64,000 nt of DNA, taken from contig CAWBMP010000004.1 of NCBI GenBank assembly GCA_963790025.1, forward strand, positions 1,536,001-1,600,000, written 5' to 3'. Below are positions 1-64,000 of the stretch, piece after piece (within the stretch, counting starts at the first letter, position 1; every line of letters starts with the position of its first letter). Below the pieces are notes generated by a model. That model saw nothing but the letters and a program-made list of their open reading frames with translations, was not told where the DNA came from and did no database searches. A program made the position numbers and the translations under genes. This DNA is from Nitrospirota bacterium (GTDB taxonomy: Bacteria > Nitrospirota > Thermodesulfovibrionia > Thermodesulfovibrionales > Dissulfurispiraceae).

Positions 1-332
1 ATCGGGCGCATCCCCGGTTCGGCAAAATAACGTAAAAATTTATCTTTGTGCCTGCTACGAAACTGCTCCGGGATGAGCATATGCAGGTCACCGCCCATCA
101 ACTCCCCCTGTGAGTAGCCGAAGAGCTTTTCCGCCTGTGAATTAGCCAGGACAATCCGGCCGCCCCTCTCGACAAAAATCATGGCATCGGGAGCAGCTTC
201 GAGGAGGTCTCCATAGCGTTTCCGGAGTTTCCCGATTTGTTCCCTGCCCTCTCCCATATACGCCTCATTACCGAGGACCTTTCCGGAACCGGAAACGGGT
301 GGGTTATCAGCTATTTTTGAATCACTTTTCAT
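1..332 (-). CDS. PAS-domain signalling protein, N-terminal part (runs off the window edge)
   Basis: Manual translation gives ...YGDLLEAAPDAMIFVERGGRIVLANSQAEKLFGYSQGELMG...LIPE, a typical PAS S-box. Not in the ORF track because it is truncated. Alternative in-frame ATG at 359. Confidence 0.8.
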   Translation of the reverse strand, partial: MKSDSKIADNPPVSGSGKVLGNEAYMGEGREQIGKLRKRYGDLLEAAPDAMIFVERGGRIVLANSQAEKLFGYSQGELMGGDLHMLIPEQFRSRHKDKFLRYFAEPGMRP

Positions 333-387
333 GACCGTATTACATGCTCCCAATCTCATGTTACCACATTAACTCTGCAGATTCCAC

Positions 388-912
388 TCAAGGGCGCCGT
401 CGCTTCTCGATAAGATCAAAATTACCTTCATATTTGCTGCAGAGACCCTCAAGGAATGCTTGCAGCTCAGCCGGTTGAAGCAGTGTCTCCGGTGCAACGT
501 CCTGCAAGGTACAAGCCTTGATTATTTTTTTCACAAGGTTGATAACGCCGTAATTGATCACCTCTTCGGCAAACGATTCCGGAGCGTTTTCCATCAGCAG
601 ACGCTCTGAATACCACCCCCCGCTTGTAGGTGCAATGCCTGCACAATTTCCGGGGTCGGGCTTTATTTTCACTCCCTGTGCCAGCGCCATGTCCCTGACA
701 GCAATGTTAACCAACTGCAGCCCGCGCATTGCGGGATTTGAATCCAGGCCGTGCCTGCCCTTTGTAATGGGAATAAAACGGAACATATCGGCCCCTGAAC
801 AATAAATATAAGCACCCCTTGCTCCGCTTTGAACGGGTTTTATTACAAAGAATAAAAATTCATTGATATATTCATATGATTTCTTGTCTGCCCCCGCCTT
901 TGGTCCGCTCAT
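388..912 (-). CDS. Hypothetical protein, 174 aa
   Basis: Clean ORF with a purine-rich RBS (GGGGGGAAAG); no motif recognised. Confidence 0.7.
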   Translation of the reverse strand: MSGPKAGADKKSYEYINEFLFFVIKPVQSGARGAYIYCSGADMFRFIPITKGRHGLDSNPAMRGLQLVNIAVRDMALAQGVKIKPDPGNCAGIAPTSGGWYSERLLMENAPESFAEEVINYGVINLVKKIIKACTLQDVAPETLLQPAELQAFLEGLCSKYEGNFDLIEKRRRP

Positions 913-1101
913 TTCTTTCCCCCCCCAATTTTATTTACTTCTTCATTCTATTATAATCAAAGTCTGCTTGCAGGAAATTAATTGGTTGGAAGGTTTAAAA
1001 ATTTAATGAAATATGCTATAGTTTGTTAAATCAAATTGACATAACATCTGGTCAAAGCCTTTTTTTCATTCGATCAACACACCACGCAGCCGGGAGGAAA
1101 A

Positions 1102-1899
1102 ATGAGAAGGTTATTTATTTTAATATCTTTACTGCTTTCTTTGTCTTTGCCTGCGTATGCTTTTGCCGGTGCAGGACTTGAGGTGATTAAAGATAAGGCC
1201 CCTACCGGCAAGTTGTATGCACGCGCGCTGCAATTTTTTACTGAGAAAATGCCTGAGGCATTTGAAAAGCAACTCAGCGAGTCACAAAAATATATTGACG
1301 TTATAACCGCTATTTTCAGCGAGGAAGATATACCGATCGATCTGGCCTATCTCCCGCTTATCGAGAGCGGGTTTTCTCCTTTGTCCGTTGGCAGGGGTGG
1401 AGCGGTCGGTCTATGGCAAATGGTAAAGGGGACGGCAAAAAGGTATGGCTTACGTATAGACCGTTATGTAGATGAGCGGAAGGATCCGGAAAAATCGACC
1501 TATGCAGCTGCGAGCTACTTTAGGGATTTATATCATATGTTCGGCGCATGGGACATTGCGCTCGCTGCTTATAATGCCGGAGATGGAAGGATCAGGCGCC
1601 TGCTCAGAACAGATAACGGGGCACGTCTTCCCGGTGCAGTAAACCGATACCTGGCCAAATTCATGGCGGCCTCTGATGTGGCCCAGGATCCCGAAAGCTA
1701 CGGGCTGACTCCATCTGCTCAGAGGACGGGCAATGAGCCCGAATACATGGAAATAGTAACGGATAAATCAACCAGTCTGAGCACAATTGCCGCGATGTTT
1801 GATACTACAGTCCGCATAATAAGAGAACTTAACCCGGCATTACTCACGAACGCCACGCCACCGTATGAGTATATAATCCGCCTGCCAAGCACGGAATGA
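1102..1899 (+). CDS. Lytic transglycosylase (SLT domain, MltD-like) with a C-terminal LysM-like domain
   Basis: Signal peptide; motifs LIESGF, AVGLWQ, LAAYNAG; C-terminal SLSTIA...IRELN; GGAGG RBS. Confidence 0.9.
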   Translation: MRRLFILISLLLSLSLPAYAFAGAGLEVIKDKAPTGKLYARALQFFTEKMPEAFEKQLSESQKYIDVITAIFSEEDIPIDLAYLPLIESGFSPLSVGRGGAVGLWQMVKGTAKRYGLRIDRYVDERKDPEKSTYAAASYFRDLYHMFGAWDIALAAYNAGDGRIRRLLRTDNGARLPGAVNRYLAKFMAASDVAQDPESYGLTPSAQRTGNEPEYMEIVTDKSTSLSTIAAMFDTTVRIIRELNPALLTNATPPYEYIIRLPSTE

Positions 1900-1990
1900 A
1901 AAAGAAAGGTAAAAAGTAAAAAGTGAGAAGTTAAAAGTAAGGGCAACGGATAAAATTTTTTCTTTTATTCCTTTACTTTTTACTTTTTAT
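1900..1990. repeat. Heptamer-repeat hairpin between convergent genes
   Basis: AAAAAGT-like heptamers followed by the complementary CTTTACTTTTTACTTTTT arm, which overlaps the yihY-family stop. Confidence 0.6.
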
Positions 1991-2803
1991 TGGCCCTTGG
2001 AGATTATGGACGAACTCGGCACCGACGAGAAATATGCAAGATGAATAGTATGCCCATAATAAAAATATCACAAAGGCTGAGAGCGGGCCGTAAATGGTCC
2101 CGAAGTGCGCTACCTTCATCACGTAAAAAGTAAAAAGGTGTTTTGCAGATTCCATCATGATGGCGGTGAAAACTGCGCCGGCAAGTGCGTTTCGGAGCTG
2201 CACCTTCCTGAAGGGAAGAAACTTATACATAATAGCCACGATCAAAAACACGAGAATAAGCGGGACCATATATCCAATAAAGAAGCCTGTGATTTTACCT
2301 ACCCTTATGTCCGGGAAAATTTCTTTCACTACATTAAGGATTGAGATAGCCGATGTTGCTCCAAACGATAGAATAATAGCGATGATAATGAGAGTGACAA
2401 TAAATAAGGAGCGTACCAGTGACACGTGCAAAGGCCTGCTCACCCGTATTTTGAAAACCGTGTTGACCGCTGTTTCGAGTGCAGAGAAAAGCTGGTATGA
2501 CAGGACCCCGTAAAGTATCAATGTGAACGTCCCCAGGCCGCGGTATGAAATTAACTTTTTCAGTTCTTCGGTTATTTTATAGGTTATACTCGGGAAGAAC
2601 CCCGTCAGTTTGGCCGAGAAAAACTTGAGGAATACCTCGTTGTGTCCCAGAAAATAACTGAAGATTGCAACAAGGAGAAGACAAAACGGGACAAGCGCCA
2701 TCATAAAAAAATATGACAGCGCGCCGGCAAGCATGAGCCCGCCGTCTTTAAAAAAATCAACAAAACCCTTTAACAGTGATTTCAGATATCTTACAAAATT
2801 CAT
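1973..2803 (-). CDS. YihY/BrkB family membrane protein
   Basis: Motifs AGALSYF..AL.P and YGPLSA..IFLLW.Y.S..IFL.GAE; about six transmembrane segments. Confidence 0.9.
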   Translation of the reverse strand: MNFVRYLKSLLKGFVDFFKDGGLMLAGALSYFFMMALVPFCLLLVAIFSYFLGHNEVFLKFFSAKLTGFFPSITYKITEELKKLISYRGLGTFTLILYGVLSYQLFSALETAVNTVFKIRVSRPLHVSLVRSLFIVTLIIIAIILSFGATSAISILNVVKEIFPDIRVGKITGFFIGYMVPLILVFLIVAIMYKFLPFRKVQLRNALAGAVFTAIMMESAKHLFTFYVMKVAHFGTIYGPLSAFVIFLLWAYYSSCIFLVGAEFVHNLQGPIKSKK

Positions 2804-2897
2804 TCGTTACGCCGCCTAATGGTGTTCTATAGTCTACCATTATTACAAGCCGAATTCTTGACTTTTAAGAGTATAAAAGTTTAATGTTTAAGACTAT

Positions 2898-2973
2898 GGG
2901 CAGTTAGCTCAGTCGGTAGAGCAGGGGCCTGAAAAGCCCCGTGTCGGGAGTTCGATTCTCTCACTGCCCACCA
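2898..2973 (+). tRNA. tRNA-Phe(GAA)
   Basis: Acceptor stem GGGCAGT/ACTGCCC, D arm, anticodon arm GGGGC-CTGAAAA-GCCCC, TTCGATT loop, encoded CCA; 76 nt. Confidence 0.97.
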
Positions 2974-3096
2974 GTTTTTATTTACTGACCCGCTACCCGC
3001 ATTTTTTAGTAGACATCTCCTTATTAATCGTATAGTATATAACTAATTTTCATCTTAATTGAAAGCTGGGCAGTTTAAAAAATGTACTTAAATTTA

Positions 3097-3126
3097 TTGA
3101 CAAGAAGGGGTTTTTTCATGTATGAT
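3097..3126 (+). promoter_or_regulatory. Sigma70-type promoter of speD
   Basis: TTGACA-18 nt-TATGAT upstream of speD. Confidence 0.55.
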
Positions 3127-3180
3127 TTATAGCTTGAGGAGCGGTTTGCTTCCTCGATTCTAAATCAAAGGGGGAGAGGA

Positions 3181-3585
3181 TTGAATGCTTTAGGTACCCA
3201 TCTTTTGGTGGAATTGAGAGACTGTAACCCTGAGATCCTGAAGGATCTGGAGCAGGTAAAAGGTGCTTTGGTTTCTGCTGCAAAGGAAGCGAAAGCAACT
3301 ATCATCGATGTATCTTTCCATGAGTTCAACCCGTTTGGCATCAGCGGCATGGTAGTGATAGCCGAATCTCATCTGTCCATACATACCTGGCCTGAATATG
3401 AATATGCAGCACTTGATATCTTCACCTGCGGCGACATTATCAAGCCTGAAGTTGCAGCGCATTACCTGATCGAACGCTTTGAAAGCAATAACGCTTCCAT
3501 TGTCGAAGTAAAGCGCGGCATCTTATCTCACACCAACGAGAAGCTTCCTCATAAGGTGTGCGATGTTGAACTCCAGATGGCCTAA
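3181..3585 (+). CDS. speD: S-adenosylmethionine decarboxylase proenzyme (SpeD/SpeH type)
   Basis: ESHLSIHTWPE self-cleavage motif and DIFTCG; TTG start with a GGAG RBS. Confidence 0.92.
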   Translation: MNALGTHLLVELRDCNPEILKDLEQVKGALVSAAKEAKATIIDVSFHEFNPFGISGMVVIAESHLSIHTWPEYEYAALDIFTCGDIIKPEVAAHYLIERFESNNASIVEVKRGILSHTNEKLPHKVCDVELQMA

Positions 3586-3587
3586 AA

Positions 3588-3648
3588 AGTTGGAGGTTAG
3601 AGGACTGAGGCATGAGGCATCAAACCTCTAACTTCCAACCTCAAACCT
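3588..3648. repeat. Heptamer-repeat hairpin between convergent speD and pgk
   Basis: AAGTTGG AGGTTAG AGG... pairs with CCTCTAACTTCCAACCT. Confidence 0.6.
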
Positions 3649-4881
3649 TCAGCTTTTCTTATCAGTCAGTGCCGAAATCCCAGGCAGGTTTTTGCCTTCC
3701 AGAAGCTGGAGTGAAGCGCCGCCGCCTGTTGAAATAAACGTGATGGAGTCGCTGACGCCAGCCTTATGCACAGCGTAACCAGTGTCCCCGCCGCCTACAA
3801 TACTCAATGCGTAGGCATCGGTCACCGCGTTCGCAATTGCAAATGTTCCCCTGGAAAATGCATCAATCTCAAAAACCCCCATCGGACCGTTCCAGATTAC
3901 TGTTTTGGCATTCTGAAGCGCCTCCGAAAAGAGCTTCACCGATGCGGGCCCGATATCAAGGGCGCGCCATCCTACTGGTATTTCCTGAGTAGTAACAATT
4001 TTTGTTTCAGCGCCGGCCTCTATCGTCTGTGCTATTACGCAGTCAACAGGCAAATAAAACTTAACATTGCTGCTCCTCAACTTTTCCATAATGGTTTTGG
4101 CAAGATCGAACATCTCGGTCTCGACGAGTGAGTCGCCGATCTCGTAACCCATCGCCTTGATAAACGTATACGCCATGCCGCCGCCGATAATGACTTTGTC
4201 GACCTTGTTGGCAAGGTTTTCGAGCACGCCTATCTTTCCAGACACCTTTGCTCCTCCGAGGAGCGCAACAAACGGCCTCACCGGGTTCTCTACAACTCCT
4301 TTAAGATATTCTATCTCCTTTTTCATGAGGAACCCCGCTGCGGAAGGGAGGAACTTCGTAATCCCTTCGGTGGAAGCATGCGAGCGGTGAGCGGTCCCAA
4401 ATGCATCGTTCACGAAGAAATCGGCGAGCTTTGCCAGGCTTTTTGCAAAGGCTTCGTCATTTTTTTCTTCTTCAGGGTGGAAACGAAGATTTTCAAGGAG
4501 AAGAACATCGCCCTCTTTCATTTTTGAGACAATATTTTCAGTCTGTGGACCTATACAATCCGGAACAAAAACCACTTCCTTATTCAACAATCTTTGCAAC
4601 CGCTTTACCACAGGAGCAAGACTGAAACGCGGCTCTACCTTTCCTTTCGGCCTGCCCAGATGCGATGCAAGAATGACCTTCGCCCCTTCATCTATCGCAT
4701 AATTGATAGTGGGAAGCGTGGAGCGTATCCTGCTGTCATCCGTAATGACCAGATTGTCATCAAGGGGCACATTAAAATCAGCCCTTATGAAAACCTTTTT
4801 CCCCTTTATCTGAAGGTCCTCAATGGTAAGCTTGCCGAGTATATCTTTAATACCGACAGCTATCTCATTTCTCTTCGCCAT
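3649..4881 (-). CDS. pgk: Phosphoglycerate kinase
   Basis: Motifs [36 protein letters not shown]. Confidence 0.98.
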
Positions 4882-4883
4882 AA

Positions 4884-7159
<2,276 letters not shown>

Positions 7160-7274
7160 TTTCCGTTGTTTTTTGGTAATTATTTGTTTTATTTAAAAAA
7201 ACTCTGTTAAGTTTTATATTTTAGCATTTCAGCAAAGCAAATTCAAATAAAACAACAGAAAAGGGAGTATAGGC

Positions 7275-7727
7275 TCATACATCTCTAAAGGGTTGCTGTG
7301 CCCCAACGATATATGTGTCAAGTGCCTGTATTGTAATTAGCAGTTCAGAAATCATTTCCTTAACCACATCGCCGATAGTTATGATAGCTGCCAGGCGGTC
7401 ATTGTCAAAGACAGGCAAATGACGGATATGTTTGGAAGTCATCAACGCCATACATTCGGCAAGGGTATTTTCCGGTTTGATATAGTAGACCGATTGAACC
7501 ATCAGTTCACTTACAGGAGTGTCCTTGGAAGCCTTTCCCTTCAGGATAACTTTTCTCGCATAATCACGTTCTGAAAAGATTCCGACAAGTTTTTCATTTT
7601 CAACAACTAACAAGGCGCCGATATCCTTCTCAGCCATTAATTCGAGGGCCTCATATGCAGTCGTCGGGGGAGAAACTGACCAGATTGTGCCGCTATGGTC
7701 TTTCAACATATCTTTGACCGTTTTCAT
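7275..7727 (-). CDS. CBS-domain protein
   Basis: Motifs GIFSERDY and IRHLPV; tandem CBS pair. Confidence 0.9.
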   Translation of the reverse strand: MKTVKDMLKDHSGTIWSVSPPTTAYEALELMAEKDIGALLVVENEKLVGIFSERDYARKVILKGKASKDTPVSELMVQSVYYIKPENTLAECMALMTSKHIRHLPVFDNDRLAAIITIGDVVKEMISELLITIQALDTYIVGAQQPFRDV

Positions 7728-7854
7728 AACGCGCTTCCTCCTTCATCATAGAGATTGTAAGTATATAATACACGAAAAAAGCCGGATTTTCTCTATTCTG
7801 AAATAACATAGTGCCGGGGACACGTCGTAAATATAATATTGAAAACAAGAATCC

Positions 7855-8325
7855 TTAGCGCTTCCCGCCGTCTTTAAGGTCAAATAATGTTTTTACCTCT
7901 TCCATCAGATCGCTAATATCTTTAAACTGGCGGTAGACAGAGGCAAACCTGACGTAGGCAACTTTATCCAGATCCTTGAGCGAGGACATAATCTCCTCTC
8001 CTATCCAGGAACTGTTTATCTCTTTCACGCCAAGGCCTATAAGTTTTTTCTCGATATATTTCTCGGTATCTTCAAGTGTTGTAATAGGTATCGGCCGCTT
8101 TTCGCAGGCCTTCTTCAAACCAGTTATGATTTTGTGGCTGTCAAAAAATTCCCTGCTGCCGTCCTTTTTAATAACCATGGGGAGGGGGTCTTCAACGCGC
8201 TCATAGGAGGTAAACCGCTGCGAGCATTTAAGGCATTCCCTTCTCCTCCTGATGACCTCTCCATCCTTGCTGGCCCTGGAATCGATTACTTTGTCCTCAA
8301 TGCTGCCGCAGAAGGGGCATTTCAT
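7855..8325 (-). CDS. nrdR: Transcriptional repressor NrdR
   Basis: MKCPFC...IRRRREC..C..RFTSYE, ATP cone, AYVRFASVY. Confidence 0.97.
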   Translation of the reverse strand: MKCPFCGSIEDKVIDSRASKDGEVIRRRRECLKCSQRFTSYERVEDPLPMVIKKDGSREFFDSHKIITGLKKACEKRPIPITTLEDTEKYIEKKLIGLGVKEINSSWIGEEIMSSLKDLDKVAYVRFASVYRQFKDISDLMEEVKTLFDLKDGGKR

Positions 8326-8334
8326 ACCACGCCG

Positions 8335-9576
8335 TCATCCATATATTGGAAATTTGTCACAAAGGGTCTTAACTCTTTTTTTCATGGCATCGTCAGTCGC
8401 TGGGTCTTTTATGTTCTTTACGACTCCGGCTATGATGTCGGCTATCTCATCCATCTCGGCTAAGCCCATTCCCCTCGTAGTTACGCAGGGCGTACCCAAT
8501 CTGATCCCGCTCGTAACCGAAGGGGGCTTGCTATCGTAGGGGATGGCATTCTTATTCACTGTAATTCCCGCCCTGTCCAGGGCTTCTTCAGCCTCTTTTC
8601 CTGTAATGCCGGTTTCGCTCAGATCAACCAGCATAAGGTGGTTGTCGGTCCCGCCGGATATTATTTTAAAGCCATGTTTCATTAGCCCTCCGGCAAGGCG
8701 GCCGGCGTTTTTAACGACCATCTTCTGGTAATCCTTAAACTCGCTTGTCAGCGCCTCTTTAAGGGCCACCGCCTTTGCAGCCATTACGTGGACCAGCGGG
8801 CCGCCCTGTATGCCCGGAAAAATCATTTTATCGACGGCCTTCGCATGCTCCGCCTTGCACATGATCATCCCTCCTCTGGGACCCCTAAGCGTTTTATGTG
8901 TAGTGGTAGTTACAAAATCCGCATACGGCACAGGAGAAGGGTGCTCACCTGCTGCTATAAGTCCCGCTATATGGGCGATATCTGCAAGGAGATAAGCGCC
9001 TGTTGTTTTCGCTATCTCAGAGAATTGTTTAAAATCGATGATACGGGAGTAGGCGCTCGCTCCTACAATAATCATTTTAGGCTTGTGTTCCAGTGCCAGG
9101 GTTTTCACCTCTTCCATATCAATGCATCCGGTTGCCCTGTTCACACCGTAAGAGCGGACTTTATAGATCATCCCTGTAAAATTGACCTTTGATCCGTGCG
9201 ACAGGTGTCCGCCGTGGTCCAGCCTCATACCAAGAATGGTATCACCCGGTTTCAGGACTGAAAAATATACTGCCATATTTGCCTGACTCCCTGAATGGGG
9301 CTGGACATTTATATGATCGGCTTTGAAAAGCAGTTTCGCCCTATCAATGGCCAGTCTTTCAATTATGTCAATATATTCGCAGCCTCCATAGTACCTCTTA
9401 TCGGGATATCCCTCGGCATACTTGTTGGTAAGAACAGAGCCCTGAGCTTCGAGCACCGATCTGCTTGCATAGTTTTCGGAGGCGATCAGGAGTATCTTGC
9501 TCTGTTCCCTCTGTGTTTCCCTTAAAATTGCATCGAAGATTTCAGGATCATTCTTTTTTAGTTGCTCGCAATTCAT
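8335..9576 (-). CDS. glyA: Serine hydroxymethyltransferase
   Basis: Motifs [29 protein letters not shown]. Confidence 0.98.
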
Positions 9577-9607
9577 CGCCAGACCCCCAATTCGATCCCC
9601 GGAAATT

Positions 9608-10078
9608 TCATGCTTCCTGAGAATCCCCTTTCGTTGTTATTTTTTTCTCAATGAGTTCAATTTTCTTCAGCCTGTTTTCGTGTCTCCCCCCCTCGAAGGG
9701 AGTAATCAACCATGTTTTCACTATTTCTTTAGCGAGGTCTTTGCCTATTATTCTGCCTCCGAGGATAAGGATGTTCGAGTCGTTGTGGAGCCTGCTCATT
9801 CTTGCAGAAAAAAGCTCCCCGCAAAGAGCTGCACGGACATGGCGAAATTTATTTGCAACAATAGACATGCCGATTCCTGTACCACAGATAAGAATCCCGC
9901 GTTCGGCCCTTCCCTGGGACACAGCATCGGATACCTTCTCTCCAAAATCAGGATAATCTACCGACTGCGGGGTATCGGTCCCAAAATCTTGATACTCATG
10001 CCCCATATCTTCAAGAACCCTGGTTACTTCATTTTTCATTTCCAGCCCGGCATGATCGGAACCAATCGCGATACGCAT
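9608..10078 (-). CDS. rpiB: Ribose-5-phosphate isomerase B
   Basis: Motifs IGSDHAG, CGTGIG, FEGGRH; start moved to ATG 10078, which has a GGAGG RBS. Confidence 0.95.
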
Positions 10079-10110
10079 CTGCCCTCCAATGGCATAGGCC
10101 GCCATTGATT

Positions 10111-10172
10111 ATAGCTCATGGCAAGTAGCTTATGCCTGGTTCAGCATCTTTAAGCTAATTGCCATGAGCTAT
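10111..10172. repeat. Long imperfect hairpin
   Basis: ATAGCTCATGGCAA-GTAGCTTA ... TAAGCTA-ATTGCCATGAGCTAT. Confidence 0.6.
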
Positions 10173-10196
10173 GGCGGCCATTTATGTTTCGGTATT

Positions 10197-10229
10197 TAAA
10201 GGGGTGCAGGCAAGCAATGCGTGCACCCC
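10197..10229 (-). terminator. Possible intrinsic terminator after metF
   Basis: GGGGTGCA...TGCACCCC stem followed by a short T-run on the minus strand. Confidence 0.45.
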
Positions 10230-10246
10230 CTCGATTGTGAAGTATT

Positions 10247-11227
10247 CTATGCTTCAGGGAATGTAGGACGGGGTAACAATCCTGCTGCTTTGAGGATCAC
10301 CGGCATGGCGCTCTCCCACTCTATAGCCTGAACATGGACCCCCTTTACACCGGGGATTTCGAGCACCTGCTGGATCAATTCAACCGCAATTTTTATTCCC
10401 TCTGCTTCCTGTGCCTCTTTAGCCTTCTTTTTATCGTCACCCGCGTCATTCTTGGCCTTCATCATCCGATCTATAAGGGGTTTGGGCACGCTTACTCCGG
10501 CCACTGAAGAATCCATGTAACGAAGCATCATTGCAGTCCTGGGGACTATTATTCCACCCAGGATCGCGGTCCGCTCGTGAATCCCGAGGTTTCTGACCTT
10601 CTCCATTTGAGACTTGAACATTTCAACATCATATATGCCCTGGGTCTGGATAAAATCAGCTCCTGCATCGACCTTTTTCTTAAGCCGCTGAGGCCTGAAG
10701 TCCATCGGTTCACCACCGGGAGTGAAGGCCGCCCCGATAAAGAATTTCGGAGCCACTTCGAGTTTGTCTCCGCCCTCCTGAAGACCCTCATCACGCATTT
10801 TCTTGAGAATACCCACCAGTTGTATGGAATCAACATCATAGACATTCTTGGCCCCGGGATGGCCTTTAAGCCTTCCCGCAGCGCTGAAAGACTGATGGTC
10901 GCCGGCAATACACAGACAGTTTTTCAGTCCCAGTGCAGCACCGCCCAGAAGGTCGGCCTGCATGGCAATGCGGTTACGGTCCCTGCAGGTCATCTGCATG
11001 ACCGGTTCAAGCCCTTCTCTCAGGGCCAATACGGCAGCGGCGATGCTCGAAATGCGCACGACAGCGGTCTGGCAGTCGGTGATATTCGCCGCATCACAAT
11101 AGCCTTTAAGCAAATTTGCTTTATGAATCACTTCATGCGGATCAGCACTCATAGGCGGGCCCAATTCTGCCGTTACAGCTGGTTTCCCGCTTGCGATGAC
11201 TTTTTCAAGATTGCTTCCACTCTTCAT
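10247..11227 (-). CDS. metF: Methylenetetrahydrofolate reductase, MetF subunit
   Basis: Motifs TAELGPP, ANITD, MTCRDRNRIAMQADLLG, KKVDAGADFIQTQ; start at ATG 11227 with GGAGG. Confidence 0.93.
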   Translation of the reverse strand: MKSGSNLEKVIASGKPAVTAELGPPMSADPHEVIHKANLLKGYCDAANITDCQTAVVRISSIAAAVLALREGLEPVMQMTCRDRNRIAMQADLLGGAALGLKNCLCIAGDHQSFSAAGRLKGHPGAKNVYDVDSIQLVGILKKMRDEGLQEGGDKLEVAPKFFIGAAFTPGGEPMDFRPQRLKKKVDAGADFIQTQGIYDVEMFKSQMEKVRNLGIHERTAILGGIIVPRTAMMLRYMDSSVAGVSVPKPLIDRMMKAKNDAGDDKKKAKEAQEAEGIKIAVELIQQVLEIPGVKGVHVQAIEWESAMPVILKAAGLLPRPTFPEA

Positions 11228-11249
11228 CTTCTGTATTCCTCCCGACTGC

Positions 11250-11300
11250 ACCCTTACCCCCTGCTACCCTCCTTTTAGCAAAGGGGGGAAAGGAGGGCTT
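11250..11300. repeat. REP-like C-rich/G-rich hairpin remnant
   Basis: CCCTCCTTTTAGCAAAGGGGGGAAAGGAGGG between metV and metF. Confidence 0.45.
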
Positions 11301-11315
11301 AGGGCGCCGCGATTA

Positions 11316-12011
11316 TTATTCCTTTTTCGCTTCCTGCTCTTCCAGGTCCTGAATATGCTCTAGCACTACCCGGCGTGGTCCGCCATCCCTCGCTGTAGAC
11401 CAGTTCCGGGGCTTCTGAATTTCATAAAGCTTCTCCAATGTACCGAGCTGTTTCATCCGTTCCACAATCAAATACCACCCGCAATCGACTTCCTGGCTTA
11501 TTTCGCATTTGCCTTTGTTAGTTCCGCCGCAAGGCCCGTTCATCAGTGTTTTCGAACAGCGGGCGATTGGACAAATTCCACCGGTAAGGTGGAGTATGCA
11601 CTTGCCGCATCCTGCGCACAGCTCTGTAAAAACACCTGCCTGAGGCACTGCCCCGAAAAAAGAGGTGTCTATGCCGGGGTAGACAGGTATGTTGCCGATC
11701 CTTTCAGACAGGAAGTTCACTCCCACGCCGCACGCTGTTGAAAGAACCAGATCATAGGTTTTCACCTCAGCCATGAGAGGCTCAAAATACTCAGGCTCGC
11801 AGTGCCTTTCTACGCCTGCATGCTTGACTTCCATGGGCACGCCTTCCTCGGCGGCCTTTATCCTGATCATGGAAGCAATTATCTCAGCTTCCTTTCCCCC
11901 GCCCGCATGGCAGATCGCAACACACGTGTTACAGCCATATACGAGCACCTTCTTAAAATCTTTTACCATATCCCATATTTCTTCAAAAGGTTTCTGTTTA
12001 CCTACAATCAT
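11316..12011 (-). CDS. metV: MetV (Fe-S/Zn subunit of methylenetetrahydrofolate reductase)
   Basis: GC..C...C..GG motif, ACGVGV, C.GCG.C....TGGICPIARCSK..NGPCGG; adjacent to metF. Confidence 0.9.
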   Translation of the reverse strand: MIVGKQKPFEEIWDMVKDFKKVLVYGCNTCVAICHAGGGKEAEIIASMIRIKAAEEGVPMEVKHAGVERHCEPEYFEPLMAEVKTYDLVLSTACGVGVNFLSERIGNIPVYPGIDTSFFGAVPQAGVFTELCAGCGKCILHLTGGICPIARCSKTLMNGPCGGTNKGKCEISQEVDCGWYLIVERMKQLGTLEKLYEIQKPRNWSTARDGGPRRVVLEHIQDLEEQEAKKE

Positions 12012-12526
12012 TCCTGCTCACTCCTTTTTGACCCGTTCCGTTTGCATACGGCAAACCAGACAGGGGATGGACCGAGGGTACGGACTCTCTCGGTGAAATC
12101 TGTGCAGATCTCAGCCCATCGTGGCCCCATGGCCGCTGACAGGTTGAACATTTCCAAACGTGCAGGATCAATGCCCAATTTGGACAATAGACTTTTTAAG
12201 TACTTGATTCTTCTTGCCGCATACGTATTACCTTCCAGGTAATGACATTGTCCCTGTAGTCAACCGGCTACAAAGACACCGTCCACCCCGCGTTCAAATG
12301 CCCTGAGCACATGAATGTAGTCCAGCTTTCCGGTGCATGGAAGGCGGAGTACTTTCACATTCGAGGGGTATGAAAGTCGCATGACCCCGGCAAGGTCCGC
12401 TGCGGCGAAAGCACAGTAATGGCAGGCGAAAGCCAGAACATTCGGCTCCCAATCCTGAGGGATATCGCGAGGTTTCTCAACCGATGAACGCTCGCCATGC
12501 TCTGCCGACTCTGCGAGTTTATCCAT
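12008..12526 (-). CDS. mvhD: MvhD/FlpD [2Fe-2S] subunit, probable selenoprotein (172 aa; UGA at 12260-12262)
   Basis: The frame continues past TGA as VAG-U-LQGQCHYLEGN...LGIDPARLEMFNLSAAMGPRWAE...LGPSP. The TGA sits at the conserved Cys of GC..G.CHY, and the true stop overlaps the metV ATG. Confidence 0.92.
12227..12243 (-). promoter_or_regulatory. Bacterial SECIS-like hairpin of mvhD
   Basis: ATTACCT-GGA-AGGTAAT begins 16 nt after the UGA; the loop starts with G at about +24. Confidence 0.75.
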
Positions 12527-12582
12527 TATTCAATCCTCCTCTATTAGCTTCTACCACAAAAATCTTCGATTAGTTTCCGTTG

Positions 12583-15500
12583 TTATGCCTTTGCAGCGTC
12601 GCATGTGACTGCCTCATCGATCATTGCCAATATCTGGTCATCCCGGAAATTGTTGACCTGGAATGCCTTGGCAGGACAAATGGCCGCGCAAATCCCGCAT
12701 CCATGACATTTGACTTCATTATGAGCGATCTTGCCGTCTTCGCCGATATACGGAGAACCAAAAGGACACACCCTGAAGCAACTCAGACATGACATGCAGA
12801 GGTCCTTTCTATGCTTGGCAATGATGCCCGAAACCGCCAGTCGATCGTGGGACAGCACAACCCCGGCGCGGCCTGCCGCAGCCAATGCCTGGGTAATAGT
12901 TTCATCCAGGTTCTTGGGGGCATGCGCAAGGCCGGCAACAAAGAGACCCTCACTCGGGAAATCGACAGGACGGAGCTTCACATGCGCCTCAAGGAAATAA
13001 CCATCGGGGTTGCGGGTAACCTTGTACATCTCTCCAACCTTATCGGTCGTCGGGTGCGGCCTCAGCCCTGTTGAAAGGACCACCCAATCCGCATCCAGGA
13101 GCAGTTCTCTATTCAGCATATAATCCCATGTTTTGACGGTGAGATTGCTTCCGGATTTTACAACCTCCGGCTTCCTGTCGACATCGTATCTCACGAAGAG
13201 GACGCCAAGATCACGGGCCTTCCTGTAATAATCTTCGCGCAGACCATAGGTGCGGATATCCCTGTAAAGTATCACCACTTGCGCGGAAGGGTCCTTTTCT
13301 TTTATCGCAACGGCGTTTTTAACAGCATCCTGGCAGCATATGCGCGAACAGTACTGATGGGGTTCTTCACGCGAGCCCACACACTGGATCATCACATAGC
13401 GGCTTCCCGCTCTCTGCACGTCACCTGCAGAAAGTTTTTTCTCAAGCTCCCTCTGCGTGATCACCTGTTCGCTTTCTTTGTATAAGTATTCGGTAGGTTC
13501 ATATTCAATACCGCCGGTAGCAAGGACAATTGCGCCGTGATCGAATGTGCTGCCGTTGGTGAGCATTGTCTTGAAATTACCCACAAACCCCTCGGTGTTC
13601 TTCACTTCCGCACCGGTGTACACCTTGATCTTAGGATGGCCCAGGACTTCTGCAATCCTCGATTTTAGGAACTCCTGGACGTCATTACCCTCCAGGGTAC
13701 GATAAAGATTCCTCACCAAACCGCCCAACTCTTTTTCCTTTTCGACAATATGCACATCGAAGCCCTGATTTGCCAGCGAAAGCGCGGTAGTCATGCCCGC
13801 AACCCCGCCGCCAATAACCAGGCATACAGGGGTCACTCCGACGGTATCGGTCTGGATAGGCTCCTGCAGGCGGGATTTGGCAATCGCCATCTTGACGATC
13901 TGTATTGCCTTTTTTGTCGCTTCCGGTTTATGCCCCATGTGACACCACGAGCATTGTTCACGAATGTCAGCAAGGTCGAAAAGATACTTATTGAGCCCGG
14001 CATCACGGATAGTCTCCTGGAATAATGGTTCATGGGTCCTGGGTGTGCAGGAAGCAACAACAACGCGGTTCAGGTTATGCTCCTTCACCATCTGCTTGAG
14101 CATTTCCTGGTTATCCTGGGAGCAGGCATAAAGGGTGTTAGTAGCAAAGGCAACGCCGGGAAGATCCTTTACCGCTTCGACAACCTTGTCAACCTCCACT
14201 GTTGAAGCTATGTTGATTCCGCAATGGCAGACAAAAACGCCTATCCTCGGCGCCTCACCGGTCAAATCTTTTTCAGGGGGCAGCTCCTTTTTTATAGTTT
14301 CGGTCCCGCGTGCCTCTCCCAAAAGGGCCATTGCCTCTCCTGCCACGGCGCTGCCCTGCATGACAGTATCAGGAATGTCCTTCGGGCCCTGGTAGGTGCC
14401 GGTGACAAACATTCCTTCACGTGATGTTTCAACCGGCTGAAGCGGGGACGTTTTGGCAAAAAGATACTGGTTGGTCTCGATTCCGAATATTTTGGCAAAT
14501 GCTGCGGCGTCGTCGCGCGGCTGGAAGCCGACGGACAGGACCACCATTTCAAAGGTCTCATCAATAAGAGTGCCGTCTTCCGCTGCATAGCGCAGGACAA
14601 GGTCTCCGGAACCCGGATCTTCCCGGACAGAGGAGATCATAGCGCGCTGGTAACGCACGCTATATTGGCCCTTTGCCCGCTCAACGTATTTGTCAAAGTC
14701 CTTTCCAAATGCCCTCATGTCCATATAGAAAATAGTCGGCTCTATATGTTTGTCATGCTCTTTGGCGATGATCGACTGTTTTGTCGCATACATGCAGCAG
14801 ACCGACGAGCACCAGGGGTTTGCATTGTGCGGGTCCCTGGAGCCGACACACTGGATCCATGCAACTTTCTTTGGATGTTTCCCGTCAGAGGGCCTCTTCA
14901 CTTCACCCTTAAACGGACCTGACGCTGAAAGGATACGCTCAAACTGGATGGCCGTTACGACATTCGGCCAGCGGCCCAGACCAAGTTCGCCCCTGACTTT
15001 TGCATCATAACGATCGAGACCCGGCGCAAGGATTATGGAACCGACATTAACTTCGATTTCCTGCCCCTTGTCCTCATAATTAATGGCCCCGATCTTACAG
15101 GTCTTTTCACATTTCTTGCAAACGTCCTTTTTAGCGCCTTTCTTGCGACTTGTGAGATAAAGACAATACCGGTCGTCAATAGCTCTCGTGTTGGGAACGG
15201 CCTGTGGAAACAGCGAGTAAATGGCCTTGCGCTTGCCAAGCCCCTGATCGAACTCGCTCGGTACCTTTTTGGGGCATTCCGCTTCACACTCACCGCAACC
15301 CGTGCATTTGGCAGGATCGACATACCGCGGGGCAAGCCTGATCTTTGCTTTGTAATTCCCGGCTTCACCCTCGACGGACACGACTTCGGCCAAAGTATGA
15401 ATATCAATATTGAGGTGTCTGCCCACCTCCACCATTTTAGGCGAAATCATGCACATAGAACAGTCGCCTGTAGGAAAGGTCTTGTCGAGCATAACCATGG

Positions 15501-15642
15501 TGCCGCCGATAGAAGGGTCCTTTTGAACCATGTGTACTTTAAACCCACTGTCGGCAAGGTCGAGTGCTGCCTGCATACCGCCAATGCCGCCGCCGACTAC
15601 CAGTACTGATCCTTTTTTATTTGAAGACAGTTTATCGTTCAT
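12583..15642 (-). CDS. hdrA: Heterodisulfide reductase subunit A-like flavoprotein (large HdrA, two FAD-binding motifs)
   Basis: GGGIGG, LDKTFPT.DCSMC, IQCVGSR (twice), CS.VCC, GVFVCHCG, C-terminal ferredoxin motifs. Confidence 0.95.
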   Translation of the reverse strand: MNDKLSSNKKGSVLVVGGGIGGMQAALDLADSGFKVHMVQKDPSIGGTMVMLDKTFPTGDCSMCMISPKMVEVGRHLNIDIHTLAEVVSVEGEAGNYKAKIRLAPRYVDPAKCTGCGECEAECPKKVPSEFDQGLGKRKAIYSLFPQAVPNTRAIDDRYCLYLTSRKKGAKKDVCKKCEKTCKIGAINYEDKGQEIEVNVGSIILAPGLDRYDAKVRGELGLGRWPNVVTAIQFERILSASGPFKGEVKRPSDGKHPKKVAWIQCVGSRDPHNANPWCSSVCCMYATKQSIIAKEHDKHIEPTIFYMDMRAFGKDFDKYVERAKGQYSVRYQRAMISSVREDPGSGDLVLRYAAEDGTLIDETFEMVVLSVGFQPRDDAAAFAKIFGIETNQYLFAKTSPLQPVETSREGMFVTGTYQGPKDIPDTVMQGSAVAGEAMALLGEARGTETIKKELPPEKDLTGEAPRIGVFVCHCGINIASTVEVDKVVEAVKDLPGVAFATNTLYACSQDNQEMLKQMVKEHNLNRVVVASCTPRTHEPLFQETIRDAGLNKYLFDLADIREQCSWCHMGHKPEATKKAIQIVKMAIAKSRLQEPIQTDTVGVTPVCLVIGGGVAGMTTALSLANQGFDVHIVEKEKELGGLVRNLYRTLEGNDVQEFLKSRIAEVLGHPKIKVYTGAEVKNTEGFVGNFKTMLTNGSTFDHGAIVLATGGIEYEPTEYLYKESEQVITQRELEKKLSAGDVQRAGSRYVMIQCVGSREEPHQYCSRICCQDAVKNAVAIKEKDPSAQVVILYRDIRTYGLREDYYRKARDLGVLFVRYDVDRKPEVVKSGSNLTVKTWDYMLNRELLLDADWVVLSTGLRPHPTTDKVGEMYKVTRNPDGYFLEAHVKLRPVDFPSEGLFVAGLAHAPKNLDETITQALAAAGRAGVVLSHDRLAVSGIIAKHRKDLCMSCLSCFRVCPFGSPYIGEDGKIAHNEVKCHGCGICAAICPAKAFQVNNFRDDQILAMIDEAVTCDAAKA

Positions 15643-16514
15643 AGTAAATTCAATCCTCTCAAAAGTGCTGTCGCTTCTATAAAATGCCTGTCGATCTGCA
15701 GCTCGGCGGCACTGATGCCCATTGAGACCCCGATTAGTTCGGTTATAAAGTAAACAGGCAACCTCTCAGTTATCCCGAGCTTCTGCCCCGCCTCATTCTG
15801 ATAGGCGTCCATATTCATCTGGCACATAGGGCACGTGGTGACGATACAATTCGCCCCTCGTGCTACAGCGTCCTTCAGTATCCTGGACATTAGATTGAGC
15901 GAGATATTGGCGTCATTGACCGAGGCCGATGCGCCGCAACAATCTGTCTTATAACCCCAATCAATGGCCTGAGCTCCAAGCGCTTTGCAGACGATCTCCA
16001 TCCCCTGCGGATTTTCAACGTTATCCCAAACCGGGACGTCCATCGGATAGCGCGTCTGCAGACAGCCGTAATAGCAGGCCGGCTTCAATCCTTCAAGCTT
16101 TTTTGGCGCCTTTGAACTGATCGCTCCGGATTGCGCCTGCCCGACCAGAAGATCGAGAATGGACAAAAGCTTGATCTTTCCCTGCACTTTATCGGAAAGT
16201 TCAGCGTTGATCTTTTCTCTTAAATCCTTATCACCTTCAAGCGTCTTCTGAGCAAGTAGCGTGCGGCTGTAACAGGAAGCACACGGTATCATCATCTCCG
16301 CATAACCGCTCGCATCAGCGATGCCCAGATTCCGGGCCGGCAGGGCTGTCGCCAGAAAGTCGTTGGTCTTCGCAGCGGAAGTTGCGCCGCAGCAGTTCCA
16401 ATCCACGATTTCCTTGAGGTCCACACCAAGCCTCCCTAACACAGCCTTGCATTGAACATCATAAAGCGCGCTGGAGGCATGGAGTGAACATCCAGGATAA
16501 TATGCTATTTCCAT
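15639..16514 (-). CDS. hdrB: Heterodisulfide reductase subunit B
   Basis: YYPGC, two CCG motifs, YYGC, CPMCQ. Confidence 0.94.
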   Translation of the reverse strand: MEIAYYPGCSLHASSALYDVQCKAVLGRLGVDLKEIVDWNCCGATSAAKTNDFLATALPARNLGIADASGYAEMMIPCASCYSRTLLAQKTLEGDKDLREKINAELSDKVQGKIKLLSILDLLVGQAQSGAISSKAPKKLEGLKPACYYGCLQTRYPMDVPVWDNVENPQGMEIVCKALGAQAIDWGYKTDCCGASASVNDANISLNLMSRILKDAVARGANCIVTTCPMCQMNMDAYQNEAGQKLGITERLPVYFITELIGVSMGISAAELQIDRHFIEATALLRGLNLL

Positions 16515-16556
16515 AATATTACCTCTTTGATAAAACGGTTTCGTAAAAAGTCCATT

Positions 16557-17162
16557 TTATTTTTCTGTACTTTTCTTATACAGGTGTTTCACTTCGGACA
16601 GGCCTTTAATCTTTTCCATGCCGAAATGCATTCTCTTGAGCTTCATCATTGTTTTCCCAAGCCGGGACTGGTTCTTCAGTTCTTCGATAACAGCCTTTAA
16701 TCCTCCGCCCCCGCGAAATTCGTCTTTGGCATTCTTGAATTCATACATGCCCATAAATTCAAGCTCGTTCAGCCGCCCAAAATGTGAGGCCGAGGTAAGG
16801 AAAGAGCTGTGGAAATTAGCAACCTTAGGGGCCAAAGGTTTAAGGTGTGCCTCTTTCACCATCTGCTTGAGGGACTCAGTGATCCGTGCAGTATGTATGT
16901 TATTGGGACAACGTGTACCGCATGTGTAACAGGCCACACATTGCCAGACAAGCTGGTTATTCATAGCACCATCCCTGTCGCCCATAACTATCATACGGAT
17001 CAGGCGATCAGGGGTCACACCCGTCACATCGCCAACAGGACATCCCGCCGCACAACGGCGGCATTGGTAACAGGCATTAAGATTCTGGCCCGAACGCTCC
17101 ATGACTTCCTGCAGCAGAGACTTTGAGATATCGGCTTTATATTTCAGTGTTGTGGATGGCAT
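16557..17162 (-). CDS. hdrC: Heterodisulfide reductase subunit C
   Basis: CYQCRRCAAGCP and WQCVACYTCGTRCP. Confidence 0.93.
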   Translation of the reverse strand: MPSTTLKYKADISKSLLQEVMERSGQNLNACYQCRRCAAGCPVGDVTGVTPDRLIRMIVMGDRDGAMNNQLVWQCVACYTCGTRCPNNIHTARITESLKQMVKEAHLKPLAPKVANFHSSFLTSASHFGRLNELEFMGMYEFKNAKDEFRGGGGLKAVIEELKNQSRLGKTMMKLKRMHFGMEKIKGLSEVKHLYKKSTEK

Positions 17163-17240
17163 AGAACAGCTCCTTACGAAAGCTAAAAATTTTGAGTTGC
17201 TCTTCTAATATAACATTCACTATTTCGTTTTATCAATAAC

Positions 17241-17272
17241 GGGGAGGGTACAAATTAATCTGTGCCCTCCCC
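17241..17272. terminator. GC-rich hairpin between folD and hdrC
   Basis: GGGGAGGGTACA...TGTGCCCTCCCC; only a weak U-tract. Confidence 0.4.
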
Positions 17273-17287
17273 TGAAAAGACAATTTA

Positions 17288-18199
17288 TTATATCGGTAAT
17301 CCGGCATGCAATTTCGCAGACGTGACCGTGTTTTTCATGAGCATTGTAATGGTCATCGGTCCTACGCCACCCGGCACCGGTGTTATGGCGCCCGCAATTT
17401 CCTTGGCAGCATCAAAGTCGACATCTCCCTTGAGTATCGGTATCGGCTTGCCCGTTTTAGCGCTGATCTTTTCGCCGACACGGTTAACACCCACATCGAT
17501 AACACAAGCTCCTGGCTTTATCCATTCAGGCTTCACAAGGCCGGGCACGCCTGCGGCGACAATAAGAATGTCAGCGCGTTTGCAATGAGCGTCGAGGTTC
17601 TTCGTGCCGGTGTGGACAACTGTGACAGTAGCATTAGCGCCCCTGCCCTTCTGAAGCATGATGTTGGCTATGGGTTTGCCGACTATATTTGACCGGCCAA
17701 CAACCACAACCTCGGCACCCGAGGTTTCGTAGCCGGCACGAACTATCAACTCCTGTATGCCTGCAGGCGTGCAGGGCAGAAACTTCGCCTCTTTTCCGCC
17801 GATCATAAGGCGTCCGACATTAACCGGATGGAATGCGTCAACATCCTTGTCGGGATCGATGGCATTGAGGACCTTCTTCTCATCTATATGCTTGGGAATG
17901 GGTAGTTGGACCAGGATACCGTGTATCTTGGGGTCCTTGTTGTACTTGTCAACGAGCTTGAGGAGGTCCTCTTCGGACAGTGTATCGGGCTGGCTGTCCT
18001 GGATAGAATAAAAGCCAAGCTCATGTGCGGTTTTCCCTTTGGCTGTTACATAGCTGACAGAGGCCGGGTTCTGGCCCACCAGGATGGTAACCAGTCCGGG
18101 AACAATACCCTTCTCGGCTTTCAGCTTGTCAACTTCCTTCTTAAGCTCCTCTCTGATCTGTGCCGCCACTTCTGTGCCACTAATAATCTTTGCAGACAT
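17288..18199 (-). CDS. folD: Methylene-THF dehydrogenase/cyclohydrolase
   Basis: Motifs GILVQLP, KDVD, PCTP, GRSNIVGKP, ITPVPGGVGPMT. Confidence 0.98.
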   Translation of the reverse strand: MSAKIISGTEVAAQIREELKKEVDKLKAEKGIVPGLVTILVGQNPASVSYVTAKGKTAHELGFYSIQDSQPDTLSEEDLLKLVDKYNKDPKIHGILVQLPIPKHIDEKKVLNAIDPDKDVDAFHPVNVGRLMIGGKEAKFLPCTPAGIQELIVRAGYETSGAEVVVVGRSNIVGKPIANIMLQKGRGANATVTVVHTGTKNLDAHCKRADILIVAAGVPGLVKPEWIKPGACVIDVGVNRVGEKISAKTGKPIPILKGDVDFDAAKEIAGAITPVPGGVGPMTITMLMKNTVTSAKLHAGLPI

Positions 18200-18212
18200 A
18201 ATAACCTCCCTT

Positions 18213-18773
18213 TTAGTAGTTCTTCTTTATAAGTTGCAGCATTTCTTCTCTTGTGCTCTGCTTTGTTCTGAAGTTTCCCCTGACCGCTGACGTTATGGTC
18301 CTTGATCCAGGCTTCTTGATACCCCTCATGCTCATGCAAAGATGCTCAGCATCTATGACCACCATGCAGCCTTTGGGTTTCAACTTGTTCATCAGCATAT
18401 CCGCCAGCTGTGCCGTAAGCCGCTCCTGGACCTGGGGCCTTTTTGCAAGATGCTCAAGCGCTCTGGGCAATTCGTTGAGCCCCACTATTTTGCCTGAAGG
18501 AATGTAAGCTATGTGTGCCTTTCCAAAAAACGGCAAAAGGTGGTGTTCACAGACGGAATAGAACGGTATGTCCTTCAGCAAAACCATTTCGTCGTGGCTT
18601 TCACCCTCTATCGGCTTCAGCAGGTCATCTGCGGGTGTTTCGAGTCCTGCGAATATCTCGGCAAACATTTTTGCCACCCGGTCAGGTGTAGACTTGAGCC
18701 CAGGCCTGGTAGTGTCCTCGCCTATGCCTTCAAGGACTAATTTGATGCCCTGGCTGATCTTTTTATTGTCCAT
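18213..18773 (-). CDS. folE: GTP cyclohydrolase I
   Basis: Motifs [25 protein letters not shown]; the usual GLSK motif reads GLNE. Confidence 0.9.
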
Positions 18774-19347
18774 GGCAGTGTATAATTTTTTTGTCGGTAA
18801 TGATTTTGTCCATTTTAATATCGTGTGTATCTGCTGGAATGTCCTTCAGTACCTGTTCTTCATACGCCAGTGCGATGGCTGGGGCATTTTTCCGCGATAG
18901 TAGCTTATCATAAAAGCCTTTTCCGTATCCCAACCGGTTACACTGCTCATCAAAGGCTACGCCGGGGATAATCATCAAGCCGATGTCGGCTGCTTTTACT
19001 CTCCTGTCTTCAATAGCAGGGGGTTCGAGAATACCGAAATAGCCGCGGGCAAGATCATCCATAGAGCGTATCATATAGAGCACCAACCCGTCATTTTGCA
19101 CATCAACCCTGGGGAGGACAACTGTTTTTTTGTTGAGTAAGCTTTGCTTTATTATTTCGAAGGTATCAACTTCGCTTCTGAACGAAGCGTATAAAAGGAT
19201 GGTCCGCGCCGCAATAAATTCCGGTAGTGTCAGCAACCGCATTCTGATGCTTTCATCTTTTGCTTTCCTGACCTCACTGATGAGCAAGTCACGGAGGGAA
19301 AGAACTTCTTTTCTTATAGTGGGCTTTTCTTTGAGGGCGGTGGCCAC
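18763..19347 (-). CDS. 5-formyltetrahydrofolate cyclo-ligase
   Basis: Motifs [21 protein letters not shown]. Confidence 0.95.
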
Positions 19348-19351
19348 GTGC

Positions 19352-20137
19352 TTACGCCCGGTCCTCAGTTAAGGAGCCCTCAAGGCGCTCCATGATCTGC
19401 TTTATATCTTCAACGATGTCGGGGACCTCAAAGGGCGATATGCCTCGCACATCGGCATCCATTACAGATTGTCTGAATTTCATTGCGCCCAATAATTCCA
19501 TTCCCTTAAGATGGTCCTTTATGAATTGCACATCGGAATCATTTCTAACCTTGTTAGCCACGACAAAAACTTTCTTCACTCCGAGCCCTTTCGCCAGCTC
19601 TCTGACAGTTGCAGCAGTCTGGATGCTTCTTTGCCCGGGCTCGACCACAACAATAAATGCGTCAACAGACTCTGCTGTGCCCCTCGTGAGGTGTTCTATT
19701 CCTGCTTCCATGTCAACGATGATCACCTCATCTCTTTCAACGATAAGGTGCTTGAGAAGCCTTCTTAAAAAAACATGTTCCGGACAGTAGCAGCCTGCGG
19801 CTGCTGCTTTTGATTTCCCCATTATAAGAAGCGATATATTGCCGATCCGGAAACCAAAATCTTCAGGCAGGTCGTCGACACGAGGATTTATCTTGAACAT
19901 GCCCCCACTCGTACCGGGTTTTGCACCTGTCCTCTCTTCAATGAGTTCAGCCATCTCAGCAATCGGCTTCAGCTTTTCGATATCGGCAAGTCCGATTCCA
20001 AGGGCCTGTGCCAGATTGGCATCAGGGTCTGCGTCAACAGCAATCACTCTCTTTCCGCTCGAAGCAAAAAGATGGCTCAAAACAGCAGAAAGTGTTGTTT
20101 TCCCAACTCCGCCTTTACCTGTAACTGCTACTTTCAT
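19352..20137 (-). CDS. cooC: CooC/AcsF nickel-insertion ATPase (CODH/ACS maturation)
   Basis: GKGGVGKTT, DADPDANL, GCYC, DMEAGIEHL.RGT. Confidence 0.93.
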   Translation of the reverse strand: MKVAVTGKGGVGKTTLSAVLSHLFASSGKRVIAVDADPDANLAQALGIGLADIEKLKPIAEMAELIEERTGAKPGTSGGMFKINPRVDDLPEDFGFRIGNISLLIMGKSKAAAAGCYCPEHVFLRRLLKHLIVERDEVIIVDMEAGIEHLTRGTAESVDAFIVVVEPGQRSIQTAATVRELAKGLGVKKVFVVANKVRNDSDVQFIKDHLKGMELLGAMKFRQSVMDADVRGISPFEVPDIVEDIKQIMERLEGSLTEDRA

Positions 20138-20329
20138 GAGTTTAGTAACATAACATATTCAACAGCGCAATGAAAGCTTTTTTTTTACTTTTTTATAGGA
20201 GCTATAAGTCCCAATTAAACAGGCCCTTTTGCCCATTCAGCTATGTTATTGCGGAATCAGCGGCAAAAGGGTAAAATAGTTTACGTTTTAAGGCCAAATA
20301 CCTATTAGATAGTTGAGGTTGTAACAGAA

Positions 20330-21739
20330 ATGACAAATAAGCAAACCCGCTTGGCATCGTTGCCGTCTGTTGACGAAATCCTGAAGTCTGAAAAGGGCGT
20401 GGAGTGGCAACAATCTTTTCCGCGGCGTTACGTCATCAGATCCATACGCGATGTGATCGAACGATACAGGCAGGCAATTTTCAGGGATGAGATCAGGGAG
20501 TTTTCGCTCGAAGAAATGGTTACCAATATACAAATGTTGATACAAAGATCTTCGCAATTCAGCCTTAAAACCGTGATTAATGCAACCGGCATCGTGATTC
20601 ATACTAATCTTGGACGATCGGTTCTTTCAGAAGAAATACTCAAAAATGTGAAAAACGTGGCCTGCGGTTATTCCAATCTGGAATATGAACTCGAACAAGG
20701 CAAGAGGGGCAAACGCTTCTCGCACGTGCAAAGATTGCTCAATGATATCACCGGCGCTGAGAGCAGCATTATTGTCAATAACAATGCTGCAGCGGTATTT
20801 GTTTGCTTATCGGCACTCGCTAAAGGAAAAGAGGTCCTTGTCTCCAGGGGCGAATTGGTTGAGATCGGCGGCTCTTTCAGAATACCTGACGTGATGACCT
20901 GTAGCGGTGCGCTATTAACTGAGGTAGGCACGACGAATAAAACACATCTCCGCGACTATGAGCAGTCCATAAATGAAAATACGGCATTACTGCTGAAGGT
21001 GCACCAATCAAATTTCCGTATGGTAGGCTTTAGTGAATCCGTCTCAATAGAGGAGTTGGTTACCCTCGGGGAAAAGCATAACATCCCAGTTATGTTCGAT
21101 TTGGGCAGTGGCTGCCTTGTAGACCTGAAGCCATATGGCATTCAAATTGAGCCGACCGTTCAGGATGTTGTAAGGGCGGGGACGGATATAGTGACATTCA
21201 GTGGTGACAAGCTGCTCGGCGGGCCGCAGGGCGGGGTGGTTGTTGGCAAAGCTAAACTCATTGAAATTATTGCTAAAAATCCACTTATGAGGGCTGTCAG
21301 GATAGATAAATTGACCCTTTCTGCATTTGAGTCTGTACTTATGTGTTACCTTGATGAGGATAATGCCAGGATTCAGATTCCGACATTAAATATGCTATTG
21401 CAGGATACCAGGCAAATAAAGGCGCGGGCCAAAAGGATAGCTATACAAATAAGAAAAGAAATTGATACTTCCAATGATGACATTGCAAGGTTAGCTGTAG
21501 TCAAAGACGCCTCTCAAGCCGGCGGAGGTGCGTTGCCCGAGATCAAATTTGAGACCTGGTCGATCACAATTAAACCGGTGAAGCTGTCTGTGAACAAATT
21601 GGAAGAGCGGTTGAGACACGGCGACCCTCCTGTAATAACAAGGATAAAGGAAGATGCCCTGATAATTGACGCAAGGACCGTGAGAGATAAAGAAATTAAG
21701 CTTTTGGCAAAAGCGCTCAAAGCCGCGTTGAACTATTGA
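20330..21739 (+). CDS. selA: L-seryl-tRNA(Sec) selenium transferase
   Basis: Motifs INATG..HTNLGR, SRGELVEIGGSFRIPDVM, DLGSG, FSGDKLLGGPQ. Confidence 0.97.
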   Translation: MTNKQTRLASLPSVDEILKSEKGVEWQQSFPRRYVIRSIRDVIERYRQAIFRDEIREFSLEEMVTNIQMLIQRSSQFSLKTVINATGIVIHTNLGRSVLSEEILKNVKNVACGYSNLEYELEQGKRGKRFSHVQRLLNDITGAESSIIVNNNAAAVFVCLSALAKGKEVLVSRGELVEIGGSFRIPDVMTCSGALLTEVGTTNKTHLRDYEQSINENTALLLKVHQSNFRMVGFSESVSIEELVTLGEKHNIPVMFDLGSGCLVDLKPYGIQIEPTVQDVVRAGTDIVTFSGDKLLGGPQGGVVVGKAKLIEIIAKNPLMRAVRIDKLTLSAFESVLMCYLDEDNARIQIPTLNMLLQDTRQIKARAKRIAIQIRKEIDTSNDDIARLAVVKDASQAGGGALPEIKFETWSITIKPVKLSVNKLEERLRHGDPPVITRIKEDALIIDARTVRDKEIKLLAKALKAALNY

Positions 21740-21784
21740 GCCCGTTTCTGCGATATCAGGCGGTACATATGGAATAATATATTC

Positions 21785-22489
21785 ATGAAGTGGCCCAAGA
21801 ACATAGCAGCCGCACGGGCAATGCAGGAGGATCTGAAGGGTAAGAACAAGATCACTCCTTTAAAAGAAATGCCTCATTTCATAGCGGGGGTCGATGCAGC
21901 ATTCCAGGGCAATAAAGTCGTGGCTGCGGCGTGCCTTTTTGAGTATCCACGTTTGGAACCCGTCGAAGATTCCTGTCATATCGCGGATACTCCATTCCCT
22001 TATTTTCCTGGGTTTCTCACATTCAGAGAAGGCCCTGCGATAGTAAAGGCTTTGAAAAAACTCAACAATAAACCTGATCTGCTGCTCATGGACGGACAAG
22101 GTATTGCTCATCCAAGGGCAATGGGAATCGCTGCCCATCTCGGAATAGTGCTTGATATCCCTTCTGTCGGCTGTGCCAAATCGAGGCTCATCGGTGACTA
22201 TGTTGAGCCGGGTTACAAAAAAGGAGATTGGTCTTACCTCCGGTATAATGACAGTATAGTCGGAGTTGTGCTGCGGACCAGGTCCGGGATCAAACCTCTC
22301 TTCGTTTCTCCGGGTCACAAAATAGACCTGGCCGGTTCAATCATGCTGGTTCTGGATTGCACCGAAAATTACAGAATTCCTGAACCGCTGAGAAGGGCTG
22401 ATATGTTGTCGAAGAAACTGAAAAAAGAGGTGCAGTTGCATCATCTTAAAATAATCAACTTTAATAAATTAGCCAATTGTACTATATGA
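21785..22489 (+). CDS. nfi: Endonuclease V
   Basis: Motifs [35 protein letters not shown]. Confidence 0.95.
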
Positions 22490-23523
22490 ATATCCGCAGA
22501 CAGACAGAAGAGATAGAAAAGAGCGTCTTTCACCCAAAGGCGTGCCTGAGCTCCGGCAGTAAAGGCAGGGTGAAACGCGAAAAAGAGGACGATATCAGGA
22601 CCTGTTTTCAGAGAGACAGGGACAGGATCATCCACTGCAAGGCTTTCAGAAGATTGAAACATAAGACTCAGGTCTTTATGGCCCCCAAAGGCGACCATTA
22701 CAGGACCAGACTTACACATGTTCTTGAAGTATCACAAATTGCACGCACAATTGCGCGCGCGTTGCGCCTGAATGAGGACCTTGTCGAAGCTATAGCTTTG
22801 GGCCATGACCTGGGGCACACCCCTTTTGGCCATGCCGGAGAAGCCCTACTAAATGAGATTTTTCCGGGCGGATTTGACCATTGCAAGCAGAGTCTAAGGG
22901 TTGTTGATTTTCTGGAGCGCGAGGGCAGGGGACTCAATCTGACTCGTGAAGTCCGAGACGGCATTGTAAAGCATTCCAAAGGCAAAGGACTAATCGTACC
23001 TGAAACTTCCAGGGACTTGCCGTCAACATTCGAAGGAGTTGTTGTCAGGATAGCGGATATAATCGCTTACGTTAATCATGATCTTGATGATTCCATCAGG
23101 GCTGGGGTCATTAAGAGGTCCGAAGTCCCAGCCAAAATAGTTAAAACCCTTGGTGACAGATATGCCAAACGCATAGACACCATGGTACGCGATGCGGTGA
23201 ACGCTACTATTGCAGCAGGCTACAAAGAAATGACAATGAGCGAGACTGTGGCAGAGGCCGTATACAGTCTCCGGGATTTTCTGTTTAAGCATGTTTACGA
23301 GAGCGATGGCATTATGCGGGAATTTAATAAGGCAAAAGGCATTTTAAGGGCGCTATATCAATTTTATATTGGACACATGGACGATGTTTTCCAGGGCAGC
23401 CTTCCTGAGAAGAAGCTTGAGAGACACAGGATGGTTTGTGATTTTATCGCAGGAATGACAGACAGCTTCGCACTGATGACCTACGAGAGATTATTTCTCC
23501 CCCAGCAGTGGACAGTTCTCTAA
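22486..23523 (+). CDS. dgt: Deoxyguanosinetriphosphate triphosphohydrolase-like HD protein
   Basis: Motifs [45 protein letters not shown]. Confidence 0.92.
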
Positions 23524-23525
23524 TT

Positions 23526-23541
23526 TGTTCCACGTGGAACT
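23526..23541. promoter_or_regulatory. parS centromere-like site 1
   Basis: TGTTCCACGTGGAACT, a 15/16 match to the palindrome TGTTCCACGTGGAACA. Confidence 0.88.
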
Positions 23542-23574
23542 ACTTCTGTTTGTCATTATGACAATTTGGCCTAT

Positions 23575-23590
23575 TGTTCCACGTGGAACG
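23575..23590. promoter_or_regulatory. parS centromere-like site 2
   Basis: TGTTCCACGTGGAACG, 49 bp from site 1. Confidence 0.88.
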
Positions 23591-23722
23591 TTAAGGCATA
23601 GACTCTCCACCTACGCTGGGTAGTGGGCCACTACCCTCCTACCCTCCGCTACGCTGTCTTATTGATTAAGCGCTCCTTGTGGTAACATAAAAGGTATCGT
23701 ACAAATGATAATGTGAGGATAT

Positions 23723-25864
23723 ATGGATTTACTTGCTTTTGATAAAAAAATCTTTTTCCTGATAAACCATGGCTTTACAAACACTTTGCTTGATAGCTCA
23801 ATGCTCTTTTTAACCGAACACGGCTATGTATTACTGCTCCCGTTTATTATATATCTCTTCTGGACATCCTCTAAGGAACATCATAAGCGCAGTGGTTTTG
23901 ACATTTCCGCTGTTCTCGGGATAGTCGTGGTCGCGGTTTGTGCCGTTCTTTTGAGTGATTGGCTCGGAAACGAGCTTAAAAATGCTATCATGCGGGTCCG
24001 GCCCTGCAGTGCGCTTAAAGATGTCAGGCTCCTTGTCGGGTGCACTCAATCAGGTTCTTTTCCTTCGAATCACGCGGTAAATTCCTTTGCCTATGCAATT
24101 CCCCTTTTCTATCTGACCCGCAATCATATGCCCTCTTCTGTCCGCCTCTATCCATTGGTACTAGCGGGCCTCGTTGCCTTGTCAAGAGTCTATATAGGGG
24201 TGCATTACCCTTCTGATATTATAGCCGGCGCCTTTCTTGGCATAATAGTGTCACTTTTGATCATTACATTTTATGCATCCGCATTGCAGCGATATAAGAC
24301 GAGTCCGGAGACAACTCTCCTTTTCACCGGACTCGCAGCAATAAGCGTCTTCAGAATCTATTATATTCTGCACGGCCCGCTCGACCTCAGCCCCGATGAG
24401 GCCCAATACTGGGAGTGGTCAAGAAGACTTGATCTGAGCTACTACTCTAAAGGTCCTATGATTGCCTATCTCATTTATATTGGCACTTCTCTCTTCGGGA
24501 ACACCGTATTCGGCATACGCATAATGGCCGTTATATTTTCGGCTTTGAGCAGTATCTTTATATTCAAGCTTGTCAACCTTATGTATGCTAATGGTTCTTC
24601 TGAAGCAAACACCGGGACCCTAACCTTACCTCAAAGGTCCGCCGCCTTGCTGTCGGCTTTTGGATTTCAGGCCATTCCCCTATTTGCAGCGTTCGGCATA
24701 CTTTTTACAATAGATTCACCATTTATCTTTTTCTGGGTAGCTTCCCTCTATTTACTATATAAAGCAACCTCGGAAAAAACAGAAAAACACTGGACATCAT
24801 GGATATTGTTAGGCCTCGCTATCGGCTTCGGACTACTGACAAAGTACACAATGGCTTTTTTCCCTTTATGCGGACTATTACTGCTTTTCTTTTCCGATAA
24901 AAGATCATCGCTGACAACACCGATGCCTTATGCTGCATTTATCATAAGCCTTCTTGTATTCAGTCCAGTGATCCTCTGGAATGCCCAGCATGATTGGGTG
25001 ACGATCAGGCACACTGCCGGACAAATTCATGTTGCTGAAGGGCTTACCCTTTCAATGAAAAATTTCTTTGAATTTTTTGGCTCTCAAATCGGCCTTATTA
25101 CACCATTGTTTTTTTGTCTCATAATATACTCCCTTTTCAAGTTATTTCTTTCAGATAGCCGGTTTCAGTCAAAGTTCTTGTTCTATTTTTCCATTCCGGT
25201 AATAGGTTTCTTTTTGTTGAAGGCATTGCAGGGTAAAGTGGAGGCAAACTGGGCAATGATGGGGTATATTACAGGGATTATTGCAGCTGTTGACTTCTCT
25301 GTTAGTTACTGTAATTTCCGTTCAAGGGCAAGAACAGCATTCCTTGCAAGCAGTTTAGTTCTTGCGTTCTTAATTACAGCGATAAGTCACTATCCGTCGA
25401 TAGTAGGACTGCCTCAAAAACTCGATCCCTCGGCACGACTCAAGGGCTGGAAAGAGCTTGGCGCAGAGGTGAGCAGGCTGATCGACAAAGGAGATAAAAA
25501 CACTTTTTTCATTGTATTTTCAGATAGTTATCAAATGCCAAGCGAGCTGGCCTTTTATGTCAGGGGCCATCCGGAAACATTTTCGATCAACCTCGGCAGG
25601 CGAATGAATCAGTACGACCTCTGGCCTGATATAAACGACAGGGCAGCAAAGCTAAGACAGGAAAAAGGACCTGTTATAGTGAATGGAATCTTTGTTGTGT
25701 CGGGCAATAGAGAAATGCCTCAAGTCGTGGCCCGCGCATTTGATAGTTTCGAAAAGAATGTATTCAAGGTATCTGGAGAGAATGGACGTCTTACTAAAGA
25801 ATATTCTATTTTTATTTGTTATAATTTCAGGAATCTGAAAATGGGACAACCAGAAACTTTTTAG
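23723..25864 (+). CDS. Fusion of a PAP2 phosphatase and an ArnT/GT39-like glycosyltransferase
   Basis: N-terminal KNAIMRVRP, FPSNH, SRVYIGVHYPSD; then SPDEAQYWEW, YYSKGP, LTKYT and many transmembrane segments. Confidence 0.88.
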   Translation: MDLLAFDKKIFFLINHGFTNTLLDSSMLFLTEHGYVLLLPFIIYLFWTSSKEHHKRSGFDISAVLGIVVVAVCAVLLSDWLGNELKNAIMRVRPCSALKDVRLLVGCTQSGSFPSNHAVNSFAYAIPLFYLTRNHMPSSVRLYPLVLAGLVALSRVYIGVHYPSDIIAGAFLGIIVSLLIITFYASALQRYKTSPETTLLFTGLAAISVFRIYYILHGPLDLSPDEAQYWEWSRRLDLSYYSKGPMIAYLIYIGTSLFGNTVFGIRIMAVIFSALSSIFIFKLVNLMYANGSSEANTGTLTLPQRSAALLSAFGFQAIPLFAAFGILFTIDSPFIFFWVASLYLLYKATSEKTEKHWTSWILLGLAIGFGLLTKYTMAFFPLCGLLLLFFSDKRSSLTTPMPYAAFIISLLVFSPVILWNAQHDWVTIRHTAGQIHVAEGLTLSMKNFFEFFGSQIGLITPLFFCLIIYSLFKLFLSDSRFQSKFLFYFSIPVIGFFLLKALQGKVEANWAMMGYITGIIAAVDFSVSYCNFRSRARTAFLASSLVLAFLITAISHYPSIVGLPQKLDPSARLKGWKELGAEVSRLIDKGDKNTFFIVFSDSYQMPSELAFYVRGHPETFSINLGRRMNQYDLWPDINDRAAKLRQEKGPVIVNGIFVVSGNREMPQVVARAFDSFEKNVFKVSGENGRLTKEYSIFICYNFRNLKMGQPETF

Positions 25865-25873
25865 GAGTTAATA

Positions 25874-26821
25874 ATGACTGTATCAATTGTAGTGCCGCTG
25901 TACAATGAGGAAGAAAATGTCGAAGTATTGCACGAAAGGATCATGGAAGTCCTCACTACCAACACCATTGATTATGAAATAATATATGTGGATGACGGCA
26001 GCAATGACAGCACACTCGAATTACTCGACAAGCTGCAGGCCCAGCATAAAAATATTGTCGTCCTCAGTTTGAGGAGAAACTTCGGGCAGACCGCGGCATT
26101 TGCTGCCGGGTTTGATTTTGCCAGGGGAGATATTGTAATTACTATGGACGGTGACCTTCAGAATGATCCCAAGGATATCCCAAGACTCCTTGAGGAAATA
26201 AAGGATTGTGACCTCGTCAGTGGATGGCGCAAAAAACGCAAAGACCCTTTCATAACCAGACGTCTTCCATCAATTATTGCCAATTGGCTTATCAGCAAAG
26301 TTACCGGTGTCAGACTTCATGATTACGGTTGCTCGCTGAAGGCTTATCGCAGAGATGTTGTAAAAAACCTCAGACTCTACGGTGAAATGCACCGGTTCAT
26401 TCCTGCTGTTGCGAGTTGGTATGGAGTGAGGATATCGGAAATTGAAACGACCCATCACCCCCGGCTGAGGGGAAAGTCAAAATACGGCATTTCGAGGACT
26501 ATAAGAGTGCTGCTTGATCTGATCACAGTAAAGTTCCTGCAGAGCTTCTCGACAAAGCCTATGCAATTTTTTGGTCCTATGGGTCTTATATTTTGCCTTA
26601 TCGGCTTTTCTACATCGCTTTATCTGACTGTCGACAAACTCTTCCGTGGAGCGAATATAGGAGGCAGACCTCTGCTGCTGTTTGGGGTGCTATTGATCAT
26701 TGTGGGGGTCCAGTTTATCGGTATGGGGCTCCTTGGCGAGATGCTTGTGCGGGTATATCACGAAAGCCAGAAAAAACCTATTTATGCAATTAAAAAGATT
26801 CTCGGTTCGAGCAGAAAATAA
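25874..26821 (+). CDS. GT2 polyprenyl-phosphate glycosyltransferase (ArnC/GtrB-like)
   Basis: Motifs VVPLYNEE, VDDGS, RNFGQTAA, DGDLQNDP; two C-terminal transmembrane segments. Confidence 0.9.
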   Translation: MTVSIVVPLYNEEENVEVLHERIMEVLTTNTIDYEIIYVDDGSNDSTLELLDKLQAQHKNIVVLSLRRNFGQTAAFAAGFDFARGDIVITMDGDLQNDPKDIPRLLEEIKDCDLVSGWRKKRKDPFITRRLPSIIANWLISKVTGVRLHDYGCSLKAYRRDVVKNLRLYGEMHRFIPAVASWYGVRISEIETTHHPRLRGKSKYGISRTIRVLLDLITVKFLQSFSTKPMQFFGPMGLIFCLIGFSTSLYLTVDKLFRGANIGGRPLLLFGVLLIIVGVQFIGMGLLGEMLVRVYHESQKKPIYAIKKILGSSRK

Positions 26822-26827
26822 GATAAA

Positions 26828-27781
26828 TTGATCAAGAAAGCCTCTATCCTCATTTTAAAACTTGGCATAAGCGCCACCCTGTTGTATTTTCTTGTTTCAA
26901 AGGTCGGCGGCAGAAATATTATATATAACATAGCTCTGGTCAGTCCCATTACCTTTCTGGCAGCGGCAGTTTTGTATATAATCTCCGCCTACCTGTCCAC
27001 ACTGCGCTGGAAACTGCTTATCCCTTATCAGAACAAGACCTCAAGACTTTTCAGTATTTACATGATCGGCTCTTTCTTCAATACGTATATGCCGGGGACT
27101 GTCGGCGGGGATGTAGTAAAAGCATACTATCTGAATAAGGAAGTGCATGCACCCGGCATATCAAAAACACGAGATCATAAAGAAGTAACGAGTTCACTGA
27201 CTGTAGCAATAGCCTCGGTTTTTATGGACCGTTATGTAGGCCTAAGCGCTCTTCTTACTCTTGGTATGTTCGCTTTCCCTTTTGGCATCGGGTATCTTGA
27301 GAGGGCCTCTATCCACTGGCCGGTGATCTGGATAGTACCGGCAGCCACAGGCGTTTTCATTGTAACCAGTTTTTTAATTTTCAGATTCAGGATCGGCGAG
27401 CGGGTGAAATTCCTATTAAAGACTTACGAGTATTTTGAGTTTTACAGATTCAAATGGAATCTCCTTGCCCGTGGTTTTATATATTCCATTATGGTACAAC
27501 TTCTGGTGGTCTTGTCGGTATTCATTCTTTCAAGGGGACTCTCTCTGCACATACCCTTCCTATCGCTCCTTATATTTATGCCAATAATTATACTTGTATC
27601 AACGTTGCCGCTATCAATCTCGGGAATCGGCCTGCGTGAAGGGGCCTTTATCTTCCTTCTCGGCTCAACAGGCATTCCTGCCGAGAAATGCCTCACTCTT
27701 TCACTCGTCTGGTTCCTGTCGGTATTAGTAGCAGGTATCTGGGGCTTCTTTGAGTATTTACGATTAAGGGCCAGCGAATAA
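26828..27781 (+). CDS. Flippase-like membrane protein (lysylphosphatidylglycerol synthase TM/UPF0104 family)
   Basis: Motifs LRWK.LI, FFN..PG.VGGD..KA, P.SI.G.G.RE. Confidence 0.85.
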   Translation: MIKKASILILKLGISATLLYFLVSKVGGRNIIYNIALVSPITFLAAAVLYIISAYLSTLRWKLLIPYQNKTSRLFSIYMIGSFFNTYMPGTVGGDVVKAYYLNKEVHAPGISKTRDHKEVTSSLTVAIASVFMDRYVGLSALLTLGMFAFPFGIGYLERASIHWPVIWIVPAATGVFIVTSFLIFRFRIGERVKFLLKTYEYFEFYRFKWNLLARGFIYSIMVQLLVVLSVFILSRGLSLHIPFLSLLIFMPIIILVSTLPLSISGIGLREGAFIFLLGSTGIPAEKCLTLSLVWFLSVLVAGIWGFFEYLRLRASE

Positions 27782-27785
27782 AGAA

Positions 27786-29366
27786 CTAGCCTTTAAGGCT
27801 ATGTTTGGCAGAGAAGAAAAACAAGAGCCGTTTCAGATCTCTTAAATTATCCGGAAACCGTTGCTTTTCATAATATTCCTGAAGACCGAGCCGCAGCGCA
27901 CGGTCGGTAAGATTGAGATTGTATTTTTCTATTATATTATCCGCAATTGTCTCGATATCCTCGCGCCTTTCCCGCAAAGGCGGAATTTGAATGCTCACGG
28001 GCATCAGGGCCTTTAATAACTTTGCGGAAAACCTTCCTTCTTTCGCTTCAGCAATAATATTTTTCTGAGAAGTAATGATAAATTTGATATTAAATGATGC
28101 CGTATGCATCTCTCCCATCTTATAAAATGCGTCTTTGCTTATTATTTCGGCAAGGGCATCCTGTTGCAACATGGGAATGATATCAATGTCCTTGAGCAAG
28201 AGGGTACCTCCGTCGGCAAGTTCCAGCGCCCCTTTGTGTTTTTCGAATCCTAAAAAACAGCCTTTTGCACCGCAAAGTTCAATATCGAATGTATCACCCT
28301 CAAGAGAACTACAGTGAATTGAGAGGAAAGGCCCGTTTTTCCTCGGGTTATCAGGCCTGTGGTAGAGGGCAAAAGCAAGCAGCCTCTTGCCTACACTGCT
28401 TTCACCATATATATAAATATTCTTATCCTCTGCGGTAGCCTTATAAATTTCGTCAAGTGATTTATTCAAGGCCTTCGATTTCGTTGAAAAAGTGAGGTCA
28501 GGCGCAAGATAACTCTCTGCCTTGGATATGAATTGTTCCGACAGGCCTTCTACCTTGAACTCCGTGCACGCAAATTCAAATAGATCCAGAACTTCAGACA
28601 ATAAATCTTCAACTTCATTGTCAGGAATTTTGAAATACATCTTGGCAAACTCCCTGAACTTTTCCTGGGCTTCAACTACCGACGGGAAGAGAACCGCCCT
28701 GGCTGCGGCTTCTGCAGTGTCGACCAGTCTTAATAACTGGAATGTTTGATGGGCTATTGAGAGTTTAGAGGGGATTTGAGAAACCCTTTTTTGCTGTCCG
28801 TCCTTAGTAAATATATTAAGCATGAAATCAATAAGGTCCCGATAGATTCCGGGCGAAGACAAGTTCTTATCAAGCTGTTCAATATGGTTCGTCTTATACA
28901 ATCCCTGCTCTATGAATATCCTTTGCTCGATAGGGACTTTCATCATAAGGTCAATTATTATCTTGTATCGGGGATGTATCTTCAGCATTAGAAGCATACC
29001 GATTGATGGCAGCATGCCTGCAAAAAAGGCCTCATCTTCATCAGCGATTTGCACACGCTTATTAATCAGTGCGGCTGTTTCTCCCGCTATAACCGCATAG
29101 CACCAAAACAACAGATAGTCGCTGTTGAGATAATTATCCTGTTCGAGTATAAACTTCCCGGCGCCTTGAGCACCGATCAGAGTTATGGCCTGAGAAATCG
29201 ATGTTATATCATTCCTTCTGCCGGAGACATTAATATGCTTAAGCAATGAAAAGTACAGCCCGGGATCATATTTAAGCAGTTGAGAAATTTTCTGGAGCGG
29301 CACTTCATTATTTTGTACAAGGACGTTCAGCGAAGATACCGTATGTTCGAAAACAGGCATATTCAT
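27786..29366 (-). CDS. HDOD domain plus degenerate sigma-54-activator-type AAA+ domain
   Basis: N-terminal DPGL...SISQAI.LIG...AFFAGML..IG; C-terminal GESSVGK, ALELADGGTL, IPPLRERREDI, FP.NLRDL. Start uncertain (29366 to 29396). Confidence 0.8.
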   Translation of the reverse strand: MNMPVFEHTVSSLNVLVQNNEVPLQKISQLLKYDPGLYFSLLKHINVSGRRNDITSISQAITLIGAQGAGKFILEQDNYLNSDYLLFWCYAVIAGETAALINKRVQIADEDEAFFAGMLPSIGMLLMLKIHPRYKIIIDLMMKVPIEQRIFIEQGLYKTNHIEQLDKNLSSPGIYRDLIDFMLNIFTKDGQQKRVSQIPSKLSIAHQTFQLLRLVDTAEAAARAVLFPSVVEAQEKFREFAKMYFKIPDNEVEDLLSEVLDLFEFACTEFKVEGLSEQFISKAESYLAPDLTFSTKSKALNKSLDEIYKATAEDKNIYIYGESSVGKRLLAFALYHRPDNPRKNGPFLSIHCSSLEGDTFDIELCGAKGCFLGFEKHKGALELADGGTLLLKDIDIIPMLQQDALAEIISKDAFYKMGEMHTASFNIKFIITSQKNIIAEAKEGRFSAKLLKALMPVSIQIPPLRERREDIETIADNIIEKYNLNLTDRALRLGLQEYYEKQRFPDNLRDLKRLLFFFSAKHSLKG

Positions 29367-29388
29367 AAATGTTATAATAAATGGATTA

Positions 29389-31272
29389 ATGTTCAAAGAG
29401 CAAGACTATAATGTCCTGGTAATCGGCGCCGGCCACGCCGGATGCGAGGCTGCACTCGCTGCCGCCCGCCTGGGCCTTAGCACATGCATCTTCACCACTA
29501 ACCTCGATACAATTGCGCATATGTCATGCAATCCGGCTATTGGAGGTCTTGCAAAAGGTCACCTGGTAAGGGAAATCGATGCCCTTGGCGGCGAGATGGC
29601 CAAAGTTACCGATGAATCCGGAATACAGTTCAGAATGCTTAACCTCTCAAAAGGTCCTGCTGTGTGGTCGCTGCGGGCCCAGGCTGACAGGGTACTCTAC
29701 AAGCTCTCCATGCGCGGGTCACTTGAGAAGCAGGTGAACCTTACAATAAAACAGGGGTCTGTTGAAAAAATAATTGTTGAAGACAATGCTGTTACTGGAG
29801 TTGTGACTTCGCTGGGCACCTTTTATGGAGCAAGGGCAATTATTGTGACCACCGGGACCTTTTTAAAAGGACTCATCCACATAGGTACCGACAGTTTTCA
29901 GGCGGGAAGGGCGGGTGAATTCCCTTCAATAGGATTGTCGGACTCTCTTCGCGAGCTTGGGCTGAAAATGGGACGGCTAAAAACCGGCACACCTCCCCGT
30001 CTCGATGCAAGGAGCATTGATTTTTCGAAAACGACTGCTCAGTGGGGCGATTCGCCGCCCCCTCATTTTTCCTTCTCGACTGAAGCAATCACCAACCCCC
30101 AGTTGCCCTGCTACATTACATATACCAATAAAAAAACCCATGAAATAATCCTCAACAATCTTGACAGGTCTCCGCTTTACAGCGGCCGCATTAAAGGCGT
30201 CGGAGCGAGATATTGCCCCTCCATTGAGGACAAGGTAGTCAGGTTTTCCGATAAGGAGCGGCATCAGGTATTCCTGGAACCGGAGGGGCTTAAAACCACA
30301 GAATATTATGCTAATGGCATTTCTACAAGTTTGCCTTATGATGTGCAGCTTAAACTCGTGAGAAGCATCGCGGGACTGGAGCAGGCTGAGATAATGAGAC
30401 CCGCATATGCCATAGAGTATGATTTTGTTTACCCGACACAGCTTAAACATAGCCTGGAAGTGAAGGGTATAGAAGGGCTTTACCTTGGAGGGCAAATTAA
30501 CGGAACATCCGGATATGAAGAGGCCGCTGCACAGGGGTTAATGTGCGGCATCAATGCGGCACTGAAACTGAAAAGCGAACCACCTCTTGTCCTGGGCCGT
30601 GATGAGGCCTATATTGGAGTGCTTATCGATGATCTTGTAACAAAGGGGACCAGGGAACCTTACCGGATGTTCACCTCAAGAGCGGAATACAGGTTGCTGC
30701 TGAGACACGACAATGCGGATTTAAGACTCCTTGAAAAAGGGTATGCTGCCGGCCTGGTGCCGGAAGCGGTATATAACCGCTTCCTGAGGAAAAAAGAGTT
30801 AACCGAAAATGAGGTGCTCAGGTTAAAAAAAGAGCGCATAAAGCCCTCCGGCGATTTGAACTCACTATTGTCATCTTTAGATACAGCAGGAATAAGCGAA
30901 GATACTCCGCTTGATAAATTATTAAAGCGGCCTCAAGTAAAATATAGCTTTATAAAACAGCTCTCTCCCCCACCGGATGGACTTACCACGGAGATTGAAT
31001 CCGTTGTGGAAATACAGATCAAATATGAGGGCTATGTGCAAAAGCAAATGGAACTTGCTGCCAGGTTCAATAAATTTGAGTCGAAAAGGATACCTCCTTC
31101 GCTAGATTTTACTTCAATTCCCGGACTTTCCAAAGAAGTTATAGAAAAACTTCGCGAAGTTCAGCCGGAAACAATTGGCCAGGCCGGCAGAATACCGGGT
31201 GTCACCCCGGCTGCCGTATCCATACTTTTAGTAACCGTAGAAAGACATTGGAAACAGAGCGGGAACTCCTGA
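29389..31272 (+). CDS. mnmG: tRNA uridine 5-carboxymethylaminomethyl modification enzyme MnmG (GidA)
   Basis: Motifs GAGHAGCEAA, MSCNPAIGG, RYCPSIEDK, GQINGTSGYEEAAAQG. Confidence 0.98.
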   Translation: MFKEQDYNVLVIGAGHAGCEAALAAARLGLSTCIFTTNLDTIAHMSCNPAIGGLAKGHLVREIDALGGEMAKVTDESGIQFRMLNLSKGPAVWSLRAQADRVLYKLSMRGSLEKQVNLTIKQGSVEKIIVEDNAVTGVVTSLGTFYGARAIIVTTGTFLKGLIHIGTDSFQAGRAGEFPSIGLSDSLRELGLKMGRLKTGTPPRLDARSIDFSKTTAQWGDSPPPHFSFSTEAITNPQLPCYITYTNKKTHEIILNNLDRSPLYSGRIKGVGARYCPSIEDKVVRFSDKERHQVFLEPEGLKTTEYYANGISTSLPYDVQLKLVRSIAGLEQAEIMRPAYAIEYDFVYPTQLKHSLEVKGIEGLYLGGQINGTSGYEEAAAQGLMCGINAALKLKSEPPLVLGRDEAYIGVLIDDLVTKGTREPYRMFTSRAEYRLLLRHDNADLRLLEKGYAAGLVPEAVYNRFLRKKELTENEVLRLKKERIKPSGDLNSLLSSLDTAGISEDTPLDKLLKRPQVKYSFIKQLSPPPDGLTTEIESVVEIQIKYEGYVQKQMELAARFNKFESKRIPPSLDFTSIPGLSKEVIEKLREVQPETIGQAGRIPGVTPAAVSILLVTVERHWKQSGNS

Positions 31273-31871
31273 GAAAGGGGCTGACAATGCTTGGGGTCAC
31301 TGCCTCAGAAGATACCTATGTCCTTTTTTTGCGATACCTGTCTGAGTTGAAAAAATGGAACCAGGCCTACAATCTCACTGCGCTAAAAAATGATACTGAT
31401 ATAATCATAAAACACTTTTTTGATTCTTTATTATTTCTCAAAATTTTTCCACAGAGTAATGGCAATGTTTGCGACGTGGGTAGTGGTGCCGGGTTTCCGG
31501 GTGTCCCCATCGGGATCCTCAGGCCGGAACTGTCCATTACCCTGATTGAGGCGTCAAGGAAAAAATGCGCCTTCTTAAGAAACATTAAAAAGGTCCTTGC
31601 CTTAAGTAACATTACGGTACTTGAATCGCGCATAGAGGATGTCAAAGATATCGGCTTCAATATAGCAGTAACGAGAGCCCTGTTCAATATCAACGAATTT
31701 GTTAAGAAAACAGAACATGTAGTCAATAAAAACGGCTGTTTTATAATGAGCAAAGGACCAAAATATCTGGATGAACTAAAAAAGATGCCGTCTTCCGCCC
31801 ACTTTGAACATATTACGGCCATTTTACCCCTAACGTCTTTGCAAAGGCACTTGATAAGAATCACTTTTTAA
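31248..31871 (+). CDS. rsmG: 16S rRNA m7G527 methyltransferase RsmG (GidB)
   Basis: Motifs WN..NLTA, HFFDSL, DVGSGAGFPG; follows mnmG. Confidence 0.95.
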   Translation: METERELLRKGLTMLGVTASEDTYVLFLRYLSELKKWNQAYNLTALKNDTDIIIKHFFDSLLFLKIFPQSNGNVCDVGSGAGFPGVPIGILRPELSITLIEASRKKCAFLRNIKKVLALSNITVLESRIEDVKDIGFNIAVTRALFNINEFVKKTEHVVNKNGCFIMSKGPKYLDELKKMPSSAHFEHITAILPLTSLQRHLIRITF

Positions 31872-31884
31872 TTTTTTTTCGCTA

Positions 31885-31913
31885 TTGACATTGGTAATAG
31901 AAACTGCTAACAT
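31885..31913 (+). promoter_or_regulatory. rRNA operon promoter
   Basis: TTGACA-17 nt-TAACAT preceded by a T-rich UP-like tract; boxA-like TGTTCTTTGA near 31923 and 32031. Confidence 0.7.
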
Positions 31914-32084
31914 AGTCTGAGATGTTCTTTGAGTCTTAGGTTTTTTCCTTACTATAGTGTCTCAGGTCAAGCAAGGTTACGTATTTGCGTGGCTTTATGA
32001 GCTTAAATCCTGAGGTACCATGGGTTTTTTTGTTCTTTGAAAACTAGAGGTAGATTCTGTCAATGATTATTTGAGTTTAGGAAA

Positions 32085-33610
<1,526 letters not shown>

Positions 33611-33693
33611 TAAGGAAAGAGAGACAGAATCTACCTTTTAGTTTTATAGATGATTATGATCTTTGACAATGCAGGGGAAGAGAAGTAAAGAAA

Positions 33694-36721
<3,028 letters not shown>

Positions 36722-36786
36722 CTTCTTATTCTCTCTCCCTTGCTTGTCAAATTGTCTATCTTACATAGTGCACGCTTTCGCTGTAT

Positions 36787-36831
36787 AATTAAAGAAAGGG
36801 TATTATTATAATGCCCTTTCTTTAATTTTTT
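36787..36831 (+). terminator. Intrinsic terminator of the rRNA operon
   Basis: AATTAAAGAAAGGGTATTAT-T-ATAATGCCCTTTCTTTAATT followed by a T-run. Confidence 0.7.
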
Positions 36832-36861
36832 GTGCTAAAGGTTGTTAAAGGGGTTCAATGA

Positions 36862-38283
36862 ATGAAAGAAAGAGATATATTTGAAGAAATAATAAACCTT
36901 GGCAAGCGGCGCGGTGTCCTCACATATGACGAGATTAATGAGGCGCTTCCATCTGAATTTTTCTCCCCTGACGAGCTGGAAGATCTTATGGATGTCCTCA
37001 GTGATATGGGGGTTAAGGTCGTTGATTATGAAGAGTCGATTCTTGGCGAGGAGGAAGCCGAAGAGGAAGTTGAAGAGTATGAGAGAGCTGAAGATCTGGT
37101 CCAGGCCTATTTTAACTCAATGGGAGATATATCCATTCTCACGAAAGATGAGGAAACAGACCTCGCAAAGAAACTTGAAGAAGGCAGAGATATCATAAGC
37201 AGGATCATATCGACACTCCCCATTTTTGACAAAATAAAGAATACTATCGATATAGAGGATGAAGAAGGCCTTACAACAGATGAAGAAAGGGCCGATGAGG
37301 CACTTATAAAAACGCTTTCGAGACTAGAGGAATTAATAGAGACAGCCGGCAGAACAGATTTGAAGATAAAGAGGTATGGCGCCCTCAAAGATTTCAGGGC
37401 GTTTATAAACGAGAAGAAGAAAAAGGGCCAAAACACAAAGCGGTATGACGTACTGCTTAAAGAGACACTGGCGGATTACAAGAAAATAGAATCAGAGATC
37501 GGGATAAGAGTTGACGTGTTGAAAGATCTCTGGCATAAGATATCCAAGGCAAGACATCTTGTAATGGAGGCAAAAAACGAGCTCATCACAAGAAACCTGA
37601 GGCTGGTTGTTAATATCGCTAAAAACTACGTGGGCAGGGGGTTGCCGTTGCTGGATCTGATCCAGGAAGGGAACATCGGCCTAATGAAGGCCGTCGACAA
37701 ATTCAAATATGAAAAAGGATTTAAATTCAGTACCTATGCGACATGGTGGATACGCCAGGCGATAACAAGGGCGTTAATAGATCAGACAAAGACAATTCGT
37801 GTTCCTGTTCACATGATGGAATTTTACAACCGCGTTACAAAGGCGTCGAGAGAGCTCACCCAGCAACTCGGACGCGAGCCGACAAATGAGGAAATTGCAA
37901 AAAAACTTGTTGTCCCTGTCAGAAAGGTTGAAGAGGTATTCAGGGCCATACAGGACCCGATAGCACTACAAACGCCCATTGGCGATGAAGATACGGAACT
38001 TGAAGATTTTATCGGCGATAAGACAAGCCCATCGCCTTATTCGGATGCCGAACGTATCGAGACCTCAGAGCAGATACAAAGAGTGCTCAGAACGCTCACT
38101 CCCAAAGAGGAAACTGTGATAAGGATGCGATTCGGCATAGGCGTCGACAGGGACCATACACTTGAAGAGGTAGGCAGGTATCTCTCAATAACGAGAGAGC
38201 GCGTACGCCAGATAGAGGCAAAAGCCCTCAGAAAATTAAAACACCCGAGCAGATTAAGAGCGCTGAAAATACTCACCAGTTAA
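36862..38283 (+). CDS. rpoD: Group 1 sigma70 factor (RpoD-like)
   Basis: Region 1.1 (GVLTYDEINEALP), NLRLVV.IAK, DLIQEGNIGLMKAVDKF, STYATWWIRQAI, TRERVRQIEAKALRKL. Confidence 0.92.
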   Translation: MKERDIFEEIINLGKRRGVLTYDEINEALPSEFFSPDELEDLMDVLSDMGVKVVDYEESILGEEEAEEEVEEYERAEDLVQAYFNSMGDISILTKDEETDLAKKLEEGRDIISRIISTLPIFDKIKNTIDIEDEEGLTTDEERADEALIKTLSRLEELIETAGRTDLKIKRYGALKDFRAFINEKKKKGQNTKRYDVLLKETLADYKKIESEIGIRVDVLKDLWHKISKARHLVMEAKNELITRNLRLVVNIAKNYVGRGLPLLDLIQEGNIGLMKAVDKFKYEKGFKFSTYATWWIRQAITRALIDQTKTIRVPVHMMEFYNRVTKASRELTQQLGREPTNEEIAKKLVVPVRKVEEVFRAIQDPIALQTPIGDEDTELEDFIGDKTSPSPYSDAERIETSEQIQRVLRTLTPKEETVIRMRFGIGVDRDHTLEEVGRYLSITRERVRQIEAKALRKLKHPSRLRALKILTS

Positions 38284-38297
38284 AACATCAGGCAAAA

Positions 38298-38342
38298 GGC
38301 AACTGGCTAAAGGCAAAAGGTTGAGGCCTTTAGCCAGTTGCC
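38298..38342. terminator. Bidirectional hairpin between convergent rpoD and bioA
   Basis: GGCAACTGGCTAAAGGC...GCCTTTAGCCAGTTGCC, a perfect 17-bp stem overlapping the bioA stop. Confidence 0.6.
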
Positions 38343-39688
38343 GCAATTATAGAATCTTTGACCAGATCCATCAAGCTTTCAAGCAACTCAGTGCTTATAC
38401 CTATTGGGGGCATAATAACAATAACGTTACCCAAAGGCCTTATTAAAACACCTTTAGTCCTTGACTCGTATGCGACTCGCCAACCGATTCTTTCTTCCCA
38501 GGAGTAAGGTTCTTTAGATGATTTGTCCCTTACCAGTTCTATCCCCGCCATGAGACCCTTGTTTCTCACATTGCCGACATGAGGCAGTTCTGCAATATCT
38601 TTTAGTTTGGTATCCAGAAGCGCAATTTTATCTGTGGCTCCCTGCAATGTGTGTTCATTATCAAAAACCTCGAGACATGCAACCGCAGCAGCACATGCCA
38701 ATGGATTGCCGGTGTAAGAATGGCCGTGAAAGAAGGTTTTCAATTCACTGAATTCCCCCAAAAAGGAATTAAAGACTTCCCCGGTAGTCAAGGTCGCAGC
38801 GAGAGGCAGATACCCGTTGGTTATACCTTTCGAGAGGCACATTATATCGGGAACTACAGACTCATGCTCGCACGCAAACATCCTGCCGGTCCTTCCGAAA
38901 CCGGTAGCAACTTCATCCGCAACCAAAAGTACATTGTAGCGATCGCAAAGCGACCTTACCCCTGATAGATATCCTTCGGGCCAAACAATCATTCCCCCGG
39001 CAGCCTGTACAATCGGTTCAATCACAACTGCAGCAATCTCTGCAGAATGATTTTCAAGAATACTTCCCATCTCTTTAAGACATTCCTGACCACACGACCC
39101 GCACGTGCTTCCAAACTGACATCTGTAGCAATAAGGAGAAGACGCTTTGTATGTTTTAAAAAGAAGAGGGCTGAATGTATGATGGAAGATATCTATGCCT
39201 CCCACGCTGACCGCCCCAAGGGTATCTCCGTGGTAACCGTATTTCAACGAGACGAAGGAGTTCTTGCCGCTTTCTCCTTTATGTATCCAGTATTGATATG
39301 CCATTTTGAGGGCCACCTCTACCGCAGTTGAACCATTGTCGGAATAAAAGACCTTGGTTAAAGCCTTGGGCGCAATATGCACAAGCTTTTCAGCAAGCTG
39401 TATAGAAGGCACATTCCCGAGACCGAGGAGTGTAGAGTGCGCTAATTTATCGAGCTGCGTCCTGATCGCATCATCAATTTCCTTTTTCCTGTGGCCGTGG
39501 ATATTGACCCACATAGACGATACGCCGTCAATATACCATTTCCCGTAAACATCCTTTAGAAAACAGTCCTTGCCCTCGGCAATAATAATCTGGTCCTCTT
39601 CAACCCAGCCTTTCATCTGGGTAAAGGGATGCCAGATATACCTTTTATCGGCTTCTTCGAGCTGTTTTATTTCATCAAAATAACTCAT
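38330..39688 (-). CDS. bioA: Adenosylmethionine-8-amino-7-oxononanoate transaminase
   Basis: Motifs IWHPFTQM, DGVSSMWVNIHGH, GSTAVEVALKMA, DEVATGFGRTG, SKGITNGYLP, HGHSYTGN. Confidence 0.95.
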   Translation of the reverse strand: MSYFDEIKQLEEADKRYIWHPFTQMKGWVEEDQIIIAEGKDCFLKDVYGKWYIDGVSSMWVNIHGHRKKEIDDAIRTQLDKLAHSTLLGLGNVPSIQLAEKLVHIAPKALTKVFYSDNGSTAVEVALKMAYQYWIHKGESGKNSFVSLKYGYHGDTLGAVSVGGIDIFHHTFSPLLFKTYKASSPYCYRCQFGSTCGSCGQECLKEMGSILENHSAEIAAVVIEPIVQAAGGMIVWPEGYLSGVRSLCDRYNVLLVADEVATGFGRTGRMFACEHESVVPDIMCLSKGITNGYLPLAATLTTGEVFNSFLGEFSELKTFFHGHSYTGNPLACAAAVACLEVFDNEHTLQGATDKIALLDTKLKDIAELPHVGNVRNKGLMAGIELVRDKSSKEPYSWEERIGWRVAYESRTKGVLIRPLGNVIVIMPPIGISTELLESLMDLVKDSIIAATG

Positions 39689-39820
39689 GGCAACTGTTTG
39701 GTTAATAGATTTATTAGTATACCACAACATTCCGCAGGGGCTACGCTGTTAACGGGACCCGATTTGATTAACAAAACCTTAACGCTGGCTTAATACTCCT
39801 GTAACACTTCCGCTGCTAAT

Positions 39821-40783
39821 ATGTTTATTAACCGAATGAAAAAAATCCTGTTCATTTGCGGCTCTCTCAATCAGACAACTCAGATGCACCAGATAGCTCG
39901 CCACCTTGCCGATTATGACTGTTACTTCACTCCTTTTTACGGGGATGGGGTCATAAGAACGCTCTCGAAAAAAGGTTGGCTGGACTTCACTGTTCTGGGT
40001 GGCTCGTTCAGGCAAACAACTATGCGATACCTCCGGGAAAATGGATGCAGAATCGATCATGAGGGTAAAGGTAACAGCTACGATCTGGTCCTGACATGCA
40101 GCGATCTGATCATGCAGAAAAACATACTGAAAAAGAAAGTCGTTCTCATTCAGGAAGGAATGACCGACCCGGAAAATTTCATCTATCACATGGTCAGGGC
40201 CCTTGGACTGCCCCGCTATCTGGCGAGCACGTCGATGACAGGGCTTTCCCATGCCTATGAGAAATTCTGTGTCGCGTCCGAGGGCTACCGTGACCTGTTT
40301 GTCGGGAAAGGGGTGGAGCCAGAAAAGATCGTGGTAACAGGCATCCCGAATTTCGATAACGTTCGGCAATATCTGGATAACGATTTCCCCTACAGTAAGT
40401 ATGTGCTTGTCGCCACCTCAGATACACGCGAGACCTTCAAATTCGACGATAGAAAGACGTTCTTAAAAAAAGTTGTGCAAATCGCGGGCAGCAGGAGATT
40501 GATATTTAAGCTTCATCCGAATGAGAATGCCCGGCGGTCTATAAAAGAGATAGGCTCAGTCGCGCCGCAGGCCCTTGTTTTCACTGACGGCAACGCGCAT
40601 CACATGGTCGCCAACTGTGATGTCCTTATCACCCAGTATTCCTCTCTCGCCTTCACAGGTGTTGCATTGGGAAAAGAGGTGCACTCCTATTTTGATATCG
40701 ATATGCTCAAGAGATTGAAGCCTGTGCAGAATGACGGCAGTTCAGGCCGGCAAATTGCCGAAGTATGCAGGAGATGCCTGTGA
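39821..40783 (+). CDS. Putative GT-B fold protein (CMP-sugar transferase or UDP-GlcNAc 2-epimerase-like)
   Basis: Motifs IQEG, IVVTGIPNFD, FKLHPNE, ITQYSSL; the HP and SS motifs resemble sialyltransferase/CDP-glycerol transferase families. Confidence 0.6.
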   Translation: MFINRMKKILFICGSLNQTTQMHQIARHLADYDCYFTPFYGDGVIRTLSKKGWLDFTVLGGSFRQTTMRYLRENGCRIDHEGKGNSYDLVLTCSDLIMQKNILKKKVVLIQEGMTDPENFIYHMVRALGLPRYLASTSMTGLSHAYEKFCVASEGYRDLFVGKGVEPEKIVVTGIPNFDNVRQYLDNDFPYSKYVLVATSDTRETFKFDDRKTFLKKVVQIAGSRRLIFKLHPNENARRSIKEIGSVAPQALVFTDGNAHHMVANCDVLITQYSSLAFTGVALGKEVHSYFDIDMLKRLKPVQNDGSSGRQIAEVCRRCL

Positions 40784-41595
40784 ATATAATCACCCTCATC
40801 CAGACAAGGACAGGCTCGACGAGACTCCCCGCCAAAGTGCTGTTGCCGCTGGGAGGCAAGCCGCTTTTTATACGTATGGTGGAGCGGGTCAGACAGGCAT
40901 CATTTTCAGGCAAGGTTGTCATCGCCACCACCTATGATGCCAATGATGACATCATCGAGCAGATCTGCAGCACGGAAGCCATTCCGTGCTTCAGAGGACA
41001 CCCTCTCGATCTGCTCGACCGCCACTACCAGGCCGCTGTCAGATACGGTGCTGACGCTGTTGTAAAAATCCCCTCCGACTGTCCGCTTATCGATGTACAG
41101 GCTATCGACAGGGTGCTCGCTTTTTTCATCACCCATATAGAACGGTTTGATTATGTGAGCAACCTGCACCCTGCCACATACCCCGACGGAAACGATGTTG
41201 AAGTGTTCACCATTGATGCGCTGAAAACAGCGTGGACATATGCCCGCAGGTGGTTGGAGAGAGAGCACACTACCCCATATATGTGGGAGAACCCGGAGCG
41301 TTTCCGGATAGGTAATGTGCATTGGGAAACCGGACTTGACTATTCCATGTCGCATCGCTGGGTGCTGGATTATAAAGAAGATTACGAATTAATACAGGCG
41401 GTGTATAACGCGCTGGCAGATAACGACCAATGCTTCAGTATCGGGGCGATTCTCAGCTTTTTGGAGAAAAACCCGTCAATACGGAAACTTAACGAAAGGT
41501 ATGCCGGCGTGAACTGGTACCGGCACCATCTTGACGAATTAAAGACTATCAACCCTGAGCAAACACGAATAAAGGCGAAACTGGGGGCGGCATGA
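40765..41595 (+). CDS. SpsF/KdsB-like cytidylyltransferase
   Basis: IQTRTGSTRLPAKVL, DLLDRHY, DCPLID, YPDGNDVE, EREH.T; the true start may be GTG 40780. Confidence 0.85.
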   Translation: MQEMPVNIITLIQTRTGSTRLPAKVLLPLGGKPLFIRMVERVRQASFSGKVVIATTYDANDDIIEQICSTEAIPCFRGHPLDLLDRHYQAAVRYGADAVVKIPSDCPLIDVQAIDRVLAFFITHIERFDYVSNLHPATYPDGNDVEVFTIDALKTAWTYARRWLEREHTTPYMWENPERFRIGNVHWETGLDYSMSHRWVLDYKEDYELIQAVYNALADNDQCFSIGAILSFLEKNPSIRKLNERYAGVNWYRHHLDELKTINPEQTRIKAKLGAA

Positions 41596-42428
41596 AGGAG
41601 GAGCAACTTTTTCGATTACGGCAGATGGCACTGAAGGTGCGGGAACGTTGCATAAGAATGTCGTGTTACGGAGGGGCATTTACAGGTTCTTCCCTGTCAT
41701 GCACCGATCTGCTTGTTTATCTATATGGCAAATATCTCTCATTAGGCTCGGGCAATACCAACCGCGACTATTGTTTTTTATCGAAAGGCCATGCAGTCCC
41801 GGCACTATATGGCACCCTGGCAGAGATAGGCTTGTTATCGGAAGAAAGATTCGCGGCACATCTGTCGACCAGTGATGATATTTACTGGCACCCCAACAGG
41901 AATGTGCCGGGCGTCGATTTCCATTCGGGCTCACTGGGTCATCTCCTTTCGGTAGCTGCAGGTGTTGCCCTTGACATCAAATTGGAAGGACAGGAGAGCA
42001 AGGTGGCTGTTATCCTTGGGGACGGTGAACTCAACGAAGGGTCTAACTGGGAGGCTTCCCTGGTAGCAAGCTCTTACAAGCTCGACAACCTTGTCGTTAT
42101 TATTGACCGGAATGGGTTCCAGGCAAACAGGAAAACCGAAGACCTGCTCCCCCTGGAACCTCTTGATGCAAAATTCGGGGCCTTTGGGCTCGCTCCGGAA
42201 ACAGTGGATGGCCATGATTTCGAAAAATTGGACGAGCTATTTTCGCGCATACCGTTCAAGCATGGCCGTCCCAACGTGGTCATTGCCGATACTTTAAGGG
42301 GTAAAGGGCTTCCCAGCATCGAATCACGAGCCGACCGCTGGTTTTGCAATTTTTCTCCTGATGAGTTGGAGGGGCTTATTAAAGAACTGCATGATGCCGT
42401 ACTACCAAAAAGCGGGGCCGCGGTATGA
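41592..42428 (+). CDS. Transketolase-like N-terminal subunit
   Basis: Motifs LSKGHA, GSLGH, and the ThDP motif GDGELNEG...N. Confidence 0.9.
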   Translation: MKEEQLFRLRQMALKVRERCIRMSCYGGAFTGSSLSCTDLLVYLYGKYLSLGSGNTNRDYCFLSKGHAVPALYGTLAEIGLLSEERFAAHLSTSDDIYWHPNRNVPGVDFHSGSLGHLLSVAAGVALDIKLEGQESKVAVILGDGELNEGSNWEASLVASSYKLDNLVVIIDRNGFQANRKTEDLLPLEPLDAKFGAFGLAPETVDGHDFEKLDELFSRIPFKHGRPNVVIADTLRGKGLPSIESRADRWFCNFSPDELEGLIKELHDAVLPKSGAAV

Positions 42429-43336
42429 CGACCTATCAGGAATTGCTCAGGGACATTGCACTTTCGGATGAACGAATCGTCGTGATGACTGCTGAAAACC
42501 TCGCCTCGATACGTAACATTCCCGGGGACCTCGGCAAACGCTTCATCGACACAGGCATTGCGGAACAGTCCCTTGTAGGGATGGCGGCAGGACTCGCTCT
42601 CCGCGGACGGATTCCGGTCGTGCATGCGCTCAGCGCGTTCCTGAGCATGAGGGCATTCGAGTTTATCCGGACCGATGTCGGCATCGGCAACTTACCCGTG
42701 AAACTCTGCGGAGGCGTTCCGGGTTTTCTTTCCGAAGCCAACGGACCGACCCATCAGGCAATCGAAGATATCGCACTCATGCGCATTATCCCTCCCATGG
42801 GTATATTCTGCCCATCCGACGAACAGGACCTCACTCTTGGACTAAGGCAGGTCCTGGAGCACCCTGGACCCTTTTACATCCGCCTGAACCACGCCAAACC
42901 TGTCATCCAACATTTATCAGATTTTGAAATCGGCAAAGCCGAAGTCATATATGACGGTTTCGATATCGCAATCCTCGTTTACGGATTTCTCTTGGCTGAA
43001 ACGGTCAAAGCCAGAGAGATTTTGAAAGCAAAAGGGCTATCTGTCCGCCTGGTCAATCTCCGCACTCTTAAACCTGTCGATGAAGAAGCTATTATGGCAT
43101 CCGTACGCCGCAAATCACTTCTGGTGACCGTCGAAGACCATTTTATTACCGGCGGACTGTATTCAATTTTATGCGAAATACTGATCAGAAGACATGCGAA
43201 ATGCCAGGTGCTGCCGATCAGTCTCGAAAACAGATGGTTCAGGCCGTCCCTTCTTCCAGGAGTTCTTGACTACGAAGGCTTCACAGGAGAAAAAATAGCT
43301 GAAAAAATATTGAAAAAATATAATGGAGGGCGTTGA
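42425..43336 (+). CDS. Transketolase-like C-terminal subunit
   Basis: Motifs GIAEQ, GPTHQ.IED, LKPVD, VEDH...GGL. Confidence 0.9.
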   Translation: MTTYQELLRDIALSDERIVVMTAENLASIRNIPGDLGKRFIDTGIAEQSLVGMAAGLALRGRIPVVHALSAFLSMRAFEFIRTDVGIGNLPVKLCGGVPGFLSEANGPTHQAIEDIALMRIIPPMGIFCPSDEQDLTLGLRQVLEHPGPFYIRLNHAKPVIQHLSDFEIGKAEVIYDGFDIAILVYGFLLAETVKAREILKAKGLSVRLVNLRTLKPVDEEAIMASVRRKSLLVTVEDHFITGGLYSILCEILIRRHAKCQVLPISLENRWFRPSLLPGVLDYEGFTGEKIAEKILKKYNGGR

Positions 43337-43337
43337 T

Positions 43338-44660
43338 ATGCTGCAGTATCCAGTCATTGCCGAATCTGACAAACTCTATGCCCGCGCCCTGGGACTCATA
43401 CCCAATGTAACACAGACACTTGCAAAGGGACCGGGACAGTACATTAAAGGTGTCGCACCCAAGTATCTCAAGGAGGGCAAGGGCTCTCATGTATGGGATG
43501 CAGACGGAAACGAATACATCGATTTCACCATGGCAGTAGGCCCCCTTTCCCTGGGCTACTGTTATCCGCGTGTCGACGAAGCAATACGGGACCAATTAAA
43601 ACACGGCATAACGTTTTCGATGATGCATCCACTGGAGGTCGAGACAGCCGAACTGATTCGTTCCGTTATTCCCTCAGCCGAAGCTATCCGCTTCAGCAAG
43701 ACCGGAGCTGATGTGACATCAGCAGCGGTCCGTCTTGCGCGGGCGTACACCAAACGTGACAAGGTGCTCTGCTGCGGATACCACGGCTGGCATGACTGGT
43801 ATATCGGCGTGACCGACAGAAACAACGGCGTGCCGGGGGCCGTCAAGGACCTGACCTTTACCTTTAACTATAATGACATTGACTCCGTGGAAGCTTCTAT
43901 CGACGATGATACGGCTTGCATTATACTCGAACCCGTTGTGTTCGAAGAACCCCGGGACAATTTTTTGAGCAAGGTGCGTGACCTCTGTGACCAGCAGGGG
44001 ATAGTTTTGATCTTCGACGAAATGTGGACCGGATTCAGGCTGGCCCTGGGAGGCGCTCAGGAGTATTTCGAGATAGATGCAGATCTGGTCTGCTACTCCA
44101 AAGCAATAGCCAATGGGATGCCTCTGTCTGTGCTGGCAGGGAAAAAAGCAATAATGGAACTGCTGGAGAAGGACGTATTTTTCTTCACGACCTTCGGCGG
44201 CGAGGCATTGTCGCTCGCAGCAGCATGCGCAACAATCATGGAGCTGCAAGAGAAGGATGTACCACGAAATCTGGCACGGCAGGGAGAGAAAATAAAAAAT
44301 ACTTATAATGCCATGGCTGCAGGTCTCGGCATTGAATACACAAAATGCGTGGGCCTGCCCTGCCGCACACTTGTCACCTTTGATCCAAAAGCAGGCGATC
44401 CTCTCGTGATGAAATCTTATGTGCAGCAGGAACTGTTCCGGATGGGTATTCTATGGTCGGGTTTTCATACCGTCAGCTTCTCACATACCGACAGCGACAT
44501 TCAGCGCCTTTCAGAGGCATATGAAGAGGTGCTCCCGCTCCTGAAGACAGCGGTCGCTGAAGGAAACATATATGAACTCCTGCGGGGAGAGCCTGTGCAA
44601 CCGGTGTTCAGAAGGACAGGCAACTTCAATACCAAACCAAAACAGGCTGCCAGACAATGA
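43338..44660 (+). CDS. Class III aminotransferase (GSA-aminomutase-like)
   Basis: Motifs DADGNEYID, YHGWHDW, IFDEMWTGFR, SKAIANG, TTFGG. Confidence 0.9.
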   Translation: MLQYPVIAESDKLYARALGLIPNVTQTLAKGPGQYIKGVAPKYLKEGKGSHVWDADGNEYIDFTMAVGPLSLGYCYPRVDEAIRDQLKHGITFSMMHPLEVETAELIRSVIPSAEAIRFSKTGADVTSAAVRLARAYTKRDKVLCCGYHGWHDWYIGVTDRNNGVPGAVKDLTFTFNYNDIDSVEASIDDDTACIILEPVVFEEPRDNFLSKVRDLCDQQGIVLIFDEMWTGFRLALGGAQEYFEIDADLVCYSKAIANGMPLSVLAGKKAIMELLEKDVFFFTTFGGEALSLAAACATIMELQEKDVPRNLARQGEKIKNTYNAMAAGLGIEYTKCVGLPCRTLVTFDPKAGDPLVMKSYVQQELFRMGILWSGFHTVSFSHTDSDIQRLSEAYEEVLPLLKTAVAEGNIYELLRGEPVQPVFRRTGNFNTKPKQAARQ

Positions 44661-45460
44661 ACATGTTTTCACTGAAACACATGGTAGCCATTGTCACCGG
44701 AGCACTCGGACTGCTCGGCAAAGAGCACTGCCGCGCCCTTGCAGGGGCAGGGGCGCACGTCGTCGTCAGTGACCTGAATGAAGAAAGATGCCGGGAATTT
44801 GCCCTCACTCTGACACCTGATGCACTCGGAGCAGGGACAGACGTATCCGATGCCGCCTCTGTAAGCAGCCTGCTTCATAAGACAATGGAGCGCTTTGGCC
44901 GTATCGATATCCTTGTAAACAACGCCGCAGTCAATGAGAAGTTCGAAGACCCTCTCCAGCACCTGAAAATGTCTCAGTTTGAAAATTTCCCCCTCGAAGT
45001 ATGGAAAAAAATAATGGATGTCAATGTTACCGGGGTCTTTATCTGTTCACAGATCATAGGCTCAGTTATGGCTGAAAAGGGCAAAGGCAGCATCATTAAC
45101 ATAGCATCCACCTATGGAGTCGTTGCCCCCGATCAGTCGATCTATAAAACTCCCGACGGACAGCAGGCCTTTTTCAAATCGCCTGCCTACCCGGTCAGTA
45201 AAGGAGCGGTAATTGCTTTCACAAAGTTCCTCGCTGCCTATTGGGGCCATCGCGGCGTCAGGGCCAACACGCTCTCTCCCGGAGGAGTTGAAAATGCTCA
45301 GGACGATTTTTTTGTTAGAAACTATTCCGCTAAAACCCTTCTGGGCAGAATGGCACAGCCCTCGGATTACAAAGGTGCCATAGTGTTCCTGGCGAGCGAC
45401 GCATCCTGTTACATGACCGGAGCGAACTTGATCGTGGACGGGGGGTGGACCGCTATATGA
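44657..45460 (+). CDS. Short-chain dehydrogenase/reductase
   Basis: Motifs TGALGLLG, NNAA, YPVSKG, VDGG. Confidence 0.92.
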   Translation: MNMFSLKHMVAIVTGALGLLGKEHCRALAGAGAHVVVSDLNEERCREFALTLTPDALGAGTDVSDAASVSSLLHKTMERFGRIDILVNNAAVNEKFEDPLQHLKMSQFENFPLEVWKKIMDVNVTGVFICSQIIGSVMAEKGKGSIINIASTYGVVAPDQSIYKTPDGQQAFFKSPAYPVSKGAVIAFTKFLAAYWGHRGVRANTLSPGGVENAQDDFFVRNYSAKTLLGRMAQPSDYKGAIVFLASDASCYMTGANLIVDGGWTAI

Positions 45461-46020
45461 GGACAGTGAAGCCCGCAACAGCAACGGTCAGGAACAAGGC
45501 CCGAAACATACGGTTGCTGCTCACTGATGTCGATGGCGTGCTTACAGACACGGGTGTGTATTATTCGGACAAAGGAGAAGCGCTTAAGAGATTTTCAATT
45601 CGTGACGGCATGGGAGTGGAGCGACTCCGCTTACTGGTAAACGTCGATACCGGCATTATCACCGGCGAGAAGTCGGCATCCATCAAAAAGAGGGCTGAAA
45701 AGCTCCAGATAATGGAATTGCATCAGGGTATTAAGGAAAAAGTGGGACTGCTGGATGAAATTGCGGCAAGAACTTCACTCAGCCGGCAGCAGATCGCCTA
45801 TATCGGCGACGATATGAACGACATCGAAATCATTAATGCGGTGGGGCTTTCCGCTTGTCCTGGCGACGCATTTCCTTTAGTAAAAAAAGCCGCCGATTTC
45901 ATCTGCCGCGCTCATGGAGGACACGGTGCATTCAGAGAATTCGTGGAGTTCATCATCGACTCTAAACTCAGCAGTAACAACGGCCGCAAGAGCCGCAAAA
46001 AAAGGAGGGACTCTCAATGA
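45457..46020 (+). CDS. KdsC/YrbI-family ulosonate-phosphate phosphatase (HAD)
   Basis: Motifs DVDGVLTD, RDGMG, YIGDD.ND, GGHGAFRE. Confidence 0.9.
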   Translation: MRTVKPATATVRNKARNIRLLLTDVDGVLTDTGVYYSDKGEALKRFSIRDGMGVERLRLLVNVDTGIITGEKSASIKKRAEKLQIMELHQGIKEKVGLLDEIAARTSLSRQQIAYIGDDMNDIEIINAVGLSACPGDAFPLVKKAADFICRAHGGHGAFREFVEFIIDSKLSSNNGRKSRKKRRDSQ

Positions 46021-46925
46021 AACCAATCAGGAAGGTTCATCTAAGGGAACACAGTATAGGAGAAGGCGAACCCGTCTATATCATTGCTGAAGTCGGAATC
46101 AATCATAACGGTTCGTTGGCGATCGCCAAGAAAATCATCGACGGAGCTGTTTTTGCCGGGTGCGATGCCGTAAAATTTCAGAAACGGACCCCTGAACTCT
46201 GCGTTCCAAAGGACCAGTGGTATATAGAGCGCGATACCCCGTGGGGCAGAATGACTTATATTGAATACCGCAGAAGGGTGGAGTTCGACGTCGAGGATTA
46301 CAGTGAGATAAACCGTTACAGCAAGGAGAGGGGCATTGTCTGGTTTTCCTCCTGCTGGGACGAGGAATCAGTTGATTTCATGGAGCAGTTCAATCCTTCA
46401 GTTTATAAAGTCCCTTCGGCCTCGCTGACGGACCACGACCTTCTCCGAAAGATAAAGTCAACCGGCAAAGCGATTATGCTCTCCACCGGGATGTCAACAA
46501 TGCAGGAAATAGAAGATGCGGTGAGTGTAGTCGGCAATGACAATTTACTGATAGCCCATTCAACTTCAACCTATCCATGCAAGGTGCCTGAGCTTAATCT
46601 CAGGATGATACCAGTGCTGATGGAAAAATACCCTGGTATTCCTGTCGGGTACTCAGGCCACGAAACAGGCCTGGCGCCAACGTGGGCCGCGGTCGCCCTT
46701 GGCGCCTCTTTCATTGAGCGCCACGTCACCATAGACCGGGCAATGTGGGGGACCGACCAGGCTGCATCGGTCGAGATAATCGGTATGCACAACCTTGTCA
46801 GGAACGTCCGCGACATCGAGAAGTCCATAGGTGACGGCATCAAAAGGGTCTATGACAGTGAAAAGGAAGCGCGTAAAAAGCTCCGCCGCGTCCGCAGTGC
46901 AGACGACGCAATTGCTGTTGCGTGA
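46017..46925 (+). CDS. NeuB-family ulosonate synthase lacking the C-terminal SAF/AFP domain
   Basis: Motifs IAEVGINHNG, AVKFQKR, STGM, STYP, GYSGHE, IERH.T. Confidence 0.9.
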   Translation: MKPIRKVHLREHSIGEGEPVYIIAEVGINHNGSLAIAKKIIDGAVFAGCDAVKFQKRTPELCVPKDQWYIERDTPWGRMTYIEYRRRVEFDVEDYSEINRYSKERGIVWFSSCWDEESVDFMEQFNPSVYKVPSASLTDHDLLRKIKSTGKAIMLSTGMSTMQEIEDAVSVVGNDNLLIAHSTSTYPCKVPELNLRMIPVLMEKYPGIPVGYSGHETGLAPTWAAVALGASFIERHVTIDRAMWGTDQAASVEIIGMHNLVRNVRDIEKSIGDGIKRVYDSEKEARKKLRRVRSADDAIAVA

Positions 46926-47254
46926 GGCTGTCTTTGCACTGGATATATATCCTGATAGCCGGGATATTTGAGATTGGGTGGATCTTCAGCCTCAAATCGA
47001 CCCATGGATTCACCCGGTTCATGCCTATGATTACTTATGCCATCTGCGGGTTCGGAGCGGCCTTTTTCCTTTCACAGGCCATGAAGTCCCTGCCGATGGG
47101 CACAAGCTATGCAGTCTGGGTCGGGATCGCTATAGTCGGCAGCAATGTCCTCGGCATGGCCTATATGGGGGAACCTTATAGCCTGCCGAGGATCACATTT
47201 ATACTCTTCATAACAGTGGGAGTAATAGGGCTAAAGCTGTCGTCATCAAGTTAG
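46922..47254 (+). CDS. SMR/DMT family small transporter (SugE/Gdx-like)
   Basis: W.YI.IAG.FEI.W, LPMGTSYAVWVGI; four transmembrane segments; overlaps the neuB-like stop. Confidence 0.88.
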   Translation: MRLSLHWIYILIAGIFEIGWIFSLKSTHGFTRFMPMITYAICGFGAAFFLSQAMKSLPMGTSYAVWVGIAIVGSNVLGMAYMGEPYSLPRITFILFITVGVIGLKLSSSS

Positions 47255-48973
47255 CTGGGCTTCTCCGGGATTCTTCCATATAAACTCGAAATTGCAGATA
47301 ATCACCAGCGGGCTGCCGGTAGCGTTTTTCACTAATTCGCCGTTGCTGTCAATGGCCAGGAGCAGGTCATTGGGCTTCAATAACGATCCATCATAGCCGG
47401 CATTCCTGAGATTCTCTTTTACCTTCTCTACCATCATACGGAATTGTGACTCATCGATAAGGCCGCGATAGACAGCCTTGGGAAGATCTATTGGGACATG
47501 CAGCGGCCCGGTTTGTTGGGCAACCCAACGGTCCGGCCCGTTATAATAGCCCCGGATGGTAATGTAATTATGATTTTCCTGCAGGATAGGATTGCCTTCC
47601 GGATCCAGGATATTTTTGTGTGATTCATATCTTCTAAGGTCCGCTGATGCCTCTACTTTGGTGCTGCCCGTCATATAAATAGCCCTCACGTACACGCAGG
47701 GGATGCCGAGTTGCGTCAACTTTTGGGCAATGGCAAATTCTTCAAAAGGACTATTGATGCCGAATTCACGTATCCTGAAAGAATATTCTTCCTCGCTCTC
47801 ATTCGGAAGCTCGCCGACGCGGGACGTTTCCCAGACAAGATGAATGTTGTCCTTGGTGATGGTATAGAATATGTCCTTGGGTTCGGACAACCTGATAGAA
47901 GGTGTTTTCCTCCACCGTTCAGGGAGAAAATAGTCGAATAAGCGGGCATTCTTTCCTACCACCCAAAGATGTCCGCCCGTACTTTCAGCGTGCCCATATA
48001 TGTAAGGCACGCCGAAGATCTCCATGACGGATAAATGGGCGGGCAGGGAAGTCGGGATAAACCGATCACGCTGATCATCCAGATAGGTATGTCTTTTGAA
48101 GTGTTTCACTTGGTCTTCGTGCTCGGCAGTGCGCAGCAGCAACTCATAATCAACCACTGAATACCTGCCCTGATTTACAAGTTGATAAATGTAGTCTATC
48201 TGGTCTTTCGAGGGATCAATTGCCCTGGTACAGCCGATCTCTTCAATGCGTTTTGTGTCTTCTCCGCCGATAATGACATGCTCAGGTTTCATGTCAGCCA
48301 CCAGATACCCCTTCTGATTAAGGTCCGACATCGCGTGGGAATTTATTTTTGTCAGGTGATGGATTTTTTCCTCAGTATTGATATCAACATGTCCGAAAAC
48401 TTCCTTTATATTGCGTCCTTCTATCCATTCGTAAATGAGCTTATATTGTTTGAGAATATCGACGTCTATGCCGGGATGCTTGGCTCGGATGCGGTTGATT
48501 CTCGCCTTGGACCTGCCGCTCTGCCACATCTGCATCTTTTCAGGCGGGACATAGATTGCAAGAGGACGCTGGGTCTTTATTTTCAGATCTCTCGGCCCGT
48601 GCCCGCCTTCCCTCATCTCCATAACCAGGGAGAACTCTTCCCAGGGGCTGTTAAATTCTGCGTCGCAAAACTCCTGCAGGGTATGGGTATTGAAAGGCAC
48701 ATCTTCACCGACGCGGCAATTCTTGACAACAAGATCGAGGCTTTTGCCGTCGACCTCTCTTGTAGGTAAGCGGTAGACAGATCCAGTGCCTTCAAGCCTG
48801 ACCTTATATGTATTGAACCAGCTTCTTTCATACCAGTTATACGAATCCAAATGCTCCTGGTATTGCTCAGCAAAGCGGGTCAAATAAAGGTCGCCGCCAT
48901 CAGAGGTTTTCACGTGTGCATACACGACCCCTAATACATTAACAAGAGTTTTTTTAGCGGTCTTTGTATGCAT
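47246..48973 (-). CDS. Internally duplicated protein with kinase-like motifs
   Basis: Two halves share RVGE, NSP(W/F)EEF, AIY and KP; the first half has VVK, DMKPEH and DYE. Confidence 0.65.
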   Translation of the reverse strand: MHTKTAKKTLVNVLGVVYAHVKTSDGGDLYLTRFAEQYQEHLDSYNWYERSWFNTYKVRLEGTGSVYRLPTREVDGKSLDLVVKNCRVGEDVPFNTHTLQEFCDAEFNSPWEEFSLVMEMREGGHGPRDLKIKTQRPLAIYVPPEKMQMWQSGRSKARINRIRAKHPGIDVDILKQYKLIYEWIEGRNIKEVFGHVDINTEEKIHHLTKINSHAMSDLNQKGYLVADMKPEHVIIGGEDTKRIEEIGCTRAIDPSKDQIDYIYQLVNQGRYSVVDYELLLRTAEHEDQVKHFKRHTYLDDQRDRFIPTSLPAHLSVMEIFGVPYIYGHAESTGGHLWVVGKNARLFDYFLPERWRKTPSIRLSEPKDIFYTITKDNIHLVWETSRVGELPNESEEEYSFRIREFGINSPFEEFAIAQKLTQLGIPCVYVRAIYMTGSTKVEASADLRRYESHKNILDPEGNPILQENHNYITIRGYYNGPDRWVAQQTGPLHVPIDLPKAVYRGLIDESQFRMMVEKVKENLRNAGYDGSLLKPNDLLLAIDSNGELVKNATGSPLVIICNFEFIWKNPGEAQLT

Positions 48974-48991
48974 ATGCCCAGCAGGGACATC

Positions 48992-50791
48992 TCATCCGAG
49001 CCGCTTGACGAATTCCTGAAACTGCCTTCTCAGTCTTTCCGGCATGTGATCACCGAACGTTGCAAAGTGATTTTCGATATCAGGAATTTCAGCCTTCCAC
49101 GCAACGGTATCTATGCTCATCAGCTCTTTCATGTCCTCATGAGGCAAAGCAAGCCCGGTCAGATCAAGGTCTCCCTCATTGGGCAACAGACCTATCGGGG
49201 TTTTCACTGCCCCCACTTTGCCTTCGACTCGCTCACACATCCACTTAAGAACTCGGCTGTTGTCACTGAACCCTGGCCACAAAAATTTGCCCTGGGCGCC
49301 CTTCCTGAACCAGTTTACATAAAAAATCCTCGGGGCCTTAGTGCCAAGCCGGTCACCCATAGCAAGCCAGTGCCCGAAATAGTCACCCATGTTGTAGCCG
49401 CAAAACGGCTTCATGGCGAAAGGATCGCGTCTGACATTGCCCACAGCACCGATATTGGCGGCAGTCGTCTCCGAGGCTGCTGTAGCGCCGACGAAAACCC
49501 CGTGGTCCCAGTTATAGGCCTCGTACACAAGCGGCACAACACCGGCGCGGCGGCCTCCGAATATAAAAATATCTATGGGCACCCCTTCCGGGTTTTCCCA
49601 ATCTTTAGACATTGCCGGGCACTGGGCAGCAGGGGCTGTAAAGCGTGCATTCGGATGGGCGGCGTCAGAAGTGCTTTGGGGCGTCCAGTCGTTTCCCTTC
49701 CAATCGATTGCATGCACAGGCTCGTCTCCGTCCATGCCCTCCCACCAGATATCGCCATCGTCAGTCAGGGCACAGTTGGTAAAAATAACATTGTTTTTCA
49801 ACGTATCCATTGCAGCGGGATTGGTGCTGTATGATGTGCCTGGAGCCACACCGAAAAAACCGTTTTCAGGGTTAATGGCATAAAGACGCCCGTCAGGCCC
49901 TATCTTCAGCCAGGCGATGTCGTCTCCAAAACATTCGCATTTCCACCCGGAAATCGAGGGGAGCATCATAGCAAGATTAGTTTTGCCGCAGGCAGAAGGA
50001 AATGCAGCTGCAATATGGTACTGTTTTCCCTCCGGATTGGTCAGACGGAGAATCAGCATATGCTCTGCCATCCAGCCTTCGCGTTTGGCCATGGCAGAGG
50101 CGATACGAAGCGCAAGACACTTCTTTCCGAGCAGGGCATTGCCGCCGTAGCCGGAACCGTATGACCAGATCAAATTCTCTTCAGGGAAATGGCTGATGTA
50201 TTTTTGCTCTATAGGAGCGCAGGGCCACAAGCTGTCTTTCTGCCCTTCGGTGATAGGGGCACCGACAGAATGCAGACAGGGGATAAATTCTCCTTCAGTC
50301 CCGAGCAGGTCCAAAATCCGTGAACTGACACGGGTCATGACATGCATGTTGATGACTACATAGGGACTGTCGGTCACCTCAATGCCTATCTTTGAAATAG
50401 GAGAGCCAATAGGCCCCATCGAAAAAGGGATAACATACATGGTACGACCCTTCATACATCCTTTATAGAGATCCAGCATCGTTTTTTTCAGTTCACCGGG
50501 GGCCACCCAATTGTTTGTAGGGCCCGCTTCTTCCCTGGAAGAAGTGCTGATATAAGTACGGTCTTCAATGCGGGCCACATCGCTAGGGTCGGTCCTGAAC
50601 AGAAAACTGTTGACGCGTTTCTTAAGCGGAATGGCAATACCGCTCTTCAGCAGCATTCCAACCATCTGATCATATTCCTCTTTAGATCCATTGCACACAT
50701 AAATACCTTCGGGTTGGCAAAGGTCCGCAACTTCCTTTATCCATCTGCCCAGTTTTTCATTCTTCATCAGCGCATTCATATTTTTTGACAT
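48992..50791 (-). CDS. pckG: Phosphoenolpyruvate carboxykinase (GTP)
   Basis: Motifs [40 protein letters not shown]. Confidence 0.97.
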
Positions 50792-50858
50792 ACTCTTTGG
50801 TATCCCCTTTTCTATTTGAAATAGCCTTTACTGCAACCCGCACTGCCGGCGTTACCCG

Positions 50859-51590
50859 CTAGAGGTTTCCACATGCCGGGCATTGGGGGTCGCCATATGA
50901 TTTATATTGATTAAACTCCATGTTTTTACCATCCCAGACGAGAATCCTGCCCTTCAGATTTTTTCCGATGCCGGTTAAGTATTTAATGGCCTCGAGCGCC
51001 TGAAGCGATCCGATAATTCCCGGGGTTGCGCCCACTACCGGAAACACCTCTGAAGGGGGGGCCTCAGGAAACATACATTTAAGACACGGGGTCTCAGGAG
51101 GACTGAGAAAACTGAGCTGTCCCTCCATGCCCCAGATGCTTCCGAAGACCATGGGTATTCTCTTTCGTATTGCAGATTCATTCAGGAGATACCGTGTCGG
51201 GAAGTTATCCATGCAATCGACGATCAATGCCGCATCACCAACAAGATCATCAACATTTTCAGCCACAATTTTATCGGTGATGGCTGTAACGGTGATGTGC
51301 GGATTCAGTTCATTCAGCGTCTGTTTTGCTGAAAGTGCCTTGTTAGTGCCGATTCTGTTATGGTTGTGCAAGATCTGCCTGTTAAGGTTTGACCAGTCAG
51401 GGGAATCGAAATCGCATATCCTGATGTTTCCTATGCCGGCCACCGCGAGGTAAATCGAAACCGGCGAACCGAGGCCGCCGGCGCCGGCAATAAAGACCGT
51501 AGAGGTCTTAAGCCTCTGCTGCGTTTCCTTCCCCCATTTATCCATGATCATTTGACGGGCATAACGCTTTAATTCTTCTTCAGACAACAT
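50859..51590 (-). CDS. ThiF/MoeB family adenylyltransferase
   Basis: Motifs RYARQ, GAGGLGSP, SNLNRQ, and two CxxC. Confidence 0.92.
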   Translation of the reverse strand: MLSEEELKRYARQMIMDKWGKETQQRLKTSTVFIAGAGGLGSPVSIYLAVAGIGNIRICDFDSPDWSNLNRQILHNHNRIGTNKALSAKQTLNELNPHITVTAITDKIVAENVDDLVGDAALIVDCMDNFPTRYLLNESAIRKRIPMVFGSIWGMEGQLSFLSPPETPCLKCMFPEAPPSEVFPVVGATPGIIGSLQALEAIKYLTGIGKNLKGRILVWDGKNMEFNQYKSYGDPQCPACGNL

Positions 51591-51599
51591 CGCTTCCCC

Positions 51600-52589
51600 C
51601 TATACCAATCCCATGATTTTTCTGACAACCTTCATCGTCTCTTCTGCCTCGTGCCGCGCCTTTTCAGCGCCTTTTTCCGCTATTTCAAACAACATATCCG
51701 GCCGCTTGACCAGTTCATTGCGTTTATTCCAAATAGGCTCAAGATAGGCAAAAATATTTTTTATGAGTATTTTTTTGCAGTCTATGCAGCCGATTTCAGC
51801 AGTCCGGCACCCATGAACGACATATTCCATTTCATCTTTCGTGGAGAAGATCTTATGCAGCTGGAACACAGGGGACAACTCGGGCTCACCTTTATCGCTC
51901 CTCCTTTTTCTCGCAGGGTCGGTCATCATAGTCCGGATTTTCTTATCAACAATATCAGGTGGATCGCTCAAATAAATGGCGTTGTCATAGCTCTTCGACA
52001 TCTTTCTGCCGTCGAGCCCCACTACCTTGGGGAACTCCGTAAGCAGCCCTTCAGGCTCGGGGAATACATCCGTTGAATAGAGATAGTTGAATCTCCGGGT
52101 AATTTCTCTTGAAATTTCGAGGTGCGGCATTTGGTCAACACCGACAGGCACATGTTTCGCCCTGTATACAATAATGTCGGCTGTCTGAAGCACAGGATAG
52201 CCCAAAAAACCATAGGTTGCAAGATCCTTTTCTTGCAATTGCTCCTGCTTCTCCTTATAAGTAGGCACTCTTTCGAGCCAGCCAAGAGGAGTAATCATGG
52301 ATAAAAGCAAATGCAATTCCGCGTGCTGGGGGACCATAGATTGGATAAATATGGTGGATTTGTCAGGATCAATCCCAGCTGCAATAAAATTTACCAGCAG
52401 GTCTGCCGTGCTGTCCTTTATTGATGAGGGGTCTGCATAGCCGGTGGTAAGAGCGTGCCAATCAGCAACAAAGTAGAAACAGTCGTATCTGTCCTGAAGG
52501 CTTACCCAGTTTTTCAGTGCGCCTACAAGGTTGCCCAGGTGAAGCTTCCCGCTCGCCTGCATCCCGCTCAAAACTCGCTCTTTACTCAT
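51600..52589 (-). CDS. trpS: Tryptophanyl-tRNA synthetase
   Basis: Motifs HLGN, YPVLQTADI, VPVGVDQ, KMSKS. Confidence 0.97.
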   Translation of the reverse strand: MSKERVLSGMQASGKLHLGNLVGALKNWVSLQDRYDCFYFVADWHALTTGYADPSSIKDSTADLLVNFIAAGIDPDKSTIFIQSMVPQHAELHLLLSMITPLGWLERVPTYKEKQEQLQEKDLATYGFLGYPVLQTADIIVYRAKHVPVGVDQMPHLEISREITRRFNYLYSTDVFPEPEGLLTEFPKVVGLDGRKMSKSYDNAIYLSDPPDIVDKKIRTMMTDPARKRRSDKGEPELSPVFQLHKIFSTKDEMEYVVHGCRTAEIGCIDCKKILIKNIFAYLEPIWNKRNELVKRPDMLFEIAEKGAEKARHEAEETMKVVRKIMGLV

Positions 52590-52597
52590 AAAATCTC

Positions 52598-53266
52598 CTA
52601 CACCATCCCGACGAGGGCCAGGAGCAGATTTATCAAAGGCATTATTACAGCACTGGCCATGCCGGTCATTACAAGTACGAGGACAATGACCATCCCGAAA
52701 GGTTCGAGTTTGCCTAATATATGTGCCTGTCTGTCAGGCAGAAATCCCATCAGCACCCTGCCGCCGTCCAGCGGCGGAATTGGAATCAAATTAAATGCAG
52801 CAAGAACGACATTTATCAGTATGCTTGCGTTCAGCATCATAGCCATCGGTTTAAGAAATTTTCCAACTACTTCTGCCGATGCACTATCCGCAAACGGCAC
52901 CACTATATGCTTTAAAACTATTACACTGAGAAGCGCAATCAAAAGATTCATCACAGGACCGCCGGCAGCTGAAATGGCCATATCGCGTTTGGGGTTCCTG
53001 AAATTATAGGGATTGATCGGGACGGGTTTTGCATAACCGAAAACGAACTGCCCGTGGGTGGAAACAAGCAGAAGCAAAGGCATGATGATAGTGCCGAATA
53101 AATCAATGTGAGCAACAGGATTCAACGTCAACCTGCCCATCATCTTTGCCGTGGGATCGCCCAATCTGTATGCAACAAGCCCATGCGACACCTCATGCAA
53201 TATGATTGCTACAAGAATCGGGACAGCTGATATAATGATCTGCCTTATAATATATTCAGGTTCCAT
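52598..53266 (-). CDS. Site-2 protease (M50) family protein
   Basis: Motifs HEVSH and NLIPIPPLDG. Confidence 0.93.
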   Translation of the reverse strand: MEPEYIIRQIIISAVPILVAIILHEVSHGLVAYRLGDPTAKMMGRLTLNPVAHIDLFGTIIMPLLLLVSTHGQFVFGYAKPVPINPYNFRNPKRDMAISAAGGPVMNLLIALLSVIVLKHIVVPFADSASAEVVGKFLKPMAMMLNASILINVVLAAFNLIPIPPLDGGRVLMGFLPDRQAHILGKLEPFGMVIVLVLVMTGMASAVIMPLINLLLALVGMV

Positions 53267-53441
53267 TTCGCCAGGCTCCAGTTAGAAGTCAAATCAGTCA
53301 AGCAAAACCCGCTGTCAATCTTGGGGTGCGGTTAGGCAGAATGTACTAATGCTTACAGTGCGTTATCCGCAGTTTAGACCATTACAACAGGAGTGCTATT
53401 ATGTCATATTAAATTGTAAAAGGTAAAGAGAAACCGAACGT

Positions 53442-53759
53442 TTATTCTCTGCTTTCCTGGAAAAACCCGATGATGAAAATAACTATCATGACAATGCCTG
53501 ACAAGGCATAAACTACCAGGCCCCAGGTTGTATTGCCGAGACGGTCGATAAAATACTCTCTGTTTGATATAAAGCCCCAATAAAAGACAAAGCAATAAGT
53601 AATCAGCAGCCCTAACTTGTGTCTGCCGAACAAGAGGCAGAATGAATTAATCACAACAAAAAGCATTACCTGTCCAAAGGGGAGCGCCAACAAATCTTTT
53701 TCAGAAACAAACTCTGAAATAAACGCCGCTACAGCATTAAAGAAATGCCCGGTCCCCAT
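53442..53759 (-). CDS. Small hypothetical membrane protein
   Basis: Three hydrophobic segments; no family recognised. Confidence 0.65.
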   Translation of the reverse strand: MGTGHFFNAVAAFISEFVSEKDLLALPFGQVMLFVVINSFCLLFGRHKLGLLITYCFVFYWGFISNREYFIDRLGNTTWGLVVYALSGIVMIVIFIIGFFQESRE

Positions 53760-53814
53760 ACGATAAATGTCTCACACCCTGCCCCGGCTTGTCAACCCGT
53801 TAACAGGCGATAGG

Positions 53815-55923
53815 CTATTTCAGCAGCCTTGAAGAATTCATAAAAACCAGCACATCAGGCATCACGTGGGCAACCGCAGCCATTGCAGGAGATAGTATCC
53901 CGGCTGATGCAAGACTGATCCCCACTATGTTGAAAAGAATTCCTGCCGTCAGGTTCTGTCTTATCACTCTTAAAGTATCTCTTCCTATTCTGACCGCCTC
54001 AGGGACCTGCTTCCATTCGTCGCGCATCAGCGCAACATCAGACGCCTCGATTGCCGCACCCGAACCCATGGCCCCCATAGCCACGCCGACGTGCGCCTGT
54101 GCAAGGGCAGGGGCATCATTGATTCCATCGCCAATCATGAGAATAATTTTCCCCTGGGACGCCAGCTCTTTTATCTTTTTCACCTTATCTTCCGGTAATA
54201 ACCGGGCCATAACATTCTTTATTCCGAGTGTTGAGGCAATAACCTGTGCTGTGCGCTCGTTGTCACCGGTCATCATAATAGGGTCATCAAACCCCAGCCT
54301 CTTCAGATCATTGATAGCCTCGACTGTCCCTTCCCTGATAACGTCAGCAATGCTTATTACGCCGCAAACCGTATTGTCGTGCGCGACGATGAGGACAGTC
54401 TTTCCCTCATCCTCCCTGTCTCTGATATAGTGTTCGATATCTTTCGAAATGAGGACCTTCCTGCTGAACAGGATTTCCCTGCTGCCCAGTAGTATCGAAG
54501 CGCCCTCAATGCCGGCCTCTATTCCCATGCCGGGGACCACACTGCAATGGTCCGGCTCCGGAACGGCAATGTTCATTTCCGATGCCTTCTTGATTATCGC
54601 TCTGGCAAGAGGATGCTCGGAATACCGTTCGGCCGCAGCGGTATATGCCATTACCCGGTCATCATTGTACCCGCCGAAACCTTTGATATCAGTGACTACA
54701 GGGTCTCCAAGCGTAAGCGTTCCCGTCTTGTCCATTACCAGCGTATCCACCTTTGCCAGTGTCTCAAGGTAAAGACCGCCTTTTATGATAATCCCCTTCT
54801 TTGCCGCCTTCCCCATACTGGCGACCATGGCGAGTGGAGTTGCGATAGCCACAGTACAGGGACACGCTACCACAACCACTGCAATAGCATTTGTTATTTT
54901 CCATGTTAGAAGAAACACCAGGACAGCGATAGCGAGAATAGAGGGGGTGAAGTACAGAGCAAACCTGTCGGCGACCTTCTGCACCCGTGACTTGGATGAT
55001 TCCGCTTCTTCCACTAGCCTGATTATCCGTGAGTAAGTCGTATCAGCGCCTGTATGTGTGACCTTTACAAAAAGGATGCCGAGATGGTTAATCGTGGCCG
55101 CATATACGTGGTCGCCCTCTTTTTTCTCGACCGGCAAAGATTCACCGGTAATCGGCGACTGATTCACCGCACTTTTCCCGGAAATAATGACCCCTTCGAC
55201 AGGTATCTTCTCTCCCGGCCTGATCACAGCTATATCGCCGGGCGTGACCTCGTCAACAGGTATTTCCACCTCTGTATCGCCCCGTTTTACCCGCGCAGTT
55301 TTCGGCGCCATCCCGATAAGTTCCTTTATCGCACCCCTCGATCTCTCCAGGGTAAAGGAATCAAGAAGCTCGGCAATAAGCATAAAAAACGCGATAATTG
55401 CAGCAGAACGGAATTCTCCGATTGCCGCTGCAGCCGACAATCCCAAAGCCATGAAGACATCTGCAGTAATCGCTTTCTCCCTGAGATCGGCAAACGCATG
55501 CCTGATAAGCGGATAACCTCCGATGGCAATGGCGACGATCGAAACCAGGTCTGCAGTGACTCCGAGAACCGTTTCCTTTTTCCGGATATAGCTGAGTATG
55601 ATAAGAAAAAACACAATACCTATCCTGGAAAGCTCAAACATCCAGGTATGTTCCGCAATTAACCTCTCAGTCCATGCTTTTCCTGATCCGGCATCATTTG
55701 GGGGAACTTTGAAGCCAAGTCCGTCAATAGCGTCAAGGATCTTTTTTTCTGTAGTCGCAGAGGGATCGAACCGCACTTCTATCTTCATTGTGCTCAGGTA
55801 AATGGCAACGCCGTGCACCCCTTCATATCGCATCAATGTTCTCTCTATCTTTTCCGCGCACGCAGCGCAATCAAGTCCGCCAACTTCGATGCTCAGTAGT
55901 TGTGTATTCAATGGTTCCTTCAT
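53815..55923 (-). CDS. Heavy-metal-translocating P1B-type ATPase
   Basis: HMA motif [31 protein letters not shown]. Confidence 0.95.
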
Positions 55924-55963
55924 AGTGTTCAATTATACATCTAAAAATGCGTATAATAAACTT

Positions 55964-56548
55964 ATGAAGAACATTGTCCTTGCAATCACAGGCGCAAGCG
56001 GCGCTCCCCTCGGCGTGAGGGTGCTGAAAGAACTTCTGAAGACAGCTTCGGTCCACCTAATCATATCTTCAAATACTTTTCCCATTATTGCCGATGAAAC
56101 CGGCCTTAATTTTACACCTGGCCCCGAAAGCAAAATCAAAAACCATTTCGCTACGAACAATCTGTTTTTTTATGAAGACAGGCAGATGGAAGCGCCCATA
56201 GCAAGCGGTTCTTTTAAAACCGATGGCATGCTGATTGTGCCATGTTCCATGAAGACCCTGGCAGGCATTGCAAATGGCTATGCAAACAATCTGATTGAGA
56301 GGGCCGCTGACGTTACGATAAAGGAAGGCCGGCATCTTCTCCTTGCCCCCCGTGAAATGCCCTTCAGTGCAATCCACCTGGAAAACATGCTGAAGCTTTC
56401 ACGGCTCGGTGTCACCATTGCCCCGCCTGTTCTTGCATTTTATCATCACCCTGAAAATCTTGACGCAATGATCGATTTCATCACCGGGAAGATCCTGGAC
56501 AGTTTCGGTATCGAACATGCACTATTCAAAAGGTGGGGCAATGTTTGA
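55964..56548 (+). CDS. ubiX: Flavin prenyltransferase UbiX
   Basis: Motifs ITGASG, ASGS, PCSMKTL, RAADV..KE, PREMP; start at ATG 55964. Confidence 0.95.
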   Translation: MKNIVLAITGASGAPLGVRVLKELLKTASVHLIISSNTFPIIADETGLNFTPGPESKIKNHFATNNLFFYEDRQMEAPIASGSFKTDGMLIVPCSMKTLAGIANGYANNLIERAADVTIKEGRHLLLAPREMPFSAIHLENMLKLSRLGVTIAPPVLAFYHHPENLDAMIDFITGKILDSFGIEHALFKRWGNV

Positions 56549-56592
56549 CTTATGTCAAAGACGGCAAAAATGTTTTTTGATAGACTAAAATC

Positions 56593-56862
56593 ATGAAAGA
56601 GAGCTGCCCAGGAAGCAAGGAAATAACAAGGCCATACCCGGAAGAATTGATCTGTGCCTACTGCACGCACAAAAACGAGATCTGGACGGACGAGCCCGAC
56701 ATGATCTGCAGAGGGTGCGGTAAGACTATAACCCGGGACATGATCCCCTCGTGTATTCAGTGGTGTCCGGCTGCAAGGGAATGCATCGGCCACGCGAAGT
56801 ATGAAAGGCTCATGAAAAAGCTGAACGAGCAGGAAAAGTTAGCAGACGCCTCAAAAAAATGA
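56593..56862 (+). CDS. Small Cys-rich zinc-ribbon-like protein
   Basis: CPGS, CAYC..EIWTDE...CRGC, CIQWC...C. Confidence 0.75.
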   Translation: MKESCPGSKEITRPYPEELICAYCTHKNEIWTDEPDMICRGCGKTITRDMIPSCIQWCPAARECIGHAKYERLMKKLNEQEKLADASKK

Positions 56863-56864
56863 TT

Positions 56865-57059
56865 CTATAATTTTCTGCCTGCTCCCTCTGCGGCCATTAC
56901 AACGGTGCACATAAGGGCCGACGCCCATATAGTATCTGAACGTGAAAGCTGATATTCGCAGGTCGAGTCGAAAAACAGGTCCACCTTTGCTGGGAATTCC
57001 TCATCTTCGAGCCATAACACCAGCGTTATCGGGACCCGCGGCAGCGGGTAGAGCCTGAG
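56865..57059 (-). pseudogene. 5'-truncated DUF3786-like fragment
   Basis: Reads LRLYPLPRVPITLVLWLEDEEFPAKVDLFFDST...; an in-frame TAA lies 8 codons upstream and there is no start codon. Confidence 0.65.
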
Positions 57060-57100
57060 ACAGGAATGACAAACAGACGGAGTTTATGAACAGACACTAG

Positions 57101-57667
57101 TTAGCGGTCAAATGCAGTAATATCAGCAGGGTAGGTTATTGATTTATTGGCTACCTTGGCCCAAGGCGTGAGCGTATGGTCTTTGATGGAATGTGCATTT
57201 ATTATGTGTCTGACCTGGATTCCCCGAATCAGGAGCGCATCGCCTATCAGTGACCGATGGCATCGCCATGGTACAGCCTCTGCACACATGACCGCCGTTG
57301 TCTTTTCTTCCGATATCCTGATCAGGTTTTCGATATTCTCTTTAAACTCTTCAGTCTGCATGTAATCGGCGAATCCCCGAAAGGACGCATTTTTCCATGC
57401 CGTGTTCTGAGAGTCTTTAAGTGGATGGCGTAATCCGCCAAGTCCTTTAAGATGCAGGTATTCAATCCCAGCTTCTTTCAAACTTTTCTCCAGCACGTCC
57501 CCGTTAAATTGAGGGTTATGACGTGATTTCGGGATTGTCCTGATATCCACCACATTTTTTATCTCATAGCACTTCAGGAGTTCTAAGAATTCAGGGGTCT
57601 GCCTTGTAGAATGGCCCACGGTAAATATAACTGTCTTCCGGGCTAATTTAGAAGAAGAGGAACGCAT
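57101..57667 (-). CDS. DUF488 family protein
   Basis: Motifs FTVGHSTR, VDIRT.P.SR.NPQF, LGG, MCAE..PWRCHR. Confidence 0.9.
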   Translation of the reverse strand: MRSSSSKLARKTVIFTVGHSTRQTPEFLELLKCYEIKNVVDIRTIPKSRHNPQFNGDVLEKSLKEAGIEYLHLKGLGGLRHPLKDSQNTAWKNASFRGFADYMQTEEFKENIENLIRISEEKTTAVMCAEAVPWRCHRSLIGDALLIRGIQVRHIINAHSIKDHTLTPWAKVANKSITYPADITAFDR

Positions 57668-57801
57668 TGTGCTTACATTATACTGCAAAAAAAGCCTCCC
57701 GGAAGCAATTAGAAGCCTAATATATACCTTATTTCCCGTATACGCATTGCTGGCTCCAAATTCGAATGTGGTACAATGATACCGGGCAGGTAAAGCTGAT
57801 A

Positions 57802-58326
57802 ATGGTTTACATTATTATGGGTGTTTCAGGTTCCGGAAAGACGACTATAGGCAGGATGCTTGCGCACAAGCTGGCAATGAAATTCTATGATGCCGATGAT
57901 TACCATCCAAAGAACAATCTGAATAAAATGAAAAACCTTGTTGCGCTGGACGATGAGGACAGGATTCCATGGCTCTTGGACATGGCTGCACATATCGCTC
58001 AGTGGGACCGGGATAACGGAGCTGTACTTGCCTGTTCCGCACTGAAAGAGAAGTACCGCCGGATACTGTCACGGGACGGGAACCAACAGGTGACCTTTAT
58101 TTATCTTGAATGCGACAAGAATACCATCCTTGAACGGATGAAAATGAGACGGGGACATTTTTTCCCTTCGGAACTGCTGGAAAGCCAATTTGATGCCCTG
58201 GAAGTGCCTCTGGCCGGTATCCTTGTAAAAAATGATGGAACTCCAGACCTGGTCTGCATGGAAATAATCGATAAAATTACCGGCAACCGGCCGGCAGCCG
58301 GATTGTGCCGGGGCAATGAAATTTAA
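57802..58326 (+). CDS. Gluconokinase (GntK/IdnK type)
   Basis: Motifs MGVSGSGKTT, DADDYHP, ACSALK, LLESQF..LE. Confidence 0.92.
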   Translation: MVYIIMGVSGSGKTTIGRMLAHKLAMKFYDADDYHPKNNLNKMKNLVALDDEDRIPWLLDMAAHIAQWDRDNGAVLACSALKEKYRRILSRDGNQQVTFIYLECDKNTILERMKMRRGHFFPSELLESQFDALEVPLAGILVKNDGTPDLVCMEIIDKITGNRPAAGLCRGNEI

Positions 58327-58961
58327 TGAAATTTTATGACATATCCCTGCCGATTTCGAAGGACCTGCCTGTCTGGCCGGGCGACCCGGCAGTTTCATTA
58401 ACGCCGGCACAGTCAATTCTGAAAGGCGATCAATCCAACGTAACCAGCATACAAATGGGGGCCCACACCGGGACGCACATCGATGCACCCTATCATTTTC
58501 TAGAACATGGAGCGACCGTAGACAAAGTCCCGATCGAAACTCTCATCGGCCCATGTCTCGTAATCGGGTCTGACGCCCAAAGCCTCGTGAGGAAAGAGGA
58601 CATCAGAAAATATAATCTTGATCGCTATTCGAGGATTCTTATCAAGACAAAAAATTCTGAAATGTGGGCCGGCAATAGCAGATCGTTTAACGCCAATTAC
58701 GTGTCCCTGTCATACGATGCCGCTGAACATCTCGTCGAAATGAATACTATTCTTGTCGGAATAGACTACCTGTCAATCGAGGCTTTCCGCTCCGATAATT
58801 CCCGGGTACACAAATTATTGCTCGAAAATAGTATCGTGATTGTGGAAGGTTTGAATTTATACGGAGTCCAGCCGGGTGAGTATGAGCTCATATGCATGCC
58901 TCTGAAATTGCAAGGATGCGAAGGCGCCCCGGCACGGGTAGTATTGCGAGAGGCAGGTTAA
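58326..58961 (+). CDS. Cyclase family (kynurenine formamidase-like) protein
   Basis: Motifs WPGDP, HTGTHIDAP.H, GIDYLSIE, GAPARV. Confidence 0.9.
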   Translation: MKFYDISLPISKDLPVWPGDPAVSLTPAQSILKGDQSNVTSIQMGAHTGTHIDAPYHFLEHGATVDKVPIETLIGPCLVIGSDAQSLVRKEDIRKYNLDRYSRILIKTKNSEMWAGNSRSFNANYVSLSYDAAEHLVEMNTILVGIDYLSIEAFRSDNSRVHKLLLENSIVIVEGLNLYGVQPGEYELICMPLKLQGCEGAPARVVLREAG

Positions 58962-58975
58962 CGCTTTCCAGCCAC

Positions 58976-60349
58976 CTAATTCTTAAAGCTGTGGACAGGC
59001 GCCGGAATCCTGCCGCCGAGATTTATGAAACCTGCCGACCCTCCGTCTTCCGGAACGTTTATAATCGCAGCTTCTCCGAGCAGCCCTCCGAAGGATGCCC
59101 GGTCGCCCGCCTTCTTTCCTGGGACAGGAATCAGCCGCGCCGCCGTGGACTTATTGTTTATAACGCCAATGGCCATTTCATCCGCAATGATCCCGGCAAT
59201 CGTTTCGGCAGAAGTGCTGCCGGGGATCGCGACCATATCGAGTCCGACCGAGCAAACACTTGTCATTGCCTCCAGCTTCTCGATCGTGAGATGCCCTTTT
59301 CCCGCCGCCTCAGCGATGTTAAGGTCCTCGCTTACAGGAATGAATGCACCGCTAAGACCTCCGACATATGAACTGGCGAAGATGCCTCCTTTCTTCACCG
59401 CATCGTTCAGCATTGCCAGGACAGCGGTCGATCCCGGATTCCCAATGCTTTTAAGGCCCAGGCTCTGAAATATTTCTCCGACGCTGTCACCTACGTTGGG
59501 GGTCGGCGCAAGCGAAAGATCTGCAACACCAAACGGAACTCCAAGCTTAGCGGCAACCTGACGACCGATAAGCTCTCCGACACGTGTAACTCTGAATGCC
59601 GTATGCTTGATAGTCTCCGACAGCTTGCCCAGATCGAGGGTCGGGTCTGCGGCACGCGCCCGGTCTATCGCCTTTTTCACAACTCCCGGGCCGCTGACTC
59701 CCACATTGATCACAGCATCGGGCTCTCCCACGCCTAGATAAGCACCAGCCATGAATGGAACATCCTGCGGGATATTGGCAAAGACCACCAGCTTTGCGCA
59801 GCCTATACCGTCACGATCGGCGGTCATTTCAGAGGCGCGCTTGATTGTCCTTCCCATTAATGCAACAGCGTCCATGTTGATGCCTGCGTGGGTCGATGCC
59901 ACATTCACCGATGAGCATACCCGCTCTGTCTTTGAGAGGGCTTCGGGAATGGCCTCTATCAGCGCCAGATCGCCCCTGGTAAAACCCTTTTCAACAAGAG
60001 CGCCGAAACCGCCGATAAAATCGATCCTTAATCGGCGGGCTATGTCATCAAGTGCAGCAGCTATTTCGCACATGTCCTTTGGCGGAAAACTGCAGGCAGC
60101 GACAGCGATCGGGCTTACGGCTATCCGTTTGTTCACCACGGGAATATCGTATCTGATTCCGACCTCATCACAGACATCGACAAGATTTCCGGCAAGGCGC
60201 GTGATCTTGTTCTTTATGTTCTCAATAAAACGCCCCGGATCATGACTGGCGCAATCGAAGAGACTGATGCCCAGTGTGACGGTGCGAACATCGAGATTTT
60301 CGCTTCTCAGCATTTCAAGAGTCCTTATAATTTCACGTTCTGTCAGCAT
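58976..60349 (-). CDS. UPF0210/DUF711 (PFL-like) family protein
   Basis: ENLDVRTVTLGISL, NKRIAVSPI, GVSGPGVV, DLSLAPTP, CSVGLDM; true start at ATG 60349. Confidence 0.92.
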   Translation of the reverse strand: MLTEREIIRTLEMLRSENLDVRTVTLGISLFDCASHDPGRFIENIKNKITRLAGNLVDVCDEVGIRYDIPVVNKRIAVSPIAVAACSFPPKDMCEIAAALDDIARRLRIDFIGGFGALVEKGFTRGDLALIEAIPEALSKTERVCSSVNVASTHAGINMDAVALMGRTIKRASEMTADRDGIGCAKLVVFANIPQDVPFMAGAYLGVGEPDAVINVGVSGPGVVKKAIDRARAADPTLDLGKLSETIKHTAFRVTRVGELIGRQVAAKLGVPFGVADLSLAPTPNVGDSVGEIFQSLGLKSIGNPGSTAVLAMLNDAVKKGGIFASSYVGGLSGAFIPVSEDLNIAEAAGKGHLTIEKLEAMTSVCSVGLDMVAIPGSTSAETIAGIIADEMAIGVINNKSTAARLIPVPGKKAGDRASFGGLLGEAAIINVPEDGGSAGFINLGGRIPAPVHSFKN

Positions 60350-60353
60350 ATTT

Positions 60354-60899
60354 TTACACCCGATGGATTTGTTCGAAGATATCTCTGTGCTGGAGGCTGA
60401 TTTCCAGTCCCAACTGCCCTGCCCGCTTGTACAGGGCGGACCTGAAGGCATGCTGGTCGATCGCCACAGGGATGTCGACTTCGTAAAACATGACATAATG
60501 CCGCGGGCCGGATCTGAAAGCCGCTTTAAGATTTGTGATATTGACCTCATATTGTGCCAGTATGCCGGTGATCCCTGCCACCAGCCCCGGCTTGTCGGGC
60601 CCGAAAGTGGTGATTACAAAGGACTCGCTCAGGGGCTGTCGCATTTTATCGTCGGCCTTCATCGGGTCCACATGCACAAAAAGGCCCAGCGGCGCGAGAT
60701 GTGCCTGCAACTCGGATATTATCATATCCTTATTCTTCCCCTCGCTCATTGAAGCGACAAAGATGCCGACAAACACTGACTGGAGAATAGTCTGGCTGAC
60801 ATCTTCGAGATTGCAGCCCTGCTCGAAAAGGGTCTTCGAGACGGCAGCTATAATCCCCGGCCTGTCGGGCCCAAAAACAAAGACTACTATCTTTTCCAT
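60354..60899 (-). CDS. Tandem ACT-domain protein, usual partner of DUF711
   Basis: GPDRPGIIA and GPDKPGLVA; C-terminal QHRDIFEQIHRV. Confidence 0.9.
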   Translation of the reverse strand: MEKIVVFVFGPDRPGIIAAVSKTLFEQGCNLEDVSQTILQSVFVGIFVASMSEGKNKDMIISELQAHLAPLGLFVHVDPMKADDKMRQPLSESFVITTFGPDKPGLVAGITGILAQYEVNITNLKAAFRSGPRHYVMFYEVDIPVAIDQHAFRSALYKRAGQLGLEISLQHRDIFEQIHRV

Positions 60900-61005
60900 A
60901 TCCTCTCTCCGCGATTTCTACAAATGGGTCAGCTTATGCCTCACTTTAACCTACATAGAATATCATACTATTCCAGGTCCATGGAAACGGGGGAAGGAGA
61001 TCAGC

Positions 61006-62445
61006 TCACACAATCGGTTTGAATTGTTTCATCATAGCTGGTTTCTTATCCAATATTTCAGAGATCAGCCATATAGTGACTTCGTTCTGAAACTTTTGAA
61101 TCTTACAACCCTTTTCGTAAGGCATTTTAAGGTCGCCATTGTACTGGACATTATTCGCCGGGCACAATCCGCCACAGAGATACCTGGACCAGCAACTGAT
61201 GCACTCCTCACACTGGAACACAAAACCCCTCAACTGTTGACATAACCTGTTCTGTTTGTCAATCTTGAGACCGGTGTCGACGTCCCCTAGCTTGTATTCC
61301 TCGATGCCGACAAAGCCCATGCATGGGTAAAGATCTCCTGATCCTGAGACGCAAAGGCTATTGATTCCTGCACCGCAGGGCGTGGTTTTTGGAGTTTCAT
61401 AATACACCTTGGCTATGTTATTGCTCATCACGACATCGGTTGCATTGTCCTTTTCCAACAACTCCTTCAAATAGAAGTGTGCAAACCTCAGATATTCTTT
61501 CTTCATGTCCTCTAAATCTTCGTCAGAAATGACAAAGTTGCCGTTTCCATTAAAGAGCTTGCTTGCCTCATTTGCAAATCCGACCTCGACATCGGGAAAG
61601 CCCATGTTTTCGAGGAATTTGTAAACCTCCAGTTTTTTCAAATTTGGCGGCGCAAGAGTCGCTTTAATGGATACCCCGACTTCATTGGTGTCCATTACCC
61701 TTAAAACATTCGAAATGACAGTATTCCAGCTTCCCCTTCCATCCTGATACGGGCGATTGAAATTGTGGTTTTCTTTGGGCCCATCGAGGCTTACACCTAT
61801 ACTCAGCCTCCTGGACCTCAAAAACTCGATGATCTCATCGTTCATTACCGTCCCGTTAGTTGTGAGCTTGTAGTCAAACTTTCGAATGCCCCGGTCTTTT
61901 ATTTGATTGCAATAGTCTATGGTAGACTTTATAACCTCGAAATTCAGAAACGGTTCTCCGCCGTAAAAGTCCACCGTGATTTCGTCGTTCTCAGTTGAGT
62001 GCTGCACGAGAAAGTCAATCGCCTTTATCGCGGTCTCTTTGCTCATTTTCCCTTCACTTTTTCTGACGTATTTACCGCCGTCGTTCCAGCAGTATCTGCA
62101 ATGCAGATTGCATCCGGCGATCAAGTTCAAGGTGAAAGTTACAATCCGTGTCTTGAAGTGTATGTTTTCCGGCGGGAAGTAAGAATGTTTGGTTTTTTGA
62201 AACAGCACCCCTCTTCGTTCCAAATCCCGAATTTCTGCCATGGCGTCTTTAACCGCCACTTTCGGGTATTTACCGTGAAGCTTCTGCAGGATATCGGAAT
62301 CTGAGTTAATGTTCCACAATTCAAGGACATCTCTTGCCACGGCATCGATCCTGAAAAACTTCGCGCTCTCGACATCAAAAAGCAGCGTCGTGCCCTCAAT
62401 ATCAAAGATATGCACCTGCTTGTCTTTTAAAGTCTGCATCATCAT
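61006..62445 (-). CDS. RRE-radical SAM-SPASM peptide maturase (CteB/ranthipeptide-synthase-like)
   Basis: N-terminal VHIFDIEGTTLLFDVES (RRE-like), CNLHCRYC, FYGGEP, TTNGT, SLDGP, and SPASM CGAG...GDLYPC...CISC....LCGGLC...GC. Start at the ATG overlapping the upstream TGA. Confidence 0.92.
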   Translation of the reverse strand: MMMQTLKDKQVHIFDIEGTTLLFDVESAKFFRIDAVARDVLELWNINSDSDILQKLHGKYPKVAVKDAMAEIRDLERRGVLFQKTKHSYFPPENIHFKTRIVTFTLNLIAGCNLHCRYCWNDGGKYVRKSEGKMSKETAIKAIDFLVQHSTENDEITVDFYGGEPFLNFEVIKSTIDYCNQIKDRGIRKFDYKLTTNGTVMNDEIIEFLRSRRLSIGVSLDGPKENHNFNRPYQDGRGSWNTVISNVLRVMDTNEVGVSIKATLAPPNLKKLEVYKFLENMGFPDVEVGFANEASKLFNGNGNFVISDEDLEDMKKEYLRFAHFYLKELLEKDNATDVVMSNNIAKVYYETPKTTPCGAGINSLCVSGSGDLYPCMGFVGIEEYKLGDVDTGLKIDKQNRLCQQLRGFVFQCEECISCWSRYLCGGLCPANNVQYNGDLKMPYEKGCKIQKFQNEVTIWLISEILDKKPAMMKQFKPIV

Positions 62446-63860
62446 TGTTTCTGAAGCGAAGAGGTGCACTTCTTTATTTGAAGCGCTATGGTGCACTTAT
62501 CAAACTCGGCAGAATTCCTGCATTTGTTTGTCTTCTGCTTATCAGAAGTGCACTTATTTACCTGGATTTCAATGGTGCAATTGTCTAACTTTTCAGCAAC
62601 TGTGCACTTGTTATCTATCTGGGCATTGGAAGTGCACTTATCTACTTGTGTTGTATTGTCGCATTTATCCCATTGCGCCGCATACGTGCACTTATTGTAT
62701 TGTTCAGCTGCGCCGCATCGATTATTCTGCAGTTCAATAGTGCACTTGTTGAACTGTGCGTCTATAGTGCATTTATTGTATTGCGCCTGATTGGTGCACT
62801 TGTTTACGTTTTCTTCCGCAACACATTTATCAATTTGCGCTGCCGTAGTGCACTTATCAAGCTGGTACGCAACCGTGCATCTGTTGGTCTCGGCAGGAGT
62901 CGTGCATTCGTTCGTTCTCTGCTTATCTGATGAGCACTTGTTCACTTGTATTTCCGCTGTGCATTTGTCGATTTGAGCATCAGAAGTGCACTTATCAATC
63001 TGGTACGCAACCGTGCACCTGTCGAGCTCGGCGGCTGTCGTGCATTTCTTTGTTTTCTGGTTACCGGATGTGCACCTGTCTACTTGTGCCTCTGTTGTGC
63101 ATTTGTCGATTCGTGCCTCGACAGTGCACTTATCAAGCTGATACGCAACTGTGCAGTTGTCGACCTCGGGAGGAGACTGGCACTTGTTTGTTTTCTGGGT
63201 ATCGGAAGTGCACCTGTTTACTTGTCCCTCTATCGTGCACCTGTCAATTTGCGCTGCAACCGTGCACTTGTTGATCAGCTCATCCACGGTACATCTGTCA
63301 AATTGCGCTGCAACCGTGCACTTATTGAATTGTTCGTTCATAGTGCATCTATTGTACTGTGCCGCACCGGTGCATTTATTTATATGTGCCGGCATGGTAC
63401 ATTTGTCCAGCTGTGAATCTCTGCTGCAATTATTGAACTGATACGCAATCGTGCACCTGTCAATATCGGCAGCACTCTCGCACTTGTTTATTTTCTGGTT
63501 AGCGGAAGTGCATTTGCCTACTAGTCCCTCTACAGTGCATCTGTCAAATTGCGCTGAAATCTTGCACTTATTGAATTGTGACTCAATTGTACATCTGTCA
63601 TGTTGCGTATTTGAATTGCACTTGTTGATCTGTTCCGGTATAGTGCATTGATCACGTTGTGTATCAGTGATGCATGGCCTTTCTTGTGTCTCTAATTTGA
63701 ATTCCTGCAGATTTTCTCTCCGGGTTGCAGCAGTTATTTTCCCGTCAGTTTCAGATTCGTGACTGCCGGCGCTGTGACCTTCCGCATCAATGTTTGACAA
63801 AGGCACGATATGTTTCGATTTAGAAACAACTTTCCCTTTTTTTATTCCCTTTGTTTTCAT
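62442..63860 (-). CDS. Cys-repeat protein: 62-aa leader plus 45 Cys-led repeat units; putative giant substrate of the adjacent radical SAM enzyme
   Basis: Long clean ORF with RBS AAAGGGGGAG, a Cys every 9 or 10 residues from position 63, and an ATGA overlap with the maturase. Confidence 0.85.
   Translation of the reverse strand: MKTKGIKKGKVVSKSKHIVPLSNIDAEGHSAGSHESETDGKITAATRRENLQEFKLETQERPCITDTQRDQCTIPEQINKCNSNTQHDRCTIESQFNKCKISAQFDRCTVEGLVGKCTSANQKINKCESAADIDRCTIAYQFNNCSRDSQLDKCTMPAHINKCTGAAQYNRCTMNEQFNKCTVAAQFDRCTVDELINKCTVAAQIDRCTIEGQVNRCTSDTQKTNKCQSPPEVDNCTVAYQLDKCTVEARIDKCTTEAQVDRCTSGNQKTKKCTTAAELDRCTVAYQIDKCTSDAQIDKCTAEIQVNKCSSDKQRTNECTTPAETNRCTVAYQLDKCTTAAQIDKCVAEENVNKCTNQAQYNKCTIDAQFNKCTIELQNNRCGAAEQYNKCTYAAQWDKCDNTTQVDKCTSNAQIDNKCTVAEKLDNCTIEIQVNKCTSDKQKTNKCRNSAEFDKCTIALQIKKCTSSLQKQ
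62445..63674 (-). repeat. Coding tandem repeat with a 27/30-bp period
   Basis: GTGCAC/GTGCAT motif (Lys/Arg-Cys-Thr codons) recurs every 27 or 30 bp; units diverge, including at synonymous positions. Confidence 0.9.
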
Positions 63861-64000
63861 GATGTGCTCCCCCTTTCATATAGTTACAGTCGAACGGAAA
63901 CCAGTCTATACAGCAATGTCGGCTAAACATATCGCGCGCCTTACTGCGGGTTCGCTGCTCATATCACGGTCCAGAGATGTATCAGTTTTCACGCAAAAAA

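Follow-up and report, generated by a model that had tools for sequence, protein, structure and literature searches.

A cysteine-every-nine repeat protein and its adjoining RRE-radical SAM-SPASM enzyme: a candidate cassette for poly-thioether maturation in a Nitrospirota bacterium

A 64,000-nt stretch of a Nitrospirota contig (the window) carries on its minus strand a gene for a protein with a Cys at about every ninth residue, directly followed by the gene of a radical SAM enzyme. The question is whether the enzyme acts on the Cys residues of its neighbor, and by which chemistry. The 472-aa repeat protein, the putative substrate (62442..63860, minus strand), is an ORF with homologues upstream of the enzyme in six loci, and the 479-aa enzyme (61006..62445, minus strand) was assigned by its ORF, HMMs, alignment to CteB and a tree; together they would form a two-gene post-translational modification cassette. 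Since the repeat gene adjoins an enzyme of a Cys-linking type, and the pair recurs in other uncultured bacteria, the enzyme probably staples the repeat protein along its length, with the chemistry proposed by analogy. Our best reading, at a probability of roughly 0.6, is that an intact protein is matured by the formation of many thioethers, most likely from Cys(i) to i+5 (Gln).

The TGA of the repeat gene (62444-62442) overlaps the enzyme ATG (62445-62443) in an ATGA coupling, and a purine-rich ribosome-binding site lies 5′ of the repeat gene. A GTG at 62496 was set aside as enzyme start in favor of the ATG at 62445. Promoter and terminator scans around the cassette were at chance level or uninformative. 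In a genome of the same genus the two-gene block downstream of the cassette sits in a different context, and the cassette borders therefore cannot be fixed. Parts of the repeat gene are matched at 99% or more by contigs of one public DNA run, but as this run is possibly the source sample the match is not independent.

The repeat protein starts with a leader of 62 aa (63675..63860, minus strand) that is Cys-free, basic and, by sequence and hydropathy, without a signal peptide. The core (62445..63674, minus strand) begins with the first Cys at residue 63 and has 45 Cys-led units, 38 of nine residues, six of ten and a last 8-mer, and unit counts give the consensus C-T-x-x-x-Q-hydrophobic-[DN]-[KR]. 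Thr is found at +1 in 34/45 units, Gln at +5 in 34/45, Asp/Asn at −2 in 41/44 and Lys/Arg at −1 in 39/44, with Cys the only invariant unit residue. These values, the unit lengths and the stop-start overlap had been given in a previous, sequence-only reading of the locus, the residue frequencies from a hand count, and a recount reproduced all of them exactly. The longest run of Cys at 9-10 spacing in 10,000 core shuffles was 7, compared with 45 observed; thus the periodicity is not due to chance. A six-frame scan of the whole genome showed no second ORF with a periodic Cys run above 7. A five-unit block of 138 nt is internally duplicated in the core, with four copies at spacings of 138, 138 and 300 and with 68-73% identity to the reference copy; judging from these, the window copy is expanded by duplication.

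The repeat protein does not belong to any Pfam or NCBIfam family. A phmmer search against 1.84 billion representatives returned 32 matches, and among the 15 inspected only P0132 and P0140 are true fragments, the others being unrelated low-complexity repeats. The repeat profile search found P0132 only, a single-sequence search found none, the Atlas gave no usable match and a genome scan with the repeat protein yielded none that was confirmed. It should be noted that such direct searches are nearly blind, and their blanks are no proof of absence. An AlphaFold2 model of the full protein was discarded at a pLDDT of 38.6; a model without any cross-link displays a regular array of short helices (pLDDT 66). 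Fold searches with a seven-unit model of moderate confidence revealed nothing clear (best Z 3.1, rmsd 3.7, 61 aligned), and a PDB sequence search with the repeat profile gave no match below E 0.09.

The enzyme had been described as a CteB-like radical SAM/SPASM protein with an RRE-like segment, and the alignment with CteB, which runs end to end, bears this out. Of the solved structures CteB (5WGG) is the nearest (E 9e-65, over residues 10-462). Its N-terminal domain aligns with the RRE-like domain of the window enzyme, about residues 1-85 (62191..62445, minus strand). The radical SAM motif C112-x3-C116-x2-C119 (62089..62112, minus strand) is invariant in 21/21 aligned rows, and the SPASM domain (61105..61377, minus strand) matches CteB in seven conserved Cys (357, 375, 415, 418, 424, 428, 447). 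All ten cluster Cys are present in every full-length row of the clade; an extra one, C365, is aligned with an Ala of CteB and is Cys in 10/21 rows. HMM searches with the enzyme gave a divided result. Radical SAM PF04055 is passed (56 bits, cut-off 29.5), but the SCIFF maturase model TIGR03974 stays below its cut-off (278.6 bits against 425), Pfam SPASM has no match at E 0.1 and Pfam PqqD matches the N-terminus weakly (E 0.082). Among the best 25 NCBIfam matches listed none is over its cut-off: QhpD TIGR03906 reaches 274 of 453 bits, PapB NF047865 258 of 340, CrpC TIGR04463 99 of 525, the CXXX-repeat model TIGR04115 121 of 350 and the Cys-every-fifth model NF038107 115 of 600. The anSME-type models score much lower than the top models, at 114 bits. 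In a quick tree, the window enzyme and its relatives form their own clade.

Pairing of the two genes is conserved in this clade. A homologous Cys-every-nine gene lies directly upstream of the enzyme in 6/6 clade loci with context (a count that excludes P0001, P0003, P0004, P0005, P0006, P0020 and P0021), versus 0/85 radical SAM loci outside the clade that have 1.5 kb or more of flank on each side. Enzyme and repeat were found in the same 4/201 genomes of one phylum and in the same 1/390 genomes of the host class, and never was the repeat present without the enzyme in the 591 genomes searched; the positives themselves went into the repeat profile, so that the information here comes from the negatives alone. 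The pairing would have been in doubt if homologues of the enzyme lacked neighboring Cys-repeat ORFs or if the repeat protein commonly occurred alone, and neither was found. The clade enzyme was absent from viral contigs (best match 29%) and, at E 1e-60, from plasmids. Sister enzymes with 30-33% identity keep the same ten Cys and have no Cys-rich partner nearby, thus the architecture by itself is no proof of thioether chemistry on peptides. Locus L085, which matches at 41% over a fragment and has no repeat gene, was considered as a counter-example and rejected, being 76% identical to the sister clade.

Residues 15-22 of the leader (SKHIVPLS; 63795..63818, minus strand) form a putative RRE-binding strand, on the basis of the motif and a modeled interface. 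A complex model placed HIVPL on the RRE, at enzyme residues 21-40 and 64-80, with a score of 0.79 against 0.01 for the best control (contact agreement between runs at least 50%, partner pLDDT at least 49). The score mark is reached by 116/157 solved pairs and 2/215 mismatched pairs; however a like complex, CteB-CteA, is already solved, and the score may reflect memory of it. The relatives display H-[IMV]-x-[ML]-I-G after their signal region, in segments chosen around the His, which is invariant by construction.

The leader of the window copy shows neither a hydrophobic signal region (hydropathy at best 0.21 over 13 residues) nor a twin-arginine motif, and the claim of a protein without a signal peptide is correct for this copy, a form seen in one genome. 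It does not extend to the relatives, where the N-terminus has RRxF[LIV] and a hydropathy of 1.4-1.7 in 6/6 and is Tat-like by these two features; a Tat-signal HMM had no match in 5/6 relatives' precursors scanned. The relatives also have a secreted third gene in the cassette, which a search with one query did not find in the window genome (98.8% complete). TatC is encoded there. Export after modification would be compatible with a cytoplasmic modifier and the Tat-like signal of the relatives.

These data bear on two explanations without an active pair. In one, the repeat protein is disulfide-bonded or metal-binding and not modified by the enzyme, and the neighborhood has another reason. The export signals of the relatives could bring their Cys to an oxidising compartment, and the short-helix array is predicted without cross-links. 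Even so this is very unlikely, as the repeat does not occur without the enzyme in the genomes searched, the leader motif docks on the RRE in the model, the window copy has no signal, and odd Cys counts (45, and 31 in three relatives) make full pairing impossible. In the other, the window cassette is a remnant in decay, from which the signal peptide and the third gene have been lost. It would account for the missing Tat motif in a genome with TatC and for the missing third gene, and P0002, another database copy of the enzyme, has a frameshift after residue 370. Yet such decay is highly improbable: neither frame is broken, all ten cluster Cys are in place, coupling and leader motif are retained, and the Cys spacing outlasted duplication and a divergence that left about 70% DNA identity. 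Moreover the nearest enzyme relatives, P0001, P0003 and P0004 (73-77% identity), form their own branch, which argues for an old lineage rather than recent copying of the Tat-bearing form.

Whether the product stays whole is addressed by the repeat homologues of the six loci, of which four belong to one phylum. They show 30-33% identity to the window protein, and their cores have 30-32 Cys in a near-fixed register. This register, with the irregular units, is kept in place across two phyla, and units are more alike at the same position (0.33) than at other positions (0.19). The sequence-only reading had included the option of a library of 9-mer macrocycles, that is, a multi-core RiPP precursor in which thioethers are formed and the chain is then cut. 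A RiPP-like leader with an RRE, the Lys/Arg before most Cys of the window copy and its unit number raised by duplication would suit such a precursor. But Lys/Arg at −1 is down to 30% in the relatives, conservation is fixed by position, there is no spacer or recognition motif between units, and a partial scan of the neighborhood, covering 17 ORFs, detected neither peptidase nor ABC transporter families. The library is quite unlikely on this evidence, and the near-fixed register, the position-specific likeness and the result of the neighbor scan point instead to an intact product.

Gln is anchored to the upstream Cys. In units of 10-13 residues it is at +5 of the upstream Cys in 22/34 and at −4 of the next Cys in 1/34, on which the −4 Gln was rejected as acceptor of the following Cys, and it is found at +5 after the very last Cys in 6/7 proteins. 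Gln at +5 amounts to 71% in the window copy and 58% in the relatives, and no acceptor position is invariant. Thr after Cys, by comparison, is a trait of the window copy (74% of 38 nine-mers) that does not hold for the family (26% of 149), and was discarded as a family-wide acceptor. In the available parts of PMC8326336, CteB is described as linking Cys32 to Thr37, five apart, in vitro, and CteA made in vivo as having a Cys32-Thr34 link (+2).

The proposed installation of thioethers is favored by the CteB-like architecture and the seven-Cys SPASM, but two of the six catalytic-proximity residues of CteB are replaced. The window enzyme has W-Y-T-S-M-G where CteB has F-F-T-S-H-Q; the third and fourth positions are those of CteB and the first two are aromatic, while His363/Gln364 of CteB correspond to Met376/Gly377 (Met/Ile/Leu plus Gly clade-wide). 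FFTSHQ is found in 8/8 SCIFF-type rows and YFTSHR in the QhpD-named row. Thus thioether chemistry, as judged from sequence, is likely but not assured. The repeat protein could be a substrate for another reaction, for example Cys oxidation or a C-C or other cross-link that leaves Cys free for metal. The clade-wide change beside the AuxI Cys would fit this, as would top HMM scores far under their cut-offs, and according to the available text of PMC10288494 predictions made from the full length can be reversed by these six positions. A non-thioether reaction is unlikely, however, given a SPASM like those of CteB and CrpC and not the fully ligated anSME type, the much lower anSME scores, and Cys as the sole invariant residue of the unit. 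With a SPASM of seven Cys, both CteB (PMC8326336, available part) and CrpC (PMC13692751) are left with an open site.

In the preferred thioether reading, the RRE would hold the short His-led strand of the leader, and the radical SAM core, whose auxiliary cluster I has an open site, would link each Cys sulfur to a carbon within its unit, a step modeled on CteB, PapB, QhpD and CrpC. The acceptor would most likely be at +5, usually Gln, and less likely at +2 (Ser/Thr/Val/Ile). The product would be a rod of short helical units, left whole and cross-linked many times, and not excised peptides. In the relatives it may be made in the cytoplasm and then exported by Tat beside the co-encoded surface protein; the window copy, which has more units and neither a signal nor a third gene, may be retained inside or exported by another route. 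A structural or metal-binding role is a guess. A more specific version is put forward tentatively and is doubtful as a whole: the clade with the remodeled loop (His-Gln/Arg to hydrophobic-Gly) may processively set a Cys-to-Gln(i+5) side-chain thioether in nearly all of 31-45 consecutive units, giving a continuous stapled rod of helices (35-50 kDa). Some lineages would export this rod by Tat and display it together with a T9SS-type surface protein, and others would retain it. If true, Gln would be a new acceptor, the ring count per chain the highest found and the product a covalent polymer that is genetically encoded.

For large proteins, thioether cross-linking by enzymes has been tested in very few cases, namely QhpC and CrpA, and most of the CrpA chain could not be mapped. 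Here Lys/Arg precedes 39/44 Cys of the window copy, and therefore trypsin should free single units with each ring readable by MS. The signal-less two-gene cassette should be easy to express. With this family one could ask directly how dozens of sites, as far as 400 residues off, come within reach of a single RRE-anchored enzyme, whether Gln is able to serve as thioether acceptor, and which role the CteB-type His/Gln loop plays.

Among known systems, the PapB/freyrasin, TIGR04115 and NF038107 precursors have evenly spaced Cys and a radical SAM/SPASM partner, but a different period. PapB follows a Cys-x3-Asp rule, whereas Asp at +4 is found in 0/45 window units. QhpD/QhpC resembles the window pair in its protein substrate, several Cys-to-methylene links and RRE-bound leader; it differs in that QhpC has three links on Asp/Glu and is a non-repetitive subunit (PMC13692751 and PMC10114670, available parts). 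No qhp operon genes were seen among the neighbors inspected. CteB/CteA (SCIFF, TIGR03974/TIGR03973; 5WGG, 5WHY; available parts of PMC8326336 and PMC6231123) is the closest solved structure over the full length and has the same cluster Cys. Its leader strand is also His-led (KHIKT in locus L170, SCIFF leader start MKHIKT, versus KHIVP), and C-T-V-A-x-Q is found in the SCIFF C-terminus and in several window units. However the window enzyme is in a separate clade with His363/Gln364 replaced, and in place of a SCIFF substrate of about 45 aa with six Cys its neighbor is the 472-aa protein with 45 Cys and no NCBIfam match.

A search by term of the open literature and the CrpA supplements, with most subscription papers, figures and the PMC10288494 supplements (15,000 enzymes) outside its scope, found no description of the Cys-every-nine family. 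Large Cys-repeat proteins cross-linked by an enzyme are nonetheless a kind already known, from CrpA/CrpC. CrpA of Methanococcus voltae has 298 aa with 11.7% Cys, i.e., 35 Cys, and CrpC sets ranthionine links in it, up to four in one six-Cys fragment (PMC13692751). The idea of a substrate several times larger than characterised precursors must accordingly be given up, 472 aa being 1.6x CrpA. In both systems an RRE-radical SAM-seven-Cys SPASM enzyme adjoins a large Cys-repeat protein whose N-terminus holds a recognition region, but composition and period are different. The CrpA repeat has 17 residues, is Ala/Gly/Asp-rich and is predicted to form a beta-helix; the window unit has nine, is polar (Gln/Asn/Lys/Thr) with one Cys each, and is predicted to form short helices. 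A CrpB-like gene is absent from the present system, and the relatives of the window protein differ from CrpA/CrpC by their Tat-like signal as well as by a secreted third gene. The Cys-every-nine family would be a second lineage, unrelated to the first, in which the unit is simple and has one Cys.

The repeat protein (472 aa; 63860-62442, minus strand) begins with a Cys-free leader of 62 residues, and its core consists of 45 Cys-led units: 38 of 9 residues, 6 of 10 and one of 8. Its gene shares an ATGA overlap with that of the radical SAM/SPASM enzyme (479 aa; 62445-61006, minus strand). A recount agrees with every count of the sequence-only reading, including length, leader, units and overlap. 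Across 10,000 shuffles of the core at most 7 Cys fall in a row at a spacing of 9-10, and a genome-wide ORF scan found no periodic Cys run longer than 7 in any other ORF of the window genome. A five-unit block (138 nt) is duplicated inside the repeat gene, its copies showing 68-73% identity to the reference copy. The repeat protein matched no Pfam or NCBIfam family. Family scans of the flanking genes on both sides (downstream, ACT-domain and DUF711; upstream, hypothetical, nitroreductase, PAS and DinB) showed no link to the pair. A 173-aa ORF (scanned locus L001:10152-10673, minus strand) lies just past the window end on the same strand as the repeat gene, 292 nt upstream of it; its N-terminus is signal-like and it has no Pfam match. 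A pair of short, related frames at G000 C4, near 509893 (+) and 1218948 (-), has a Cys every 5-7 residues and is probably the opposite strand of a two-copy repeat gene.

Genome and metagenome scans yielded 159 loci, of which 158 match the clade profile and 6 are clade members (>500 bits). It had been asked whether close homologues of the enzyme also adjoin Cys-periodic ORFs. A Cys-every-9 gene lies directly upstream on the same strand in 6/6 clade loci (L003-L007, L082), which represent three or four lineages with non-independent kin and leave out the nearest relatives of the window enzyme (73-77% identity), versus 0/85 non-clade loci whose two flanks each span 1.5 kb or more. Two of the six are titled Krumholzibacteriota and one Eisenbacteria, two are uncultured members of the phylum of L003, and one is from a metagenome. 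Of 201 genomes of the phylum of L003, the same 4 carry both enzyme and repeat; among 390 genomes of the host class, only the window genome has the two. For the phylum of L006, 1 genome of 10 has the enzyme. A repeat protein commonly lacking a radical SAM partner would have spoken against the pairing, but in the whole genomes searched (the same 201 and 390) it was never found alone. The negatives carry the weight, because the profile for the repeat was derived from the positive cases themselves. The enzyme-repeat system is real, conserved and rare.

The best solved relative of the window enzyme is CteB, of the SCIFF ranthipeptide system (E 9e-65), and the nearly end-to-end alignment (residues 10 to 462) includes the N-terminal RRE region and keeps the seven SPASM Cys, as expected of a CteB-like enzyme with an RRE-like N-terminus. 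The SCIFF, QhpD, nif11 and PapB maturase models give the top scores, but the enzyme is below every family cut-off (best 25 of 71 families listed). A protein search found 21 proteins at 41-99% identity; the next score is 279 bits, down from 351. Together with the enzymes of the six loci, these proteins group as a single clade (27 rows, SH-aLRT 99) separate from SCIFF maturases in a quick 55-row maximum-likelihood tree. Within this clade the window enzyme and its nearest relatives P0001, P0003 and P0004 have their own branch. All full-length clade rows keep three radical SAM and seven SPASM cysteines; in excerpts on CteB and CrpC, the seven-Cys pattern leaves open an AuxI site for substrate Cys (PMC8326336, PMC6231123, PMC13692751). 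At the six catalytic-proximity residues defined on CteB (F112, F152, T186, S210, H363, Q364; excerpt of PMC10288494), the clade has W-Y-T-S-[MIL]-G, SCIFF-type rows F-F-T-S-H-Q and a QhpD-named row Y-F-T-S-H-R. With shared architecture but a changed profile and scores, the enzyme is therefore CteB-like in architecture and outside the CteB family. Its loop beside AuxI differs from that of CteB, and this leaves room for some other chemistry on the same repeat-protein substrate, a doubtful reading.

A sister clade (L008-L017, L083, L084; mostly titled Omnitrophota or Planctomycetia) is CteB-like, at 30-33% identity, with the profile WYASTA in aligned rows and all ten cluster Cys kept. No Cys-rich precursor was seen near these enzymes, and several of the loci sit among other radical-SAM-like genes.

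A database copy of the enzyme frameshifted after residue 370 would suit a decaying cassette, but the frame in the window matches that of the 73-77% relatives; decay is highly improbable and, together with an unmodified disulfide or metal protein, itself very unlikely, is the worst fit. The copy, P0002, equals the window enzyme over residues 1-370, stops at 394 aa and loses six SPASM Cys; relative to window 61006-62445 it is either an assembly error or a strain variant.

The relatives carry H-[IMV]-x-[ML]-I-G past the signal region, and the window leader has HIVPL at 17-21; a SCIFF precursor retrieved for comparison starts with MKHIKT. The CteA leader binds the RRE as a strand, according to excerpts of PMC8326336 and PMC6231123. 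Modelled as a complex, the enzyme and residues 8-41 of the leader scored 0.79 versus 0.01 for the best control, the mark used being reached by 116 of 157 solved pairs and 2 of 215 mismatched pairs. Contacts agree by at least 50% between runs (partner pLDDT at least 49) and place leader positions 15-22 on residues 28-37 and 64-80 of the enzyme. As a similar complex is already solved, the model shows likeness to CteB-CteA, not binding. The most likely reading, at roughly 60%, is that the enzyme would hold the leader of the repeat protein and form Cys-to-carbon thioethers one unit after another, giving an intact stapled rod.

The repeat proteins of the six relatives (350-361 aa, 30-33% identity to the window protein) keep their 30-32 core Cys in a nearly constant register, which in five of six runs two long units, seven or eight 9-mers, a 10-mer, fifteen 9-mers, a 12-mer, three 9-mers and a 13-mer. 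Between genomes, unit likeness is 0.33 at the same position versus 0.19 at different positions. A peptide library, the 9-mer product also proposed earlier for a thioether repeat protein, is quite unlikely given this register, the position-specific conservation, the absence of spacers between units and of any peptidase or transporter among 17 neighbours scanned. Differences between two relatives are mostly at third codon positions (41/43/75), a pattern suggestive of a selected coding gene. At L004:1187-1189 the repeat gene has ATC where its close relative L007 has ATG, with the same ribosome-binding site before both, either an alternative start or a sequence error.

All six relatives have RRxF[LIV] and a hydrophobic stretch at the N-terminus; Tat HMMs gave no match in the five scanned. 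The window copy has neither, although its genome has TatC. Thus the earlier remark that no signal peptide is visible applies to the window copy but not to its relatives. Following the enzyme in 6/6 relatives is a third gene. Its homologous products (630-680 aa, 35-46% identical to that of L005) have CARDB, PPC and T9SS-type C-terminal domains (4/6 scanned); the gene was not found in the window genome.

Cys is the sole invariant residue of the unit. Counted from this Cys, Asp/Asn at -2 and Gln at +5 are common to the window copy and relatives, Gln occupying +5 in 71% and 58% respectively, and otherwise often Lys, Arg, His or Glu. Thr at +1, stressed earlier, is local to the window copy (74%, versus 26% in relatives), and position +2 is Ser/Thr in relatives (72%) and Ile/Val in the window copy (48%). 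In units of 10-13 residues (n=34), Gln is at +5 of the preceding Cys in 22 and at -4 of the next Cys in 1, and in 6 of 7 proteins the last Cys, too, is followed by Gln; Gln is thus tied to the upstream Cys. The Cys-to-Gln spacing is that of the Cys32-Thr37 link of CteB in vitro, and since the same review, in the excerpt, gives Cys32-Thr34 in vivo, +2 is still a possible acceptor (PMC8326336). Gln may be conserved for folding too. A seven-unit model has one short helix per unit (pLDDT 66, pTM 0.37); structure prediction of the full-length protein gave no usable model. We take the Ser/Thr-x-x-Gln of the unit to resemble a helix N-capping box.

Other Cys-rich frames were seen in the scans. In G031, a genome from the same family, an ORF of 105 aa (L163:370-687, minus strand) has six Cys and a twin-arginine N-terminus and is directly beside a distant radical SAM/SPASM enzyme of profile FFTSMR (L163:758-2176, minus strand), probably another exported thioether system. 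A 210-aa twin-arginine ORF with 15 Cys (L090:1486-2118, plus strand) lies upstream of a distant radical SAM/SPASM gene, and an ORF with 17 Cys spaced 3-4 apart (L105:29-490, plus strand), which resembles a CXXX-repeat precursor, is some 5.4 kb away from a radical SAM gene that is weakly related.

No description of the enzyme-repeat system was found in the accessible literature text searched, including the CrpA supplements searched by term. Poly-thioether proteins are already a known kind, since CrpC of Methanococcus voltae installs ranthionine links in CrpA, a 298-aa protein (11.7% Cys) that has ten repeats of 17 residues (PMC13692751, 2026). The putative substrate had been thought several times larger than characterised precursors; it is only 1.6-fold larger than CrpA. 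The window enzyme is outside the CrpC family (99 bits, cut-off 525), and this system is unlike CrpA/CrpC in its unit and composition, in the fold predicted, and in export signal and partner gene.

Follow-up and report, generated by a model that had tools for sequence, protein, structure and literature searches.

Two adjoining genes on the reverse strand were examined in the window, meaning the whole 64,000-nt stretch of DNA that was analysed. The upstream gene encodes a long Cys-repeat protein and the downstream gene a radical SAM/SPASM enzyme, with the following layout.

63867..63873, minus strand: Shine-Dalgarno-like GGGGGAG, 6 nt 5' of the repeat-gene ATG (direct sequence reading)
62442..63860, minus strand: coding sequence of the repeat protein (472 aa, ATG start, stop included), the presumed substrate (ORF list, sequence, unit statistics, relatives in L001-L005)
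62442..62445, minus strand: ATGA overlap of the repeat-gene stop and the enzyme-gene start, suggestive of translational coupling (direct sequence reading)
61006..62445, minus strand: coding sequence of the radical SAM/SPASM enzyme (479 aa, stop included) (ORF list, family scores, alignment, structure match)

The stop-to-stop frame of the repeat gene holds only five codons ahead of its ATG. At the junction the repeat frame reads CAA TGA and the enzyme frame reads ATG ATG ATG CAG, so that the TGA of the repeat gene overlaps the first ATG of the enzyme gene (62445-62442). The ORF list extends the enzyme to an upstream GTG (61006..62496, minus strand); judged from the sequence, the true start is the ATG at 62445, giving 479 aa. 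The N-termini of homologues align at this ATG, and the exact 479-aa sequence is present in a public protein collection. Differences among the 38 nine-codon units of the repeat gene were distributed over codon positions 1, 2 and 3 as 2472, 2235 and 3797, and this excess at the third position supports the repeat-protein reading frame. Plus-strand ORFs across 62445-63651 and period-9 frames at 62482 and 63142 were set aside as antisense echoes of the Cys repeat.

The repeat protein is divided into a Cys-free region and a long series of Cys-led units.

63675..63860, minus strand: Cys-free N-terminal 62 residues, Lys-rich and not hydrophobic; candidate leader or recognition region (composition, hydropathy, relatives)
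62445..63674, minus strand: 45 Cys-led units with the core [D/N]-[K/R]-C-T-x-x-x-Q and a linker of 1-2 residues (unit counts)
62824..63269, no strand assigned: higher-order tandem repeat of 138 nt (46 aa, five units), 3.2 copies, 77% matches (Tandem Repeats Finder, TRF)

The first of the 45 Cys is residue 63, and the units comprise 38 of 9 aa, six of 10 aa and one of 8 aa. Thr follows Cys directly (+1) in 34/45 units and Gln occupies +5 in 34/45, while Asp/Asn is found at -2 of 41/44 Cys and Lys/Arg at -1 of 39/44. Every one of these figures, together with the ORF and the TGA/ATG overlap, had been given in the initial annotation and was reproduced by recount and sequence reading. When the non-Cys residues were shuffled 10000 times with Cys positions fixed, the maxima reached were 13 for Gln +5, 17 for Asp/Asn -2, 16 for Thr +1 and 16 for Lys/Arg -1, against 34, 41, 34 and 39 observed; at least 20 equal gaps arose in 0/10000 random placements of 45 Cys. 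Positional conservation in the units is far beyond chance. In the six 10-mers, Gln lies at +5 of the unit's own Cys in 6/6 and Asp/Asn at -2 of the next Cys in 5/6. These longer units are spaced 46 aa apart, matching the TRF repeat, and the 138-nt higher-order repeat is a sign of recent expansion. AlphaFold2 prediction of the protein from a six-row alignment gave no fold (mean pLDDT 38.0, pTM 0.17, no residue at 70 or above), and the stapled solenoid or fibre that had been proposed at the outset is neither backed nor refuted by this model.

Three regions of the enzyme were delimited by alignment and structural prediction.

62146..62418, minus strand: RRE-like N-terminal domain (about residues 10-100), three predicted strands and then three helices (AF2 model; alignment to CteB)
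62089..62112, minus strand: radical SAM cluster motif C112-x3-C116-x2-C119 (invariant in 21/21 clade sequences; Pfam Radical_SAM 5.6e-15)
61105..61377, minus strand: SPASM-type region with seven Cys, C357, C375, C415, C418, C424, C428 and C447 (clade alignment; full-length match to TIGR03974 and CteB)

The enzyme matched the Pfam models PF04055 (5.6e-15) and PF13353 (1.2e-09) and carries CxxxCxxC within the Radical_SAM domain, which places it in the radical SAM superfamily. Its C-terminal Cys follow the pattern C-x12-G-x4-C ... C-x2-C-x5-C-x3-C ... C, the seven-Cys arrangement of two-cluster SPASM enzymes; in the clade alignment C357, C375, C415 and C418 are invariant and C424, C428 and C447 nearly so, and the predicted fold tracks CteB to the C-terminus. 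In the AF2 model the N-terminal domain consists of strands 11-16, 19-24 and 29-33 followed by helices 35-44, 49-55 and 62-77. It aligns to CteB residues 6-100, and its RRE-like topology is that of the AF2 model. CteB, the SCIFF maturase (TIGR03974; PDB 5wgg, 5why), was the best match in both sequence and fold over the full length, including the N-terminal domain (5wgg, E 8.9e-65 over residues 10-462; TM 0.79/0.85 for the predicted fold). The CteB-like assignment made in the initial annotation, with its CxxxCxxC and SPASM Cys pattern, was upheld, and the segment called RRE-like there has the predicted strands and helices just listed. Of the HMMs it had put forward for the enzyme (SCIFF maturase, SPASM, RRE/PqqD), the SCIFF maturase model gave 278.4 bits, below the cut-off of 425, the Pfam SPASM model PF13186 gave no match at E<=0.01 and the PqqD Pfam model gave none. 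The best NCBIfam scores include those of thioether formers, namely the SCIFF maturase (278 bits), QhpD (274) and PapB (258). Precomputed Pfam annotations show PF13186 in SCIFF-clade proteins and lack it in members of the enzyme's clade. For no NCBIfam family did the enzyme reach the curated cut-off, and its reaction is therefore not transferable by family membership. Its clade (25 rows) forms a single branch with SH-like support of 99, apart from the SCIFF-named and QhpD-named clades.

The pairing of the two genes was then followed in relatives. At all five reference-genome loci with an enzyme of 41-44% identity (L001-L005), a period-9 Cys protein with 31-32 Cys is encoded 9-24 nt upstream of the enzyme and in the same orientation, so the initial annotation's proposal that close homologues be checked for neighbouring Cys-periodic ORFs had a positive outcome at 5/5 loci that could be read. 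This reading covered five clade enzymes and left out the window's own subclade (P0001, P0003, P0004); 16 clade enzymes, including the closest relatives of the window enzyme (73-77% identity), are known from metagenomes alone and their neighbours lie outside the count. Two other clade enzymes, P0015 and P0016, match L003 and L002. A period-9 Cys ORF was found at 0/74 other loci, where enzyme identity is 33% or less. Outer flanking genes vary among the relatives' loci (TrkAH, sodium:solute symporter, GH2). All six full-length family members have their first Cys between residues 62 and 73. With six proteins taken together, Gln occupies +5 in 127/202, Asp/Asn -2 in 127/196 and Ser/Thr +1 or +2 in 160/202; none of the candidate acceptor positions is kept throughout the family, and the invariant element of the presumed substrates is Cys itself. 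At 9/9 of the nearest outgroup loci examined, a 26-28-aa peptide with two Cys is encoded just upstream of the enzyme, which points to the upstream gene as the substrate slot in this enzyme lineage.

The window locus, which belongs to a Nitrospirota genome, departs from its relatives in two respects. Five relatives have in common a third, secreted gene that is absent from the window locus and gave no tblastn match in the window. In addition, 7/7 relatives having an N-terminus carry RR-x-F-[L/I/M] and a moderately hydrophobic stretch, both absent from the window protein. The relatives' product is probably exported, as this twin-arginine-like N-terminus and the secreted third gene conserved alongside it suggest; because both are missing at the window locus, the window copy may work differently or be in decay. 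The initial annotation had considered secretion unlikely since no signal peptide was visible, and this holds for the window copy, in which none was detected (maximum 15-aa Kyte-Doolittle hydropathy 0.53), but not for the seven relatives. No Tat-signal model was among the NCBIfam and Pfam families reported at E<=1 for the relatives' N-termini. Conservation of the twin-arginine-like stretch is higher than is usual in signal peptides.

Public collections hold little that resembles the repeat protein. No Pfam or NCBIfam model matched it, its exact sequence is absent from a collection of 15 billion proteins that contains the neighbouring enzyme, and a word-indexed search gave 0 matches at E<=0.001 among 3861 candidates. 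No usable match was found in the ESM Atlas. A profile search of 1.84 billion representatives returned 166 matches at E<=0.001. Among the matches listed, the commonest Cys gap was 9 in 137/150, only P0121 and P0124 passed the family-signature filter, and relatives were found as fragments only; one further match, P0128, has an N-terminus in common with the family. The remaining listed matches were rejected as unrelated period-9 repeats lacking Gln +5. In tblastn searches, nine plasmid records and two phage records showed matches at 20-25% identity, the best of which, H1, was spurious, since it arose from an antisense frame of a 27-nt repeat gene. With the exact sequence absent and relatives recovered only as fragments, protein-based genome mining would miss this class of Cys nonapeptide-repeat proteins.

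From the gene pair, its conservation, the resemblance of the enzyme and the repeat statistics, we infer, as the probable reading, a two-gene, translationally coupled maturation system in which the CteB-like enzyme builds many thioether rings of the ranthionine type from Cys residues of the 472-aa protein. The enzyme would dock on the N-terminal region of the repeat protein and proceed along the repeats, unit by unit. In each unit an acceptor residue near the Cys would lose a hydrogen from a carbon of its side chain to a 5'-deoxyadenosyl radical, and the Cys sulfur would close a thioether ring, with a change of -2 Da. Candidate acceptors are Gln +5, in register with its own Cys, Asp/Asn -2, in register with the following Cys, and Thr +1 or Ser/Thr +2. 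The outcome could be up to 45 small rings per polypeptide, that is, a covalently stapled protein and not a small peptide. A more specific proposal is advanced tentatively, as plausible but somewhat short of an even chance: a processive poly-ranthionine protein, in which one enzyme descended from short-peptide RiPP maturases sets tens of rings (up to 45), one per nonapeptide, to yield a stapled, protease-hard material that in relatives is exported by the Tat route beside a co-conserved secreted partner. Such a class would have stayed invisible because the protein sets searched lack the product of the repeat gene. Candidate biological roles include envelope material and metal or sulfur handling, among others.

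Among the alternatives, a different radical SAM reaction on the repeat protein survives best, although it is improbable: sactionine (alpha-carbon) links, oxidation of Cys to formylglycine in the manner of anaerobic sulfatase maturases, epimerisation, methylation, or carbon-carbon links without the Cys sulfur. SPASM enzymes catalyse many reactions, as NCBIfam family names attest, the enzyme reaches no family cut-off, and the second-best solved structure is an anaerobic sulfatase maturase (E 7.1e-16; TM 0.63). The thioether-forming families, however, score 258-278 bits, far above the sulfatase maturase (113.5), the cyclophane formers (70-87) and others, and the one constant feature of the presumed substrates is Cys itself.

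A multi-core RiPP precursor is less likely still. Its units would be cyclised and a protease would cut after the Lys/Arg before each Cys, releasing about 45 related macrocycles of 9-10 residues, much as the initial annotation had envisaged in its library of 9-mers. Lys/Arg at -1 of 39/44 Cys does offer potential regular cleavage sites, the units differ in sequence (mean pairwise identity 0.33), and the nearest outgroup enzymes have short peptides as their targets. In the relatives, by contrast, Lys/Arg is found at +8 in only 0.24-0.36 of units, so that the cleavage-site reading fails family-wide, and the twin-arginine-like export motif sits on the whole protein. Scans of 23 window ORFs and of flanking ORFs at the relatives' loci turned up no gene for a protease or exporter; this result leaves the macrocycle library without the genes it would call for and argues weakly against a RiPP in the strict sense (leader removal and a small mature peptide).

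The host lineage is anaerobic and sulfur-cycling. That, the occurrence of other period-9 Cys repeats in secreted multidomain proteins (seen without gene context) and the loss from the window copy of the relatives' N-terminal motif and third gene would suit a repeat protein that is no substrate at all, be it a structural protein that shares the operon and binds metal or sulfur or forms disulfides, or a decaying remnant; this is the least likely reading, against which stand the retention of the pair in 6/6 full-length cases, which come from distant phyla and have different outer flanks, the intact ORF with its codon-position bias and start-stop overlap, the lack of Gln +5 in the other, unrelated period-9 classes, and an odd number of Cys (45) unsuited to full disulfide pairing.

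The favoured reading, thioether stapling of a protein-sized substrate, has a precedent. In Methanococcus voltae the Cys-repeat protein CrpA receives ranthionine links from CrpC, as shown by MS in a 2026 paper (PMC13692751); CrpA has 298 aa and 11.7% Cys (supplement), its links are reported to survive collision, and four crosslinks were localised on one fragment. As in the window, a two-cluster SPASM radical SAM enzyme adjoins a protein-sized Cys-repeat protein with a Cys-poor N-terminal region followed by C-terminal repeats (PMC13692751); CrpC bears an RRE, which the N-terminal domain of the window enzyme resembles. The initial annotation had overstated the novelty of the substrate's size, given CrpA/CrpC in print and QhpC/QhpD as an older case. 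The concept was already published in 2026 for an unrelated family, and the window pair adds a new case, so far unannotated, to this recently described type of system. Against TIGR04463, the CrpC family, whose cut-off is 525, the window enzyme scores 98.6 bits, and it therefore belongs to a different family. The substrates also differ: CrpA has 10 copies of a 17-residue motif rich in Ala, Gly and Cys, with several Cys each, whereas the window protein has a polar 9-residue unit in 45 copies with one leading Cys, and the CrpA homologues in the PMC13692751 spreadsheets are of the Ala/Gly type, unlike the window protein. No CrpB-like paralogue was seen at the window locus.

CteB links Cys to Thr, and its reported in-vitro link Cys32-Thr37 (i to i+5) has the spacing that separates Cys from Gln +5 in the window protein (PMC8172795). 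The precursors of SCIFF maturases are short, with some six Cys in a 45-residue stretch, compared with 45 Cys in 410 residues of a 472-aa protein; the window enzyme, at 278.4 bits, and the SCIFF maturases also fall in separate clades. QhpD links Cys to Asp/Glu in QhpC, a quinohemoprotein amine dehydrogenase subunit, and so resembles the favoured reading in that a SPASM enzyme acts on a protein subunit and not on a free peptide (PMC8172795). QhpC receives three thioether links as against the tens proposed here, the QhpD score is 273.9 bits (TIGR03906, cut-off 453), and, as regards a qhp operon context, the 23 neighbouring window ORFs scanned gave no match to a dehydrogenase-subunit family. The PapB precursor is a short peptide with the motif C-x3-D, and this acceptor spacing differs from Asp/Asn at +7/-2 in the window protein. 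PapB makes six Cys-Asp links (PMC8172795), and the PapB/freyrasin system is similar to the proposed one in that one enzyme makes repeated links on one precursor; the score against the PapB family (NF047865) is 257.8 bits with a cut-off of 340. By their names, TIGR04115 (CXXX-repeat) and NF038107 (Cys-every-fifth CefB) are also SPASM maturases of targets with regularly spaced Cys. Their target periods are 4 and 5 versus 9 in the window, and the enzyme scores 121 and 115 bits against cut-offs of 350 and 600. A full-text literature search gave no paper on the chemistry of either family: TIGR04115 is mentioned a single time, in a paper on another subject, and NF038107 nowhere.

Should the proposed chemistry prove right, the window enzyme would stand for a second and independent lineage with RiPP-type thioether stapling of a whole protein, on a substrate far longer and more regular than CrpA. 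The poly-ranthionine proposal, if true, would imply that the enzyme sets far more crosslinks than the four mapped to a single fragment of CrpA. The outgroup enzymes, with a two-Cys peptide in the same gene slot, provide a natural comparison that could reveal by what route a maturase of peptides becomes able to act on a protein. The design of one Cys per unit is also experimentally convenient: insofar as Lys/Arg precedes almost every Cys, trypsin should free unit-sized peptides, and ring position and completeness should be readable unit by unit.

The Cys nonapeptide-repeat protein and the CteB-like radical SAM/SPASM enzyme are encoded by two overlapping genes.

62442-63860, minus strand: coding sequence of the repeat protein, 472 aa, ATG start (ORF list and sequence)
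61006-62445, minus strand: coding sequence of the enzyme, 479 aa, opening with three consecutive ATGs

We consider it moderately likely that the two products belong together as substrate and enzyme, numerous Cys thioethers being stapled into the repeat protein by its CteB-like partner. This reading was the best supported, based on the pairing of the genes, its conservation, the substrate slot of outgroup loci, and family resemblance. The repeat protein would be the substrate of the enzyme, and the thioether chemistry, ring count, and docking are likewise putative. In the sequence, GGGGGAG lies six bases ahead of the repeat-gene ATG, merely five codons precede this ATG in the stop-to-stop frame, and the repeat-gene TGA overlaps the first of the enzyme's three ATGs (ATGA, 62445-62442). 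The ORF tool lengthened the enzyme gene up to a GTG at 62496; the ATG was preferred because the N-termini of homologues begin there in a 21-sequence alignment and the exact 479-aa protein is present in a public protein collection. The enzyme gene is followed 3' by genes for an ACT-domain protein and a PRK05313-family (NF003700) hypothetical protein, and then by housekeeping genes.

Full-length matches were obtained to several NCBIfam families of radical SAM/SPASM peptide maturases, most of them named thioether formers, and all fell under the curated cut-offs: SCIFF maturase (278.4 bits versus 425), QhpD (273.9 versus 453), nif11-type (265.2 versus 518.7), PapB (257.8 versus 340), and the CrpC family, TIGR04463 (98.6 versus 525). 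By these thresholds the enzyme lies outside each of the CrpC, QhpD, and CteB families; catalysis of a different radical SAM reaction is nonetheless considered unlikely. Pfam reported Radical_SAM and Fer4_12, and nothing else. The CxxxCxxC motif (C112/116/119) and a SPASM pattern of seven Cys (C357, C375, C415, C418, C424, C428, and C447) were both conserved in the 21-sequence alignment. CteB is the system that the enzyme resembles most, and the only close solved structure (5wgg, E 8.9e-65, residues 10-462). The superposition of the AlphaFold2 model (mean pLDDT 86.5, pTM 0.87) on CteB spanned 460 columns (E 1.5e-34, TM 0.79/0.85), in agreement with the earlier assignment; the second-best structural match was an anaerobic sulfatase maturase (TM 0.63). 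Three strands and three helices at the N-terminus of the model form a predicted RRE topology.

Related chemistry has been described. In one report, CrpC, a TIGR04463 enzyme, introduces ranthionine links into CrpA, a 28.8-kDa protein containing ten copies of a 17-residue Cys motif (PMC13692751). A second source lists QhpD, which links Cys to Asp/Glu in QhpC, SCIFF peptides, with Cys32-Thr37 in vitro versus Cys32-Thr34 in vivo, and freyrasin, with six Cys-Asp links (PMC8172795). By analogy with CrpA/CrpC and QhpC/QhpD, the window pair may work in a similar way. Full-text searches of openly available papers turned up no description of a nine-residue Cys repeat paired with a radical SAM enzyme. 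The concept is already published; the enzyme clade, motif, scale, and putative export link are new.

A script reproduced the hand counts made earlier for the repeat protein: 45 Cys, beginning at residue 63, head 38 units of 9 aa, six of 10 aa, and one of 8 aa, with Thr at +1 and Gln at +5 each in 34/45 units (counted from the Cys), and Asp/Asn at -2 in 41/44 and Lys/Arg at -1 in 39/44 (before the next Cys). Over 10000 shuffles with Cys fixed, maxima at these four positions were merely 13-17, and random placement of 45 Cys never reached even 20 equal gaps. Differences between units at codon positions 1/2/3 numbered 2472/2235/3797; this dominance of the third position indicates a coding frame. 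Tandem Repeats Finder detected a 138-nt higher-order repeat of five units at 62824-63269. Within the six 10-mers, the spacing of Gln to its own Cys was kept in 6/6 and that of Asp/Asn to the next Cys in 5/6, which points to a conserved core, [D/N]-[K/R]-C-T-x-x-x-Q, followed by a variable linker. AlphaFold2 gave no confident fold (mean pLDDT 38.0). A multi-core peptide library, in which the units would be separate cores, is a rather improbable alternative.

No Pfam or NCBIfam model matched the repeat protein, a word-indexed protein search found zero matches, and no usable match came from the ESM Atlas. The exact sequence was missing from a 15-billion-protein collection that includes the enzyme and other proteins encoded on the same 1.74-Mb contig, and the repeat proteins of two related loci (L001 and L003), as delimited here, were likewise missing. 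Together with the short contigs (2.2-3.7 kb) on which the enzyme's closest relatives lie, this fits with assembly breaks at the repeat and with a repeat gene that gene callers miss.

A word-indexed search with the enzyme returned 758 relatives at E<=0.001; among the best 120, 21 were 41-99% identical, almost all unnamed, and the next was 33% identical. The clade alignment was scanned over 185,579 species genomes, giving 79 loci, all of which were searched by script for periodic-Cys ORFs. Leaving aside an antisense echo (L002) and one ORF that is unrelated (L072), such ORFs were confined to L001-L005. These five are the loci with enzyme identities of 41-44%; two belong to Krumholzibacteriota, one to Eisenbacteria, and two are uncultured. 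The proposal that close enzyme homologues would also sit beside Cys-periodic ORFs was therefore borne out at 5/5 loci in this identity range. The repeat ORFs are on the enzyme's strand, end 9-24 nt upstream of the enzyme gene, and encode 356-368 aa with 31-32 Cys, the first at residue 62-73, and 24-26 nine-residue Cys-to-Cys intervals per protein. Inspection of the 25 next loci (L006-L030) for any Cys-rich neighbour revealed no periodic ones. The outer flanks of L001-L005 vary (TrkAH, a solute symporter, a GH2 glycosidase), so the conserved entity is the cassette, not the neighbourhood; that the repeat protein is a non-substrate or decaying neighbour of the enzyme is very unlikely. A FastTree phylogeny of 122 rows (the window enzyme, 117 of the best 120 matches, and four locus enzymes; the short P0002, P0089, and P0106 and the L005 enzyme were left out) placed the 25 clade rows on a single branch with SH-like support of 99; the clades carrying SCIFF and QhpD names lay apart from it. 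The window enzyme clustered with P0001, P0003, and P0004.

A profile of the six repeat proteins was run against 1.84 billion representatives (E<=0.001) and gave 166 matches. Among the best 150 of these, 137 had a period-9 Cys pattern and only two fragments (P0121 and P0124) the family signature; P0128 has the relatives' N-terminus in common. The remaining matches were rejected as family members, being other kinds of repeat. Many of these period-9 matches are near-perfect, minisatellite-like repeats. A C-[D/N]-x-N-G-x-P-D-x class comprises secreted multidomain proteins with subtilase, P-domain, FG-GAP, or dockerin domains, and a C-x-S-N-T-F-G-N-x class long proteins mostly without a Pfam match, one with a CBM_5_12 domain; no Pfam model falls on the repeat in these unrelated proteins (among P0131-P0270). 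Within the six-protein family Cys is the sole invariant position, and pooled counts were 127/202 units for Gln at +5, 127/196 for Asp/Asn at -2, and 160/202 for Ser/Thr at +1 or +2. Matches of the repeat protein by tblastn to plasmids and phages were at 20-25% identity. The best of them (CP137943.1 39113-40462) was rejected as the antisense reading of a 27-nt repeat gene; the genuine product of that gene has S-A-A-S-N-T-G-Y-x nonapeptides. Such 27-nt-type repeats produce period-9 Cys frames as echoes, and the plus-strand window ORFs across 62445-63651 are the same kind of antisense echo.

The window copy differs from its relatives at the N-terminus. The seven relatives with this region (L001-L005, P0121, and P0128) start with a strongly conserved R-R-x-F-[L/I/M], followed by a stretch of moderate hydrophobicity and the motif H-[I/M]-x-M-[I/V]-G. 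From its sequence this region reads as a twin-arginine export signal; Tat models were absent among the families reported by HMM scans of the relatives. Its conservation is unusually strong for a signal peptide, and it might be an enzyme docking site instead of, or besides, an export signal. The window N-terminus is Lys-rich and non-hydrophobic, and hydropathy analysis showed no hydrophobic stretch, consistent with the initial annotation, in which no signal peptide was visible. In 5/5 relatives a third gene, with a product of about 640 aa, directly follows the enzyme gene.

L001, 6509-8470: third gene
L002, 3854-5752: third gene
L003, 7469-9391: third gene
L004, 7474-9393: third gene
L005, 7344-9392: third gene

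The products share 34-70% identity. Besides a signal peptide and CARDB/PPC-type domains, they contain a sorting domain of the type IX kind (Por_Secre_tail/FlgD_ig) at the C-terminus; the N-terminal 300 residues matched nothing. No match to this gene was found within the window.

The nearest outgroup loci (L006-L012, L014, and L015), from Omnitrophota and Planctomycetia MAGs with 30-33% identical enzymes, carry a 26-28-aa two-Cys ORF in the same upstream slot (9/9 examined).

L011, 5844-5924: outgroup peptide ORF
L008, 1811-1891: outgroup peptide ORF
L010, 5216-5296: outgroup peptide ORF

The peptide is basic, conserved, and on the same strand, and ends in F-C-x-C-x-R-V-L-W, with C-x-C near the C-terminal Trp. 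Neither peptide nor outgroup enzymes passed any NCBIfam model, and judged by sequence they look like an undescribed short-peptide RiPP family. Given this occupant of the slot, the enzyme lineage appears to have shifted from a short peptide substrate to the repeat protein.

Other features were noted elsewhere in the window.

32085-36722: rRNA operon, host bacterial, with about 85 nt separating 16S (end 33609) from 23S (start 33694)
56593-56862, plus strand: 89-aa ORF with nine Cys
57101-57688, minus strand: ORF without an NCBIfam match
39821-46925, plus strand: gene run of sugar-nucleotide and nonulosonic-acid type

The rRNA spacer contains no tRNA, and no 5S rRNA match was reported within the window. 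RpoD places the host in Nitrospirota, near Thermodesulfovibrionales/Dissulfurispiraceae, with 96% identity to a protein labelled Nitrospirae bacterium and 84-93% to those labelled Dissulfurispiraceae. The 89-aa ORF, between the UbiX gene and the minus-strand ORF, includes C-x-x-C pairs, resembles a zinc ribbon, and has no NCBIfam match. The plus-strand run encodes a cytidylyltransferase, split transketolase-like subunits, an aminotransferase, an SDR, a KDN-9-P/KdsC-type phosphatase, and a NeuB-like synthase, and looks like a surface-glycan cluster.

Follow-up and report, generated by a model that had tools for sequence, protein, structure and literature searches.

A putative RRE-binding word in the leader of a large cysteine-repeat protein encoded beside a radical SAM/SPASM enzyme in a Nitrospirota bacterium

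Introduction

What can a six-residue word in the leader of a cysteine-repeat protein tell us about the enzyme encoded next to it, and about the origin of the pair? The question arises at one end of a 64,000-nucleotide stretch of DNA (the window) from a Nitrospirota bacterium (GCA_963790025.1, CAWBMP010000004.1:1536001-1600000), where the gene of a repeat protein, P0001, adjoins that of a radical SAM/SPASM enzyme, P0002. A preliminary description had noticed the word KHIVPL in the leader of P0001, had likened it to the RRE-binding leader of SCIFF/CteA, and had taken it as independent support both for an enzyme-substrate pair and for descent of this pair from the ranthipeptide lineage by massive expansion of the core.

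Several systems provide a frame for this question in the parts of the literature drawn on here. CteB binds its own leader as an added strand (PMC6231123, PMC8326336), and its AuxI has an open site at which a substrate Cys binds (PMC6231123). Interaction with QhpD requires the leader of QhpC (PMC7876137), and several Cys-Asp/Glu links are formed in QhpC in the cytoplasm before export (PMC7876137, PMC8172795). CrpC installs ranthionine-like cross-links in CrpA, a large Cys-repeat protein, and its activity falls when the predicted N-terminal RRE word of CrpA is cut (PMC13692751). For large proteins, validated cross-linking by enzymes through thioethers is described as limited (PMC13692751), and predictions based on full-length similarity can be overturned by six catalytic-proximity residues (PMC10288494).

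Results

The precursor gene and its cysteine repeats

The ATG of P0001 at 63860 lies 6 bases downstream of a purine-rich ribosome-binding site, and its stop codon overlaps the start ATG of the maturase gene by 4 bases (Table 1). The core contains 45 Cys, spaced by 9 residues in 38 cases and by 10 in 6, in units of the form C-T-x-x-x-Q-hydrophobic-[DN]-[KR]. The 10-residue units, at C117, C217, C263, C309, C409 and C437, are spread at intervals over the core region (62442-63674), and five of the six read CTS-x-x-Q-K/R-T/I-N/K-x; this spread hints at block duplications of about 46 residues.

Table 1. Features of the precursor and maturase genes, in positions of the window
Feature	Position	Strand	Basis
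Ribosome-binding site of P0001	63867..63875	-	read from sequence
Precursor gene P0001, whole, 472 aa	62442..63860	-	ORF read from sequence
P0001 leader, residues 1-62	63675..63860	-	Cys-free; Lys-rich start, motif, acidic/Gly-Ser spacer
Putative RRE-binding word, K16-H-I-V-P-L-S22	63795..63815	-	ranks first on the SCIFF, QhpC and combined matrices
P0001 Cys-repeat core, residues 63-472	62445..63674	-	Cys spacing count
Radical SAM/SPASM maturase P0002, 479 aa	61006..62445	-	profile, structure and PDB-sequence matches
RRE domain, P0002 residues 11-77	62215..62415	-	AlphaFold2 model
CxxxCxxC radical SAM motif (C112, C116, C119), then W120	62089..62112	-	alignment
SPASM region, Cys 357, 375, 415, 418, 424, 428, 447	61105..61377	-	match to CteB/QhpD

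The AlphaFold2 model of the precursor was uninformative (pLDDT 37.9), the ESM Atlas held no usable match, and the leader had no match among PDB sequences at E 10. For P0127 the same atlas gave sub-0.9 leads only (CXXX-repeat targets and a TAT signal cluster) together with matches to a low-confidence model. PF13165 matched neither P0001 nor anything in its own genome, and PF08992, the model of the QhpC gamma subunit, did not match P0001. Sequence searches for P0001 homologues recovered none among 56 candidate stretches of genome contigs and none among sets of 3861 and 5542 candidates. In a profile search over representatives, three of the best 150 of 155 matches were judged to be true fragments (P0130, P0133, P0136), the others among these 150 being, by judgement, unrelated repeats. 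One DNA sequencing run, possibly of the source sample itself, contained 8 contig pieces with zero differences; among the runs listed, none of RNA contained the sequence.

An enzyme with a CteB-like frame and a different active-site profile

The AlphaFold2 model of P0002 (pLDDT 93) has CteB as its top structural match (TM 0.79-0.80, 29% identity) and anSME as the next (sequence E 7e-16). The view that the enzyme begins with an RRE fold like that of CteB, the nearest solved structure, was borne out: three strands (11-16, 19-24, 29-33) are followed by three helices (35-43, 49-55, 62-77; pLDDT >90), and PF05402 matches this region weakly, at E 0.082, under its cut-off. The segment that had been quoted as the start of the enzyme is not its literal start, as it covers residues 11-34, after MMMQTLKDKQ, but it does align with the start of CteB (MIHKFSMMGTNIVVDVNSG in 5wgg_A; full match E 8.9e-65). 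A complex prediction that combined RRE residues 1-95 (90-row alignment) with leader residues 1-62 gave 0.31 in three runs, where the mark was 0.32 and controls gave 0.00.

P0002 bears the marks of a ranthisynthase in its fused N-terminal RRE and in a CxxxCxxC motif combined with a seven-Cys SPASM set that leaves AuxI open. The seven SPASM Cys occur in 19 of 20 clade rows, the remaining row being truncated, as they do in SCIFF maturases and QhpD; an extra Cys365 occurs in 9 of the 20. The family departs from these enzymes in the six catalytic-proximity residues, a scheme defined on CteB in the text of PMC10288494. All 20 family members read W-Y-T-S-[MIL]-G, with M376-G377 of P0002 at the position of His-Gln in CteB, whereas the same positions read F-F-T-S-H-Q in 26 of 27 SCIFF maturases, Y-F-T-S-H-R in 11/11 QhpD and Y-F-N-S-H-R in a single sequence (1/1). 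The P0002 family thus fails the ranthisynthase profile [FY]-F-[TN]-S-H-[QR], which derives from the CteB scheme in a comparison that leaves PapB outside.

The leader word exceeds chance

KHIVPL does occupy residues 16-21 of the repeat protein, as read from the 472-aa ORF (63798..63815, minus strand). The SCIFF leader consensus given in the preliminary description is also correct: 32 fetched SCIFF loci yielded 31 precursors, in which the successive positions read K (30), H (24), I (28), K (22), T (29), L (19) and N (19), Ile in place of Thr being rare (1/31). K, H, I and L of KHIVPLS match this consensus; V-P differ. On a seven-column SCIFF matrix, built from 22 distinct leader words, KHIVPLS scores 13.1 bits and is the best window in the entire protein, the next reaching 1.2; this score is attained by 2 of 2351 own-genome ORF starts, one of which is P0001, and by 8 of 5000 shuffles. 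The word also ranks first on a QhpC matrix (10.0 bits; 14/2351 ORF starts, 42/5000 shuffles), made from 5 distinct words of which two include residues ahead of an uncertain start, and on the combined SCIFF and QhpC matrix (17.8 bits; 0/5000 shuffles). On the SCIFF and combined matrices it leads the next window by 12-15 bits, the second-best leader window being KKGKVVS. The loose pattern KH[IV]xx[LIV] occurs within the first 62 residues of 8 of 2351 own-genome ORFs of at least 200 aa, P0001 included, and in 0.7% of leader shuffles. Since the motif was chosen by eye beforehand, these chance figures are somewhat overstated; the resemblance of KHIVPL to the SCIFF leader word, which the preliminary description had noticed, is nevertheless real and exceeds chance.

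The word is shared beyond SCIFF

The same resemblance extends to other peptide families. Pro is found in the word in none of 31 SCIFF leaders and in 8/8 QhpC words, and qhpC genes (three annotated) begin MKHLKPIN, MKHLTPAN, MKHLKPLN or MKPLN; the QhpC set comprises 8 leaders from 21 loci, 13 QhpC-like loci having escaped the search pattern. Short peptides that end in C-R-[SC]-G-R-V-L-W and lie near a sister clade of the enzyme begin MIRLLN, MKAKKIN or MHIRKIS. On the enzyme side, 25 of 27 SCIFF maturases and 11/11 QhpD retain His12 of the RRE start. The kinship of the word with QhpC and GRVLW leaders, together with His12 in QhpD, indicates a word common to a wide group. As far as such comparisons reach, a KHIVPL-type word is an old type common to several peptide families and not a mark of the SCIFF lineage.

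Homologous loci keep the gene pair and the skeleton of the word

About 20 close relatives of P0002 are 41-77% identical to it. Six of their loci (L007, L087-L091), in which the enzymes are 42-45% identical to P0002, were obtained, the named genomes among them being Candidatus Krumholzibacteriota and Eisenbacteria MAGs. In 6/6, the gene directly upstream of the enzyme encodes a protein of 350-379 aa that has 31-32 Cys, repeated at period 9, and is 29-33% identical to P0001; the gene pair is thus conserved.

The six leaders, with the N-terminal fragments P0130 and P0136 from the profile search, form a set of eight homologous leaders; these are kin and therefore not independent observations, and the set represents relatives other than the query's own subclade (P0003, P0005, P0006; 72-77% enzymes) and P0007, P0008, P0022 and P0023. 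All eight have the order M-x-R-R-x-F, hydrophobic stretch, small-residue region and H-[IVM]-x-[LM]-[IV]-G, after which an acidic spacer, 12-21 residues long, leads to the first core Cys. In each of the nine family sequences an H[IVML]xx[ILV] word occurs once only and lies in the leader, ahead of the core, and the homologues' word is their best leader window in 8/8 cases on the combined matrix and in 7/8 on the SCIFF matrix alone. On the SCIFF and QhpC matrices these words score at background level, from -6.6 to 2.5 bits, which between 251 and 2063 of the 2351 ORF starts also attain. In the reverse direction, a matrix derived from the homologues gives KHIVPLS -2.1 bits, a score reached by 1818/2351 ORF starts and 4163/5000 shuffles, and prefers another window of the query leader. 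In a MAFFT alignment, HIVPL of the query falls opposite PLW in the signal region of the homologues, and the distance from His to the first core Cys is 46 in the query versus 18-27 in homologues and 18 in SCIFF. The His ahead of xPLW is variable in the eight leaders (H, H, K, F, F, K, F, Y), whereas the downstream His is invariant. Conservation of the motif among homologous leaders thus holds for a skeleton of H-hydrophobic-x-x-hydrophobic-small (8/8) but not for its details.

The pair belongs to a rare family. The enzyme is present in 1 of 317 genomes of the order, its own; in the homologues' phyla, 4/201 and 1/10 genomes were positive, apparently at loci already known, and viral contigs contained distant relatives only (at most 35%). 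A full-text literature search, with most subscription journals outside its coverage, returned no description of such a family.

P0002 forms a clade of its own

The kinship of P0002 with ranthipeptide maturases is clear. It scores 278.6 with the SCIFF model TIGR03974 (cut-off 425), 274.1 with the QhpD model TIGR03906 (453), 265.4 with nif11, 257.9 with the PapB model NF047865 (340) and 99 with TIGR04463 (525), under every NCBIfam equivalog cut-off listed. In an unrooted tree of 39 of 78 rows (LG+G4; PapB absent), which leaves out near-copies and the long branches P0106, P0061, P0120, L014, L141 and L145 and replaces an earlier quick-mode tree of all 78 rows that included long branches, the P0002 family has support 100/99, and a 99/96 branch parts SCIFF, QhpD and nif11-type enzymes from it. 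A constraint uniting the P0002 clade with SCIFF (and with P0028, added after tree inspection) was rejected with p-AU 0.0025, in a test for which 5/71 false rejections are noted under this model. P0002 forms its own clade, separate from SCIFF maturases. Its RRE is 27% identical to those of SCIFF maturases versus 23% to those of QhpD, and its D24 is common to 27/27 SCIFF maturases and 0/11 QhpD.

The proposed descent from SCIFF through expansion of the core is not supported, in view of this separate clade, the rejected constraint and the presence of the word in QhpC; the tree being unrooted, the direction implied by "expansion" is not established either. Nor is the motif fully independent support for the pair and its lineage, since leader and RRE would be passed down jointly with any core and any chemistry.

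Export signals and genomic context

RRxF followed by a hydrophobic stretch is present in all eight homologous leaders (best 13-residue hydropathy 1.43-1.93) and absent from the query, where a scan of the leader found neither (best value 0.21). By this pattern the homologous leaders look like Tat substrates. Curated models fail to confirm it: TIGR01409 matched one of five homologous leaders, at 13.9 bits against a cut-off of 16.7, Pfam (PF10518) matched none, and Tat models run on full-length homologues matched 0/6. TatC is encoded in 4/4 homologue genomes tested and in the query's own genome, but also in 11/14 controls, so that its presence does not discriminate.

A third gene lies downstream of the enzyme in all six homologous loci (L007:7484-9424; L087-L091). 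Its products, of 630-680 aa, have a signal-like start and 34-70% mutual identity, and the two that were scanned in Pfam contain CARDB and FlgD-Ig-like domains and a weaker PPC match; tblastn found no match to this gene in the query's own genome. In a genome of the same genus, the flanking downstream genes, which we take to be ACT/DUF711-like, are kept at 89% DNA identity, and the enzyme is absent from the 12 kb examined. The query pair, which stands by itself here, fits, with this genome and the single positive among 317, a patchy and probably acquired cassette, and a reduced one when set against the three-gene form.

Just past the end of the window, a gene at G000:C4:1600152-1600673 (L177:6153-6674, minus), on the same strand and about 290 bases upstream of the precursor, encodes a 173-aa protein with a signal-like start, for which all family matches are sub-cut-off.

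Discussion

A docking and cross-linking model

P0001 is likely to be the substrate of P0002, and KHIVPLS is, from its sequence, the probable word that the RRE binds. Building on the motif and its statistics, the gene pairing, the RRE fold, the Cys set and the clade, we infer a mechanism of binding and catalysis, reasonably probable as a whole, in which docking of the RRE on KHIVPLS is combined with thioether linking along the 9-residue units. KHIVPLS would add a strand to the N-terminal RRE sheet of P0002, in the manner of the CteA leader on CteB, and the docked word would tether P0001 while the radical SAM/SPASM site processes its units. The word itself would have been inherited across a wide group of RRE-bearing SPASM maturases, including those of SCIFF, QhpC, the short GRVLW-ending peptides and the P0001 family.

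In this mechanism each Cys thiol would bind the first auxiliary cluster at its open site and would then be linked, as a thioether, to a side-chain carbon within the same unit. The Cys periodicity and the CteB-like frame lead us, by analogy, to regard thioether formation as the most likely chemistry, with moderate confidence. Candidate acceptors are the Asp/Asn that precedes the next Cys by two residues, present in 41/45 cases in the query, or the Gln at +5, both of which are kept in query and homologues: Gln +5 is found in 71% of query units and 58% of homologue units, and Asp/Asn at +7 in 95% and 62%. The Ser/Thr at +2 of the CteA pattern occurs in 24% of query units and 72% of homologue units, and C-x3-[DE] at 6/45 Cys of the query.

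The position of the word directly behind a Tat-like signal in the homologues suggests that cross-linking would take place in the cytoplasm and be followed by export of a chain no longer threadable through Sec. The query copy, without a signal, would remain inside or exit by another route. A more ambitious scenario, which we hold to be rather doubtful, is that the W-Y-T-S-[MIL]-G enzyme docks on an internal word and installs some 30-45 cross-links, maybe of a new type, on a 40-50 kDa protein, and that in most members, where the word lies behind a twin-arginine signal, the product is a Tat-exported, stapled extracellular protein partnered by the conserved secreted CARDB/PPC protein. Should this be true, the number of cross-links would lie far above that of radical-SAM products in the literature consulted, and a RiPP leader would be nested within a secretory preprotein.

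Relation to known systems

The pair resembles CrpA/CrpC and QhpC/QhpD and is a member of neither, nor of SCIFF. The closest precedent is CrpA/CrpC of Methanococcus voltae (TIGR04463), in which, in the account given by PMC13692751, an RRE-radical SAM-SPASM enzyme with seven SPASM Cys also adjoins a large leader-plus-Cys-repeat protein. P0002 reaches less than a fifth of the CrpC model's cut-off, however, and CrpA has a 17-residue motif ten times, with C-X-X-Q/D, unlike the period of 9, the 31-45 Cys, the Q at +5 and the D/N at +7 seen here; the homologues of P0001 further differ from CrpA in their Tat-like signal. With SCIFF/CteA-CteB (TIGR03974, PF13165, 5WGG/5WHY) the pair shares domain order, RRE start, K-H-I-x-x-L and the seven SPASM Cys, but the SCIFF substrate is a 46-aa peptide with 6 Cys, as against 350-472 aa here, its word is N-terminal and not internal, and its maturases form another clade and keep the His-Gln pair. 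QhpC/QhpD (TIGR03906, PF08992) offer a leader word K-H-L-x-P-[LIA]-N that includes the Pro, and a protein substrate. Unlike at those loci, no dehydrogenase subunits, protease or ABC exporter were seen beside the P0001 and P0002 genes; P0002 lacks the His-Arg pair and stays at 274 against the cut-off of 453, and the core of P0001 is repetitive. In the freyrasin system PapA/PapB (NF047865), a single enzyme likewise makes repeated Cys-Asp links along a repeated motif, but P0002 scores 258 against 340 bits there, and P0001 has few C-x3-[DE] sites.

Alternative explanations

The most substantial challenge, though one we consider somewhat unlikely, concerns the chemistry: the leader may dock as proposed on an enzyme that is no ranthisynthase and that forms C-alpha thioethers, performs an anSME-like Cys oxidation or makes some other link. 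Replacement of the His-Gln/Arg pair by [MIL]-G in 20/20 members and the Trp after the SAM motif speak for it, as does the power of the six-residue profile to overturn full-length predictions, according to the text of PMC10288494. The place of anSME as next structural match fits as well, and Cys365 could serve as a fourth AuxI ligand in the 9/20 members that have it. Yet conservation of Cys365 is lacking, Thr and Ser stand where ranthisynthases have them, the other two positions are aromatic, and full-length similarity to CteB (E 8.9e-65) is far stronger than to anSME (7e-16). It is less probable, and in our opinion unlikely, that KHIVPL is a chance word, or what is left of the hydrophobic PLW segment after loss of a Tat-like signal, and that the RRE binds instead at KGKVVS (8-13), at residues 46-57 or to a folded part of the substrate. 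The MAFFT placement of HIVPL on HVPLW/HLPLW, the failure of the homologue matrix on KHIVPLS and the rank of KKGKVVS, which is like the Lys-rich GRVLW-peptide starts, would agree with this, and CrpA without its leader keeps some processing in the account of PMC13692751. Against it stand the variable His ahead of xPLW beside an invariant downstream His, and the 12-15 bits that separate KHIVPLS from the next window.

The repeat protein could also be an unmodified metal-binding or disulfide-linked solenoid, the enzyme having a different substrate. Unrelated 9-residue Cys repeats are indeed common in other kinds of protein; this reading is nonetheless very unlikely, given the precursor-enzyme order in 6/6 loci across phyla, the overlap of the genes and the fused RRE, and given that no other candidate peptide lies beside the enzyme within the window. 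Finally, a SCIFF/CteAB pair with a massively expanded core could be the ancestor of the system. The SCIFF matrix gives the word its highest score among single-family matrices, CteB is the nearest solved structure, the RRE and D24 lean towards SCIFF over QhpD, and C-x-[ST], present in 72% of homologue units, is reminiscent of the CteA Cys32-Thr34 link described in the text of PMC8172795. Such an ancestry is still highly improbable: the SCIFF score is short of its cut-off and level with those of the QhpD, nif11 and PapB models, the 99/96 branch and the rejected joint clade set the family apart from SCIFF, Pro is found in QhpC words and in no SCIFF word, and PF13165 matches neither precursor nor genome.

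The leader word is itself ordinary and no lineage marker, and the family behind it is of more interest. Its putative substrates, with 31-45 regular Cys, are well suited to testing how processive RRE-tethered radical SAM enzymes are and in which direction they proceed; the coupling of modification and Tat export is directly testable, as forms with and without a signal exist; and the missing His-Gln/Arg pair tests the predictive reach of active-site profiling.

Further observations

Several neighbouring families came to light in the same searches. A basic peptide of 26-45 aa that ends in C-R-[SC]-G-R-V-L-W is encoded at 51 of 228 loci (L008-L013, most of L093-L142, L150). The MAGs are of Omnitrophota/Elusimicrobiota type and have radical SAM enzymes of a sister clade, which is 26-41% identical to P0002 (best segment) and has the profile W-Y-A-S-T-[AST]; the peptide gene directly adjoins the enzyme gene in L008, L009, L095, L100 and L108. 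For P0024 and P0025 no NCBIfam model matched at 1e-95, and, judged by title, none of the papers listed in a literature search for GRVLW was relevant. This looks like an undescribed RiPP family. The Lys-rich start of P0001 (MKTKGIKKGKVVSK, window 63822-63860) resembles the Lys-rich, sometimes duplicated, starts of these peptides.

Another unlabelled enzyme clade (P0055, P0062, P0071, P0074, P0075, P0089, P0103), whose named members are Geobacteraceae, has the profile W-Y-D-S-I-A and stands on the P0002 family's side of the tree. Divergent PF08992 (QhpC-like) small proteins, with E 1e-8 to 1e-11, are encoded at L170 and L211-L223, in genomes of a sampled phylum and in G321, and the one at L170 starts with a QhpC-type KPLN word. 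P0231, of 510 aa, starts with RRTFLK, clearly a twin-arginine signal, continues in Cys/Asp-rich units of 9 residues (C-x-P-x-x-D-x-D-E) and possibly represents another exported Cys-repeat family. An unrelated 152-aa peptide with C-x3 repeats (L030:35-493) is encoded some 5.4 kb away from a radical SAM gene that is itself distant.
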